Assembly: GCA_965368975.1 (NCBI GenBank)
Contig: CBDUPA010000006.1
Span: 32,001 to 96,000 of the forward strand
Length of the DNA: 64,000 bases
Reading direction: 5' to 3'
Source of the DNA: an uncultured bacterium
Lineage (GTDB): Bacteria; Acidobacteriota; Thermoanaerobaculia; Multivoradales; JAHZIX01
Each line of letters starts with the position of its first letter. Position 1 is the first letter of the stretch. Below are positions 1 through 64,000 of this stretch, one piece after another. The translations under genes and the position numbers were made by a program. The notes below the pieces were generated by a model. It was given only the letters and a program-made list of their open reading frames with translations. It had not been told where the DNA came from and did no database searches.

Positions 1-3000
1 GCCAGGTCAAGGTACGGGGCGTACGCGTCGAGTTGGGGGAGATCGAGGCCGTGCTGGCGGCGTATCCGGTGGTGCGGCAGGTGGCCGTGGTACCAGTTGC
101 CGGAGCCGTGCCCCTGCGACTGGCCGCCTGTGTTGTACCCAGCACTGCGGGCAGCCAGTTCGACGACGAGCCCGCGGCGCGCCTGGAACTCTACGAGCAG
201 CAGGTCGACGACTGGACCGAGATGTTCGACGAGATCTACGACGATGGCCGCGAGGTGCGCGACCTGGGGCTCGACACGGTCGGCTGGAACAGCAATTACA
301 CCGGTGAGCCCCTGTCCGAAGCTGAGATGCGCGAGTGGCTGGATGACACCGTCGAGCGCATTCTCGGGCTGCGTCCGCGCGATGTGCTGGAGATCGGCGT
401 CGGTACCGGCATGGTGTTGCAGCGGGTGGCGCCGCACTGCCGCCGCTACCTGGGCACCGACGTCTCGACGCGGGCCCTCACCGATCTGCTGATGACCCTC
501 GGTACGGCGCCGGAGCCGCTGCCCGTCGAGTTGCTGCAGCGGCCGGCACACGTTTTCGAGGGTCTCGGGGCCGGCAGCTTGGATACCGTCCTCCTCAACT
601 CGGTGGTGCAGTACTTCCCGAGCGCCGAATACCTGGCCCAGGTGCTGGAGCGGGCGATCGACTGCCTGGCACCCGGTGGAGCCGTCTTCCTGGGCGACAT
701 CCGCAGCCTGCCCCTGCTCGCGCGCTTCCACCTGTCCGTCGAGTTATACCAGGCGCCGGACGCCTTGCCCGTGGAGCAACTGCGCCGCCGACTCACCGAG
801 CGCGGGCTGCAGGAAAACGAGCTAGCGGTCGCCCCGGCCTTCTTCCACGTCCTGGCGGCGCGACTGAACCGGGCCCATGCCGAGCGGCCCGGTCCTCGGA
901 AGCACGTGACGGTCGAGATCTACCCCAAGCACGGCCGCACGTGCAACGAGATGACCGCCTTCCGCTACCAGGTGGTGTTGCGCGTCGAGGTGTCCGGGCA
1001 CGAGGGTCCGGCGCAGCCGCCGTGCCAGCCTGATTGGCAGGCGGGTGCCGATCTCGACCGGGTGACGCTGCGCCAGCAGCTCGAAGCCAGCGCACGCGTG
1101 CCGCGAGACGTGGTGGCCTGGACGCGACTGCCCAACGCGCGCGTGCGGCGGGAAACGCTCGCCGCACGCTGGCTGCGGCGTGCCGCATCCAAGCAGACGG
1201 CTACCGTCGCCGACCTGCGGCGCCATCTCGACACCCTCGAAGCCGGCGGCGAGATGGCTGGCTTCGAGCCGGACGAGTTGGTCGAGCTGGGACGGGAGCT
1301 AGGCTTCCACGTGCACGTTGGCTGGAGTCACCACGATGCGGAGGGTCATCTGGATGTGATCTTCCAGCGCCGCACGCCGGGCGAGAGCGCGGAGGTAGTC
1401 GAGCAGTGGCAGCGCGCGGCGGCACGCCTGTCCGTCGAGCACACAGTCCCTCGCGACAGGTTGGCCAACGATCCGATCGCTGGTCAGCAGGCACGCGAGC
1501 TGGTACCCGAGCTGCGCAACTGGTTGGGTCACAAGCTGCCGGACGCCTGGATTCCGTCGGCATTCCGGCTGTTCGAAGCCCTGCCGGTGACCGCCAATGG
1601 CAAGCTAGACCGCACCGTTCTGCAGCGCAGCGTCTCGGAAGGAGGGGCCATTTGCGCAGCCGAGCGCACGGGTGGTGCCCCGGAGACCGTGGTCGAGGTG
1701 GCACTGGCGGAGATCTGGTGCCAGCTGCTGGGCGTCGAGCAGGTCTCGTTGCAGGACAGCTTCTTCCAGCTCGGCGGCCATTCACTGCTCGCCACGCAGC
1801 TCACCTTCCGGCTGCGCGAACGCCTCGGCGTCGAGCTACCGCTGCGCGCCGTGTTCGAGGCACCGACGCTGGGGCAGCTGGCCGAGCGTCTCCAGCAAGT
1901 CCTGCAGTCGCAGGCAGGCTCGGAAGGCGCGGTCGAGATACTACCGGCCTCGAAGGAATTGGACGCCCATGTCGCGCCGCTGTCCTTCGCCCAGCAGCGC
2001 TTGTGGTTCCTCGATCGCCTGGTTCCGGACAGCGCGTCCTACAACATCTTCGGTCCGGTGGCGCTGCGCGGACCGCTCGATGTACAGCGGCTGCAGCGTG
2101 CCTTGCGGCGTATCGTCGAACGCCACGCCACCTTGCGCACGACCTTCCCGGAGCGGTTGCGCTCCGAAGCGGGCGAGCCGTTGCAGCAGGTCGCTGCCCG
2201 CGCGTCCGTCGCTCGGACCTGTGTCAACTTGCCTTGTGTCGATCTGCGGTCCTTGGCACCTGGTGCTCGGGACGCCGAGTTGCAAGCTCGCGTCAGCGCC
2301 GAGCGTCACCGGTCCTTCGATTTGGGGCACGGCCCGATGCTGCGTTTGTGTCTACTGCGGCTGGAGGTCGAGCACCATGTGCTGCTGCTCAACATCCACC
2401 ACATCGCCGCCGATGGCTGGTCGTTGATGATCTTCTTCCGCGAGCTGGGCGCCTTCTACGGCGAGCTGGCTCACAACGCTCGGCCCGATACTCTGACTCC
2501 CGAGCTGCCGGTGCAGTACACGGACTTCGCGCGCTGGCAGCGGGCGCGCCTGACCGGCGCTCTTCGTCAGGCGGAACTCGATTTCTGGCGCCGCCAGCTG
2601 GCCGGTGCGCCGCCCGTGTTGCCGCTGCCGCTCGACCGGCCGCGGCCCTCCACGCCGAGCTTGCGCGGTGGCTTGGTCGAACGCCGTCTGCACGTGGGGA
2701 CGGCGCTGGCGCAGCGCTGCCGGCAGCTCGACGCGACACCGTCGATGCTGCTGCTCGCCGTCTTTGCCGCCCTCTTGCAGCGTTACGGCGCCGGTGCTGA
2801 CCTGCCGATCGGCAGCGCCGTTGCGGGCCGCGATCGCCTGGAGGTCGAGCACCTGATCGGCTTCTTCGTCAATGTGCTGGTGTTGCGTCTCCAGCCGTCA
2901 CGGCGGGCGTCGTTTGCCCGCCTGGTGGCGCAGGCACGGCGAGTGTCGGTCGAGGGTTACGCGCACCAGGAGTTGCCGTTCGAGATGCTGGTGGAGGAGC

Positions 3001-6000
3001 TGAGCGCGGAAGACGGAATGGAGCGCAGCCTGGGGCGCAATCCGCTGTGCCAGGTAATGTTCGACTACCTGGACTTCCCGCAGATGCCGTCGACGACGTT
3101 GACGGCCGAGAGGGAAGGAGCCTCGGCGCTGCGGCTCGAAGCGGTGCCAGGCAAGGCGGACACCGGAACCGCCAAGTTCGACCTGACGCTGCTGCTGGCG
3201 CGCCTTCCCACACCCGATGGCGATGCCGACGCCGCGCCCACACAGGAACTGACCGCCAGCCTGGAATTCAATCTCGACCTCTTCGACGCCACCACCGGCG
3301 AGCGTCTGCTGCGTCACTTCGAGCGCCTGCTCCTCGGTGCCCTCGCCGACCCGGATCTGCCGCTCGCCGAGCTGCCGCTGCTCAGCAGCGGCGAGCGTGA
3401 ACAGCTGCTGCGCCAGTGGCTGGACGTTCCTGCTCCGCGCGCTCACGCTCTCGACGGCCTGTCACTGCCGGCGGCGGTGCACCGTCGTGGGCAGGAGTCA
3501 CCGGAGCGCATCGCGGTCGTCGATGCGGTCGTCGGTGGTGGAAGCTCCGTCGACCGACACCTCAGCTATGGCGAGTTGAGCCGCCGTGCGGTGGGTCTGG
3601 TGCACGAGCTGCGCTCGAAGCTCGGGGCGGTCCCGGAACCCGTGGTCGGGCTCCTGGCCGGAGCCAGTTCTGACCTGGTGATCGGTGCCCTAGCCTCCTG
3701 GTGGGCGGGGGCCGCCTACCTGCCCCTGGACCCACAGGTGCCGCTGCCTCGATTGGAACTGGCGGCACGCAGCGTGGCGGTCGTGGTACCGAGCGCGCCG
3801 CACCTGGAGCCCGCACGGGCCTTGGTCCGTGCGCTGGGTTGCGAGCTCGTGGACGTGTCCCGAGGGCCCGATGGAAGGATGCCGGAACGGGGAAGCCGGG
3901 TCGACGTAGCGCACTCCCCGGAAGCAGAACTGGCCTACATCGTCACCACCTCCGGCTCTACCGGCATCCCCAAGGCCGTCGCCATTCCGCATGGGGCTCT
4001 GCGTCAAAGAATCGCCTGGCACCTCGACGCCTACGCCGTGACGTCCGCCGACCGCACCGTCGCCCTCTCGGCCCCCTCCTTCGATGCGTCTGTCTGGGAC
4101 CTGTGGCCATCGCTGAGCGCGGGCGCCTGCCTCTGCTTCGCGCCCCGCGAGATCGCGGCCGATCCGGGCCGCCTGGTGCCGTGGCTGCAGGCACGGCGCA
4201 TCGATCTCGGCTTCCTGTCGACAGCGGTGGCGGAAGCCGTCGTTGGCGAGTCGCACCTTCTGCGGGATCCTTTGCCGCTACGGGCCCTGCTCACCGGCGG
4301 GGATCGCCTGCACCGGGGCGCCCTGCAACACGTGTCGAGGCTACACAAGACCTCGCTGGTCAATCACTATGGCCCGTCCGAAGCGACCATCCTGGTGACC
4401 GCTGGCAGCGTGTCCGAGACTGCGGCGACCGAGCCTTGGGACCCGCCGCTCGGCCGCCCGCTGCCTGACGTGAGTCTGCGGATACTCGATGCCACCGAGG
4501 CCCCGTGCCCAGGGGACTTGGTACCTATCGGTGTCCCCGGCGAGTTGTGGATCGGCGGCGGGCGAGACGGTCTGGCCCGCGGCTATCTGCAGGATCCGCG
4601 GCGCACCGCCGAGAGCTTCTTGCCCGACGGTCTGAGTCGCGCACCCGGTGCACGCCTGTACCGCAGCGGCGACCTGGTGCGCTGGCGGCGCGGCGGTCAG
4701 CTCGATTTCCTCGGTCGCACCGACTTCCAGGTGCAGCTCCAGGGTGTGCGCACCGAGCCCGCCGAAGTCGAGACGGCGCTGGTGCAGCACCCAGCGGTAC
4801 GCGCCGCTGCGGTGGTCGCGGTAGTACCGCGAGCCGGTTCGGACCGCAGCGTGACGACCCACGGCGTGAGCCTGGCCGCCTTTGTCACCGTCGAGCCAAC
4901 GACACCGGACGAACCGGCCTCTTCCCGATCTGCCGATACGCAATCTTTGGATCTGCGTTCCTGGCTGGTTGGGCGTCTGCCGCGCGCCATGGTGCCGGCA
5001 CGCGTCGAGGTGCTGGACGCACTGCCCGTCACCCGGCACGGCAAGATCGACCGTGCGGCTTTGTCCGAACGGGTGGACCAAGGGTCGACCGTCGAGCACC
5101 GTCCGCCGATCTCGACCACCGAAAGGCAGCTGGCCGAGTTGTGGCGAGAGCTGCTCGAGGCTCAGGTCCCGGGGCTGGACGACGACTTCTTCCAGCTCGG
5201 CGGTCATTCCCTGCTCGCTACGCGCCTCACCTCGCGCTTGCGCGAAGGGATGCAGCTCGAGGTACCTCTGCAGGCCCTCTTCGAATACCCGACCCTGGGT
5301 GCGCTGGCCGCTCACCTCGACCAGGTGCGCCGCGACCAGACGAGGGACGACGTGGCTGTACCGCCGCTCATCCCGCTGCCGCGCGATGTCGCAGGCTTGC
5401 CCGTCGAACCGCCACCGCTCTCCTACGCCCAACGTCGTCTGTGGTTCCTCTCCTTGCTGCCCGGCTTTTCCGCGGCCTACCACGTCGGCTTGCCCAGCCG
5501 TCTCGAGGGTTCGCTACACGTCGCTGCTCTGAGCCGTGCCCTGAGCGCCATCGTCGCGCGCCACGAGGTGCTACGCACCAGCTTCCGGCGGCACGACGAC
5601 GTCAACGACGGGGAGCCCTACCAGCACATCACGGTGCCGGGTCGCTGGTCGCTGCCGGTCGTTGATCTGCGGGGGCTGAACCTTGCCGATACCAGTGCTA
5701 CCGATGCCAGTGCTACCGAGACCAGTGCTACCGATGCCATCGCGTCGAGTCTGGCGGCGCGCGAGGCACACCTTGCCTTCGACCTCGAACACGGCCCGCT
5801 GCTGCGCTGTGTGCTGGTGCGTCAGAGCGCCGAGCGTCACCTGCTGCTACTCACCCTGCACCACGTGATCGCCGACGGCTGGTCGCTGTCGGTGCTGCGG
5901 CGCGAGCTGGAGACCCTGTACTCGGCCCAGTACTCGACCCTGTGCACGGCGGACCTCGCCGAACCCGCGTCGCTGCCTCCGGTATCCGAACTCCTGGACC

Positions 6001-8833
6001 GTCTGCCCCCCTTGCCCGTGCACTACGCGGACTACGCCGTCTGGCAGCGCGGCTTCCTCGAAGGCACGGACGTGAGCACCGGTGCGATCTCGCGGCAGCT
6101 CGACTACTGGCGCCAGCAACTCGACGGCGCCTCCGAGCTGGAATTGCCCACGGACCGTCCCCGCGCCGCCTCAGCGGGACGTCGCGGCGGGATCGTGCCA
6201 CTGCGACTGCCAGCGTCGGTAACCTCGGCGCTGGGGCAGCTGGGAGCGGACACTGGCGCCACCCGCTTCATGGTCTTGCTACCCTTGATCGCCGCCTTCC
6301 TGGGGCGCCTGAACGGGGCACTGGCGGGTACGCCGATAGACATCTCAGAAGGTCGGCACGACGTCGTTCTCGGTTCGCCGGTCGCGGGTCGAGGTCGCCG
6401 GGAGATCGAGGATCTGATCGGCTTCTTCGTCAACACTTTGCCCCTGCGCTGCCGCATGGGGACACCCTCGGAGACCACCAGCCGGCAGCTGATCGTCCAG
6501 TCTCGCCAGACCGTCCTGGAAGCCTTTGCGCACCAGGAGCTGCCGTTCGAGAAGCTGGTCGACGAACTGCAGCTGGTCCGCGATCCACGGCGCAATCCAC
6601 TGTTCCAGGTGATCTTCGCGCTCCAGCAGGCCGAGCAGATGCAAGCGCCACGGCTAGAGGGGATCGACAGCCAGCCGATCGGCCTCGGCGAGGCTACTAC
6701 CCGCTTCGACCTGGAGCTCTACCTCACCGAGGTGGAGACAGTGCTGGCCGGTGCCCTGGTCTACAGCCGCGACCTCTTCGACGCAACGACCGCGCTGCGC
6801 TGGGCCGGTCAGCTGCAGACCCTGCTGAGCTACGCCGCTGCCGCGCCGGACGCGCCGCTAGCGTCGCTGCCGACGATGACGCCGGCGCAGCAGCAGCAGG
6901 TGACCTGGGAGTGGGCGGACGCCGGCCAATCTCTGCAGCGTGAGAGCGAGTTCCCGGACCACCTCGACCGCATCGCCGTCGTCCATGGCGACCAACGCCT
7001 CAGCTACCGTGAACTGCACCGCCGCGCCGCGCTCGTGGCTCGCCACCTGCAATCGAGCGCTGTCGGTATCGGCCCGGAGCAGGTCGTCGGCGTTTGCATG
7101 CCGCGCACGCCAGACCTGGTGGTGGCGATCCTCGGCGTGCTGGCCAGCGGTGCCGCCTACCTGCCGCTGGACCCGGCCTATCCCGAGGAGCGGCTGCGCT
7201 TCATGCAGCAAGACGCTGCCACGCAGCTGGTGCTCCATTCTCTGCAGGATGTCGACTTCGGGGCGGATGTCGCCTTCGAGGCTGAGTGCGCGCCGGGGGC
7301 CCGCGACTTCGAGCCGTGGAATGTGGCCGACCCCGACCACCCCGCGTACGTCATCTATACCTCGGGCTCCACCGGCCGGCCCAAAGGCGTCGTTATCCCG
7401 CGTTCTGCAACGGCTGCGTTGCTGGCGTGGACCCGCACGGCCTTCCCGTCAGAGCACCTGCGCGGCATGCTGGCGCTCACCTCCGTCAGCTTCGACATCT
7501 CCGTCATCGAGCTGCTGGCCCCGCTGAGCGCTGGTGGCACCGTGCTCTTGGTCGACAACGCGCTGCAGCGCGCGGCCCTGCGGGCGCCCGAGGAAGTGAC
7601 GCTGGCCATCGTGGTGCCTTCGGTGATGAACGAATGGTTGACGGTCGGCGAGCTGCCGCCAGCCTTGCGCACGCTGGCGCTGGGGGGCGAGGCGCTGCCG
7701 GCGGCGCTGGTCGAACGGGTGCGCTCGCGCACGGATGCCGAGCTGTGGAATCTCTACGGACCGACCGAGGACACCACCTGCTCGACGGCGGTGCGCTTAC
7801 CTGCAAAGCCATCAGCCCGCGCACCATCGATCGGCCGCCCACTCGCCGGTGGTGGCGGAGACGTACGCCTGCTCGACGGTCGTCTACGGCCGGTGGCTGC
7901 GGGCGAGGTCGGAGAAGTCTGCCTGGGCGGGGCCGGCATTGCGCGCGGCTACCTGGGTCGCCCCGCTCTCACCGCTGAGCGCTTCGTGCCGGATCCGTTC
8001 CGTGCTCTCTTGGAGAGCAGGGCGCACGGGCGCCTCTACCGTACCGGTGACCTCGGTCGCTGGCGCGCCGACGGTGGAGTCGAGTTCCTCGGTCGCCGTG
8101 ATCACCAGGTCAAGCTGCGCGGCTTCCGCATCGAACTCGGTGAGATCGAGGCCGCCCTGCTCGAACACCCCGACGTGCTCGAGGCGGCAGCCCTGGTCGT
8201 CACGACCGGATCGGTGGCACGGCTGCTCGCCTGGGTGACGCCAGAGCCGTCCGTCGACAAGTTGGCCGTCGACAAGTTGTCCGTCGATCAGCTAGCCGCC
8301 GACAAGCTGTCCGCCGTGCACGACGAACTACGTCGACGCCTGCCCGCGCACCTGGTGCCAGAGCAGGTCGAAGCCCTACCTGCCTTGCCACGCACCGCCA
8401 GCGGCAAGCTCGACCGCCGTACCCTGGCGCTGCGAGCCGCCCAGCGCGCGCCGAGTCCGGAGACGCTGCGTGCCGGAGGCACCGCCAGCGACGACTTGGA
8501 GCGGCGCCTGGCCAGCGTCTGGGCCGACGTGCTCGAACTCGACGCCGCGGCCCTGGGCGTCGACGCCAACTTCTTCGAATTAGGTGGCAACTCCTTCCAG
8601 ATGGTGCGTCTGCAGGCACGCCTCCAGCAAGAGCTGAGCGTCGAAGTCGCGACGCTGCCGACGGGTGAACTGAGCCTGGTCGACCTGTTCCAGGCGCCGA
8701 CCATCCGCAGCCTGGCGGCGCGCCTGCGAGCGCCAGACTCGGGCAAGGCGGTGGAGAAGGGCGAGCGCCTGGCCGATCAGCGCAAACAAGCCCACGGCCG
8801 CCTGGCGCGCCTGTCGCAACGGAGGCGTGGCTC

Positions 8834-8837
<4 letters not shown>
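1..8837 (+). CDS. Multimodular NRPS, 5'-truncated: (A-Cterm)-N-MT-PCP-C-A-PCP-C-A-PCP
   Basis: Frame is open from base 3 (QVKVRGVRVELGEIE, A8 motif). MT motifs VLEIGVGTG and LNSVVQYFP; PCP motifs GGHS, GGHS, GGNS; C motifs HHIAADG and HHVIADG; A motifs TSGSTGxPK, YGP(S/T)E, LYR(S/T)GD. Confidence 0.97.
5686..5739 (+). repeat. In-frame 15-bp tandem repeat, about 3.6 copies (DTSAT/DASAT/ETSAT), in an NRPS C domain
   Basis: ccgataccagtgcta ccgatgccagtgcta ccgagaccagtgcta ccgatgcca. Confidence 0.92.
8251..8316 (+). repeat. In-frame 15-bp tandem repeat, about 4.4 copies (VDKLA/VDKLS/VDQLA/ADKLS), in an A subdomain
   Basis: ccgtcgacaagttgg ccgtcgacaagttgt ccgtcgatcagctag ccgccgacaagctgt. Confidence 0.92.
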
Positions 8838-16279
<7,442 letters not shown>

Positions 16280-16323
16280 CTTTCCTGCTGGAACCCTGAA
16301 TATCCGCTACAATCGGTCGCGCT

Positions 16324-17376
16324 ATGGCCTGGTTGTTCAAGCGGAAATTCCGCCTCACATCCCTGGCCACCTCCGGCGGCTGAGCGGCTAAGGTAGGTCC
16401 GGGGGACCTGTCGGAGATGGTACAGAAACTTGGCGTCATTCTTGGGGAGAACGAGCGAGTACTCGTGGGGCCCGAGACGGCGGACGATGCTGGTGTGTAC
16501 CTGCACAATGGCACGGCGCTGGTGGCGACGGCGGACTTCATCACTCCGGTGTGCGACGACCCGAGGCGCTATGGACGGGTGGCGGCGGCGAATGCGCTGT
16601 CGGATGTGTACGCGATGGGTGGGGAAGTGCTGTTCGCCCTCAACCTGTGTTGCTTCCCCGAGGTTCGCGTGCCGGAAGGCACCTTCACTGAGATCCTGGA
16701 AGGCGCGGCCGAGAAGATCAAGGAGGCCGGCGGCGCGCTGCTCGGTGGGCATTCGGTACGCGACCAGGAGCTCAAGTTCGGCCTGTCGGTGGTGGGCCAT
16801 ACGGACCCGGAACGCATGCTGACCAACGCGGGTGCGCAGCCGGGAGACCGTTTGCTACTCACCAAGCCGCTGGGCACAGGGGTGCTGATCAACGCCTACA
16901 AGTTCGACAAGCTGGACGCTGAAGGCCTGGAGCCGGCGCTGCGCTGGATGGAGACGCTGAACGCGGTCGCGTCGCGTCTGGCGCTGCAGCACGGGGCGCA
17001 CGGGGCGACCGACGTCACCGGTTTCGGCCTGGCCGGGCATGGCCTGGAGATGGCGCAGGCGTCCGGTACGACGCTGTGCGTGCGCTTTGCCGACGTGCCG
17101 TTCTACGAGGCCTTCTACGACCTGGTGAAGCGCGGCATCTCGACCGGCTGCACGGAGGCCAACGAGGCCAACGTCAGCGCTTTCTTCGACGACCAGGCAG
17201 GGCTGAGCAAGGCGCAACGAGAGTTGCTGGTCGACCCGCAGACATCCGGCGGTCTGCTGTTGGCGGTGCCCGCCGAAACGTCCGCGGCGTTGCTCGATGC
17301 GCTGTGCTCCGAGGGGCTACCCGCCGCTGACATCGGCGAGGTCGTCGACGGGCCGCCCCGGTTCACGGTGCTCTAG
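16324..17376 (+). CDS. selD: Selenide, water dikinase (selenophosphate synthetase); selenoprotein with Sec at the UGA 16381-16383
   Basis: ATG 16324 gives MAWLFKRKFRLTSLATSGG-U-AAKVGPGDLSEM, in frame with ORF 16417. SelD motifs DDAGV, TADF, AANALSDVYAMGG, GGHS, LTKPLGTG, ATDVTGFGLAGH, DPQTSGGLL. Confidence 0.96.
16395..16409 (+). promoter_or_regulatory. Bacterial SECIS-like hairpin downstream of the Sec UGA
   Basis: aggtcc-ggg-ggacct stem with a G-rich apical loop starting 17 nt after the UGA. Confidence 0.7.
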
Positions 17377-17395
17377 TCTCAAGAAGAACGCGGGC

Positions 17396-18502
17396 TCAGG
17401 AAGAGCGCCGGTAGGCCATCGCCTCGGCGACGCGCTGCTTGGCCAGGGCCATCGCGGCTTCGTACGGCATCTGCTTGTGGCTGCGCGCCAGCTCCAGCAC
17501 CTCGCGCGTGTTCTCGCTGATCTTCTCTTCGATCGTCTCGAAGGCGCGACGCTGCGTGCCGCCGTGGAACTCGACGGAAGCGCAGATGACGCCGCCGGCG
17601 TTGGCCACGATGTCGGGTACGGACAGGATGCCGCGGCCGTGGACGATGCGCTCGGCCTTGGAAGTGACGGGGATGTTGGCGCCCTGCAGGATCATCTTGC
17701 ACTGCAAGTGGGCGACATTGGTTTCGTCAATCACGTCGGGTCGAGCGGCAGGTACCAGGATGTCGCACGGAATGCTGATGAAGGCGCCCCGGTCGAATTT
17801 TTCGGGAGCGTCGTAGTCGGTGACGCGGCCGGTCTCGGCCTTGATCTCGATCAGCTTGTCAATGTCGATACCGTTTGGATCGTGGATCGTGCCGTCGAGG
17901 TCGCTGGCGGCCACCAGCACGGCACCGCGTTGGGCCAGGTAGCGGGCGGCGTGCGAGCCGACGTTGCCGAAGCCCTGGATCACGACGCGTGCACCCTCCA
18001 TCTCGAAGTCGCAGTATTCCTGCGCCACTTCGGCGCAGATCGCCAGACCGTAGCCGGTAGCGCCGATCTGGTCGAGCGGAATCCCTCCCAGCACTTTGGA
18101 GAGGCCGACCGAGCGACCGATCTCGTCGCGGATCCAGCCCATGGCGACTTCGTCTGTTCCCATGTCGGGTCCCGGGATGTAGCCGGTCAGGTTCTTGATC
18201 GCGCGCGCGAACTGGCGGATCAGGGTTTCTTTGTTGGGCACGTCCGGTGCCGCCAGGATGCCCGACTTGCCGCCGCCGTGTGGCAGGCCGGCGAGAGCGT
18301 TCTTCCAGGTCATGGCACGGGCGAGTCGGAAGACCTCGTTGGTGGTGACGTCCGGGGCCATGCGGATGCCGCCGATACCCGGGCCAGCGGCGGTGTTGTC
18401 GACCACGACGATGCCTCGGAGGCCGCAGCGTGGCTCATAGATGTAAACGACTTTTTCGGGGCCGTATTCGTCAGCGAAGGCCTCGAATACCATCTCGCTC
18501 AT
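17396..18502 (-). CDS. Glu/Leu/Phe/Val dehydrogenase family protein
   Basis: GGIRM, AMTWKNALAGLPHGGGKS, GPDMGT, ATGYG, GFGNVG, PDIVANAGGV. Start moved to MSEMV, which has a GGAG RBS. Confidence 0.93.
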   Translation of the reverse strand: MSEMVFEAFADEYGPEKVVYIYEPRCGLRGIVVVDNTAAGPGIGGIRMAPDVTTNEVFRLARAMTWKNALAGLPHGGGKSGILAAPDVPNKETLIRQFARAIKNLTGYIPGPDMGTDEVAMGWIRDEIGRSVGLSKVLGGIPLDQIGATGYGLAICAEVAQEYCDFEMEGARVVIQGFGNVGSHAARYLAQRGAVLVAASDLDGTIHDPNGIDIDKLIEIKAETGRVTDYDAPEKFDRGAFISIPCDILVPAARPDVIDETNVAHLQCKMILQGANIPVTSKAERIVHGRGILSVPDIVANAGGVICASVEFHGGTQRRAFETIEEKISENTREVLELARSHKQMPYEAAMALAKQRVAEAMAYRRSS

Positions 18503-18729
18503 CAGTTGCTCCAGTTCGATAGCAGGTCGGCAAGAAAGTCCGTGGGTGTCGAGGAGGCAGGAGAAACCAAGGTAAACCTCTACTTGCAAAGTATATCCAA
18601 GATCCTTGCCTCAACGGTGCGGTGGGTTCATTCGTTAAAGGGAGTGACCGTAACGGTGCTCGAGGATCGCGACCCTCTTCCTTCCTTCCGACAACCTCCC
18701 GAGACGAACTCTCGAGCAAGGAGAGAACT

Positions 18730-19563
18730 ATGAGACTCACTCTGTCTTCCGTGACGACGGTCGCTTCCCATTTCCTGGTGGCTGCGCTTCTCGTGTCGAC
18801 GGCGATGCCCGTGCACGCTACCGACGAGGTGAACCAGCTGCACCGCCTCGACCACCTCGACGAAAGCTCCGCTGAAGCCCTGGTGCTGGACTTCTGTGAT
18901 GGCTTGCCCATGGGTGTCGTCTGCAACATCCGCGAGACGACTCCCAGCCAGATCTTGGTAACCGCCAAGCCAGAGCAGCAGGCGCGCATTCGCCGCCTGC
19001 TCGGAGAGCACGACATCGTGCGCACTCGCACGTTCCAGGTCGTGGTGGTGCGCGCTTCGGCTGCCAGCGGCGAAGGAATCGCTGCGGACGTACCCGCCAA
19101 TGTGCACGCTGCTCTGCAGGGCCTGACCGAGCTGCTGCCGTTCGGTGGCTTCGAGCTGGTCGATGCCGGTGTGCTCAACACGACCCACGAGGGAACGATC
19201 CGGCTGGCGGGCTCGGACGGTGAGACCTACCGTGCGTCTCTGAACTTTCACAACCATGGTGAGCAGGTCCTGGTCCGCGAGTTTCAGATGAGCGCCTATT
19301 TCCAAGACCGACCTTCCGCGAGCGCGCCTTCCGCGGCGGCGAACTACTCGCTGGCTGGTGCGAATGGTGCGACGACGGCGTCCACCAATTCGAGCGACAC
19401 CTCGCGATCTTCGCAGCGGGTCCGGCAACGGGTTGTTTCGACCAATCTGGGCCTGCAGCTGGGACAGACGATGGTCGTGGGTACCGCCAAGCTGGGTAGT
19501 GCAGACGAGCCGCTGGTGGTCTTGCTCACGGCTCTGCCGGAAGTTCCTTCAGGGACTCGGTAG
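18730..19563 (+). CDS. Secreted hypothetical protein
   Basis: AGGAG RBS; signal peptide MRLTLSS...PVHA; GC-rich codon usage. Confidence 0.7.
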   Translation: MRLTLSSVTTVASHFLVAALLVSTAMPVHATDEVNQLHRLDHLDESSAEALVLDFCDGLPMGVVCNIRETTPSQILVTAKPEQQARIRRLLGEHDIVRTRTFQVVVVRASAASGEGIAADVPANVHAALQGLTELLPFGGFELVDAGVLNTTHEGTIRLAGSDGETYRASLNFHNHGEQVLVREFQMSAYFQDRPSASAPSAAANYSLAGANGATTASTNSSDTSRSSQRVRQRVVSTNLGLQLGQTMVVGTAKLGSADEPLVVLLTALPEVPSGTR

Positions 19564-20629
19564 ACCCTGTCGTCAAGGCCTGCTCGAGGGCCTCGAACGG
19601 CTCCGTCTCATTCGAGGTCACGACCCGCCGGATCACCTCGACGACCGCCCGCGGCTGCCCGTCGTGGGCGGTCCAGAGGCGGTCGAGGAGGTCGAGCCGC
19701 TGGCGGTAGATGCGGGCAGCGACGACGCTGGCGTTGTTGAGTGGCTGCACGGCGAGCTGTGGGCCGTCATAGACTTCGAACTCCTCGGCCAAGGCACCTC
19801 CGAGCTCGATGCGTGCGGTGTCGAAGGCTTGCCGGCGTTGCGTGTCGAGATCCGCGGAGGCCGACGCGTAGAGTGTGGTGAGACGTCCCGCCAGCCGTTG
19901 GTAGAAGTCGGCCAAGCGCTGCTCGTCGCGCCACCAGCCGGCAGCGCGCGCCGCGAGCTCGGGTTCGCCGCGCAGGCGGAAGAAGAGTTCAGCTCCGCGC
20001 AAGCCGATCAGCTGTGCGTAGCTCTCGTTGAACCCGACGTGGTCGGGCACCCATAGCGAGTTGTGTGAGATCTCGTGCAGCACCGTCGACACCAGGGTGA
20101 CGGGGTCGTCGCTGAGCGCCGTCGATAACAGCGGGTCGGGGAACCAGCCGAGGGTGGAGAAGGCGGAGGCCGTGCGTACGTAGGTGTCCAGGCCGCGCGC
20201 TTGCAGCCGTTCGGCCTCGCGGCGGGCTGCGGCCTGATCGAAGAAGCCTTTGTAGGGAACCGCACCGACGACCGGATACCACCAAGAGTAGGCCTCCAAC
20301 CGGTCGCGTGGACTGGCGGAGACGACCCACAGCAGCGGACCGTCACCGATCTCCGAGAAGGTCGTGTAGGTGTTGCCAGCCTCGAGACCGCGCTGTGCGG
20401 CGAACTCTCGAGCTTGGCGCACCCATTCCAATTGCTCGCGCCGTGCGGCTGGCAGCCGGGGGTCGCCGAGTACCGCGTCGAGGGGCCGCCGGTGCGCCAG
20501 GATGCGGGCTTCCTGCCAGGCGGCGTGCAGCACGAAGCGCGCTTCCCGGCTGACGGCAAGAGTCAGCAGCAGCAAGACGAGGACGGCGAGGACGGCACGG
20601 TGGAACAGCTTGCGGCGCTTCGGTGTCAT
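19526..20629 (-). CDS. Zn-dependent aminopeptidase family protein (HEXXH)
   Basis: N-terminal TM anchor; WWYPVVGAVPYKGFF, AFSTLGWFPDP, HEISH, FNES motifs. Confidence 0.88.
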   Translation of the reverse strand: MTPKRRKLFHRAVLAVLVLLLLTLAVSREARFVLHAAWQEARILAHRRPLDAVLGDPRLPAARREQLEWVRQAREFAAQRGLEAGNTYTTFSEIGDGPLLWVVSASPRDRLEAYSWWYPVVGAVPYKGFFDQAAARREAERLQARGLDTYVRTASAFSTLGWFPDPLLSTALSDDPVTLVSTVLHEISHNSLWVPDHVGFNESYAQLIGLRGAELFFRLRGEPELAARAAGWWRDEQRLADFYQRLAGRLTTLYASASADLDTQRRQAFDTARIELGGALAEEFEVYDGPQLAVQPLNNASVVAARIYRQRLDLLDRLWTAHDGQPRAVVEVIRRVVTSNETEPFEALEQALTTGSTESLKELPAEP

Positions 20630-20721
20630 GGGTCGTAGGTCAGTGTGTTGGAAATTGAAGGTTCATGACAACATCGACCGCATGGCGATCTGGCTGAGCA
20701 ATTCTGTTAGCGTAACGCTCT

Positions 20722-22032
20722 ATGGAGATCGAGCTCAAACCTTGTTTTGCCGACCCGGTCCTGAACGTCATGAACTTCCTCAACGAGGTGGTTCTACGCT
20801 ATCCGGAGGCCATTTCCTTTGCGCCCGGGCGGCCGGCGGAAAGTTTCTTCGACGTCGAAGCCAGCTTGGACGAGATCGGTCGCTTCGTCGATCATCGCTG
20901 TGAGCAGCTCGGCTGGTCGCGGCCGCGGGTGCTCGGTGATCTGGGGCAGTACAACAAGACCAACGGGATTATCAACGATCTGATCGCCCGTCACCTGGAG
21001 CTGGACGAGAACATCCGCATCCGGCCGGAGGCGGTGGTCGTCACCTGCGGTTGCCAGGAAGGGATGAACGTCTTGCTGGCGGCTTTGTTCGAGCCGGGCC
21101 GCGACGTGCTGCTATCCAGCGACCCGACGTACATCGGAATCACGGGGCTGGCGGATATCTTGGGTATCGAAGTGGTACCGGTACGGGCGGGCGATCACGG
21201 TGTCGAGCCCGACGTACTGGCCGCCGCCGTCGAGCAGGTGCGTCGCGCCGGCAAGCGACCGCGGGCCTTTTACGACGTGCCGGACTTCAACAATCCGATG
21301 GGAACCAGCATGCCGCTGCCAGCCCGCCACGCGATTCTGAAGCTGGCGCACAGCGAGGACATGCTGATCTTCGAGGACAACCCGTACGGCATGTTCGCCT
21401 ACGATGGCGAGCCGCAGCCGACGCTCAAATCACTCGACGAGCACGGCGTCGTGATCTACATGGGGACCTTTTCGAAGACGCTCTTCCCGGGCTTGCGGGT
21501 CGGCTATCTCGTTGCCGATCAGGCGGCACGTGTGAACACGCACGGGGAGGAGGCGCTTGGCGACGCTCAGGTGCTGGCGGCGGAGCTCTCCAAGGTCAAG
21601 AGCCTGACGTCGGTGACCACCTCGCCACTGCTGCAGGCGATGGTCGGCGGCACCCTGCTGCGCACCGGTGGTTCGCTGCAGGCGTTGATGGGTGACAAGA
21701 TCGCGCACTATAAGAAGAACCGCGACAGCATGTTGAGCGCCCTGGAACGGCACCTGGGAGGTGTCGAAGGTGTGCGCTGGAATCGCCCCGCGGGTGGTTT
21801 CTTTCTCACGGTCTATCTGCCGTTCGTCTTCGACGAGCGTTGCCTGCGGCGGTGCGCGGAGGAGTTCGGTGTGATTGTGTGCCCGATGTCTGACTTCGCT
21901 CGGACAGAGGGTTGTGAGCGAATGATTCGTCTGTCGTTCAGCTATGTGACGCCGGAACAGATTGAAGCAGGAATCGAACGTCTGTCGCGCTTTGTGCGCG
22001 GCACGGTCCAAGACGGAAACTCTCGGGACTGA
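20722..22032 (+). CDS. PLP-dependent aminotransferase, HpgT/Pgat-like ((di)hydroxyphenylglycine transaminase family)
   Basis: MNFLNE..YPEAISFAPGRP, QYNKTNGIINDLIARHLELDENI, EDNPYG, GTFSKTLFPGLRVG, WNRPAGGFF. These resemble glycopeptide HpgT as recalled, not as searched. Confidence 0.85.
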   Translation: MEIELKPCFADPVLNVMNFLNEVVLRYPEAISFAPGRPAESFFDVEASLDEIGRFVDHRCEQLGWSRPRVLGDLGQYNKTNGIINDLIARHLELDENIRIRPEAVVVTCGCQEGMNVLLAALFEPGRDVLLSSDPTYIGITGLADILGIEVVPVRAGDHGVEPDVLAAAVEQVRRAGKRPRAFYDVPDFNNPMGTSMPLPARHAILKLAHSEDMLIFEDNPYGMFAYDGEPQPTLKSLDEHGVVIYMGTFSKTLFPGLRVGYLVADQAARVNTHGEEALGDAQVLAAELSKVKSLTSVTTSPLLQAMVGGTLLRTGGSLQALMGDKIAHYKKNRDSMLSALERHLGGVEGVRWNRPAGGFFLTVYLPFVFDERCLRRCAEEFGVIVCPMSDFARTEGCERMIRLSFSYVTPEQIEAGIERLSRFVRGTVQDGNSRD

Positions 22033-22065
22033 TCTCTGATCTAGAAATACTGTAGGAGGAGCCTT

Positions 22066-22572
22066 ATGTCCAATACAGCTGCATCGAGCCTGGCCAAGCA
22101 AGCGGTCAACATCGATCACGTGGCCATCGCGGTAAGAGACCTGGAAGAAGCCATCAAGTACTACCGAGACGTGATGGGATTCGAGCTGGATGGGCGGCGC
22201 GAGACGAAGGGGAAGAAGACGGCGATGATCTCAGCCGTCATGAAGGCCGGCCCGCTGACGTTTGTGCTGATCCAGGGTACATCGCCGGAGTCGCAAGTCT
22301 CGCGTTATGTCGAAAAGTACGGCCCGGGCGTTCAGCACATCGCCATCGGCCTGGACGGTCTGCCGAGCGTGGCCGATCGACTCAAGGAAGATGGTATGGA
22401 CTTCGACACGAACGTCATCAAGGGTAATGGTCTGCTGCAGATCTTCAGCCACCGCGAGGAGAACTCCGGCATGATGTTTGAGTTTATCGAGCACGTTGAG
22501 CCAGACGGCGACTTCTCGGACGAGAGCGTCCAGAACCTGTTCGAGCAGCTGGAAGAGAAGGACGCGTTCTGA
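22066..22572 (+). CDS. Single-domain VOC metalloenzyme resembling the C-terminal catalytic domain of HPPD/HmaS
   Basis: IDHVAI, SQVSRYVEKYGPGVQHIA, LLQIFS, FEFIE, VQNLFEQLE; His/His/Glu metal triad; GGAGG RBS. Confidence 0.8.
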   Translation: MSNTAASSLAKQAVNIDHVAIAVRDLEEAIKYYRDVMGFELDGRRETKGKKTAMISAVMKAGPLTFVLIQGTSPESQVSRYVEKYGPGVQHIAIGLDGLPSVADRLKEDGMDFDTNVIKGNGLLQIFSHREENSGMMFEFIEHVEPDGDFSDESVQNLFEQLEEKDAF

Positions 22573-22588
22573 GGCAGGCCGATTCTGG

Positions 22589-22617
22589 GTAGGGCACCCA
22601 CACCGGGATGCCCCTAC
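22589..22617. repeat. REP-like GTAG palindrome
   Basis: gtagggca...tgcccctac between convergent genes. Confidence 0.5.
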
Positions 22618-22624
22618 CGCGCAC

Positions 22625-22658
22625 CAAAAAGGGCACCCAACGTTGGGTGCCCTTTTTG
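22625..22658. terminator. Bidirectional intrinsic terminator
   Basis: Perfect palindrome caaaaagggcacccaacgttgggtgccctttttg with A and T tails, between convergent genes. Confidence 0.9.
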
Positions 22659-22699
22659 CATGGTGCCGGCGTCTCGCCGGTACGTCGATTGGCTGTCGG

Positions 22700-23911
22700 T
22701 TATTGGCCGACCAGGTTGTTGACCCGGATCTTGGCTTCGCCGAGCAGGGTCTCGCCGCCCACGTCGTCGATCACGATGACCTGGACGTTGCGATCACCGT
22801 CAGTGTAGGCGGTGCTGTCCAGCACGTAGTGGAAACCCGAGACCGCGGCACTCGGATAACTGGGATAGAACTCGGCGACGGAGGGTCGCGGGAAGCCGTA
22901 GCTGGCGAAACCGGCGAGCTCGCCGTCGACGTACACCCGAATCTCGTCGATACCTTCCCAGTCGACAACCCAACCGGTGACCAGGACGTCACCGTTGTAT
23001 TGGTGGCCGTTGATCGGTTGGCCGATGCGTCCGATAGCGCCTTCGTTGTCGACGTCCTCGTCGCACAGGAAGACGACCGGGATCTCGTCGATGTTGGCGA
23101 CCTGGCCGGAAATGTCACCGGCGCGGATGGTCAGCACGTTGAAGCCGCGGACGAAGCCGTAGTCGATCAAGGCACCGATATCGAGAGCGAAGCGGAAGCC
23201 GGAGTTGGGTGAGTCTTTGAGGTTCGGGAAGCGCTCTTCGATGTCCAGGCGCGTCAGGCCGAGGCAGTCGGTCAGGCCGCCGGTCTCGTCAGCGAAGTAG
23301 CAGCCGGTGCGCGTGTTGGCGATGATCGAGCCGTTGATCAGCAGTTCGACGTACCCCATCCCCTCGTCCCCCGTCTCGATGCCGGCATCCAGCGCCCAAC
23401 CGTTGACGATCGAGTAGCGGCGGTCGGGGTCGGTGACGTCGCAGGTGCCGAACAGCTGCGCGTCCTCGTTGGGGAAGTCGATGCGGCCGAACGGCACCAA
23501 CGTATGAACGGTGTTGGTGAATTCGAGCGTCTTGGCACGCAGAAACCGCTCTTCACCACTGTTGGTGATCACGCGCGGTCGCACTTCGTGCAGGCCGTTG
23601 TTGTAGCGCGTGGTGTCGAGACGGAACGCGAAGCCGGCGTTGGCCGAGTCCGGATAACCGGGAAAGCGGTTCTCGACGTCCGGGCGGCTGCGGCCGTAGC
23701 GTGCACGGCCGACGGAGACGCCGTCGACGAAGATGTCGACCCGCCGGACGCCGTCGTCGTCGAGGGCCCAGCCGTGGAGAGCGATCACGCCTCCGCCCGC
23801 GGTGGTGCCGCCGACGATGCCGCCAAAGCCTCCGCGCGGAGCCTCGGCCAGTCCGGGACTGGCGACCAGCAGGGTGAGGATGGTCAGGGTGAGCAGGATG
23901 GGTTGCCTCAT
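22700..23911 (-). CDS. Secreted protein with three tandem Ig-like domains
   Basis: Signal peptide; three repeats of GW(A/V)xD..G...V....(D/N)G.....R......P.....SGF...LD. Confidence 0.8.
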   Translation of the reverse strand: MRQPILLTLTILTLLVASPGLAEAPRGGFGGIVGGTTAGGGVIALHGWALDDDGVRRVDIFVDGVSVGRARYGRSRPDVENRFPGYPDSANAGFAFRLDTTRYNNGLHEVRPRVITNSGEERFLRAKTLEFTNTVHTLVPFGRIDFPNEDAQLFGTCDVTDPDRRYSIVNGWALDAGIETGDEGMGYVELLINGSIIANTRTGCYFADETGGLTDCLGLTRLDIEERFPNLKDSPNSGFRFALDIGALIDYGFVRGFNVLTIRAGDISGQVANIDEIPVVFLCDEDVDNEGAIGRIGQPINGHQYNGDVLVTGWVVDWEGIDEIRVYVDGELAGFASYGFPRPSVAEFYPSYPSAAVSGFHYVLDSTAYTDGDRNVQVIVIDDVGGETLLGEAKIRVNNLVGQ

Positions 23912-24078
23912 TTTGGTTCCCTTTTCCGAATTATCTTCCGCGGGAGGGGCTTCGAGTCGAAATTCGCGAGGATACTTTATCGTTTTCTATGCGTCAGGGT
24001 CAATAAGCCTTCATGACATTTCCGCATTTTCCGTCGCGGAATGCCCTGGAATCAGGTGTTGGCTGGTCACGGTGGCGG

Positions 24079-25071
24079 TCAGTTGCCTTGCAGACCTGTA
24101 GAACAGCCATCGAGATAGCGGCAGACAAGGTCGGGCAAGCGGGCGACGTCGTAGCCGCCTTCCAGCACCGACAACAGCCGTCCCGAGCAGGTCTGGCGCG
24201 CCAGCTTGGCGACCGCATAGCCGAGCTGTTCGAAAGCGTCGAGGCTGACGCGCAGGCCACCCAGCGGGTCTTCGTCCCACGCGTCGAAGCCGGCGGACAG
24301 GATCAGTGCCTCCGGCGCAAAGGCCTCGAGGCCCGGCAAGATGCGCTCATCGAGGGCTTCGAAGAACGCCTCGTCGCCGTCACCCGCGCGGAGCGGTACA
24401 TTGAGGGTCGTGCCGACTCCGTCACCGCGGCCGCGCTCTTCAGCCAGGCCAGTACCGGGGTAGAAGGGGTGCTGGTGCGTGCTGGCGTAGAAGACGTCGC
24501 CCCGGTTTTCGAACAGGTGCTGGGTGCCGTTGCCGTGGTGGACGTCGAAGTCGAAGATGGCGATCCGTTGCAGACCGTGCTGGCGCCGCAGGTGCTCGGC
24601 CGCGACGGCGGCGTTGTTGAAGAAGCAGAAGCCCATGGCGAGAGCCTTTTCGGCGTGGTGGCCGGGAGGGCGCACGGCGGCGAAGGCGTGCCGTGGGGGA
24701 GCTTCAGGGGTGGTGTCGGCAGCGCACCTGTTGGCAGCGCACATGTCGGCAGCAGAGAGGGCCGTTTCGACGGCACCCCAGGCGGCCTCCCAGGTGTGGG
24801 GACAGAGCGGATTGTCCGCCGAATCCAGCAGGCTGTCACCCCGCTCGACAGCTCGTTCGAAACGCTCGACGTAAGCCGGGTCGTGCACCTGCTCGACGCG
24901 TTCGCGTGCCTGTGGGTGGCTGCACGTCTCTTGCAAGCCCCAGCCCCGCTCGCTGGCCCGCGCGCGCAGCGTCTGCAGGATGTTGTGCAGACGGTCGGGA
25001 CGCTCCGGATAGCCGGGGGTGTCGTGCAGCAAGCAGCGAGGGTCGGTGAAGATGTGGGTCGAGACGGTCAT
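24079..25071 (-). CDS. Histone deacetylase family (AcuC/acetylpolyamine amidohydrolase-like)
   Basis: PERPDRL, RPPGHHA, GFCFFNN, DFDVHHGNGTQ, SAGFDA, LEGGY. Confidence 0.95.
   Translation of the reverse strand: MTVSTHIFTDPRCLLHDTPGYPERPDRLHNILQTLRARASERGWGLQETCSHPQARERVEQVHDPAYVERFERAVERGDSLLDSADNPLCPHTWEAAWGAVETALSAADMCAANRCAADTTPEAPPRHAFAAVRPPGHHAEKALAMGFCFFNNAAVAAEHLRRQHGLQRIAIFDFDVHHGNGTQHLFENRGDVFYASTHQHPFYPGTGLAEERGRGDGVGTTLNVPLRAGDGDEAFFEALDERILPGLEAFAPEALILSAGFDAWDEDPLGGLRVSLDAFEQLGYAVAKLARQTCSGRLLSVLEGGYDVARLPDLVCRYLDGCSTGLQGN
24714..24753. repeat. In-frame 15-bp tandem repeat, about 2.7 copies, in the deacetylase
   Basis: tgtcggcagcgcacc tgttggcagcgcaca tgtcggcagc. Confidence 0.8.
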
Positions 25072-25101
25072 GATATTGCCATGCTATCCCAGACACACGA
25101 A

Positions 25102-25125
25102 GGGCGGAGTCCGAAGACTCCGCCC
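25102..25125 (-). terminator. Probable terminator of the fadL-GDSL operon
   Basis: 10-bp stem gggcggagtc/gactccgccc with a UUCG loop on the minus strand; short U tail. Confidence 0.7.
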
Positions 25126-25154
25126 ACAGTGACAAACGGACTCGGCCGATCAGC

Positions 25155-26531
25155 TCAGCCGCGCGGCACGCGGGTCTGGCGGCTCGGTCCTTCGGGTTCC
25201 GGTGTCGGTGCCGGTTGCGGAGCCTGGACATTGTCGACGCCGAGGGTCCACAGCAGGTTCTGCCAGCCCTTGGCCGAGATCTTGGCCTGGGCCGCCTGCG
25301 CCGCCGTCACCGGCAGAGCGCCACCGCCACCACCGGCGCCACCGAAGATGAACGGGGCCAGGTTGACGTAGGGGATGTCGTCCTGGAAGGTGGCGTTGAT
25401 GGCGTCGATGAACTCGTTGGCGATGTAGGCGTAGCCGAAGCTGGTCGGGTGCACGCCGTCGTACGAGAACACGCCGCCGGTCAGGAAGTCGGTACCGAAG
25501 TCGACACCGCCGACGATGATGCCTTCCGTCTGCAACTCGGTGAGAATCGAGTTGATGTCGACGAAGGCGGCACCGAGCTGGTTGGCCGTGGCGGCGATGA
25601 TCGAGTTGTAGGCATTGACACGGTCGGCGATGATCGCCTTCTCGTTAGCGTCCAGGATCACCTGGTCCGGCAGCGGCAGGCCGGTACCGCCCAGTTGCGC
25701 GGGGATACCGATGCCCTGGCCGAGCAGGGTAGTTGCAGGTAGCAGGACCGAGTCGGCGAGGCTGAGCGGGCCGTTGGGACCGATCAGCGGCACTGGCGCG
25801 CCGCCCACCAGTACCGGCTCGTTGGTGGCCGGGTTGACCACCACCGGCGGCACCGTGGTGACGTAGGGGATGCTGGTGACGTTGGGCAGGTTGGCCAACA
25901 CCATACGGGCGCCGGTCGAAGCCAGGGCGCCGGCGATGGTCGCGTACTTGGCCTGGAACTCGGCGGCCGGAGTGATGGTGACGCCTTCGATCACCAGGCC
26001 AGAGGTGGCAGCACCCAGGACATCGTTGTTGCCAATCCACAGCGACACGAAGGTCGGTTGCAGGAAGATGCCCTGCTCCAGCTGCGTGCCGAGGCCGCGC
26101 AGGACCAAGTCGTGCAGGCCGCCGTCGCTGACAGTGCTCAGCACGTCATTGACGTCCGCGCCGGGCACCGCCAGGTTGTTGTAGGGGCGCTGCAGGAACA
26201 GGTTGAGCGGTTGTCCGGAGCCGGCAGGGACGGTGAAGCTCACGCCCGGCACCAGGGTGGCCAGCTGCAGCGGCGCCGGGATGCCCGGCGGGCTGATCAG
26301 GGGTTGCTCGAACGGGATCACGCCGTTGGTCGCCTGCTGGCTGAGCAGAGCCGGATAGCTGTTGGCCTGCACGGTGTTGACCCAGCCGCTGCTGGAGAAG
26401 CCAGCGGTCAGGCTGTCGCCGATCGCGACATAGCGCGTCATGTCCACCTGAGCGGTCAGGGGGAGCGTGGTAAGCAGCGCGGCCAGCAGCAAGACGGCGC
26501 TGGCGGGCACGCTGAGGGTGGAACGTTTCAT
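25155..26531 (-). CDS. Secreted SGNH/GDSL hydrolase (lipase/esterase)
   Basis: GGAGG RBS, signal peptide, AIGDSLTAG, NLAVPGA, IGNND, DGVHP. Confidence 0.93.
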   Translation of the reverse strand: MKRSTLSVPASAVLLLAALLTTLPLTAQVDMTRYVAIGDSLTAGFSSSGWVNTVQANSYPALLSQQATNGVIPFEQPLISPPGIPAPLQLATLVPGVSFTVPAGSGQPLNLFLQRPYNNLAVPGADVNDVLSTVSDGGLHDLVLRGLGTQLEQGIFLQPTFVSLWIGNNDVLGAATSGLVIEGVTITPAAEFQAKYATIAGALASTGARMVLANLPNVTSIPYVTTVPPVVVNPATNEPVLVGGAPVPLIGPNGPLSLADSVLLPATTLLGQGIGIPAQLGGTGLPLPDQVILDANEKAIIADRVNAYNSIIAATANQLGAAFVDINSILTELQTEGIIVGGVDFGTDFLTGGVFSYDGVHPTSFGYAYIANEFIDAINATFQDDIPYVNLAPFIFGGAGGGGGALPVTAAQAAQAKISAKGWQNLLWTLGVDNVQAPQPAPTPEPEGPSRQTRVPRG

Positions 26532-26592
26532 ACTTCCTCCGTACGGTCTTTTCACGTCTTGAACTCTTCGAATCGTGAGGCGTGTGCGCGGC

Positions 26593-27891
26593 TCACCAGT
26601 TGAGGGTCAGACCCACCAGCCAGGCATCGGTCTCGTAGGTACCGTTGAAACCGTCGCGGTTGGTGCTGGTGCTGCGCTTGTCAGCGTCCAGGTACATGAC
26701 GGCGAAGTCCAGCAGACCGCTGGCGGTGCCGTAGCCGAAGGTGAAGCCCTTGCGCTCGGCGTCCGGCAGCAGCGGGCCCACCGACTCGTCCGGCTGCGGT
26801 GACTCGTCGAGCACGAAGCCGAAGCGAAGCTGAGCGTTGCTGCGCAGGTCGTAGCGGAAGCCGATGCGGTAGTTGTACGCATCCTCGTAGTTCTGCGGTA
26901 CGTCGGAGCTGAGGTCCGGGCGCGACGGGAAGGTCAGAGGCAGCACGTCGAAGCTGCTCCAGCCGGTCCAGTTGACGTCGACTTCGGTGAGCAGCCGGTG
27001 GGTCAGGCGCAGGGCGAGGCCGACGCTGAGCTGGTCCGGGAACTCGACCGAAGTCTCGACCGGGATCGAGCTGCCGATCGGCAGGGTCGCGGCGATCGCG
27101 GCGTCGAGCTGCGGGTTGCCGGTGGCGACCTGCGAGAAGGCGCCGTCACCGCCGTAGTCGATCTCGATCTTGCTGCGGTAGGAGACGCCGAAGGAGACGT
27201 TCTGGTTGAGCTTGTGAAGAAAGCCGACGTTCCAACCGATGCCGCTGTCCCTGTCACTCTCGAGCTGCACGCCAGCGGCGTCCACGACCCCGAAGGTGAA
27301 GGGGTTGACGGTCGGGATGCGGCGCTGCAACTCGACGGTCGAGAAGCGGCCGACGACGCCGAAGCCGATGCCGGTGTTGGGCGTCGGGCGCCAGGCCACG
27401 GCGGCGTTGAGGTCGATCACCGTCAGCTCGGCGAGCTGGCTGATGTAGCGACCGGCGAAGTCGTTCGGGTTCTCCCATTCGGTCTTGAGGCCGAAGGGGC
27501 TGTTGAGCGCCAGGCCGAGATTCCAGGTCTCGGTCAGCGGCCGGATGTAGTAGATGTGCGGCGGGAAGGCATCGAGGTCTTCCATGCGCGTCGAGTAGCC
27601 TTCACCAGGGAAAGGATTCTCACCCTGGAAGCGCGAGCCGTTGACGCCGATGTACGTCAGGCCGGCGCTGAATTTCTGTTCTTCGAAGAACGCGACGCCG
27701 CCCAGGTTGTGAAACATGGCCGAGGGGTCGTCGGCCTGAGCGGTGAAGGCGCCGGCCATGCCCATGGCCTTGCTGCCTTGTTCAAAGATGCCGAAGGCCG
27801 CGCCGTGAGCGGCCGTGCCGCCGAATGTGAATGCTGTCGCCAGCATCAGCGTCACCGCTGGCAGGAGCGGTGCAGAGATTCGCCTGCGCAT
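26593..27891 (-). CDS. FadL/OmpP1 family outer membrane transporter for hydrophobic substrates
   Basis: Signal peptide, EQGSKAMGMAGA, ADDPSAMFHN, PFGL, PLLPD, C-terminal aromatic residue. Confidence 0.92.
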   Translation of the reverse strand: MRRRISAPLLPAVTLMLATAFTFGGTAAHGAAFGIFEQGSKAMGMAGAFTAQADDPSAMFHNLGGVAFFEEQKFSAGLTYIGVNGSRFQGENPFPGEGYSTRMEDLDAFPPHIYYIRPLTETWNLGLALNSPFGLKTEWENPNDFAGRYISQLAELTVIDLNAAVAWRPTPNTGIGFGVVGRFSTVELQRRIPTVNPFTFGVVDAAGVQLESDRDSGIGWNVGFLHKLNQNVSFGVSYRSKIEIDYGGDGAFSQVATGNPQLDAAIAATLPIGSSIPVETSVEFPDQLSVGLALRLTHRLLTEVDVNWTGWSSFDVLPLTFPSRPDLSSDVPQNYEDAYNYRIGFRYDLRSNAQLRFGFVLDESPQPDESVGPLLPDAERKGFTFGYGTASGLLDFAVMYLDADKRSTSTNRDGFNGTYETDAWLVGLTLNW

Positions 27892-28128
27892 GCAGATCCT
27901 CCTATGGTCGAAAACGAGCCGGCGAAACGTCCGCCGGCCGGGTTGCTTGGCTTTCCGGACCCTGGCTGCCGGGCGGCTGCCGATGTCCGGTATATGGAGT
28001 CGCGGTCAAGATGTATAGAGTCGAAGTGCGGAAACTGAGGTCTAGAATTTTCTATAACAATGGGGTTTCGACTGTAGTTGATGCCTTGCGGGGTGTCAAC
28101 GGCTCCCGGCTGCGGTAGCATGGCAATG

Positions 28129-29124
28129 ATGATGCGCCAAAAATGCTTGCAAACGCTCGATTCCGACATCCCGAACCAGGCTTGTGGAGGCGCTGACGGG
28201 GACTCCAGCGCACGGTTGCGGACCCGCCGTGGCCGGCTCTGTCTGCCGGCGCTGCTGGCGTTGGCTTCGTGGCTCCTCGTCGGCCCGGTCCCAGCCTACG
28301 GCCAACAGCCGCTGGGACCCGTCGAGCAGGGTTCGATGGACACCCTGCTGACCTTGCCGGGCGACACGGTCGTCGGGCGCTATGCACCGGGGGCGCTCGA
28401 TCGTGCGGCTCGGTTGCAGGTGCGTCTGATGGCCTTGCACAAGCAACTGAACGATTGGCAGTCTTTCAAGACCCGGCTCGGCTTGTTCGTGCTCGACCAG
28501 GAAACCTGGACGGGCCAGAAGCTGGCACGCCCCTATGGCTTCCCGGTGCGTGTCGGGCCGTTAGCGGTCGCGGTCCCAGCTTGGGGCAACGCCGCGACGG
28601 TGACACTGTGGCAGGATCTGCTCGGCCCCGTGCTGGCCGCGGCGCCCGACTTCTCGGTTCGCGGCACCCCGCAGGAAGTGGCGACCGTCGCGCTGGCGGA
28701 CACTTTCGCGCAGTTGGAGATGTGCCGCGCCTACATCGAGCGGCAGCGCTTGACCGTCGCCGCCGAGCCCTGGCTGGCAGACATTTTGGCCCACGCGGTG
28801 TGCATCACTGCTGACCGTGAGGGTCCACTACCGCCGGCCGTGGATCTGGTCTCGACCCTCGAAGCGGTGGCCAGCCGCGTGCCGCCCGCCACCACCCTCA
28901 GTGGCTACGAGCCGCACATGGAGCTGCGCTCGTGGCTCGGCTACCAGGCTCGTTTCGCCGTCGCTGGCGAATTGATGTGGCAGGAGCACGGCCGGCGCAC
29001 GGTGAAGAAACTCTTCCGACTCCACCGCAAGAAAGGTTCTGCGCTGACCTTTGGTGACCTCCTGGACGAGTGGCCTCAACTGCGCGGCTGGCGTGCAGAG
29101 GCCTTCGCCGCGGTGGGTAGCTGA
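28129..29124 (+). CDS. Hypothetical exported protein
   Basis: Long ORF with a hydrophobic signal-like segment; TAGCAT -10 box upstream; exact start uncertain. Confidence 0.65.
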   Translation: MMRQKCLQTLDSDIPNQACGGADGDSSARLRTRRGRLCLPALLALASWLLVGPVPAYGQQPLGPVEQGSMDTLLTLPGDTVVGRYAPGALDRAARLQVRLMALHKQLNDWQSFKTRLGLFVLDQETWTGQKLARPYGFPVRVGPLAVAVPAWGNAATVTLWQDLLGPVLAAAPDFSVRGTPQEVATVALADTFAQLEMCRAYIERQRLTVAAEPWLADILAHAVCITADREGPLPPAVDLVSTLEAVASRVPPATTLSGYEPHMELRSWLGYQARFAVAGELMWQEHGRRTVKKLFRLHRKKGSALTFGDLLDEWPQLRGWRAEAFAAVGS

Positions 29125-29193
29125 GGCGCGGAGACAGCGACCGCCAGAGTCACCGAATAGGCACCCGTGAGTGCACGGCGCGGCGCTCCAGAG

Positions 29194-29230
29194 TGTCCGA
29201 TTTTGGGACAGTGCGTCCCGGAATCGGGCG
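29194..29230. promoter_or_regulatory. Tandem enhancer-like inverted repeats (candidate NtrC-family UAS)
   Basis: TGTCC-N7-GGACA followed by the variant CGTCC-N7-GGGCG, about 100 bp upstream of the sigma-54 site. Confidence 0.65.
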
Positions 29231-29306
29231 CCAACACGCTGAAACAAGGGCTGGTCTTGCGCGTAGAGGTCAGGTAGACTGGCGACTCTGCCGCGCCGGC
29301 TCCACC

Positions 29307-29321
29307 TGGCACAAACCTTGC
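29307..29321 (+). promoter_or_regulatory. Sigma-54 -24/-12 promoter
   Basis: TGGCAC-aaacc-TTGC matches the consensus spacing, upstream of an operon that encodes an NtrC-type activator. Confidence 0.85.
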
Positions 29322-29353
29322 CCTGAAGTATAGACCCTTGGAGGAACGTAACC

Positions 29354-30607
29354 GTGGATATACCGCGCGAAGGACATGCTGAGAAAGTACGCAGGAAACG
29401 CATCCTATATGCCATCCTGACCGTTGCCGCGATCACTATCGTCACCGTAGCCCTGGCTCGCCTGGAGCCTGCTGCGCCGACAGTGGAGCGGTCCACGCTG
29501 TACCTCGGCACCGTCGAGCGAGGCGAGATGCTGCGCGAAGTACGCGGTCCCGGTAACCTGGTTCCCGAGGAGCGGCGGTGGATTCCGGCCCGCACCCAGG
29601 GCCGTGTCGAGCACATCATCATCAAGCCCGGCACCGAGGTTCTGCAAGGGACGCCGATCATCGAGTTGAGCAACCCGGACGTCGAGCAGCAGTTCCGCGA
29701 CGCCGAGTTGCAGCTGCGCGCGGCGCAGGCGAACTACGAGGATCTGCGTGTGCGTTTGGAGAGCGACCTGCTCAATCAGCGCGCCGCGGCAGCCGCGATC
29801 GAAGCCGATTATCAGGCCGCCCAACTCGACGCCGAGGCCAATGAAGAATTGGCCAAGGACGGCTTGGTGCCGGACATCGAGCTGCGTCGTTCGCGCATCC
29901 GCGCCGAGCAGTTGAAGAACCGCAACGAGATCGAGAAGGAGCGCCTGGCCAAGACAGCAGAGTCGCTGGAGGCGCAGCTCAACTCTCAGCGAGCGCAGCT
30001 GGAGCAGTCGCGAGAGCTCTACAACCTGCGCAAGGAAGAGCAAGACTCTCTGATCGTGCGCTCGCCGCTCAGCGGCGTGCTGCAGGTGGTGCCGGTGGAA
30101 GAAGGTGAGCAAGTCGCCCCGGGTGCCAACCTGGCCCGTGTCGCGATGCCCGATCGTCTGATGGCAGAGCTGCGCATCGCCGAGACCCAGGCCAAGGACA
30201 TCCAGGTCGGCCAGCTGGCCACCATCGACACCCGCAACGGCGTCATTCCTGGCAACGTTCGCCGGATCGACCCGGCGGCCCAGGAAGGCACGGTGACGGT
30301 CGAGGTCGAGTTGACCGGTGAGTTGCCGCGTGGCGCCCGCCCCGACCTGAGTGTCGACGGCGTGATCGAGATCGAGCGCTTGGCGAACGTGCTGCACGTT
30401 CTGCGCCCGGCCTACGGCCAGGCCAACAGCAAGATCAGCCTGTTCAAGCTCAGCGAGGACGGCAGCCGCGCACAGCGCGTCCAGGTCCAGCTTGGCCGCA
30501 GTTCCGTCAGTACCTTCGAGATCGTCGAGGGCTTGCAAGAAGGCGACGCGGTGATCCTTTCGGACACCTCGCAGTACGACTCCTTCGATCGCCTGAACGT
30601 AGACTGA
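29354..30607 (+). CDS. HlyD/MacA family periplasmic adaptor
   Basis: GTG start with GGAGG RBS; TM anchor, lipoyl-like half motifs (GRVE..KPG; VRSPLSGVL), long coiled coil. Confidence 0.92.
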   Translation: MDIPREGHAEKVRRKRILYAILTVAAITIVTVALARLEPAAPTVERSTLYLGTVERGEMLREVRGPGNLVPEERRWIPARTQGRVEHIIIKPGTEVLQGTPIIELSNPDVEQQFRDAELQLRAAQANYEDLRVRLESDLLNQRAAAAAIEADYQAAQLDAEANEELAKDGLVPDIELRRSRIRAEQLKNRNEIEKERLAKTAESLEAQLNSQRAQLEQSRELYNLRKEEQDSLIVRSPLSGVLQVVPVEEGEQVAPGANLARVAMPDRLMAELRIAETQAKDIQVGQLATIDTRNGVIPGNVRRIDPAAQEGTVTVEVELTGELPRGARPDLSVDGVIEIERLANVLHVLRPAYGQANSKISLFKLSEDGSRAQRVQVQLGRSSVSTFEIVEGLQEGDAVILSDTSQYDSFDRLNVD

Positions 30608-30627
30608 ACGGAATGAGTCGGCGCCGA

Positions 30628-30657
30628 TGAAACAAAACCTTGCCCGGCGTCGTCTAA
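30628..30657 (+). promoter_or_regulatory. Possible ECF sigma promoter (TGAAAC-N17-CGTCTAA)
   Basis: Motif resembles ECF -35/-10 elements; lies in the intergenic gap before the ABC ATPase. Confidence 0.4.
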
Positions 30658-30702
30658 TTTGAGGAACGAGGAACGGAACCCGAAATCTGAGGAGAGAAAC
30701 CC

Positions 30703-31410
30703 ATGAGCGAGTCCACCCAGTCCCTGCTACACCTGGATGGCATCAAGAAGGTCTTCCTGACCGACGAAGTCGAAACCCATGCCTTGGCCGGCATTCACAT
30801 GGATATCCAGAAGGGCGAGTACGTCTCGATCTCCGGGCCGTCGGGTTGCGGTAAGTCGACCCTGCTGTCCATTCTGGGACTGCTGGACACGCCGAGCGAC
30901 GGTGAGTACATCCTCAACGGCCACTCCGTGGCCCGCCTGAGCATGGCCGACCGCGCGCGTATCCGGAACCGCGAGATCGGCTTCATCTTCCAGGCGTTCA
31001 ACCTGATCGGCGACCTGACCGTCTACGAGAACGTCGAACTACCCCTGACCTACCGCGGCATGGGCGGCGCCGAGCGCAAGGAGCGCGTGGCCAAGGCCCT
31101 CGAGCGTGTCGGCATGGCGCACCGCATGAAGCACTATCCGTCGCAACTCTCCGGTGGTCAGCAGCAGCGCGTTGCCGTGGCGCGCGCGGTGGTCGGCGAC
31201 CCGGCCATCCTGCTCGCCGACGAGCCGACCGGTAACCTCGACTCGACCAACGGCGAAGCCGTGATGGACCTGATGAGAGAGTTGCACAAGGCCGGTTCCA
31301 CCATCTGCATGGTGACCCACGATCCGCGCTACGCCAGCTACGCTGACCGCACCATTCGCCTGTTCGACGGCCGTATCGTCGAAGAGGGCGGCCAGACCGA
31401 AGAGGGCTGA
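30703..31410 (+). CDS. ABC transporter ATP-binding protein (MacB/LolD-like)
   Basis: GPSGCGKST, LSGGQQQR, LADEPTGNLD, VTH. Confidence 0.96.
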   Translation: MSESTQSLLHLDGIKKVFLTDEVETHALAGIHMDIQKGEYVSISGPSGCGKSTLLSILGLLDTPSDGEYILNGHSVARLSMADRARIRNREIGFIFQAFNLIGDLTVYENVELPLTYRGMGGAERKERVAKALERVGMAHRMKHYPSQLSGGQQQRVAVARAVVGDPAILLADEPTGNLDSTNGEAVMDLMRELHKAGSTICMVTHDPRYASYADRTIRLFDGRIVEEGGQTEEG

Positions 31411-31657
31411 ACCCCCGCTCGCGCCGACGGCCCAGCGGCTCACCTAGATGGAGGGCCGCTGCCCGGCGGCAATCTGTGGCTGCGTCCCAACCATCTGAAT
31501 CCTGAAACAGACTCTCCCTCGGAGCGGGTGCCCGGTAAAGGCCGGTGTGCCTGCACGGGGTTCGTCTGTCCGCGGCGAGATCGTGTGCTGGCCATTGTTG
31601 CTCGCCGTCTTCGAGTTGTCCGTCGTCCTCGAGTTGCAAGAGTGAAGTGGAGATCCT

Positions 31658-32329
31658 ATGCAGCCTCTGATCCGCCTCGACAATCTCGACCGCTTCTACG
31701 AGACCGGTTTCGGTCGTACCTTCGTGCTGCGTCGCATCAGCCTCGAAGTGCAGCAGGGCGAGTTCATCTCGATTATGGGACCCTCGGGTGCCGGCAAGTC
31801 GACGCTGCTGCACATCCTCGGCATGCTCGACAACGAGTGGGAAGGCGAGTACTACCTGGACGGCAATGCGGTGCACGAGCTGAAGCGCAAGAAGCGCAAC
31901 GAGCTGCACAAGCAATACGTCGGCTTCGTCTTCCAGAGCTACCATTTGCTCGACGACCTCACCGTCTACGAGAACCTGGAGCTGCCGCTGTCCTACAAGG
32001 GCATCAAGAAGGGCGAGCGCGAGAGCATCGTGTGCGACGCCCTCGACCGCTTCCAGATTGTCGGCAAGCGCGACCTGTTCCCCAACCAGCTGTCGGGTGG
32101 CCAGCAACAACTGGTCGCGGTGGCGCGTGCTGTCATCACGCAGCCCAAAGTCATCTTGGCTGACGAGCCGACCGGTAATCTGCATTCGAGCCAGGGCAAA
32201 GACATCATGGAGTTGTTCAAGCAGCTCAACGAGGAAGGCACCACCATCCTGCAAGTGACCCACTCCGAGGTCAATGCCGGCTACGGCAGCCGGGTGGTCG
32301 AACTGCAAGACGGCTGGATCGTCGACTGA
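31658..32329 (+). CDS. ABC transporter ATP-binding protein (MacB/LolD-like)
   Basis: GPSGAGKST, LSGGQQQ, LADEPTGNLH, VTH. Confidence 0.95.
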   Translation: MQPLIRLDNLDRFYETGFGRTFVLRRISLEVQQGEFISIMGPSGAGKSTLLHILGMLDNEWEGEYYLDGNAVHELKRKKRNELHKQYVGFVFQSYHLLDDLTVYENLELPLSYKGIKKGERESIVCDALDRFQIVGKRDLFPNQLSGGQQQLVAVARAVITQPKVILADEPTGNLHSSQGKDIMELFKQLNEEGTTILQVTHSEVNAGYGSRVVELQDGWIVD

Positions 32330-32359
32330 CGGACGTGCTGGTGACGAGGGAGTCCTGAC

Positions 32360-33721
32360 GTGAGTGCTCGCATCTTGGTCGCCGACGATCAGCTGGACGT
32401 CCTCGAAGCGCTGCGCCTGCTGCTCAAGACCGAGGGGTTTCAGGTCACCCTCGCTTCCTCACCGGAAGAAGTGCTGGGAGAGCTCCAGGAGCGTGACTAC
32501 GACGTCCTGCTCATGGACCTCAACTACACGCGCGACACCACATCCGGACGCGAAGGTCTGGACCTGCTGCACAAGCTGCAGGAGCTGGATGAGACGCTGC
32601 CGATCGTCGTGATGACCGCCTGGGGCAGCGTCGAGGTGGCGGTCGAAGCGATGCGCCGCGGTGCGCGCGACTTCGTCGAGAAGCCGTGGGACAACAATCG
32701 CCTGCTGAGTATTCTGCGAACGCAGGCCGAACTGGGACGGGCGCTGCGCCGGCAGCAGCGTTTGGAGCAGGAGAATCAGCTGCTGCGCGGCAATGGCTCC
32801 GGCGCCTCCGACATGATCGCCGAGTCGCGCGCCATGCAACCGGTGCTGCAGATCATCGAGCGGGTTTCACCTTCGGACGCCAACATCCTGATCACTGGTG
32901 AAAACGGTACCGGCAAGGGTCTGGTGGCGCGCGTCGTCCACGAGCGCTCGGAGCGCGCGGGCCGGCCCCTGGTGTCCGTCAATGCCGGTGGACTGTCCGA
33001 GGGCGTCTTCGAGAGCGAGCTGTTCGGCCACGTGCGCGGTGCCTTCACCGATGCCAAGAACGATCGCGTGGGCCGCTTCGAGATGGCGGACTCGGGCACG
33101 CTCTTTCTCGACGAGATCGCCAACGTTCCCTCGAGCCAGCAGGCCAAGTTGCTGCGCGTGCTCGAGACCGGCGAGCTGGAGCGTGTCGGCTCGTCGAAGA
33201 CACGCACCGTCGACGTGCGCGTGTTGTCGGCGACCAATTCGGACCTGGCGCAGGAAGTCGCCGACGGGCGCTTCCGCCAGGACCTGCTGTACCGGCTCAA
33301 CACCATCACGCTGCACCTGCCGCCGCTGCGCGACCGCCGCGAAGACATCCCGCTGCTCGCTCACAGTTTCCTGGAGCGCCACGCCCAGCGCTACCGCAAG
33401 AGCCTCCGGGGCTTTGCCGAGACAGCGATCAAGGCCTTGATGGCGCATCCTTGGCCGGGTAACGTGCGCGAACTGGACCACGCCGTCGAGCGCAGCGTGC
33501 TGATGTCGACCGCCGACGAGGTACGAGCACCGGACCTGGGGCTGCAGGAAGCGGGCAACGATGGCCTGCCAGTCTTCGAGGACATGACCCTCGACGAGAT
33601 CGAGAAGTTGGTGATTCAAAAGGCACTGACGCGCCACGAAGGCAACGTCAAGCAAGCGGCGCACACCCTCGGCCTGAGCCGTAGCGCGCTCTACCGGCGA
33701 CTGGAACGCTACGAGCTGTGA
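32360..33721 (+). CDS. NtrC-family sigma-54-dependent response regulator
   Basis: REC domain, GENGTGK, ESELFGHVRGAFTDA, WPGNVREL, C-terminal Fis-type HTH. Confidence 0.96.
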   Translation: MSARILVADDQLDVLEALRLLLKTEGFQVTLASSPEEVLGELQERDYDVLLMDLNYTRDTTSGREGLDLLHKLQELDETLPIVVMTAWGSVEVAVEAMRRGARDFVEKPWDNNRLLSILRTQAELGRALRRQQRLEQENQLLRGNGSGASDMIAESRAMQPVLQIIERVSPSDANILITGENGTGKGLVARVVHERSERAGRPLVSVNAGGLSEGVFESELFGHVRGAFTDAKNDRVGRFEMADSGTLFLDEIANVPSSQQAKLLRVLETGELERVGSSKTRTVDVRVLSATNSDLAQEVADGRFRQDLLYRLNTITLHLPPLRDRREDIPLLAHSFLERHAQRYRKSLRGFAETAIKALMAHPWPGNVRELDHAVERSVLMSTADEVRAPDLGLQEAGNDGLPVFEDMTLDEIEKLVIQKALTRHEGNVKQAAHTLGLSRSALYRRLERYEL

Positions 33722-33748
33722 GTCCGAATCCTTGAGTCCGGAGGTCAG

Positions 33749-35080
33749 ATGACTCACGAGCGCCGCGTTCTGGTCCTCGCCTTCTGGGCGGGCTTGCCCG
33801 GTGCTCTGGTCTCCCTCTCGATCCTCTGGTTCGGCGACTACAGCCTCAAGGTGCAGTGGACGTTGACCTTGTTCATCGTCGGTATCTGGTTCGGCTGTGC
33901 CATCGCCGTGCGCAGTCGCGTCACCTTCACGCTGCAGACGCTGGCCAACCTGCTCGAAGCGACGCGCGAAGGCGACTACTCGCTGCGCGGTCGCCATGCC
34001 GTGCCGGACGATGCCTTGGGCCAGGTCATGCTGGAGATCAACACCCTCTCCAGCACCCTGCGCCGCCAGCGCTTCGAAGCCGTCGAGGCTACTGGGCTGA
34101 TGCGTACCGTCATCGCCGAGATCGACCTGGCGGTCTTCGCCTTCGATGATCTCGGCCGCCTGCAATTGGTCAACCGTGCCGGCGAGAAGGTCTTGGCGCG
34201 TCCTGCCGACAGCCTGCTCGGCCGGCGCGCTGTATCGCTCGGACTCGAGCAGTTCTTACAGGGGCCCATCCAGCACACCGTGCAGAAGACGTTTCCGGGC
34301 GGTGTTGGTCGCTGGGGCGTGCGGCGCAGCCACTTCCGTCTCGACGGCCGTGACCATGTATTGCTCGTGCTCACCGACCTCAGTCGCACCTTGCGTGAGG
34401 AAGAGCGCCAGGCCTGGCAGCGTCTGATCCGCGTGCTCGGCCACGAACTCAACAACTCGCTGACGCCGATCAAGTCCATGTCCTCGACGCTGCAGATGCT
34501 CGCCGAGCGCAAGCCCGACGAATGGGAGGACGACTTGCGCGGTGGTCTACGCTTGATCGGCGACCGTGCCGAGGCGCTCAGCCGTTTCATTCGCGCCTAC
34601 TCGCGACTCGCCCGCCTGCCACAGCCGAAGAGGCGGCCGCTCGAGGTCGGTCCGTGGTTGGAACGTCTGTCCAACCTGGGTCCCGAGTTCGACCACTCAG
34701 TCCAGCTCGGCTTGGAACCCGGGCCGCCCGTCACCGTGCAGGCTGATGCCGACCAGCTGGAACAGCTCCTGATCAACCTGCTGCGCAATGCCGCTGACGC
34801 GGTCAAGGAAGCCGGGGGTCGCGGCGGCGTCCAGCTTGGCTGGCTGCGCCTGGGCGACCCGAGAGGGGCAGGGCAGCTGGAAATCCACGTCATCGACGAC
34901 GGTCCGGGGTTGGCCAACATCGACAACCTCTTCGTTCCCTTCTTCACCACCAAGCCGCAGGGAACCGGCATAGGCCTCGTCTTGTGTCGCCAGATCGCCG
35001 AGGCGCACGGCGGCACCTTGACGCTCGAGAACCGCCAGGACGTTCAGGGCTGTATCGCGCGCCTGCGCCTGCCGCTGTAG
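33749..35080 (+). CDS. Sensor histidine kinase (NtrY-like)
   Basis: Two TM segments, PAS-like region, HELNNSLTPI, NLLRNA, DDGPG, FFTTK, GTGIGL. Confidence 0.95.
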   Translation: MTHERRVLVLAFWAGLPGALVSLSILWFGDYSLKVQWTLTLFIVGIWFGCAIAVRSRVTFTLQTLANLLEATREGDYSLRGRHAVPDDALGQVMLEINTLSSTLRRQRFEAVEATGLMRTVIAEIDLAVFAFDDLGRLQLVNRAGEKVLARPADSLLGRRAVSLGLEQFLQGPIQHTVQKTFPGGVGRWGVRRSHFRLDGRDHVLLVLTDLSRTLREEERQAWQRLIRVLGHELNNSLTPIKSMSSTLQMLAERKPDEWEDDLRGGLRLIGDRAEALSRFIRAYSRLARLPQPKRRPLEVGPWLERLSNLGPEFDHSVQLGLEPGPPVTVQADADQLEQLLINLLRNAADAVKEAGGRGGVQLGWLRLGDPRGAGQLEIHVIDDGPGLANIDNLFVPFFTTKPQGTGIGLVLCRQIAEAHGGTLTLENRQDVQGCIARLRLPL

Positions 35081-35108
35081 TGCTGCCGTCTCAGAGTCGG
35101 TTCTCGTC

Positions 35109-35795
35109 CTAGCCGAAGGTGGCGCGTTTGTGCTTCTCGCGCCGCTTGCCGTGCCAGTAGGTGATGGGGCCGAGCAGCGAGTAGAGCCAGCCGGGAAGGC
35201 CGAAATGAATCCCGACATGGGCGAGAGCGAGCACGATGGAAACCACGCCCAGCAGCACGTAGATCCAGTAGTGCCGGCACCACGTGTAGGCATCGAAGAC
35301 CTCCTCCGGGGACAACTCCAGCTGCTGCTTGCTGCGTGCCGCGTGTCGGTAGAGTAGGGCGATGCAGAGAAACACCAGGACGAAGCCGGCGCTGTAGAGG
35401 GCAAACAGCTGAGCCAGCTGATCGAAGCCGCTGAGCCCCATGCTCTCGGCGTTCACCGGTACCACGCGGAAGATGTACGCAGCGAAGAGCGTCGAGAGGA
35501 ACTTGAGCGGATAGACGTAGAACAGCACCACGAAGAGCAAGATCGAATTGAGCGTGATCGTGGTGCCGTCGCGCAGGTCGAAGCGCCGGAACAGGTGGTA
35601 GTGTGCCTGCCAGATCAGGATCAGCATGGTGAAGCTGAAGGCGAAGGCGATGAAGCCGAAGAGGTTGCCCATCAGCTCATCGAAACTGTGGGGGACCTCC
35701 AACGACACCACTAGGAGCGTTGCCGAGATGGCGAACACACCGTCGCTGAAGGCTTCGATGCGATTGCTGCCGACGGCGTGACCTTGGGTACTCAT
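35109..35795 (-). CDS. TMEM175 family potassium channel
   Basis: RIEAFSDGVFAISATLLV signature; six hydrophobic segments. Confidence 0.9.
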   Translation of the reverse strand: MSTQGHAVGSNRIEAFSDGVFAISATLLVVSLEVPHSFDELMGNLFGFIAFAFSFTMLILIWQAHYHLFRRFDLRDGTTITLNSILLFVVLFYVYPLKFLSTLFAAYIFRVVPVNAESMGLSGFDQLAQLFALYSAGFVLVFLCIALLYRHAARSKQQLELSPEEVFDAYTWCRHYWIYVLLGVVSIVLALAHVGIHFGLPGWLYSLLGPITYWHGKRREKHKRATFG

Positions 35796-35847
35796 AAATT
35801 AAGCCTACACCACTGTCTCGACCTCCAAGCTGACGCACCGGCCGGTA

Positions 35848-36048
35848 CTACTCCGGACGCAGCACGATCACCGGGCCCATGCGCGTGGCACGCCGAGCGG
35901 GAAGAACGCCCCGGGCCGGCCCGCGGCTAGGCCGAAGGCGGTGAAGCGCAGTCCCTCACCGACCACCATGCGCAGCACGTCGAGGCGGCTGACACCGAGC
36001 GCCATGCGCAGGCCAATCTCCTGGGGTCGGTGCGCGGCCCGAGTAGGC
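35848..36048 (-). pseudogene. Decayed copy of the 3' end of the adjacent ADOP permease
   Basis: High DNA similarity to 36510-36821 (QEIGLRMALG.SRLDVLRMVVGEGLRF) with a 112-bp internal deletion. Confidence 0.85.
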
Positions 36049-36509
36049 CAGGACGCGTCCGGCCATCGTACGGGGCACCGGCATCGGTCTCGTCCTGTTC
36101 CGCGAGATCGCGGAAGCACATGGCAGCACGCTGACGCTAGAACCGTCGGAGATGCAAGGCGTGCATCGCACGCCTGCGTCTACCGCTGTAAGGGTTGTTG
36201 GGTTGTTCCTGGCCTCCGGCTCCGGACCAGATGAGGCTCCGGAGGCCAGAGCAGGACTCAGAGGCAACTTGGCCGACAGAGTCGGTCGGTTGCGCAGCAC
36301 CATGCGACGCATTGGTTCACCGTTGTTGGGTTGCCCCAAGCGGCGCAATCCTCAATGCATTGACAGTCCTGAAGCAAGAGCTGGGACAGGGAAGCATCAG
36401 CCTGCTTGTTGATGACGGTATCGGAACTCGTTTCGCAAACGGGCGCTTCCAGGGTCGAGTTGGGTTCAGTCACGACAAACATATCGAAGCCAGAGGTAGA
36501 TGCCCCCCC

Positions 36510-38927
36510 CTACTCCTGACGCAGTGCGATCACCGGATCGATGCGCGTGGCACGCCGAGCGGGAATGACGCTGGCCAGGATGGCGACGAGTAGCAGGGTG
36601 ATCGAGACGCCGGCCATGGTCCACAGGTCGTGGGGCGGGATGCCGTAGAGCAGGCTGGTCAGGAAGCGGGCTAGGAAGAAGGCGGCGAACAGGCCGGCGA
36701 GCAGGCCCGCAACGGTGAAGCGCAGCCCCTCACCGACCACCATGCGCAGCACGTCGAGGCGGCTGGCGCCGAGGGCCATGCGCAGGCCGATCTCCTGGGT
36801 CCGCCGGTTCACCGAGTAGGCGAGCACGCCATAAAGGCCTATCGCCGCCAACACCATGGCGATGCTGGCGAGCACCAGCAAAACGACCATCGCGAAGCGC
36901 TCGCGTTGCACCGAGGTGGCGATCAGATCCTCAATGACGGCCAGGCTGTGTGCCGGCTGGTTGGGATTGACGTCCAGGATGGCACGGCGCACGGCTTCGA
37001 CCTGCAAGGCCGGATCGCCGCTGGTGCGCACGACCACATTGAGGCCACCGAATGGGTTCTGCGCCAGCGGGATGAACATTTCCGGCTTGGAAGGCTCGGC
37101 GAGACCGTAGTAGCGCGTGTCCCCAACCACGCCGGCGACGCGGTAGGTGGTCTCGCCGCGGAAGAAGATCTTCAGCCACTTGCCGACGGCGCTCTCCCCC
37201 GGCCAGAGGCGCTCGGCCATGGTGCGGTTGATGACGACCATCTTCTCGGTGTCCTGCCGGTCCCGTTCGTCGATGGCGCGACCTTCGAGCAGCGGGATGC
37301 CGACGGTGCTGAAGTAGTTGGGCAGCACTGTGCGGAAGTCCGCTTGAGGTGCCTCCTCCATGGGCAACAGCTCGTGTCCCTCGGCCTGGTAGGCGAGGTC
37401 GAAGTTGATGCCGACGTCACTGAACGGCAGCGCGTTGACTGCTGACGCCGACTCGACACCGGGAACCGCCTCGATACGCTGCGTCACCTGCTCGAAGTAG
37501 CGCACGATGTTCTGGCGCTCTTGCCAATCGCTGCGATCGAGGAAGATTCGGGCGGTGATCAGGCGGTCGGGCTGGAAGCCCGGGTCGACGCTCAGCAGGC
37601 TGATGAAGCTGCGCGTCAGCAAACCGGCCCCGACCAGCAGCAGCAAGGCCAGGCCGACCTCGGCCACCACCAGCAGCATGCGGGTCCGCTGGCCGCTCTG
37701 GTGGTTGGATCCGGAGCGGCCGGCGCCGCTGCGCAAGGCGTCGACCAGATTCACCCTCGAGGTGTGCAGCGCCGGTGCCAGTCCGAACAGCAAACCAGTG
37801 AACAACGAGATCACCAGTGCGAAACCCAGCACCGGGCCGTTGACGGCGACCTCGGCAGCGCGCGGCAGCCAGCCGCCCTGCATTCGCAGCAGCACCTTGA
37901 GCCCCAAGTAGGCTAACCAGATGCCGATCAGGCCGCCGGCCATCGACAGGATGACGCTCTCCGTCAGCAGTTGCCGTACCAGTCGCATCCGCTCGGCACC
38001 CAGCGCCGAGCGGATGCTGAGTTCGGTCTCGCGTCCGCTGGCGCGAACCAGCAGCAAGTTGGCGACATTCGCGCAAGCGAGCAGCAACAGCACGCCGACG
38101 GCACCGAACAGAATCAGCAGCAGTGTTCGCGAGTTGCCGACGATCTGCTCGCGCAGTGGCATCAGCTCCACGGTCCAACCCTTGTTCGAGCGCGGGTTGG
38201 TTTCGGCCAGCTGTGCTGCGATGGTGTTCAGGTCGCCTTGAGCCTGCTCGAGTGAGACTCCAGCCTTCAGTCGGCCGATGGCGCCCACCCGGCGGGCGAA
38301 GCGGCCACGGTCGGGGCGTAGCACGATCGGTCGCCAGGCCTCCACCTCGTCGGTTGGCATCTCGAGTCCCGGAGGCATGACACCGACGACTCTGTGTGCC
38401 TCGTTGTCGAGGATCAGTTCCTGGCCGATGATCGAGCTGTCACTGCCGAAGCGCTTCTGCCACAGATCGAAGCTCAGCAGCAGCACCTTGTCGTTGCCCT
38501 CTTCGCCCTCCTCGGGAATGAAGGTGCGGCCCAGTGCCGCGGGCACGCCGAGCAGGTCGAAGAGACTGACCGTCGCCTCGACCAGCCGCAACTCCTGTGC
38601 CTCGGCACCGCCGGTCAGGGTCGCGGAATCCCACTGGTAGCCGGCGAGGTCGTCCAGCGTTCGGTTGCCTTCACGAAAGTCGTAGAGGTTGGCCGCGGAG
38701 GTGTTGCCCATCTCGACGCTCTGGGCCACGTTCGACTCCCCGACACGTACCAGCAGGTCGGGTTGCTCGAACGGCAGCGGCTGCAGAATGACGCCATAGA
38801 CGACGCTGAAGATGGCGGTGGTAGAACCGATGCCAAGCGCCAGCGTCACCAGTGCGACGAGGGTGAACAGGGGCTTGCGCAGCAGCGTCCGGACGGCGAA
38901 TTGCAGATCCTGGAACAAGCTTTCCAT
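36510..38927 (-). CDS. ADOP-type (acidobacterial duplicated) MacB/FtsX-like ABC permease
   Basis: MESLFQDLQFAVRTLLRKP..TLALGIG, ACANVANLLL.R, RTQEIGLRMALGA, PARRATRIDPVIALR; GGAGG RBS. Confidence 0.95.
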   Translation of the reverse strand: MESLFQDLQFAVRTLLRKPLFTLVALVTLALGIGSTTAIFSVVYGVILQPLPFEQPDLLVRVGESNVAQSVEMGNTSAANLYDFREGNRTLDDLAGYQWDSATLTGGAEAQELRLVEATVSLFDLLGVPAALGRTFIPEEGEEGNDKVLLLSFDLWQKRFGSDSSIIGQELILDNEAHRVVGVMPPGLEMPTDEVEAWRPIVLRPDRGRFARRVGAIGRLKAGVSLEQAQGDLNTIAAQLAETNPRSNKGWTVELMPLREQIVGNSRTLLLILFGAVGVLLLLACANVANLLLVRASGRETELSIRSALGAERMRLVRQLLTESVILSMAGGLIGIWLAYLGLKVLLRMQGGWLPRAAEVAVNGPVLGFALVISLFTGLLFGLAPALHTSRVNLVDALRSGAGRSGSNHQSGQRTRMLLVVAEVGLALLLLVGAGLLTRSFISLLSVDPGFQPDRLITARIFLDRSDWQERQNIVRYFEQVTQRIEAVPGVESASAVNALPFSDVGINFDLAYQAEGHELLPMEEAPQADFRTVLPNYFSTVGIPLLEGRAIDERDRQDTEKMVVINRTMAERLWPGESAVGKWLKIFFRGETTYRVAGVVGDTRYYGLAEPSKPEMFIPLAQNPFGGLNVVVRTSGDPALQVEAVRRAILDVNPNQPAHSLAVIEDLIATSVQRERFAMVVLLVLASIAMVLAAIGLYGVLAYSVNRRTQEIGLRMALGASRLDVLRMVVGEGLRFTVAGLLAGLFAAFFLARFLTSLLYGIPPHDLWTMAGVSITLLLVAILASVIPARRATRIDPVIALRQE

Positions 38928-39098
38928 AGAGGTCCTCCCAAGGACCGGAGGTCGTGAAGGGCAAGGCGATGGCAGGAGACAGCAGAAGGTGGGCAGGGGA
39001 ACCCGCTGGACCTCCCCGCTCCAGTCGAGGAACCCTCGGCGAGCGCAGTTCCTGCGCTTCCGAGCAGATGTCGGCTGAGAAACCCAGCAACCTGGATG

Positions 39099-39749
39099 TC
39101 AAGTGCTGGCTTCGAGGCCCGCGACGACGTCGCTGGTGGTGACCAGGTCGATGCCGCGCTCTTCCCATTCGCGTTGCAAGCGGTCGCCGGCTTCTGTGTC
39201 GATCGGGCGAGTGGCGTCGGTCACCAGCGCCAGGTTGCGGTAGCCCCGCTGCCACAGTCCTTCGACGGCGTGGCGATTGCAGATGTCAAGGGCCACGCCG
39301 TAGACCACAATGCGCTCGGGATCGAAGTGCCGCAGCACCGCCTCGGTGTTCGGATTGTCGAACACATTGACCGTCCGCTTGAGGATCAGCACCTCCGGGA
39401 CGTCGGTCAGGCGCGTCTCCATGCCGAGCGCCGACACTGGTTCGTGACCGACCTCGAGTGCGTCGGATAACCGTGTCGCGTCGATCTTCTCGGCACCCTC
39501 TGTACCGTGCATGCAGTGGGGCGGGTATGTTGTGTCGAAGTCCGGGTCGTCACTGATCTCGGCGTCTTCGGGGGTGTGATCGTCCGCGGAGGCGACGATG
39601 GGGACACCGTGAAGACGGGCTGCTTCCGTCAAGCGCGACAGGTTGACGTCCAGCGTCTCGGCCTCGGGCACGTAGAGCTTTCCGTCGGAGCGCATGAAAT
39701 CGATCTGGGTATCGACGTCCCAGAAGAGTAGAGGTACACGTTCGGGCAT
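39099..39749 (-). CDS. Isochorismatase-family cysteine hydrolase (nicotinamidase-like)
   Basis: DVDTQIDFM..GKLYV, DDH, YPPHC..GT.GA, GVALDIC. Confidence 0.9.
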   Translation of the reverse strand: MPERVPLLFWDVDTQIDFMRSDGKLYVPEAETLDVNLSRLTEAARLHGVPIVASADDHTPEDAEISDDPDFDTTYPPHCMHGTEGAEKIDATRLSDALEVGHEPVSALGMETRLTDVPEVLILKRTVNVFDNPNTEAVLRHFDPERIVVYGVALDICNRHAVEGLWQRGYRNLALVTDATRPIDTEAGDRLQREWEERGIDLVTTSDVVAGLEAST

Positions 39750-39882
39750 GAGATCTCCTCTTGGGTTGACCCTCCTCTCGACGGGAATCCTAACTCACTC
39801 TTCGCCAGGAGACACGTGTTCTCGACTGCGGAAGCGGGCGTCACCGACGTCAGCGGGAGTTTGGGATAGGATCTGCCGCATC

Positions 39883-40869
39883 ATGAAGAATTCGATGATC
39901 AACTTCCAAGCCGCTTACCAAGCCCTGCGCGACGGCTGTGTCCTCGCTCAGCGAGACGAGCCGGACATCTTGCAACTGCTCGGCGAAGACCGTCTGCGCT
40001 TCTTGAACGGCCAGGTCACCTGCGACGTCGCCGCGCTAGTGCCCGGCAGTGGTGTCTACGGTTTCTTCACCACCGCCAAGGGGCACATCCAGGCCGACGT
40101 CGCGGTGCTGGCGCTGGCAGATCGGCTGTGGTTGCTCCTGCCAGCTGGCCTCGGCGAGGAGATCCGCGAGCGGCTACAGAAGTACATCATCATCGACCGC
40201 GTCGAGGTGCAGCCGCTCACGGGTTGGACGGCGCGCACTCTCGCCGGTCCCACCGCCGCGGTCGTGGCAGCTGAGCTTGGGGCGGTCGACGTGCCGATCG
40301 AGCCGTGGAGCCACCGATCCGTGAGCTCGGTCGGGCACTGGGTGCGCGAGGGCCGCCTGGGTATCGAGGCGCTGACCCTGTGGTTGCCCGTCGAGGCCGC
40401 AGCGGCCACTGACGCCGCGATCGAGCAAGCCGGCTTGGTCGCCGCGCCGCCCGCCGTCCTGGAGACCGTGCGCGTCGAGGCTGGCGAGCCGCGCTTCGGT
40501 CTCGACTTCGGCCCCGACAACCTGCCGCAGGAGACCGGGATCGACGAGGCCGTGAGCTACACCAAGGGCTGCTACCTGGGGCAAGAGATCGTTGCTCGCT
40601 TGCACTATCGTGGTCAGGTCAGCCGCCAGCTGTGCGGGCTGAGCTTCGACCTGGCGGCTGAGCAGGCGCCGCCCGCGCCCGGCACCCAGCTCCTGCTCGA
40701 CGAGCGCGCTGCCGGCACCGTGCGCAGCGTCGTACAGTCCCCGGCAGTGGGCCGGACCGTCGGATTCGGCTTGCTGCAACGCCGGGCCATCGAGCCCGGT
40801 ACCCGTCTGCAGGTGGTCGGTGGTGGCCTGGCCGAAGTCCGAGCGACACCGTTCGTCAGCCAGACCTAG
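39883..40869 (+). CDS. ygfZ: YgfZ/GcvT-family folate-binding protein
   Basis: GEDRLRFLNGQVT, KGCYLGQEIVAR signature. Confidence 0.9.
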   Translation: MKNSMINFQAAYQALRDGCVLAQRDEPDILQLLGEDRLRFLNGQVTCDVAALVPGSGVYGFFTTAKGHIQADVAVLALADRLWLLLPAGLGEEIRERLQKYIIIDRVEVQPLTGWTARTLAGPTAAVVAAELGAVDVPIEPWSHRSVSSVGHWVREGRLGIEALTLWLPVEAAAATDAAIEQAGLVAAPPAVLETVRVEAGEPRFGLDFGPDNLPQETGIDEAVSYTKGCYLGQEIVARLHYRGQVSRQLCGLSFDLAAEQAPPAPGTQLLLDERAAGTVRSVVQSPAVGRTVGFGLLQRRAIEPGTRLQVVGGGLAEVRATPFVSQT

Positions 40870-40886
40870 CCGTCCGTCAGCCCAGA

Positions 40887-41816
40887 CTAGGCGTCACCGG
40901 AAGCGCTGTCTTCCTCGCTGCTCGCTACCTGCCGCAGGCTCTCGCGCCGCAACGAAGCGATCGCGCCGATCAGGCCTGCGAGAGCACCGAGGCCGACCAT
41001 CGCCACCTGCTGGTGCAGGCCGAGAAAGTCGGTGAGCAGCAGCCGGCCCCACAGCGAGTCGAGAGCCTGCGCCTGCAACAAGGCGTAGGCCACGTACAGC
41101 TCCGCCAGGGCCAGCAGGCCACCGATCAGGCCCTGGAACATGCCTTCCAGGTAGAACGGTCCTCGGATGAAAAACTCGGTGGCGCCGACGATGCGCATGA
41201 TCTCGATCTCTTCCTGGTACAGGTAGGCGGTCAAGCGTACGACGCTGGCGATGGTGAAGACGGCGCCGATCAGCAGCACGCCGCCGAGCGTCAAGCCAAA
41301 GCCGCGCACCACCGTCAGGATGGTCCGCAGCTGGCGCAGCCAGTCCCGGTCGTCGTCGACCATGGCTACCGCTGGGTTGGCGCGTAGCTCCTCGCTCCAG
41401 GCACCGAAGGCCGCGAGGTCGAGACCTTCCTGCTGAAACGACACTTCCAAGGACGCCGGTAGCGGCTCGTCGCGCACCAGGTCGGCCATGCTCGGGAACA
41501 ACTCCTCGAAACGGTGCCCGGCCTGTTCGGTGCTCACCGCCTCGACTCCGGTCACCCACGGCGCCGCTTCGAGTTGCTGGCTCAGTTCCTCCATCGTCTC
41601 GCTTCCGGCTGCAGGATGCAGGTAGACGATCACCCGTGCTCGCTGCTGCCATTCGGCGATACGCTGGTCGAGATTGTTGCTCAGCAGCAGCAAGAAGGCG
41701 CAGACGAAGAGGCTGACCGAGATGGTCAAGACCGCCAGCATGCTGACCTTCCAGCTGCGCACCAAGCTGATCAGGGCCTCGTGGACAAAGTAGCGCAGCG
41801 CCTGTGCGTAGGTCAC
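40887..41816 (-). CDS. ftsX: Cell division permease FtsX
   Basis: Four-TM FtsX layout, PLPASL, EIEIMRIVGAT.FFIRGPFYLEG; coupled to ftsE. Confidence 0.93.
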   Translation of the reverse strand: MTYAQALRYFVHEALISLVRSWKVSMLAVLTISVSLFVCAFLLLLSNNLDQRIAEWQQRARVIVYLHPAAGSETMEELSQQLEAAPWVTGVEAVSTEQAGHRFEELFPSMADLVRDEPLPASLEVSFQQEGLDLAAFGAWSEELRANPAVAMVDDDRDWLRQLRTILTVVRGFGLTLGGVLLIGAVFTIASVVRLTAYLYQEEIEIMRIVGATEFFIRGPFYLEGMFQGLIGGLLALAELYVAYALLQAQALDSLWGRLLLTDFLGLHQQVAMVGLGALAGLIGAIASLRRESLRQVASSEEDSASGDA

Positions 41817-42592
41817 GGTGCTCCCTCGCTGGAGTCCGCGGCGACGGCGGTGTCCGGGTCGGTGCCGCCTTCGGCAGCCCCATCCTGTGGGGCTGCCGCG
41901 AAGTCGCGCGAACCGAACTCGCTACCTTCAATGTGCCGATCGTCGACCAGCTCACCGCCGTTGAGCGTCAGCACGCGTTGCCCGACGCGCTGAATCAGGT
42001 CGCGATCATGGGTGGCCACTAGCAGGGTCGTGCCGCGACGGTTGATGTCGAGGAACAGGCGCAGGATCTGCTGCGACAACTCGGGGTCGAGATTGCCGGT
42101 CGGCTCGTCGGCGATCAGCAGGTCCGGCTGATTGATCAAGGCGCGCGCGATGGCGACGCGCTGCTGCTCACCGCCCGAGAGTTCCTGCGGATAAGCGTGC
42201 AGCCGATGCGCCAGGCGTACCTGCAGCAGCGCTTCTTCGGCCATCTCGCGCTGCTCGCGGGCGTCGTGACCGAGCAGCCGCGGCAGGAAGGCGACGTTCT
42301 CCAGCACCGTCTTGCGCCGGATCAGCCGGAAGTCCTGGAAGACGATGCCGAGCGTGCGGCGCAGGAACGGGATCTTCGCCGGCGGGATCGACGCGACGTT
42401 GCGGCCGTTGACCAGGATCTGGCCGTCCGACGGCACCTCTTCACGGAAGATCAGCTTGAGCAGCGTCGTCTTGCCGGCACCGCTCGGACCGGTCAGAAAC
42501 GTGAACTGTCCGCGCGGAATCTGGAACGACACGTCGTCGAGAGCACGCTGCCCGCCAGGATAGTTCTTGCAGACACGGAAGAATTGGATCAA
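41813..42592 (-). CDS. ftsE: Cell division ATP-binding protein FtsE
   Basis: TTG start with GGAG RBS; GPSGAGKTT, IPFLRR.LGIVFQDFRL, LSGGEQQR, ADEPTGNLD. Confidence 0.94.
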   Translation of the reverse strand: MIQFFRVCKNYPGGQRALDDVSFQIPRGQFTFLTGPSGAGKTTLLKLIFREEVPSDGQILVNGRNVASIPPAKIPFLRRTLGIVFQDFRLIRRKTVLENVAFLPRLLGHDAREQREMAEEALLQVRLAHRLHAYPQELSGGEQQRVAIARALINQPDLLIADEPTGNLDPELSQQILRLFLDINRRGTTLLVATHDRDLIQRVGQRVLTLNGGELVDDRHIEGSEFGSRDFAAAPQDGAAEGGTDPDTAVAADSSEGAP

Positions 42593-42608
42593 GGCAGACT
42601 CCGAGCGC

Positions 42609-44162
42609 TCATGAGGGATCCTGGGTGTCGTCGGCGGGCAGCTCCTGCTGCAGCAAGCGTGCGACCGCCTTCGGATCGGCACGACCGGCCGAGCGCTGCA
42701 TCACCTTGCCGACGAAGAAGCCGAGCAGGGCCCTCTTGCCCGACGCGTAGGCTGCGACCTGCACGGGGTGTTCATCGACCACCGCTGCCATCCAAGTCCG
42801 CAGCTGCTGGTCGTCGCGCACCTGTCGCAGTCCCAGCCGATCGATCGCGTCCGACGGTGCTTCCTCGCTGCACCGGATCGCGTCGAACACCGCTTTGCCG
42901 GCGCCCACCGACAGCGTCCCGTCGGCGATATGTTCCACCAATTCGGCCAGGTGTCGAGGCGAGATCACGTCGTGTGGGGACGACCCGTCCATACTTCCAG
43001 CGTTCTGCGCCGCCGTGCTCGTCGATGCCTTGATCTCGCGCAGCACCTCGGTCCGGACCCAGTTCGCAACCGTCCGTGCCAGTTCCGGACGCGCGTGGTG
43101 GATGGCGTCGTCCACGTAGTCCGCGAGCTGCCGGCTGTGCGTGAGTGCGTGCGCCTCCTCGGGGTCCAGGCCCAGCGTTTCGATCAGCCGCTGGCGTCGC
43201 TGCCAGGGCAGCTCGGGAAGTTGCTTGCGACTTTGTTCGACGTAGCTGTCCCCGAGCTGGAGCGGTGGCAGGTCCGGATCCGGGAAGTAGCGATAGTCTT
43301 GACTGTCTTCCTTGTCGCGCATCACCCAGGTCTCCCCCAGCTCGGCATTCCAGCCTCTCGTTTCAGGCTGGACGGTACCACCCTGTAGCAGCATGGCTGT
43401 CTGCCGCTCGATCTCATACGCCAGGGCGCGTGCGACGTTGCGGAACGAGTTCAAGTTCTTGATCTCCACCCGCGTACCGAACGCGGCCTCGTAGCTCTCT
43501 TGCTCGGCAGGTTTGTCCGCAACCGGTCGCAAAGAGACGTTGGCGTCACAGCGCAGACCGCCCTCTTCCATATGAGCGTCGCCCACTTCTGTGTAGCGCA
43601 CCAACTGGTGCAGGGAGCGGAGATAGTCGGCAGCCTGCTCAGGCGTGCGCAGTTGCGGTTCCGACACGATCTCGGCCAGCGGCACACCGGCTCGGTTGAA
43701 GTCGACGCCACTCATCGCCTCGTCGCCGCTCGCGCCGTCCGCGGCCAGTGCGACGGCATGCACCAGCTTGCCCGCATCCTCTTCCAGGTGCAGCTGCTGG
43801 ATTCCGATCTCGAGCGCGTGTCGGGTCAAGGGTAGACGGCCTCCGGTAGCCAGGGGGTGGTCATACTGCGTGATCTGGTAGCCCTTCGGTAGGTCCGGAT
43901 AGAAGTAGCTCTTGCGGGCAAATTCGGACGTCGTGTGCACCGTGCACCCGAGTGCCAACGCCAGCCGCGTTCCCAACTCCACCGCGCGCCCGTTGAGCAC
44001 CGGCAACGCGCCCGGGTACCCCAGGCACACGGGGCACACCAGCGAATTCGGCGACGCGCCGTAGCGATTCGGGCAGCGGCAGAACATCTTGGTCTGGGTG
44101 CTCAGCTGAAGATGGACTTCCAGGCCGATGACCGTCTCGTAACGGCGTGCGTCCGCGGGCAT
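42609..44162 (-). CDS. gatB: Asp/Glu-tRNA amidotransferase subunit B
   Basis: YETVIGLEVH.QL.T.TKMFC, RKSYFYPDLPKGYQITQY, HLEEDAGK, DFNRAG.PL.EIV, EIKNLNSF, DYRYFPDPDL. Confidence 0.97.
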   Translation of the reverse strand: MPADARRYETVIGLEVHLQLSTQTKMFCRCPNRYGASPNSLVCPVCLGYPGALPVLNGRAVELGTRLALALGCTVHTTSEFARKSYFYPDLPKGYQITQYDHPLATGGRLPLTRHALEIGIQQLHLEEDAGKLVHAVALAADGASGDEAMSGVDFNRAGVPLAEIVSEPQLRTPEQAADYLRSLHQLVRYTEVGDAHMEEGGLRCDANVSLRPVADKPAEQESYEAAFGTRVEIKNLNSFRNVARALAYEIERQTAMLLQGGTVQPETRGWNAELGETWVMRDKEDSQDYRYFPDPDLPPLQLGDSYVEQSRKQLPELPWQRRQRLIETLGLDPEEAHALTHSRQLADYVDDAIHHARPELARTVANWVRTEVLREIKASTSTAAQNAGSMDGSSPHDVISPRHLAELVEHIADGTLSVGAGKAVFDAIRCSEEAPSDAIDRLGLRQVRDDQQLRTWMAAVVDEHPVQVAAYASGKRALLGFFVGKVMQRSAGRADPKAVARLLQQELPADDTQDPS

Positions 44163-44226
44163 AGGCTGCCCAGTTTAGCGCAACTAGCGCCACTGCTTAG
44201 AGCACGATCCGGGTTAGGGTAGGACC

Positions 44227-44733
44227 ATGATCCTGCAAACCATCGACGATTTCCTGCCCTACTACCAGCGCATCCGTCAGCGCACCCTACGCGTCGTGGC
44301 CTGCATTCCGCCCGAGCACATCGAGTGGACCTACCAGGAGGGCAAGTGGACCCTCGGTGACCTCCTGCGTCACATCGCGGCACTGGAGCGCTACATGTTC
44401 GCCGAGAACGTCCAGGGCAAGCCCAGCCTCTACGCTGGCTGCGGCCGTGATCTCGCTGACGGCTACGATGCCGTCGTCGCCTTCCTGGAGCGCTGTCACG
44501 CTGAGACTCTAGAAATCCTCGGCCGTCTGAGTCCAGAAGACCTACAGCGCAAGTGCCACACCCCCGCCGGTACCCCGATCACCACCTGGAAATGGCTGCG
44601 CGGCCTGATCGAGCACGAAATCCACCACCGCGGGCAGATCTACCTCTACCTGGTCATGCTCGGCGTCGAGACGCCACCGCTCTATGGACTCACCGCGGAA
44701 GACGTGCAAGAACGCAGCGTGCACGGAGACTGA
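44227..44733 (+). CDS. DinB family protein
   Basis: WTLGDLLRHIA, HEIHHRGQ motifs. Confidence 0.9.
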   Translation: MILQTIDDFLPYYQRIRQRTLRVVACIPPEHIEWTYQEGKWTLGDLLRHIAALERYMFAENVQGKPSLYAGCGRDLADGYDAVVAFLERCHAETLEILGRLSPEDLQRKCHTPAGTPITTWKWLRGLIEHEIHHRGQIYLYLVMLGVETPPLYGLTAEDVQERSVHGD

Positions 44734-44796
44734 GTCCGGGTCGGTAGAGCCGGAAGAGCGGGCAAGCCTAGCTGTGGATTTGGCGAAGCTGGAAGG

Positions 44797-44870
44797 TGGT
44801 TGGGACGCAGGGATTCGAACCCCGATTCTGCGGTCCAGAGCCGCATGTCCTACCATTGAACGACGTCCCA
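44797..44870 (-). tRNA. tRNA-Gln (anticodon CUG)
   Basis: Minus strand tgggacgtcgttcaatggtaggacatgcggctCTGgaccgcagaatcggggttcgaatccctgcgtcccaacca: cloverleaf, TTCGAA T-loop, encoded CCA, U1-A72. Confidence 0.97.
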
Positions 44871-44882
44871 ATGGGGACCGGT

Positions 44883-44912
44883 ATTGTAATCAGAGGTCCG
44901 GAAGGGCGTCAA
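44883..44912 (-). promoter_or_regulatory. Sigma-70 promoter of tRNA-Gln
   Basis: TTGACG-N18-TACAAT on the minus strand just upstream of the tRNA. Confidence 0.75.
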
Positions 44913-45034
44913 GCCCGGTAGGGCCGGTAGGGATCGATACCTGAGTGCGAACAGTGATGTCAGCCTCTGTCTAGAATCTACAATTGATTGGCTGCAGGCG
45001 AGTTGTCTTCAGCTAAAGATTCAAGGGGTTCGAC

Positions 45035-45791
45035 ATGTTCTCAGTGAGGTGGATTCTCCTCGCCAGCTTCCTGTTCGCAGGGTCATCTCAGGCTTCGTCT
45101 TCAGATCCTCAGGCGGAGGTCTGGACAAGCACGCTTCAGGAGCTTGATCGCGCAATGGACCGCGATGCCAGCCCCGGCGAGGTGATCTGGCTTCCTGTGT
45201 CTAGCTTGGAAACCTTCCTGAACCTGTTTCCAGAGGCGCTTGCCATGCTTGGAGTTCAGGAAGTCGAACAGACTCGCTACGAATTTGCGGTGTCGAACCA
45301 TCTCCGAACTCCGCAGCTCGAGTCAGAGGGGCATGTTGACTGTTGCGCTGCACGAACTTGGGCATGCTCTCGGACTTGATGAAGATTGCTGTTCGGAAAC
45401 AGGAGAGCAGGGCTATCGATCCATCATGACAGCCCCGATAAGACCAGGATCGTCCCCTCCTTACTCGGTCCGGAATTATCATTGTCAAGCGATCGAAGAG
45501 GCCAACCGCTGCGATGATAACGATCAGTCCTGCTGCCTCTACTGCCTACCTCCGGTCCGAGACAAGTGCGAGATCGCCCCGGATAATGCCTCGCTGGCCG
45601 TGCAGTGGTCGGGGGCGGTGCCGGTACCGCTGGCCGCGGATACCTGGCACGAGATCGATGTTACGGGCGCAATCACCGGCAACGGCATCTATACGCTGGG
45701 GCTGGCAACGGTCGCGGACCAGGGGAATCTCGACTTCTGGAGCCGAGAGTCGATCTATTCGCCGGTGCTGGAAATCACCTTCCAGCCGTAG
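45035..45791 (+). pseudogene. Frameshifted secreted metzincin-like protein remnant
   Basis: Signal peptide in the 45035 frame; VALHELGHALGL and a SIM Met-turn in a different frame from about 45335; GC visibly lower than the flanks. Confidence 0.6.
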
Positions 45792-46497
45792 CGCCCGCAT
45801 TCTTACTGAGTACCAGCGAGAAGCGGAACGGAAATCGCCTCCGCAGCTCGACGACGGGTAGGCCTTCACAGACCGCGCGCACTTGCTCCAGGCTCCAGGC
45901 CTGCCGAGCCGAGACGATACCGTCGTGGTACGCGACGCTGCCCGTACCCAGCAGGCGCAGTCCTGGACGGATGAGCAGGCGCAGCCAGGGGCTCTGCTCC
46001 AGGTCGACGACGACGACTCCGTGCCGTGACACGCGCAGCATTTCTGCCAGAATTTGCCGATTGGTGGCGGCGTCGAAGTGGTGGAAGAAGAGGGTGGAGA
46101 AGGACCAGTCGACGGCGTCGTCGATGAAGGGGAGGCGGTCCGCTGGGGCGCAGAGGTTGTGCAGGGTGGTGCTCACCTCCGGCGGCTGCAGGGTGAGGTG
46201 CCGCAGTTTGAGGTCGACGCCGTAGAGCTGCAGATCGAGGCCGCGACGCTGAGCGGACTGCCGCAGGACGTGAGCGACGTCACCGCTGCCCGTGCCGATG
46301 TCCAGGACGCGGATCGGCTCTCTGGGCTCGACTCTGAGTCGAGCCGAGGCTTCCAGCCGGGGCAGCAGGGTGCCCAGCAGCGGACGGTAGCCGAGCAGCA
46401 CGCGGTTGGCGCGGCGCAGGTCGTCTAGCGCGCGGGCGGTTGTCGCGAGGTCGAGGGTGTCACCGTCGAGCAGTTCCGAAGTCGGTGGTGCGGGCAT
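45775..46497 (-). CDS. Class I SAM-dependent methyltransferase
   Basis: ELLD..L.DL.RAN..L.G, VLDIGTGSGD, STLFFHHF, DG..S...A. Confidence 0.88.
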   Translation of the reverse strand: MPAPPTSELLDGDTLDLATTARALDDLRRANRVLLGYRPLLGTLLPRLEASARLRVEPREPIRVLDIGTGSGDVAHVLRQSAQRRGLDLQLYGVDLKLRHLTLQPPEVSTTLHNLCAPADRLPFIDDAVDWSFSTLFFHHFDAATNRQILAEMLRVSRHGVVVVDLEQSPWLRLLIRPGLRLLGTGSVAYHDGIVSARQAWSLEQVRAVCEGLPVVELRRRFPFRFSLVLSKNAGATAGR

Positions 46498-46616
46498 TGA
46501 GTGGCATAATAGCGGCAGAGATCCTCGCTGTGACGACCCAACAAGATCCTCTTCCTCCGCGCCCTGGACTGGTCCGCCGACGGTATGCACCGTTGGTGTC
46601 GAATCGCTCGTCGGGA

Positions 46617-48341
46617 ATGGTTCTGGCATCCGTGGCGCCAATCGCTGCCGCAGCGCTGGCGCTGGTACTGGCGCCGCACTGGAATCTGCTGGCGCCGCAG
46701 GGTCTCCTGCCGGCACCCGCCATGATGCTGGCGCTGTGCCTGGTAGCCATGGTGTGCATGCTGCATCGACCGTTCGACAGCGGCACGCTGGGGGTTGGGG
46801 CGGTGGTGGTGGCGCCGGTGGTGGTCGAGTTGGGGATCCTGCCGGCGACGCTCGTGGCGGTCGGGGCCTACCTCCTGGTGGAGATGCTGCGTCGCCTGCT
46901 GCGCCGCTACTCGCCGATCCCCTTGCTGGAGCGTCGGCGTTTCCTGCGCTCGCTGGAGAGCGGTTCCTTGCTGGTGTTGGCTCTGCTCGGCGGTGGTGTG
47001 TTGGGGCGGGCGACGGCCGGCTGGTTCGGCGACGCGCTGCCCGGCGTCTCGCAGTTGCTGGCGACCGGGATTGGCTACGCGGTGTTGGTGGCGTTGCTCA
47101 GCTTGCTGGACAAAAAGGTGCGACGTCCCCACTTGCCCCTGCCGTGGACGCAGGCGCTGCCTCCGCTGGCGACCGATCTGATCGCCTGGATGATCGGCTT
47201 GCCGGTCCTGCTGGTGGTGCAGGCGCAGGGCTGGGGTGTCGCCGGCGCCTTGCTCATCGGCTTTGCGCTGCTGGCGCTCGACTCGGCACGCAATGCGTTG
47301 CGCCACGGGGTGACGGCGCAGCGGGTGGGCAACCTGGAGCGGCTCAGCCGGGCGACGCGGCGTCTGGGTAGCGAAGAAGCGGAGATGACCGAGGTCGCCG
47401 AGCGCATCCGCATCGAGTGCCAGAACGTGATGCCGTTCCACTGGTTCCAATTCGAGCTGCTGGCGCCCGAGATTCCCTACCACACGTGGTGGACTGGACC
47501 GGACCGCGTGCTGCGCGAAGGGCGGCCCGATCCGCCGCCGCATCCACCGGCGTTGCCGGGCATTCACCGCCGTACCGGCTGGCGCGAGGAAGAGCGCGTC
47601 CTCGAGACCGAGACGGAGCTGCTGGGACGTTTGCGCCTGTGGTGCGATCCGCGGCAGACCGACGACGGCTCGGCCGAGCTGCTCGACGGCCTTCTGCCGC
47701 AGATGAAGGCGTCGGTGCGCCGGCTCTTGCTCGATCGCCAGGCGAAGGTCGATCCGCTCACGGGCCTGGCTCTGCGTCGCGTACTCAACGACAAGCTGGA
47801 TCAGATCTACGCTCTGACGCGCCAGGAAGGTGGCTTCATGTCGGTCGTGATGTGCGATCTCGACCACTTCAAGAAGGTCAACGACACCTACGGTCATGCC
47901 GTGGGTGATCAGGCCTTGGAGTTGGCGGCCGAGGTGCTGCGCGAAGTGCAGCGACCGATGGACCTGGCGGCGCGCTATGGCGGTGAGGAGTTCACGTTGC
48001 TCTTGCCGGGAACCGACAGCCAGGGCGCACAAGCGTTGGCGGAGGAGGTGCGGCGCAAGATCGAAGCTACGCGACTGATGGCCGAAGGGGAGCACGTAGC
48101 GCTGACCATGAGCCTGGGTATCGCCTCGTTCCCGGAGATCACGGTGCACGCTGGCTCGGAGTTGGTAGAGCTGGCAGACGAGGCGCTCTACGAGGCCAAG
48201 CGTCATGGGCGCAACCGATCACTGACCTACCTAGGGGGGCAGAGCTTCCGCGCCGCCGACGGGCATACCGTCGGGGCCGCGGGGGAGGGGACTCCCAAGA
48301 GCACGTCGAGCCAGACCAAGGCACCGCGACTCTTCGCTTAG
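46617..48341 (+). CDS. Membrane-bound diguanylate cyclase (GGDEF)
   Basis: Multi-TM N-terminus; DPLTGL, DLDHFKKVNDTYGH..GD, RPMD I-site, RYGGEEF; start approximate. Confidence 0.93.
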   Translation: MVLASVAPIAAAALALVLAPHWNLLAPQGLLPAPAMMLALCLVAMVCMLHRPFDSGTLGVGAVVVAPVVVELGILPATLVAVGAYLLVEMLRRLLRRYSPIPLLERRRFLRSLESGSLLVLALLGGGVLGRATAGWFGDALPGVSQLLATGIGYAVLVALLSLLDKKVRRPHLPLPWTQALPPLATDLIAWMIGLPVLLVVQAQGWGVAGALLIGFALLALDSARNALRHGVTAQRVGNLERLSRATRRLGSEEAEMTEVAERIRIECQNVMPFHWFQFELLAPEIPYHTWWTGPDRVLREGRPDPPPHPPALPGIHRRTGWREEERVLETETELLGRLRLWCDPRQTDDGSAELLDGLLPQMKASVRRLLLDRQAKVDPLTGLALRRVLNDKLDQIYALTRQEGGFMSVVMCDLDHFKKVNDTYGHAVGDQALELAAEVLREVQRPMDLAARYGGEEFTLLLPGTDSQGAQALAEEVRRKIEATRLMAEGEHVALTMSLGIASFPEITVHAGSELVELADEALYEAKRHGRNRSLTYLGGQSFRAADGHTVGAAGEGTPKSTSSQTKAPRLFA

Positions 48342-48440
48342 CTGGTCGAGGGCTCGACGGACCCTGGTTTCGGCGATCAAAGGTGGTTGGATGGCGTGGT
48401 GGGACTTCTAGAGTCCCGGCTCGGGTGAGATACTGCGAGT

Positions 48441-50120
48441 ATGGCCGATCGGTTGTTGCGCTCTGTGTGTTCACTCGTCTTGCTTGCCGCTGTTGGACTG
48501 CTGCTCGGCCAGCTCGCTGGTTGTGCCGCGAAGCCGGATTCCGGGTCGGACACCACGCCTCCGGTGCGCCATCCCTGGTTGGTCGTCGGTATCGACGGTG
48601 CCGAATGGCGTATCATTCGCCAGCTGTGGGAGCAGGGCGAGCTACCCCATCTCAAGGCGCTGGCCGAGCGTGGTCTGACGACCGACCTGCGCACGAACTA
48701 CGGGGCTTCGCCGGTCATCTGGACCACCATCGCCACCGGCATGACGCCGGATGTCCATGGCATCACGGACTTCGTCGTGGCGACCGAGCACGGGGACATA
48801 CCCGTGTCGTCCGGTGTGCGCCGCGTGCCGGCGATCTGGAACATGGCGTCCTACGCTGACCGGCGCGTGGCGGTGCTGGGTTGGTGGGCGTCGTGGCCGG
48901 CCGAGCCGGTCGACGGCCTGGTGGTGTCGGACCGCCTGGCGCGCGAACGACTCGACGAGCGGGTCTATCCACCTGAGGCGCTGCCGCGCGTCAGCGCGCT
49001 GCTCCAGGAAGCGCGCGCCGAAGGCGAGGAGAACCCCTTCTTCGGCAACGACATCAGCCGACTCCACGACCGCGTGACGGCGCGTCTGGCCGTCGAGTTG
49101 GTCGCCGGCTTGGCTGGCGACAATGGGCACGAAACGAAACGCGAGAGCGGCTATGACCTCGTGCTCGCCTACTTTCGCGGCGTCGATATCGTCAGCCACG
49201 GTACCTGGAAGTACTTTCGCCCGGGAGCCTTTCCGGATCAGGACCTGACGGGCACGGCGCCGGAGCTGGCACGGCGGATTCCCGCCGAGTACGCGGCGAT
49301 CGACGCGGCGTTGGGTGAGCTAGTGCGAACGGCCGGGGATCGTTGGAACATCCTGGTGATTTCAGACCACGGCTTCCATGCCGCGCGGCCCGAGATCGTT
49401 CGCGCGTTCGTCGATTTCGACCGTGTCCTCGAGCGGTTGGGGTACCTGCAGCGCCGTACCGACGGTAGCGTCGACTTCGAACGGAGCGCGGTCTACACCC
49501 ACGCATCGCCGGATTTCCGCCCACACAAGAACCTGCGCTTTGGTGACGCTGTGCAGCAACCGGAGCAGCTCATCACGCGCTTGCAGAAGGACCTGGAGCG
49601 CATCACTTGGAGCAATGGTGCCCCGGCTTTGCAGCCGCGGCCGGCCGGGCCGGGAGAAGCGGAAGCCGGGGTCGACCTGGTCGTCGAGGTGCAGTTGCGG
49701 GACTTGCTCGAGCCGCTGCTCCTGGATGGAGCGGCGGCGCCGATGGCCGGGGTGCTGAAGCAGCTCAGCCGCATCTCCGGGACTCATGGCCAGCACACGC
49801 ATGGCATTCTGCTGGCCGCGGGGCCGGACATCGCCGCGGGTCCGGGTAGCGCGGGAGGCACGGTCCCGGAGCGGATCCGGATCCATGACATCACGCCGAC
49901 GCTGCTCTATGGCCTTGGGCTGCCGGTGGCTGAGAATTTCGCTGGCACCGCGCGCACGGAGTTGTTCTCGGAGAGCTTCCGCCGTCGTTCACCCTTGCGC
50001 ACCGTGCCCGCCTGGGAGTTGCCTGCCGGGGAGTCGTCAGACGGGGCTGCAAGCGGTGCCCAAGCGTCCCCGGTGGATGCGGAGCTGGAGCGCGAGCTGC
50101 GTGCCCTCGGCTACCTGTAA
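48441..50120 (+). CDS. Alkaline phosphatase superfamily (nucleotide pyrophosphatase/phosphodiesterase-like) lipoprotein
   Basis: Lipobox LAGC; VGIDGAEW, SPVIWTTIATG..P..HGI, SDHGF, LRALGYL. Confidence 0.88.
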   Translation: MADRLLRSVCSLVLLAAVGLLLGQLAGCAAKPDSGSDTTPPVRHPWLVVGIDGAEWRIIRQLWEQGELPHLKALAERGLTTDLRTNYGASPVIWTTIATGMTPDVHGITDFVVATEHGDIPVSSGVRRVPAIWNMASYADRRVAVLGWWASWPAEPVDGLVVSDRLARERLDERVYPPEALPRVSALLQEARAEGEENPFFGNDISRLHDRVTARLAVELVAGLAGDNGHETKRESGYDLVLAYFRGVDIVSHGTWKYFRPGAFPDQDLTGTAPELARRIPAEYAAIDAALGELVRTAGDRWNILVISDHGFHAARPEIVRAFVDFDRVLERLGYLQRRTDGSVDFERSAVYTHASPDFRPHKNLRFGDAVQQPEQLITRLQKDLERITWSNGAPALQPRPAGPGEAEAGVDLVVEVQLRDLLEPLLLDGAAAPMAGVLKQLSRISGTHGQHTHGILLAAGPDIAAGPGSAGGTVPERIRIHDITPTLLYGLGLPVAENFAGTARTELFSESFRRRSPLRTVPAWELPAGESSDGAASGAQASPVDAELERELRALGYL

Positions 50121-50189
50121 GGCCCCTGAGGCTGCCGCGCCGTAGCCGCCGTTGCCCTATTCATGACCTATAAGATAACCTTTATCGTC

Positions 50190-50687
50190 ATGAGCGACTG
50201 CAACCTTCAGATCCGTTCTGCCCGAGATGAGGATGCGCCGGTGTTGACTCGCATAGCTCAGGCTGCCAAGCAGCACTGGGGTTACCCGGAAGAATGGATG
50301 CAACTGTGGCGCGACGATCTGACCTTGACCCCCGAGGTTCTAGCTGAGCAGACCGTCTACTGCGCCTGGGACAACAGCATCGTGGGCTTTTATGCGCTCA
50401 GCACGGCCCCCTTGGCGACCTCGTTAGATGCAGGTGTTCCTGTGACGACCGAGGTCGAGCTGGAGCACATGTGGGTAGATCCTGCGCACATCGGCCGCGG
50501 TCTGGGCCGGCGTCTGCTGGAGCACGCGCGCGAGCAGGCTCGCCGTCGTGGCGCGCACGCCCTACGCATTGTCTCGGACCCCCACGCCGAGGGGTTCTAC
50601 CGCAAGGCGGGGGCGCAGCCGGTAGGGCAGGTGGCGTCGGTGCCGCCGGGACGGTTCTTGCCGGTGATGCGTCTACCACTGGTGTGA
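50190..50687 (+). CDS. GNAT family N-acetyltransferase
   Basis: KQHWGYP, LEHMWVDP.HIGRGLGR, SDPHAEGFY. Confidence 0.9.
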   Translation: MSDCNLQIRSARDEDAPVLTRIAQAAKQHWGYPEEWMQLWRDDLTLTPEVLAEQTVYCAWDNSIVGFYALSTAPLATSLDAGVPVTTEVELEHMWVDPAHIGRGLGRRLLEHAREQARRRGAHALRIVSDPHAEGFYRKAGAQPVGQVASVPPGRFLPVMRLPLV

Positions 50688-50700
50688 ATCAGGGCGGCAG

Positions 50701-53451
50701 TTACGGCGCCAACAAGTTGGCGAACAACCGGTAGGCACCGACGACGCCTGTCGGCAGCTGACGGAAGAACGCCAGGCCGGTGTAGATGTACGTGCCCTCG
50801 CCGACCTTGGCGACTAGCAGGCTGCCTTGCAGTTCCTCGCCGCCGGGATCGGCCATCGCCAGCAGCGGCGTGTAGCCGGTGTCCCAGGTGCCGCCGAAGT
50901 ACAGGCCGCGCTCCTGCACCCAGCTGTCCCAGTCGCGCGGACCGAGCCGATTGGGCGTGTGGAAGAACCGGTGCTCCGGATCGAGCAGGCGGACGGCGGC
51001 GGTCTCGTCGGTCACACGGCCGTGCGGGCGCGCGATGTCCAGGGGCAGCGGGGCATAGTCACCGCCGACGAACTGGTATTGCTGGTACTGCACCACCAGG
51101 CGGCCACCCGCGCGCAGGTAGTCGAGCAGGCGGTCGTTGGCCTGGATCAGCGCCGCATCGATCTCGTAGGCGCGGCTGCCGATGACGATCACGTCGTACA
51201 CCGACAGGTCGCCGACCGCCAAGGCCTTGGCGTCGAGGATCTCGAGCGGTACCCCGATCTGGCGCAGAGCTTCCGGCACGCGGTCCGAGGCGCCGCGCAC
51301 GTAACCGACGCGCTGTAGCTCGGGCAACTCGATGTCTCCCACGCTCAGCTCCACCGTCGCCTCCTGCGGCAGCGGCTCCGGGCGGATGTGGCTGTAGTCG
51401 ACCAGCGGCGTGGCGAGTGAGAAGCGGCGGCCATCGTCGGTGACGGCGGTGACGCGGACCTTGTGGCGACCGGTGGGCAGTAGGGTCGGAGGCACCAGGC
51501 GTAGTTGGGCGGCGGTGTCCTCGCCGGCACGCACGTGCAGCCGTGGCGCCTCGTCCGCTAGCTCGATCGGCGGCCAGCCGGCCGGTACCTCGACCTCCAG
51601 CCGGGCGTCGAGATCTTGCGCGCTGTGGTTGCTGAGGCGCACCTCCAGGGTACGCGGGGCGGTCTGGGCGCTGGGCCAGACGATCTGCCGCGGGCTGATC
51701 GCGACTTCCAGCGCGGGCACCACGCGTAGTGGTCGCCGGATCTCGCCCACGGCCTGATCGGCGGTGCGGTAGACGGCTTCCCGGCGTAGCTGCAGCGGCG
51801 CGCCGTCGAGTTGGGCACTCACGGTGCCGAGAATCGGTGCCGGCTGGAAAGGCTGACCACGCAGTTCCGCCGGCACATCATTCCAGTTGTAGAGGCTGCC
51901 CTGCAGTGGTTGTTGCAAGAAGTAGGCGCGGCTGGCCGGGACCTCGGCCGGGACCGTGACCTCGAAGCGCCACCGGCGCAGCTCCCCGCGGCCGAGGGGC
52001 CAGGGGCCCTCAGTGCTGGAAACAGCATCAGCACCTTCCTGGCCCTCACGAGGTTCGTCCGCCACCATCAATTCGCCCGTTGCGGTCCAGCCGTCGGGCA
52101 GCTGCAGCTCGACGTGTTCGACGCTCAAGTCGCGGCGGCCACTGTTCCAGACGCTCAGGACGACCGGTGTCGTTGCGCCCGGCACCAGTGCTGGCTGGTC
52201 GCTCCAGACGTCGAACATCAGGTCGGCGGCGGCACTCAGCGCCTGGCTGCCAACCTGCAGCTTCTCGTTGATCAGCTCGGCGCAGCCGCGGGCTCCCGGA
52301 ACCCTGTTGTCGATGGCCGGCTGCAGGGCTTCCCGTGCTTGGCGCAGCTGGTCGAGGATCTCCAGGATTGGGTCGACGAAGCGCTGTAGTGTCGACGGGG
52401 CGAGATCGCGGCGCGCTTGCTGCGCCAGCACTTCGGCCTGGCTGAGATGATCCTCGACGCGCGCGCGCACCTCGCCCTCGGGCAGGCCTGCTGCCATCGC
52501 GGTCAGGCTGGTGTCGATACCGGAGAAGGCGCCGTCCCGTCCCTCGCTGGTTGCCGCGCCTGCTTCCGGTACCAGCCGGTTTTCGCGTCCGCCGGGGTCC
52601 TGCAGCCGGCCCATGTCCTGGGAGCGGTGTTCGCTACGGCTGGCGATGGCCAATTGCAAGAAGGACTTGCCGGTCAGCGGATCGACGCCGCCGAGCGGAA
52701 AGCGCAGCGCCTCGACGTTCGGCCCGGCGAACCAGCCGGCGCGGTAGAAAGCTTGCGGTTGCCAGGGCTCGTAGCCTTCGTCGAGCAGCTGCGGTAGCGC
52801 CTCGGGGTCACCGGCCCGCTCGAAGGCCTCCTGGGCGATCAGCGCTGATGCTTGGTGCTGCCCATGGCCAGCGCGGGCGTCGCCTGGAAAAATGGCAACG
52901 ATGACTTGCGGTCGGAAGCGGCGTACCACGCGCACGGCGTCTTCGAGCAGAATCTCGCGCGGCCACAGCTCGAAGGTCTCGTCCAGAGAGCGGGTGTAGC
53001 CGAAGTCGTAGGCGCGGGTGAAGTACTGGCGCGCTCCGTCGATGCGGCGAGCGGACATCAGTTCGCGGCTGCGGATCAGTCCGAGGCCGACGCCCAACTC
53101 TGTGCCGATCAGGTTCTGCCCGCCTTCGCCTCGGTTGAGAGAGAGGTAGGCGGCCTCGCCGCCCTGACCGCGTGCAACGAAGGTCAGGAGCGAGGTGTCC
53201 TCGTCGTCCGGGTGGGCTGCGATGATGAGTAGCCGCCGGTGTCCCGACAACTTGGCCAGGGCGCGGTCGACCAGCTCGACGCCACCGGTGGTGACGGGCT
53301 CGAGCGCGGCGCGCAGAGTGTCCGCGGCGGTTGTCCCGTAGAGGCCGGGTTCGGTCTGGGCGCTACTGGCAGCCGTGCCGGCGGCGAGAAGGAACGCGGT
53401 GACCAAGATGGTGACGAGTCGGGTGGGAGCAGGCAGGTTGAAACGGCTCAT
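50701..53451 (-). CDS. Secreted PIG-L/LmbE family deacetylase with C-terminal beta-sandwich (NEW3-like) domains
   Basis: Signal peptide; AAHPDDED, RGEGGQN, DFGY, HGQHQAS, H.SQ; C-terminal WVQERGLY...FFRQL. Confidence 0.92.
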   Translation of the reverse strand: MSRFNLPAPTRLVTILVTAFLLAAGTAASSAQTEPGLYGTTAADTLRAALEPVTTGGVELVDRALAKLSGHRRLLIIAAHPDDEDTSLLTFVARGQGGEAAYLSLNRGEGGQNLIGTELGVGLGLIRSRELMSARRIDGARQYFTRAYDFGYTRSLDETFELWPREILLEDAVRVVRRFRPQVIVAIFPGDARAGHGQHQASALIAQEAFERAGDPEALPQLLDEGYEPWQPQAFYRAGWFAGPNVEALRFPLGGVDPLTGKSFLQLAIASRSEHRSQDMGRLQDPGGRENRLVPEAGAATSEGRDGAFSGIDTSLTAMAAGLPEGEVRARVEDHLSQAEVLAQQARRDLAPSTLQRFVDPILEILDQLRQAREALQPAIDNRVPGARGCAELINEKLQVGSQALSAAADLMFDVWSDQPALVPGATTPVVLSVWNSGRRDLSVEHVELQLPDGWTATGELMVADEPREGQEGADAVSSTEGPWPLGRGELRRWRFEVTVPAEVPASRAYFLQQPLQGSLYNWNDVPAELRGQPFQPAPILGTVSAQLDGAPLQLRREAVYRTADQAVGEIRRPLRVVPALEVAISPRQIVWPSAQTAPRTLEVRLSNHSAQDLDARLEVEVPAGWPPIELADEAPRLHVRAGEDTAAQLRLVPPTLLPTGRHKVRVTAVTDDGRRFSLATPLVDYSHIRPEPLPQEATVELSVGDIELPELQRVGYVRGASDRVPEALRQIGVPLEILDAKALAVGDLSVYDVIVIGSRAYEIDAALIQANDRLLDYLRAGGRLVVQYQQYQFVGGDYAPLPLDIARPHGRVTDETAAVRLLDPEHRFFHTPNRLGPRDWDSWVQERGLYFGGTWDTGYTPLLAMADPGGEELQGSLLVAKVGEGTYIYTGLAFFRQLPTGVVGAYRLFANLLAP

Positions 53452-53554
53452 GACGACGGATTGTACTGCGGCCTGTTCTACAGTCGGGGAAAAACCCAAC
53501 TCGGTCCGTCTAAACCTATGAAGGCGACGAAGGCCGTAGATCCGATCCTTGAGT

Positions 53555-53657
53555 GGTCTGCGGCAGTTTCGTAGCCGGGCCGTCGGGGTCCCATCGGCGT
53601 CCAACTTTCGGGGCCCCGTTCGCTGGCAGTCTCTGTGGCTACCGGCCGGCCGCAACC
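53555..53657. ncRNA. Candidate structured RNA (nested imperfect hairpin) in the glgA-deacetylase intergenic region
   Basis: Nested stems tgcggc/gccgca, gtagcc/ggctac, ggggtccc/ggggcccc; no known family recognised. Confidence 0.3.
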
Positions 53658-53681
53658 CCCTCTGTCACTCCCTTCTACAAG

Positions 53682-53713
53682 GCCCTCACCACCGTTTCGA
53701 TGGTGGTGGGGGC
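53682..53713 (-). terminator. Hairpin downstream of glgA (possible terminator)
   Basis: gccctcaccacc...ggtggtgggggc stem with a GAAA loop on the minus strand; weak U tail. Confidence 0.5.
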
Positions 53714-53749
53714 TCCCTCCTTTGGGGGCGCAGTCCAGTTTCCCACCTT

Positions 53750-55237
53750 CTATGTTTCCGTCATGAGGCGGTACAGCTCTTCGTACTTGACGCCTTGCAT
53801 CTGCCACGAGAAATCTTGTGCCATACCGTTGCGCATCAGCTGCTCCCAGGCGTCCGGGTCGGCGTAGGTGTCCAGCGCGTAGCTGATCGCCCAGCGCAAG
53901 GCGTCGGTGTTGTAGTGCTCGAAGACGAAGCCGGTCCCCTCGCGCGTCTGTCCGTCCCACAGTTGGACGGTGTCGGCCAGACCGCCAGTCTTGCGCACGA
54001 TCGGCGGCGTGCCGTACCGTAGGCTGTACATCTGGTTGAGACCGCACGGCTCGTAGCGCGACGGCATCAGGAAGCTGTCGGCGCCAGCTTCGATCAGGTG
54101 CGCGAGTTCTTCGGAGTAGCCGCGGTAGTAGCAGACGCGGCCCGGGAAGGCCTGTTGCAATTGTTGGAAGAAGTCCTGGTACTTGGCCTCGCCGCTGCCC
54201 AGTATCGTCAGCCGCACGTCGCCGCGGGCGCGCAATAGGGCCGGCAGGACGTCGAAGAAGAGGTCGAAGCCTTTCTGCCCGGTAAGTCGCGAGACGACGC
54301 CGAAGGTGAGCGCCCGCGGGTCGGCGTCGAGGCCGAGCGAGCGCAGCAGGTGTAGCTTGGTCTCGTGCTTGCCGCTCAGGTCGTTGGCGTCGTAGGTGTG
54401 CGGGATCAACGCGTCCTGGGCCGGGTTCCAGTCTTCGTAGTCGACACCGTTGACAATCCCTACCAGTGATTCGCGGCGCGCGCGCAGCAAAGGATGCAAG
54501 CCGCGCCCGAACTCCTCGGTCTGGATCTCGAGCGCGTAGGTGCGACTGACGGTACTCAGCACATCGGCGTAGAGCAGGCCGGTGACCAGGAAGTTGAGTC
54601 GACCCGCTTGCAGGTCGTCCTGGTGCAACTTGGAGGCGAAGCCGCCGAGATCCAGCGACTCGATCACCGCCGCCGGGAACACACCCTGGTAGGCCAGGTT
54701 GTGCAGGGTCAGCAGCGTACGGCTGTGGGCGAACAGCTGGTCCCAGCTGTAGTGGTGACGCAGGTAGAAGGGTAGCAGCGCGGTGTGCCAGTCGTTGCAG
54801 TGGAAGACGTCCGGCCCCCAGCCCATACGCTGGCAGCACTCGATCACCACGCGCGACAGGAAGCCGAAGCGCAGCCACTCGTCGTCGCCACCGTAGATGC
54901 CGTCGCGGCCGTAGAGGGCCGGGCAGTGCAGGAAGTAGGTGCCGAGCGGGTGGTCCTGGCCATCTTGGCCGTGCCCCTTGCGGTCGCGCAGCTGCAGCAC
55001 GCTGTAAGTGAAGGCGTGGTTGCCGAAGTGGAGGGTCTGGTTCTGCAGGAAGCCGACCGGGGTCAGGTCCAGGTCACTGGTGTCGATGCTGCGGTACAGC
55101 GGCAGAAACAGGCGTACGTCGTGCCCCGCTTCGGCCAAGTAGCGTGGCAAAGCTGCCGCCACGTCGGCGAGGCCGCCGGTCTTGGCGTAAGGGGTGACTT
55201 CGGAGGCGACGAAGCAGATCTTCAATCTTGTTTCCAT
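53750..55237 (-). CDS. glgA: Glycogen synthase (GT5)
   Basis: ASEVTPYAKTGGLADV, HCNDWHT, LHNLAYQG, GIVNGVDY..WNP, SRLTGQKG, PSRYEPCGLNQMYSLRYGT. Confidence 0.97.
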   Translation of the reverse strand: METRLKICFVASEVTPYAKTGGLADVAAALPRYLAEAGHDVRLFLPLYRSIDTSDLDLTPVGFLQNQTLHFGNHAFTYSVLQLRDRKGHGQDGQDHPLGTYFLHCPALYGRDGIYGGDDEWLRFGFLSRVVIECCQRMGWGPDVFHCNDWHTALLPFYLRHHYSWDQLFAHSRTLLTLHNLAYQGVFPAAVIESLDLGGFASKLHQDDLQAGRLNFLVTGLLYADVLSTVSRTYALEIQTEEFGRGLHPLLRARRESLVGIVNGVDYEDWNPAQDALIPHTYDANDLSGKHETKLHLLRSLGLDADPRALTFGVVSRLTGQKGFDLFFDVLPALLRARGDVRLTILGSGEAKYQDFFQQLQQAFPGRVCYYRGYSEELAHLIEAGADSFLMPSRYEPCGLNQMYSLRYGTPPIVRKTGGLADTVQLWDGQTREGTGFVFEHYNTDALRWAISYALDTYADPDAWEQLMRNGMAQDFSWQMQGVKYEELYRLMTET

Positions 55238-55458
55238 TCCGCTTGTTCCCATTCTGCCGGGATTTCGCGGGGTTTGAGGACGCCGGCCTTGTGCGCGAAA
55301 GCCAGAGTTTGTTCGACCCACCGCAGTCGTTGGGCGAGTGTTGTGCGCTGAGCCAGCTCCCGACGTAGACGCTCTGCACCCTCGAAGGTTCCGTAGGACC
55401 AATCCGGTTCGATGGGGGGAAGGGGCATGCGCTGCTTCATGGTTCGGCTTTCTGCCAT
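55222..55458 (-). CDS. Small helical protein, candidate antitoxin partner of the nucleotidyltransferase
   Basis: ATG 3 nt after the nucleotidyltransferase stop; overlaps the glgA start; 78 aa with a T..QRL.W helix. Confidence 0.65.
   Translation of the reverse strand: MAESRTMKQRMPLPPIEPDWSYGTFEGAERLRRELAQRTTLAQRLRWVEQTLAFAHKAGVLKPREIPAEWEQAEWKQD
55227..55256. repeat. 15-bp tandem duplication spanning the glgA start codon
   Basis: cttgtttccattccg cttgttcccattctg (EWEQA/EWKQD). Confidence 0.7.
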
Positions 55459-55461
55459 TAC

Positions 55462-55953
55462 TTATTGCGAGTGGATTCTCAGGAGTTCTTCTATGTCTTC
55501 TTCGTCGCGTCGCCGTCCCACTTCTTTCTTGATCGTGATCAGATCTTCGAGCGACGCGATTCGTACCTGTGAATCTCCCAATTCGTGTAATTCGGAGCGT
55601 TCCCAGAGTTGCTCGAAGGGAAGTGGGTAGTCGACGAAGAGGTCCACATTGACGATAGGATCGTTCAAATCGCGCATCGAGAACACCGTCATGTGCTTGT
55701 TCTCGATCCAGTCGCGCCTTGCTTCGGGATCTGCAAACTTCTCGGCCGGTACTGGAACCAACGGTGTGAGTCCCAAGCCCTGTAGGGCTTCAATGGCCCG
55801 AAGTGCTTCTCTTGGCTCCAGATCAATGACCAGATCCAAATCCTGGGTCACACGGATGTAGCCATGCAGCACGACCGCGATACCCCCGACCGTCACGTAG
55901 CGGACCTGGGCTTCTTCGAGTGCTGCGAATACCGTTTCGAACCAACTCTGCAT
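55462..55953 (-). CDS. Pol-beta-like nucleotidyltransferase (AbiEii/MenT-like family)
   Basis: VGGIAVVLHG..R.TQDLD, VDL, L..IK..GR..D..DI motifs; AT-richer than the flanks. Confidence 0.85.
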   Translation of the reverse strand: MQSWFETVFAALEEAQVRYVTVGGIAVVLHGYIRVTQDLDLVIDLEPREALRAIEALQGLGLTPLVPVPAEKFADPEARRDWIENKHMTVFSMRDLNDPIVNVDLFVDYPLPFEQLWERSELHELGDSQVRIASLEDLITIKKEVGRRRDEEDIEELLRIHSQ

Positions 55954-55994
55954 AGAAGATCAGTATAGCCCCGCGACGGCATATACTGCTCTCT

Positions 55995-57245
55995 ATGACG
56001 TCGCTCGAGACCCGTAACGTCGTTTTCGTCGCCCCGTTCTTCCTGCCCGCGACGCTGCGCTTTGTCGAGGCAGCGGCGGATCTGCCCGGGGTGCGGCTGG
56101 CGCTCGTGACCCAAGAAAAAGTGACACAGCAGACGGTGGAGCAGCTGCCGTCGGCGCTACGGTCGAAAGTCGTGGCGCACTGGGGGGTCGACGATGCGCT
56201 CGACGCCGAGCAGCTGACCACCGCCGTGCGTGGCTTGGCGGACCGGCTGGGACCTGTGCATCGACTGATGGGGGCACTCGAGCAGCTGCAAGAACCGTTG
56301 GCGGCGGTGCGCGAGGCACTCGGCATCGACGGCATGGGGGTCGAGACGGCGGGCAACTTCCGCCAGAAGGCGCGCATGAAAGATGTTCTGCGTGCCGCCG
56401 GCCTGCCGTGTGCTCGTCACTGCCTGGCTGAAGACCCGCGGGCCGCCGAAGACTTTGCCACCGAGGTCGGGTTTCCGCTCGTGCTCAAGCCGCCGGCCGG
56501 AGCCGGAGCGCAGGGGACCTTCCGGGTCGACAATATGGCTGCCCTGCGGCAGGCCGTCGAGGTGTTTCGACCGGCGCCGGGCAAAGCCATGCTGATCGAG
56601 GAATTCATCACCGGCGACGAGTACAGCTTCGAGACGCTGAGCTTGCACGGCGAGCCGCTGTGGTCGTCGATCACGCACTATCGACCGGCTCCGCTGGACG
56701 TGCTGCGCAACCCCTGGATCCAGTGGTGCGTGCTCTTGCCGCGCGAAATCCACGCGCCGCCCTGGAGCGACATCCAGGAGGTCGGTCTGCAGGCGTTGCA
56801 GGCTTTGGGCATGGGTACTGGCCTGACGCACATGGAGTGGTTCCGGCGCAAGGACGGCAGCGTGGCGATCTCGGAAGTTGCCGCCCGTCCACCGGGAGCC
56901 CAGATCACCAACCTTCTGTCGTGGGCACACGAGGTCGATTTCAAGCGCGTTTGGGCAGAACTGATGATCTACGACCGGTTGCACATTCCGGAGCGCAAGT
57001 TCGCGACCGGTGCTGCTTTCCTGCGCGGCCAGGGGCGTGGCACCGTCAAGGCGGTGCACGGCCTGGACGTGGCGCAGCGCGAGGTCGGCGAACTGGTGGT
57101 CGAGACTCACCTGCCACGGGCGGGACAGCCGCAGGCCAGTAGCTATGAAGGCGAAGGGTACGTGATCCTGCGCCACGAAGACACCGAAGTCGTCGCGCGC
57201 GCTCTCAGCCGTCTGGTCCAGCGCGTCCAGGTCGAGCTGGGCTGA
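55995..57245 (+). CDS. ATP-grasp ligase family protein
   Basis: FRQKARMK, GFPLVLKP..GAGA, EEFITGDEYSF, HMEWF, EVAARPPG. Confidence 0.92.
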   Translation: MTSLETRNVVFVAPFFLPATLRFVEAAADLPGVRLALVTQEKVTQQTVEQLPSALRSKVVAHWGVDDALDAEQLTTAVRGLADRLGPVHRLMGALEQLQEPLAAVREALGIDGMGVETAGNFRQKARMKDVLRAAGLPCARHCLAEDPRAAEDFATEVGFPLVLKPPAGAGAQGTFRVDNMAALRQAVEVFRPAPGKAMLIEEFITGDEYSFETLSLHGEPLWSSITHYRPAPLDVLRNPWIQWCVLLPREIHAPPWSDIQEVGLQALQALGMGTGLTHMEWFRRKDGSVAISEVAARPPGAQITNLLSWAHEVDFKRVWAELMIYDRLHIPERKFATGAAFLRGQGRGTVKAVHGLDVAQREVGELVVETHLPRAGQPQASSYEGEGYVILRHEDTEVVARALSRLVQRVQVELG

Positions 57246-57305
57246 ACCCGTCATGGACGCACAGAGGCGGCGAGCGAACCTCGCTCAGCAGGAGACTCGA
57301 TCATC

Positions 57306-58526
57306 ATGAAAGTCCTCATGTTCTCGCCCGGTTTCCCGGCCGAGATGCCCTTCTTCACGCGTGGTCTGGCCGCTGCCGGCGCGCAAGTGCTGGGCATTGG
57401 CGACCAGCCCGAGTCGATGCTACCGGAGCCAGCGCGCGAGTGCCTGGCCGCGTACCTGCGCCTGCCCAACCTGTGGGACGAAGCCGCAGTGATCGACGCC
57501 GTGCGTCGCTGGGTGGCACCGCTGGGTGGAGTCGACCGCGTCGAGTGCCTGTGGGAACCGGGCATGGTGCTGGCGGCGCGCTTGCGCACGGCGCTGGGGC
57601 TGCCCGGCATGGGCGTCGAGCAGACGGTGCGCTTCCGCGACAAGGGGGAGATGAAGAAGGCGCTCGACGACGCCGGAATCCGCACGCCGAGGCACGCGCG
57701 GTCCAAGACTGTACACGGTTGCCTGGAAGCGGCCGAGCGGATCGGCTATCCGCTGATCCTCAAGCCGATCGCGGGCGCCGGCAGTCAGGACACCTACAAA
57801 GCCGAGAGCCAGGCGGAGTTGGAGGACATTCTGCCGCGCTTGCGGCACGTCGACGAGGTGAGCGTCGAGGAGTACATCGACGGCGAGGAGTACACCTTCG
57901 ACACCATCTGTGCCGGCGGCGAGATCCTGTTCCACAACATCGCCTGGTACCGGCCCAAGCCGCTGATCGCCCGCAACGTCGAGTGGATCAGTCCGCAGAC
58001 GGTGAATCTGCGCGACACCTCCGGGCTGCACTTCGCTGCCGGCCAGCAGTTGGGGCGCGATGTGCTGCGCGCGCTCGGTTTCCGCACCGGCTTCAGCCAC
58101 ATGGAGTGGTTCCTGAAGCCCAATGGGGAGGCGGTGTTTGGTGAGATCGGCGCGCGCCCACCGGGTGGACGCTCGGTCGATCTGATGAACTACACCTGTG
58201 ACACCGACGTCTACCGTGGCTGGGGCGACGCCATCGCCGGTCGCCGGTTCACTCAGCCGACGCAGCGCAAGTACAACGCCATCGCGGTGTTCAAACGGGC
58301 GCACGGCGAAGGTCGCATCCAGCGGATCGAAGGGCTGGAGCGGTTGCTGTCACGCTTCGGCAGGTACGTCGCGTGCGTCGACCTGCTACCTGTGGGCCAT
58401 CCGCGCCGTAACTGGCGCCAGACCCTGCTCTCGGACGGCTACCTGATCGTCCGCCACCCGGACCTCGAGACGGCGCTCGACATGGCGGACCGGGTGGGGA
58501 CGGATCTACAGCTATACGCCGGGTAG
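57306..58526 (+). CDS. ATP-grasp ligase family protein (paralogue of the upstream gene)
   Basis: AGGAG RBS; FRDKGEMK, GYPLILKP.AGAGS, EEYIDGEEYTF, HMEWF, EIGARPPG. Confidence 0.92.
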   Translation: MKVLMFSPGFPAEMPFFTRGLAAAGAQVLGIGDQPESMLPEPARECLAAYLRLPNLWDEAAVIDAVRRWVAPLGGVDRVECLWEPGMVLAARLRTALGLPGMGVEQTVRFRDKGEMKKALDDAGIRTPRHARSKTVHGCLEAAERIGYPLILKPIAGAGSQDTYKAESQAELEDILPRLRHVDEVSVEEYIDGEEYTFDTICAGGEILFHNIAWYRPKPLIARNVEWISPQTVNLRDTSGLHFAAGQQLGRDVLRALGFRTGFSHMEWFLKPNGEAVFGEIGARPPGGRSVDLMNYTCDTDVYRGWGDAIAGRRFTQPTQRKYNAIAVFKRAHGEGRIQRIEGLERLLSRFGRYVACVDLLPVGHPRRNWRQTLLSDGYLIVRHPDLETALDMADRVGTDLQLYAG

Positions 58527-58543
58527 ATCGTTAGCTGATCAAC

Positions 58544-58987
58544 TCAGAAAGCGAAGGTCCCGATGCCGTAGTAGCACGGGTTCTCGGAACAAGCGATCAT
58601 CTCGACGCGGATGGTGTACTTGCCGGTGTACTTGGTGTCTAGCGTCACCACTGGAACGTCGTCGTCTTCGACATCGCGGTCGAGTTCGTTGCCGTACGCG
58701 TCGTACAGGAACATGTCCATGTCGGAGCAGTCGACGTCGCAAACGCCCACCAGAGCGTAGCTGTCACCAGCGTCAAGCTCGATCGTGATGGTGTCCGACT
58801 TGCGGTTGTCGATCGCGTCGATGTAGGGCTCGTGACTCCTGCGCGCGCCTTCGCCTAGGAGGCGCTTGGCGACGGCATCGAGCTGCGCGTTCACCTGTTC
58901 CTCGAATTCGTTGGCCTCGGCTAGGTCGGCGAACAGCAGAAGTGCAGCAAGGCCAGCACAGGCCAGGAGAGCGGCCTTCCTCATCAT
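58544..58987 (-). CDS. Small secreted protein with a PPC-like beta-sandwich domain
   Basis: Signal peptide; GVCDVDCSDMDMFLYD..GN...D...DD.P, TGKYTI. Confidence 0.75.
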   Translation of the reverse strand: MMRKAALLACAGLAALLLFADLAEANEFEEQVNAQLDAVAKRLLGEGARRSHEPYIDAIDNRKSDTITIELDAGDSYALVGVCDVDCSDMDMFLYDAYGNELDRDVEDDDVPVVTLDTKYTGKYTIRVEMIACSENPCYYGIGTFAF

Positions 58988-59090
58988 GTTCAACCCCTTT
59001 CTCGGGCAGGGCCACCGGCCCGACGATTTTCGTGTCGGTGCCTGCGTGTGTAGTTGATAGCAGGAACTATAGGAAGGCAGGCCAGCCGAG

Positions 59091-60665
59091 TCAAATTCCA
59101 GAAGGAGTATTTTCTTGACTCGGTGGTTCCTGACTTCTTGACTCTTGTCCCGCTGCCGGCAATTCCTCCCTGCCGACCGCGAACACGTGATGGCGGCCGC
59201 GTACGTACAGGGTTCCCTCAGAGAGCGCGGGTGTCGCCATCAGAACCTCGCCCATCGGGTTGGTGGCGATCTGCTCGAATTCCGGTCCCGTCTTGATGAC
59301 GAAGACGTCGCCGTCTTCGCTCGCCAGGTAGAGTCTCCCGTCGGCTGCGACCGGTGAGGCGCTGAAGCCGCCGCCGCGGTGGTGCAGGCGCTCGCGGTAG
59401 TACCGCTCGCCGGTGCGCAGGTCGTAGCAGTCGAGGATGCCCTGGTTGAGGATCGAGTACAGGTAGTCGCCATAGATCAACGGTGTCGGCATGTAGGGTC
59501 CGTCGCCGCTGCGGCTCCACAGCACGTTCTCGCTAGAGGTTTGTCCTTCGGCCAGGGTGATATCGCCGCGTGGCCCCGGGCGCAAAGCGAAGATCGGCTT
59601 CTCGGGACGTCGACCGCTGGCCACGATCAGGATGTCGTCCTGAAACACGGGTGTCGGTGCCGTGATCTGGGAGCTGCCACCGAGTCGCCATAGTTCTTTG
59701 CCGGTGTACGGGTCGTAGCCCTGGATGAAGTTGGAGGCGTTGGTCACCAGTTCGGGGGTCTTGCCGTCGGCTCCGCCGTGCGGGTACACGGTGGGCGTAC
59801 CCCAGGACGGCAGCTCGTCGCGCTCGGTACGCCAGACGGTCTTGCCGGTGTCGAGGTCGAGCGCGATCAGGAAATCCTCGTCGGTGATGGTGTCAGCCTG
59901 CACGATCGCCATGCCGTCAAAGATGATCGGCGAACTGGCCATACCCCACTCGTAGTCCGGGGCGTTGTAGGCGGCCGAGATCAGCACGCCCAAGTCGCGG
60001 CTCCACTTGGGCTCGCCGTCGACGGTGAAGGCGTGGACGCCCTGGGAGGCGAAGAAGGCGACCACGGTCTCGCCATCGGTCACCGGGCTGGAGTTGGCGT
60101 AGGTGGCCTTGATGTGGCGGCCGGCCTTCGGCACGCCCTCGTACGCCGTGCGCTGCCACAAAATCTCGCCGCTGTGCTTGTCCAGCGCGTAGAGCACGAA
60201 GCGGTGCAAGGCGTCGCGATCAGAGGCGGTGGTGCCGTCACCGTAGAGGCCGGGCTTGAACTGCGGATCTTCGTCGCGCGCGTTGACCGCGCTGGTGACG
60301 AACAGGCGGTCGCCCCAGATCACTGGACTGGCGTGCGACAATCCGGGAATGGACTGTTTCCAGCGCAAGTGCGTGCCGTCCTCGGCGGACCAATGATCCG
60401 GCAGGTGCTGGCCATCGACGACCCCGGATGCGTCCGGGCCGCGGAAGCTCGGCCAGTGGACGGTGCGGGGCGGTGCCGTCTGTGCCGCTGGTGCCGCCGG
60501 TGCTGCCGCAGGGCTACCGACTGGTGTCGCATCGTTCTGCGGCGCGCCGTTCTGTGTTGCGCCGTCCTGTGTCGCGGCGTTCTGTGCTGCCGTCAGGGGC
60601 AGTGCGATCAAGCCGCAGACCAGTAGTGCACTGGAGAGGGCATTTGCAAGCTTAGTTACAGTCAT
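59091..60665 (-). CDS. Secreted PQQ-like (BamB-type) beta-propeller protein
   Basis: GGAGG RBS, signal peptide, WPSFRGP, repeated SP...G...ALD..TG...W blades. Confidence 0.9.
60533..60590. repeat. In-frame 15-bp tandem repeat x4 ([20 protein letters not shown])
   Basis: cgttctgcggcgcgc cgttctgtgttgcgc cgtcctgtgtcgcgg cgttctgtgctgc. Confidence 0.8.
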
Positions 60666-60825
60666 TCTGAGGTCCTCCTGTGTCCTCAGCATACAGCACG
60701 CGCCGAGGCCATCTTCCCCTAGAATGAGGAGACGGTTTGTTGCTGGATGTGCTGGTCTAGCTGGTTGTTCGGGTCCGAAGGTTTGCCCTCATCGTAGAGA
60801 GCTATCGCGTAGGGAGCGCTGATTC

Positions 60826-63800
60826 ATGAGTATGCGAGGTCGCGGTGACTTCGGCGGCATGTCCGCCGAGGATCGCGAGTTGTTCGAGCTGCTGCTGGCC
60901 GAGGAAGGCCTGGAGCTGGAGGAGGAACCGGCCGCGCAGGCGATCCAGCCGCGCGAGGATGTCGAGGAACGGCCGCTGTCGTTCGCGCAGCAGCGCTTGT
61001 GGTTGCTCGACCAGCTGGAGCCCGGCAATCCTGCCTACAACATGCCCTTCGTGCTGCGCTTGCAAGGGGAGCTGCAGCCGCGGATCTGGCAAAGCAGCCT
61101 GGACGCGCTGCAGCGACGGCACGAAGCCCTGCGCACGACGTTCAGCCGCCGCCAGGATGCCAATTCTAGCGATGACGACTCGCCTCGGCAGCTGGTCACC
61201 GAGCCGGCGCGCGCGGCGCGTTCGTTGCCGGTAGTGGACCTACAGAGACTGCCGCGGGATCAGGTGCAAGCGGTGGCCGAAGCTCTGGTGCGCCGCGACG
61301 TGCTGGGGTCGTTCGACCTGGCGCGCGGACCGCTGTTTCGCTACTGCCTGCTGCGCCAGGCGCCGGGCGATCACATCTTTCTGCTCAACATGCACCACAT
61401 CGTCTCGGACGGCTGGTCGATGGGTGTGCTCGTGCGTGAAACGGTGGCGCTCTACGAGGCGTTCCTAGCAGGTCGGCCGTCACCCTTGCCACCGCTGGAC
61501 ATTCAGTACACGGACTTCGCCGTCTGGCAACGTCGCTGGGCGGCCGAAGGCGGGTTGGACGCGCAGCTCGACTACTGGCGCCAGCAGCTGTCCGCGGGCG
61601 ACGGCATCGACGCGGTGCTGGAATTGCCCGGCGACTATCCGCGGCCATCGCAGGCCAGCTTCCTTGGAGCGAGTGCCGGCGTGCTGCTGGGCCCTGCAGT
61701 TCTGGACGCCGCCAAGGCGCTGGTGGATCGGGCCGGCGGCACGCTGTTCATGCTGCTGCTGGCAGCCTTCGGTTCGTTCCTCGGACGGCTGACGGGGCGC
61801 CACGACGTGCGCATCGGTTCGCCGATCGCCAATCGCAATCGCAGCGAGCTGGAAGCGCTGATTGGCTTCTTCGTCAACACGCTGGTGTTCCGTGTCGACC
61901 TGAAAGCTCCAGATGACGGGCCAGCGTCCTTCGAGCACCTCTTGCGCCAGGTGCGCGACACGACCCTGGCCGCCTACGAGCACCAGGATCTACCCTTCGA
62001 GCGGCTGGTCGAAGAGCTGCGCCCGCAGCGTCACTTGGGGCACGCACCCCTGTTCCAGGTCATGCTGGTGCTGCAGAATCAGCCCACGGGGGCGGTCGAG
62101 TTGCCCGGCTTGCAGCTGGCACCGGTGTCGATTCCGGACGAAGCCACCAAATTCGACCTCACCGTCTACGCCACGGAGAGGAGCGGTCACCTGCTGCTGC
62201 AGACGCGCTTCCGGCGCCAGCTCTTCGAGCCGGTGACGGTACAGCGCTGGCTGCGCGGCCTGCAGCGACTGCTGAGTGTCGCGGTGCAGAATCCACAAAA
62301 GCCGGTCGAGGCGCTGCCCTGGTTCACCGTCGCCGAGATGCACCAAGTGACGCGAGAGTGGAGCCTGTCTATTCCGTCCACTGCCGCCAGGGCAAACGTG
62401 GAGGCACCGGACCTCCTGCAGCTCTTCGAAGCACAGGCGGCGCGACGCCCGGCGGTACTGGCGTTGACCTCCGGCGACAGGCAGTGGAGTTACGCTGGCC
62501 TCGACGCCGAGGCATCGGCGCTGGCGCACTGGTTGCGTGGCGACGATGCTGGCTCCGGTTCCAGCTCAGCACCGTCTTGGGTCGTGTTGCTGTTGCCGCG
62601 CTCGGCATGGACGGTGCTGGCGCAGCTGGCCGCTTGGAAAGCCGGAAGTGCCTGCGTGCCACTCGATGTCGACCAACCGCCGGCGCGTCTGCAGCGTGTG
62701 CTGGAGGCACTGGTTGCTGAAGCTCCAGCGGAGTCAGGGTCGGTACTGCGTGTGCTCACCTGGAGCGGCCTGCCCGACGCAATCCGTGAGAGCGTGCGTG
62801 CGACTCTGGGAGAGCGCCCTGATGTCGCGATGCTGGACCTGGATCGCCAGCGGGCGCGCTGGACGTCGAGCCCACCGTTGACCAGCTCCGCCCCCGCGAG
62901 TCTCAGCGAGGTGCCGGACGCGGCGCAGCTCGCCTACGTCCTGTTCACCTCCGGTTCCACCGGCGTGCCCAAGGGCGTGGCGGTCAGCCGGGGTGCCGTG
63001 GCAGCGTACACGGCGGCGATCCTCGAACGACTGGATCTTGCTGTCAATGAACCCATCGACGCGACCGTCGTCTCGACACCAGCCGCCGACCTCGGCAACA
63101 CCGCCATCTTCGCCGCCCTGGCCAGCGGAGGCACGCTGCAGATCCTGACGCGATCGCAGGTGCTGGACCCGCGGCTGGCCGCCGAGGCGCTGGCGCGTCG
63201 AAGTACCGACCTGCTGAAGATCGTCCCCAGCCACCTGGAAGCGCTACTCGCCGCTGATGGTGATACCGCCGAGGGCGATACTTCCGATGGCGATACCGCC
63301 CTGCTGCCGCGCCGCTTCCTGGTGCTGGGGGGCGAGGCGCTGGCGTGGACACTGGTGGACCGCGTCCGGAAGCTGGCGCGGCGGTCGTCGAGACGGCTCG
63401 CTGTACTCAATCACTACGGTCCGACCGAAGCGACGGTCGGCGCGCTGGCCTGGAACCTCGGTGCGGTACCTGTCCAGGAGCCGATCCAGGAGCCGATTCA
63501 GGAGTTCAGCCTCGAGCGCGCGGGTTGCCGCAGCGTACCGGTGGGGCGCCCGTTGCTCGGCTACCGCGCGCATGTCGTGGGTCGCGAGGGAGATGTATCT
63601 CCGGCGCTGGTGCCCGGTGAGCTGTGGCTGGGTGGCCGCGCGCTGGCTCGGGGCTACCTGGCCGACCCGGCACGCACGGCTGAAGTCTTTATCCCCGATG
63701 GCCTGACCCCCCAGATAACCCCGTCCGCGCTGGCCTCGCCCGGTGACCGTCTCTACCGTACCGGGGACCTGGTGCGACGCCGGCACGACGGCAAGGTCGA

Positions 63801-64000
63801 ATTCCTGGGCCGCATCGATCAGCAGCTGAAGGTGCGCGGCTATCGCGTCGAACTGGGGGAGGTCGAAGCCGCGCTGCGTACGTTGCCGGGGGTGCGCGAA
63901 GCGGCTGTGGTCCTGCGTGCGGAGAGTTCAGGTGCTGGCGAACTCGTCGCCTTCGTCGTGCCCGAGGCTGGCTTCGAGTCCGCCCGAGCGCGGGCCGCGC
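60826..64000 (+). CDS. NRPS, 3'-truncated by the window: C-A(Asp-like)...
   Basis: Not in the ORF track because it has no stop in the window. GGGAG RBS, ATG 60826; LSFAQQRLW, HHIVSDGWS, IGFFVNTL, YVLFTSGSTGVPKG, NHYGPTE, LYRTGD, KVRGYRVELGEVE. Confidence 0.96.
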   Translation, partial: MSMRGRGDFGGMSAEDRELFELLLAEEGLELEEEPAAQAIQPREDVEERPLSFAQQRLWLLDQLEPGNPAYNMPFVLRLQGELQPRIWQSSLDALQRRHEALRTTFSRRQDANSSDDDSPRQLVTEPARAARSLPVVDLQRLPRDQVQAVAEALVRRDVLGSFDLARGPLFRYCLLRQAPGDHIFLLNMHHIVSDGWSMGVLVRETVALYEAFLAGRPSPLPPLDIQYTDFAVWQRRWAAEGGLDAQLDYWRQQLSAGDGIDAVLELPGDYPRPSQASFLGASAGVLLGPAVLDAAKALVDRAGGTLFMLLLAAFGSFLGRLTGRHDVRIGSPIANRNRSELEALIGFFVNTLVFRVDLKAPDDGPASFEHLLRQVRDTTLAAYEHQDLPFERLVEELRPQRHLGHAPLFQVMLVLQNQPTGAVELPGLQLAPVSIPDEATKFDLTVYATERSGHLLLQTRFRRQLFEPVTVQRWLRGLQRLLSVAVQNPQKPVEALPWFTVAEMHQVTREWSLSIPSTAARANVEAPDLLQLFEAQAARRPAVLALTSGDRQWSYAGLDAEASALAHWLRGDDAGSGSSSAPSWVVLLLPRSAWTVLAQLAAWKAGSACVPLDVDQPPARLQRVLEALVAEAPAESGSVLRVLTWSGLPDAIRESVRATLGERPDVAMLDLDRQRARWTSSPPLTSSAPASLSEVPDAAQLAYVLFTSGSTGVPKGVAVSRGAVAAYTAAILERLDLAVNEPIDATVVSTPAADLGNTAIFAALASGGTLQILTRSQVLDPRLAAEALARRSTDLLKIVPSHLEALLAADGDTAEGDTSDGDTALLPRRFLVLGGEALAWTLVDRVRKLARRSSRRLAVLNHYGPTEATVGALAWNLGAVPVQEPIQEPIQEFSLERAGCRSVPVGRPLLGYRAHVVGREGDVSPALVPGELWLGGRALARGYLADPARTAEVFIPDGLTPQITPSALASPGDRLYRTGDLVRRRHDGKVEFLGRIDQQLKVRGYRVELGEVEAALRTLPGVREAAVVLRAESSGAGELVAFVVPEAGFESARARAA
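63253..63300 (+). repeat. In-frame 15-bp tandem repeat x3 (ADGDT/AEGDT/SDGDT) in an A domain
   Basis: gctgatggtgatacc gccgagggcgatact tccgatggcgatacc. Confidence 0.85.
63472..63504 (+). repeat. In-frame 12-bp tandem repeat (VQEP/IQEP/IQE)
   Basis: gtccaggagccg atccaggagccg attcaggag. Confidence 0.85.

What the first reader, a model, noticed from the sequence alone, without database searches (positions are those of the whole stretch)
16324..16416. Hidden selenoprotein: selD reads through an in-frame UGA followed by a SECIS-like hairpin
Seen: ATG 16324 gives RLTSLATSGG-TGA-AAKVGPGDL in frame with the truncated ORF. A hairpin (aggtcc-ggg-ggacct) follows, with its G-rich loop starting 17 nt after the UGA. 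Known: SelD has its catalytic Cys/Sec at exactly this GxxU-x-x-K position. Inference: the organism recodes UGA as Sec, so automated annotation loses the active site, and other selenoproteins in the genome may be mis-called too.
Basis: partly seen in the sequence, partly recalled or inferred. Interest (0 to 1): 0.78.

Follow-up and report, generated by a model that had tools for sequence, protein, structure and literature searches.

The report
Selenocysteine-containing selD gene with SECIS hairpin
The gene for selenophosphate synthetase (SelD) carries an in-frame UGA that is almost certainly read as selenocysteine with the help of a hairpin just downstream, which is a real but well-known arrangement.

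Summary
ATG 16324 opens a 350-codon SelD frame (TIGR00476, 350.6 bits against a cut-off of 125). Its only interruption is TGA 16381-16383. That codon aligns with the catalytic Sec/Cys of solved SelD structures, and the conserved Lys follows three residues later.

Of the 28 selD N-terminal regions I aligned from same-order genomes, 27 have TGA in this column and 1 has TGC.

A hairpin follows: stems 16392-16400 and 16404-16412, loop GGG 16401-16403, with 17 nt between the UGA and the loop. It meets all four constraints of the published bacterial SECIS model. Its synonymous sites are frozen while flanking ones vary. A second selD clade keeps the hairpin with a different sequence through compensatory changes. 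The single Cys-type orthologue lacks it.

The 99%-complete genome encodes selA, selB and tRNA-Sec(UCA). It also holds five further genes with an in-frame TGA at canonical positions: FdhA, two SelW-like, one AhpD-like and one Prx-like. TGA also ends ordinary genes, so this is local recoding and not a changed code.

The public protein collection holds only the truncated 319-aa form.

Sec-containing SelD is the second most widespread bacterial selenoprotein family. This is therefore an ordinary new member of a known kind, and interest is low.

The parts
16324..17376 (+). Full selD coding sequence: 350 codons plus the TAG stop, with one in-frame UGA at codon 20.
   Evidence: Translation with TGA=U. 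TIGR00476 scores 350.6 bits (cut-off 125) and NF002098 scores 309.8 bits (cut-off 299). Pfam finds the AIRS and AIRS_C domains. The best solved relatives are SelD chains 2yye (E 8e-67) and 3u0o (E 3e-59).
16381..16383 (+). UGA codon 20, read as selenocysteine (inferred). It is the catalytic Sec/Cys of the N-terminal glycine-rich loop, and Lys follows three residues later.
   Evidence: It aligns with the Cys of ...SSGCAAKVGPGDL... in 2yye and with the matching Cys of E. coli SelD 3u0o. The column is TGA in 27 of 28 aligned selD genes and TGC in 1.
16392..16412 (+). bSECIS upper stem-loop. The 9-bp stem pairs 16392-16400 with 16404-16412. The apical loop is GGG at 16401-16403. The conserved core is the five pairs 16396-16400 with 16404-16408.
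   Evidence: Fold of 16381-16420: -12.4 kcal/mol. The core is invariant in 17 of 17 clade-1 genes. Ten clade-2 genes replace it with a different 6-7 bp hairpin with a GGUC loop at the same place. Covariation count.
16388..16416 (+). Possible lower extension of the SECIS: two further pairs, 16388-16389 with 16415-16416, beyond a 2x2 internal loop.
   Evidence: Seen only in the MFE fold of the window's own sequence. The consensus fold of relatives does not support it, so it is weak.
16417..17376 (+). Truncated 319-aa ORF that ordinary ORF calling yields. It lacks the catalytic loop.
   Evidence: the ORF listing. This exact 319-aa sequence is what the public protein collection holds.
16307..16312 (+). 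-10-like hexamer TACAAT, ending 11 nt before the ATG. It may be the selD promoter and may give a leaderless or near-leaderless mRNA (inferred).
   Evidence: In the alignment of 12 upstream regions, T....T is invariant and the A at position 2 is present in 11 of 12. The hexamer lies 6-11 nt before the ATG. The consensus promoter scan found nothing in 16000-17700.

Best explanation
Window 16324-17376 (+) is the genome's single selD gene, encoding selenide, water dikinase (selenophosphate synthetase). The protein is itself a selenoprotein.

Codon 20 is UGA. A stem-loop lies inside the coding sequence, with its G-rich apical loop starting after 17 intervening nucleotides. This is a bacterial SECIS.

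Proposed mechanism: SelB, carrying GTP and Sec-tRNA(Sec, anticodon UCA), binds the hairpin and delivers selenocysteine when the UGA reaches the ribosomal A site, in competition with release factor 2. The resulting Sec20, together with Lys23 in the flexible glycine-rich N-terminal loop, forms the selenium-binding catalytic site. The enzyme makes selenophosphate from selenide and ATP, and SelA uses that to convert Ser-tRNA(Sec) to Sec-tRNA(Sec). Because this is the only selD in the genome, the enzyme depends on its own product for its synthesis.

Shown here: the gene's identity, the position of the UGA, its conservation, the hairpin and its conservation, and the presence of selA, selB and selC.

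Inferred from established knowledge of the bacterial Sec pathway: actual Sec insertion, SelB binding and the catalytic role.
For: 1. Identity. TIGR00476 scores 350.6 bits and is matched from model position 1 at residue 10. NF002098 scores 309.8 bits over residues 7-342.

2. Position. The UGA aligns with the active-site Cys of the solved SelD chains 2yye and 3u0o. Lys follows at +3.

3. Conservation. A search of 41 genomes of the same order, own included, gave 28 full-length selD matches with exactly one TGA, in 27 genomes. One match has no stop, and one is cut by a contig end. In the alignment of 28 N-terminal regions, 27 have TGA and 1 has TGC. The 19 codons upstream of the UGA are conserved as protein.

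4. Hairpin against the published bSECIS constraints (PMC13188914, passages from its SECIS section and the legend of Fig. 2). The loop is 3 nt (allowed 3-9). The stem is 9 bp (allowed 4-16). G occupies loop positions 1-2. Spacing is 17 nt (allowed 16-37). MFE is -12.4 kcal/mol (required <= -7.5).

5. RNA-level constraint. In 17 of 17 clade-1 genes, the four synonymous third positions inside the hairpin (GGT, CCG, GGG, GAC) are invariant. All six flanking third positions vary.

6. Compensatory change. The ten clade-2 genes encode SPVGL instead of GPGDL. They still form a hairpin at the same place, GAGCCC/GGGCUC with loop GGUC (L037 folds at -22 kcal/mol, z -3.6). On the model-fitted alignment, 87% of cells are paired and 21 cells are changed on both sides. 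None of 500 shuffles reached either value.

7. Cys-type orthologue. The one such orthologue (L036) has no hairpin (z +0.96).

8. Machinery. selA, selB and tRNA-SeC(tca) are present.

9. Other in-frame TGAs at canonical sites in the same genome, each followed by a hairpin whose loop starts 17-22 nt after the UGA:
- FdhA, SRA-U-HAPTVAG
- two SelW-like proteins, CxxU
- one AhpD-like protein, CxxU
- one Prx-like protein, UxxC
- hairpin folds for all of them

10. TGA is also an ordinary stop. The NRPS gene directly upstream ends in TGA 16277-16279, just after a complete thioesterase domain.

11. Metagenome relatives. Contigs from 3 studies, about 92% identical, span 16304-17365. None of the 40 rows of listed differences falls at 16381-16383 or in the hairpin; 90 further rows were not printed.
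Against: - No direct evidence of Sec insertion exists here: no RNA, proteome or 75Se data.
- The hairpin's energy is not significantly better than shuffled sequence in this G+C-rich context (z -0.08 to -1.54).
- Within clade 1 the stem never varies, so it shows conservation but no covariation.
- The compensatory signal comes from a contrast between two clades, effectively one or a few events in related genomes. It was counted on an alignment fitted to the structure.
- The hairpin overlaps a conserved peptide (GPGDL), so part of its conservation is protein-level.
- Only one Cys-type orthologue was available for contrast.
- One clade-2 gene (L040) departs from the consensus hairpin, with 2 broken pairs.
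Confidence: 0.95

Rival explanations
1. The TGA is a genuine stop. The gene is a pseudogene, or the functional product is the N-terminally truncated 319-aa protein that starts at ATG 16417.
For: Standard ORF calling gives this form, and it is the form held in the public protein collection.
Against: - The truncated protein lacks the Sec/Cys-x-x-Lys catalytic loop that the SelD models and structures cover.
- The 19 codons before the TGA are conserved as protein, and the TGA itself is conserved in 27 of 28 orthologues. A decaying leader would not show this.
- This is the only selD in a genome that carries selA, selB, selC and at least five other TGA-containing selenoprotein-type genes.
Confidence: 0.02
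2. The UGA is decoded, but not as Sec. Either near-cognate read-through inserts Trp or Cys, or the organism has reassigned UGA (code 4 or 25 type).
For: The sequence alone cannot tell which residue is inserted.
Against: - TGA ends ordinary genes here. The upstream NRPS ends with TGA after a complete TE domain, and both SelW-like frames end in TGA.
- The in-frame TGAs found sit only at known Sec/Cys redox or catalytic positions, each followed by a hairpin.
- A dedicated tRNA-SeC(tca), selA and selB are present.
Confidence: 0.02
3. The TGA is a sequencing or assembly error for TGC or TGT.
For: None beyond the general possibility. No public run holds this stretch well enough to check raw reads: the best share of sampled words was 0.10.
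Against: - The same codon is found in 26 other independently assembled genomes.
- Contigs of four metagenome runs from three studies cover the site, and none of the differences that were printed falls there.
Confidence: 0.005

Closest known systems
Sec-containing SelD (selenophosphate synthetase) of bacteria. Examples are the Pasteurellales SelD-Sec forms discussed in PMC4561486 and the SelD selenoproteins listed for Deltaproteobacteria, Clostridia and Actinobacteria in PMC1794560.
   Same: Same family, with the same UGA position in the N-terminal glycine-rich loop and a SECIS hairpin inside the coding sequence just after the UGA. It co-occurs with selA, selB, selC and a FdhA selenoprotein. 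[quoted passage not shown]
   Different: Nothing in kind. The differences are in detail. The hairpin is compact, with a 5-bp invariant core and a GGG triloop. The genome has no selU, so selenouridine synthesis is not what maintains SelD-Sec here.
Aquifex aeolicus SelD (PDB 2yye, 2zod, 2zau)
   Same: It is the best solved relative (E 8e-67). The local motif ...GG/SG-[Sec/Cys]-AAKVGPGDL is almost identical. From recall, not from a call: the native Aquifex enzyme has Sec at this position and the crystallised forms are Cys variants or truncations.
   Different: The two proteins are about 45% alike over the alignment. No structure or activity is known for the window's protein.
Escherichia coli SelD (PDB 3u0o), the Cys-type enzyme
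   Same: Same fold family and same catalytic loop, with Lys three residues after the reactive residue.
   Different: E. coli uses Cys (TGC/TGT) and needs no SECIS. The window's gene uses UGA with a hairpin.
Bacterial SECIS consensus model (bSECISearch, Zhang and Gladyshev 2005, as summarised in PMC13188914)
   Same: All four stated constraints are met: loop size, stem length, G in the first two loop positions and 16-37 nt spacing, plus MFE. The clade-2 relatives and this genome's FdhA and SelW-like genes carry GGUC-type loops. From recall, GGUC is the loop type of the E. coli fdhF SECIS.
   Different: The window's loop is GGG, not GGUC. No bulged U is evident in the upper stem.

Membership tests
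SelD / selenide, water dikinase (NCBIfam TIGR00476, NF002098) | Whole-protein score above the curated equivalog cut-off | tested here: met
   TIGR00476: 350.6 bits against 125. NF002098: 309.8 bits against 299.
SelD / selenide, water dikinase (NCBIfam TIGR00476, NF002098) | Reactive Sec or Cys in the N-terminal glycine-rich loop, followed by Lys at +3 | tested here: met
   GG-U-AAK aligns with the Cys...Lys of 2yye and 3u0o. In 28 orthologues the column is invariant as U/C and the Lys is invariant.
SelD / selenide, water dikinase (NCBIfam TIGR00476, NF002098) | AIR-synthase-related N- and C-terminal domains (PurM-like fold) | tested here: met
   PF00586 at 81.7 bits and PF02769 at 74 bits.
SelD / selenide, water dikinase (NCBIfam TIGR00476, NF002098) | ATP-dependent synthesis of selenophosphate from selenide | not testable with these tools
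   This needs an enzyme assay.
Bacterial SECIS element (consensus model quoted in PMC13188914, Fig. 2 legend) | Apical loop of 3-9 nt on an upper stem of 4-16 bp | tested here: met
   Loop GGG (3 nt) on a 9-bp stem. The 5-bp core is conserved in 17 of 17 clade-1 genes.
Bacterial SECIS element (consensus model quoted in PMC13188914, Fig. 2 legend) | At least one G in the first two loop positions | tested here: met
   The loop is G-G-G at 16401-16403.
Bacterial SECIS element (consensus model quoted in PMC13188914, Fig. 2 legend) | [quoted passage not shown] | tested here: met
   17 nt, positions 16384-16400.
Bacterial SECIS element (consensus model quoted in PMC13188914, Fig. 2 legend) | MFE of -7.5 kcal/mol or lower | tested here: met
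   -12.4 kcal/mol for 16381-16420. This energy is not significantly better than shuffles (z -0.74).
Bacterial SECIS element (consensus model quoted in PMC13188914, Fig. 2 legend) | Structure maintained in evolution beyond what the protein requires | tested here: met
   Four of 4 synonymous sites in the hairpin are frozen while 6 of 6 flanking ones vary. A second clade keeps the hairpin with different residues. Twenty-one cells are changed on both sides, reached by 0 of 500 shuffles, on a model-fitted alignment. The hairpin is absent in the single Cys-type orthologue.
Bacterial SECIS element (consensus model quoted in PMC13188914, Fig. 2 legend) | Binds SelB and directs Sec insertion | not testable with these tools
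   This needs reporter or binding assays.
Bacterial Sec-decoding trait (selA, selB, selC, selD) | selA, selB and tRNA-Sec are present in the same genome | tested here: met
   selA: 445.5 bits against cut-off 267.9. selB: 344.1 bits against 242.25, covering model positions 1-579 of 581. tRNA-Sec: 73.2 bits against 47, and ARAGORN calls it tRNA-SeC with anticodon tca. The genome is 99.3% complete.

The most novel reading that the evidence does not exclude
The most novel reading not excluded concerns a leaderless selD mRNA.

In this bacterial order selD may be transcribed from a promoter whose -10 hexamer (TAnnnT) ends only 6-11 nt before the ATG. It is invariant in its key positions in 12 of 12 upstream regions. 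That would give a leaderless or near-leaderless mRNA.

The UGA (codon 20) and the SECIS would then lie within about 90 nt of the 5' end. Synthesis of the sole, self-dependent SelD might be gated by selenium through an autocatalytic loop, with the SECIS hairpin serving both as the recoding signal and as a 5'-proximal regulator.

No transcript data were available to test this.
Probability: 0.15. Interest if true: 0.35.

Novelty: new member of a known kind. Interest (0 to 1): 0.15.

Why it matters
The value is mainly for annotation. The catalytic N-terminus of the only SelD in this genome is missing from the form held in the public protein collection. At least five other genes in the genome (FdhA, two SelW-like, one AhpD-like, one Prx-like) need the same UGA=Sec correction.

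It also shows that the Sec trait is widespread in this order: 27 of 41 sampled genomes carry a selD with an in-frame TGA. The trait is kept here without the selenouridine pathway.

It does not change what is known about selenocysteine decoding.

Tried and rejected
- Rfam at gathering thresholds over the whole window found only tRNA-Gln and no SECIS family. No bacterial selD SECIS model matched, and this is not evidence against the hairpin.
- Folding energy as a test of the hairpin gave z-scores of -0.08, -0.74 and -1.54. These are not significant, so I did not use energy as an argument.
- Laying the whole genome in the Python box failed: the machine gave no usable answer.
- The script machine was then lost at my first script. 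No genome-wide scripted selenoprotein scan or codon statistics could be run. All counts were read from tool alignments.
- The search for sequencing runs listed no RNA holder. No DNA run held more than 0.10 of the sampled words, so neither expression nor the raw reads of the source could be checked.
- Laying four metagenome runs gave contigs of relatives only.
- The search for related loci in genome contigs returned only relatives at 51% identity or less, from many phyla. I did not use it for the argument, and I did not try to name the organism.
- The earlier-findings look-up for this genome returned nothing.
- selU (TIGR03167) was not found in the 99.3%-complete genome.
- The thioredoxin family (PF00085) gave 11 matches, none with an internal stop.
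- The consensus promoter scan of 16000-17700 found no sigma-70-type site.
- Supplementary files of the cited papers were not consulted. Their lists of SelD-Sec genes could show whether close relatives of this gene are already catalogued.

Full report
**Observation**

- ATG 16324 is the first and only start codon after an in-frame TGA at 16297-16299.
- With TGA read as U, the frame runs 350 codons to TAG 17374-17376. It has a single internal TGA, at 16381-16383, which is codon 20.
- The context is ...RLTSLATSGG-U-AAKVGPGDL....
- Ordinary ORF listing gives only the 319-aa frame from ATG 16417.
- The hairpin arms are 16395-16400 and 16404-16409, around the loop GGG at 16401-16403. Seventeen nucleotides separate the UGA from the loop.

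**What the protein is**

The read-through product is a full-length SelD.
- TIGR00476 scores 350.6 bits (cut-off 125), matched from model position 1 at residue 10.
- NF002098 scores 309.8 bits (cut-off 299), over residues 7-342.
- Pfam finds the AIRS N- and C-terminal domains.
- The best solved relatives are SelD of Aquifex aeolicus (2yye, E 8e-67) and E. coli (3u0o, E 3e-59).
- In both alignments residue 20 falls on the active-site Cys of the glycine-rich N-terminal loop, and the conserved Lys follows three residues later.

The truncated 319-aa form would lack this loop.

**Relatives**

I searched 41 genomes of the same order, own genome included.
- 28 full-length selD matches in 27 genomes contain exactly one TGA.
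- One genome has a selD with no stop.
- One match is cut by a contig end.
- 12 genomes have only a much longer SelD-related open frame (759-1148 aa) without a stop. This resembles the 'fusion, not SelD' family that also scored weakly.

I aligned the N-terminal regions of the window and 27 loci.
- The Sec/Cys column is invariant, and the 19 residues before it are conserved as protein.
- At DNA level, 27 of 28 have TGA and one (L036) has TGC.
- The only row left out was the second copy in G005, which had no locus. L032 lacks the N-terminus.

These genomes are relatives and are not independent, so the count shows a lineage-wide trait, not 27 separate events.

**The hairpin**

The published consensus model of bacterial SECIS elements is summarised in PMC13188914 (passages from its SECIS section and the Fig. 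2 legend). It asks for four things:
- a 3-9 nt apical loop on a 4-16 bp stem;
- a G in the first two loop positions;
- 16-37 nt between the UGA and the loop;
- an MFE of -7.5 kcal/mol or lower.

The window's element has a 3-nt GGG loop, a 9-bp stem, 17-nt spacing and -12.4 kcal/mol. All four constraints are met.

Energy alone is not persuasive in this G+C-rich DNA: z was -0.08, -0.74 and -1.54 against shuffles. The persuasive evidence is comparative.

- Frozen synonymous sites. In the 17 clade-1 genes the core GGUCC-GGG-GGACC is invariant apart from one loop change. The four synonymous third positions inside it (GGT, CCG, GGG, GAC) never vary. All six flanking third positions do vary.
- A second clade with a different hairpin. 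The ten clade-2 genes encode different residues there (SPVGL instead of GPGDL). They still form a hairpin at the same place, GAGCCC-GGUC-GGGCUC. L037 folds at -22 kcal/mol, z -3.6. Relative to clade 1 this replaces G-C by A-U and U-A by C-G.
- A formal count. I built a covariance model from clade 2 and aligned all 27 TGA-type genes to it. On that alignment 87% of cells pair and 21 cells are changed on both sides. None of 500 shuffles reached either value, and slid registers scored much lower. The alignment is fitted to the structure, so this count leans towards it.
- The Cys-type orthologue. The single such gene has no hairpin (z +0.96). That is n = 1.
- An exception. One clade-2 gene (L040) departs from the consensus, with two broken pairs.

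**Machinery and other selenoproteins**

The genome is 7.13 Mb in 59 contigs and 99.3% complete. It encodes:
- selA (445.5 bits);
- a full-length selB (344.1 bits);
- a tRNA-Sec (Rfam 73.2 bits), which ARAGORN calls tRNA-SeC with anticodon tca.

It has one selD only and no selU.

Probing seven further families in the own genome gave five more genes with an in-frame TGA at a canonical site:

| Gene | Motif at the TGA |
|---|---|
| FdhA | SRA-U-HAPTVAG, the Mo/W-ligand position |
| SelW-like (Rdx), first | CVQU |
| SelW-like (Rdx), second | CVSU |
| AhpD-like | CHYU |
| Prx-like | W-U-PHC |

Each of these UGAs is followed by a hairpin whose loop starts 17-22 nt downstream. In five of the six cases (selD included) the loop begins with G, and the Prx-like loop has G at its second position. 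The loops of FdhA and one SelW-like gene read GGUCU.

TGA also terminates ordinary genes. The NRPS gene just upstream ends in TGA after a complete thioesterase domain, and both SelW-like frames end in TGA. The code is therefore not reassigned. UGA is recoded locally.

**Annotation and reads**

An exact look-up finds the 319-aa truncated sequence in the public protein collection (sources NCBI, ENA, Logan). It does not find the full-length form. The look-up cannot find records written with U, and I could not see the source record's own annotation.

No public run holds the stretch well (best share 0.10), and none is RNA. Contigs of four metagenome runs from three studies, about 92% identical, span 16304-17365. 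None of the 40 printed rows of differences falls at the TGA or in the hairpin. Ninety further rows were not printed, so this is weak support.

**How it works**

The reading follows the established bacterial Sec pathway (summarised in PMC9312934 and PMC13188914, passages).
- SelB, with GTP and Sec-tRNA(Sec), binds the hairpin.
- It inserts Sec at codon 20, in competition with RF2.
- Sec20 and Lys23 in the mobile N-terminal loop form the catalytic site that makes selenophosphate.
- SelA then uses selenophosphate to make more Sec-tRNA(Sec).

The single SelD thus depends on its own product.

Identity, position, conservation and the presence of the machinery are shown here. Sec insertion, SelB binding and catalysis are inferred.

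**Comparison and novelty**

This is a member of a well-known kind.
- PMC4561486 (passages) calls SPS/SelD 'often a selenoprotein itself' and describes the bSECIS as a stem-loop immediately downstream of the UGA.
- SelW-like, AhpD-like and Prx-like selenoproteins are likewise listed families.

What is new is only this instance and its missing annotation. I rate it a new member of a known kind, with low interest.

**Left open**

I could not run a genome-wide selenoprotein predictor or any script, because the machine was lost. I could not check raw reads of the source. I could not test expression or the transcription start.

A conserved TAnnnT hexamer lies 6-11 nt before the ATG in 12 of 12 upstream regions. 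It suggests a leaderless selD mRNA. This is an untested inference.

Noticed in passing
window 16274-16332 and the matching upstream regions of L019-L033: A -10-like hexamer lies 6-11 nt upstream of the selD ATG in all 12 aligned relatives. It reads TACAAT in the window (16307-16312) and TAGACT, TAGAAT, TAAGAT or TGCTAT elsewhere. The T at position 1 and the T at position 6 are invariant, and the A at position 2 is present in 11 of 12. This suggests a leaderless or near-leaderless selD mRNA. There is no obvious Shine-Dalgarno sequence.
   Followed up: partly
window 8834-16279 (+) and 33-8837 (+): A 2481-aa non-ribosomal peptide synthetase has two condensation, two adenylation and two carrier domains and a terminal thioesterase. 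It ends 44 nt before selD on the same strand. It is preceded by an overlapping 2934-aa ORF that I did not examine. No link to selD is evident.
   Followed up: partly
own genome: L048 (C2:52117-54117, -), L057 (C18:134712-134924, +), L058 (C3:272432-272662, +), L060 (C1:524439-524564, -), L065 (C2:240815-241210, +): Five further likely selenoprotein genes carry an in-frame TGA at canonical positions. They are FdhA (SRA-U-HAPTVAG), two SelW-like proteins (CVQU, CVSU), one AhpD-like protein (CHYU) and one Prx-like protein (W-U-PHC). Each is followed by a hairpin 17-22 nt downstream. They probably need the same annotation fix.
   Followed up: partly
relatives L037-L046 versus L019-L035: Two selD clades coexist in one order. 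Clade 1 has GG-U-AAK[VI]GPGDL with a GGG triloop hairpin. Clade 2 has an extra Cys two residues before Sec (TCG-U-AAKLSPVGL) and a GGUC tetraloop hairpin. One genome (G005) has two clade-2 copies. G008 has an extra 105-residue fragment with a TGA.
   Followed up: partly
relatives G006, G007, G012, G016-G018, G022, G027, G031, G036, G037, G040: Twelve of 41 genomes of the order have no ordinary selD. They have only a SelD-related domain inside a 759-1148 aa open frame without a TGA. This resembles the NCBIfam 'oxidoreductase/SelD-related fusion protein' (TIGR04369), which is labelled as not SelD. I did not check whether these genomes use selenium.
   Followed up: no
window 16340-16410 (tables 7 and 8): Several short metagenome contigs match the window only from about 16340-16362 to 16409 or 16410, then diverge. 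For distant relatives, DNA-level similarity ends at the 3' end of the hairpin's conserved core.
   Followed up: no
own genome: No tRNA 2-selenouridine synthase (selU/ybbB) was found in the 99.3%-complete genome. SelD here appears to serve the Sec trait alone. I did not search for yqeB/yqeC or selenoneine genes.
   Followed up: partly
window 17396-18589 (-), 19526-20629 (-), 20722-22032 (+): The genes downstream of selD are ordinary. They are a Glu/Leu/Phe/Val dehydrogenase convergent with selD, a putative aminopeptidase (PF10023) and a class I/II aminotransferase.
   Followed up: partly
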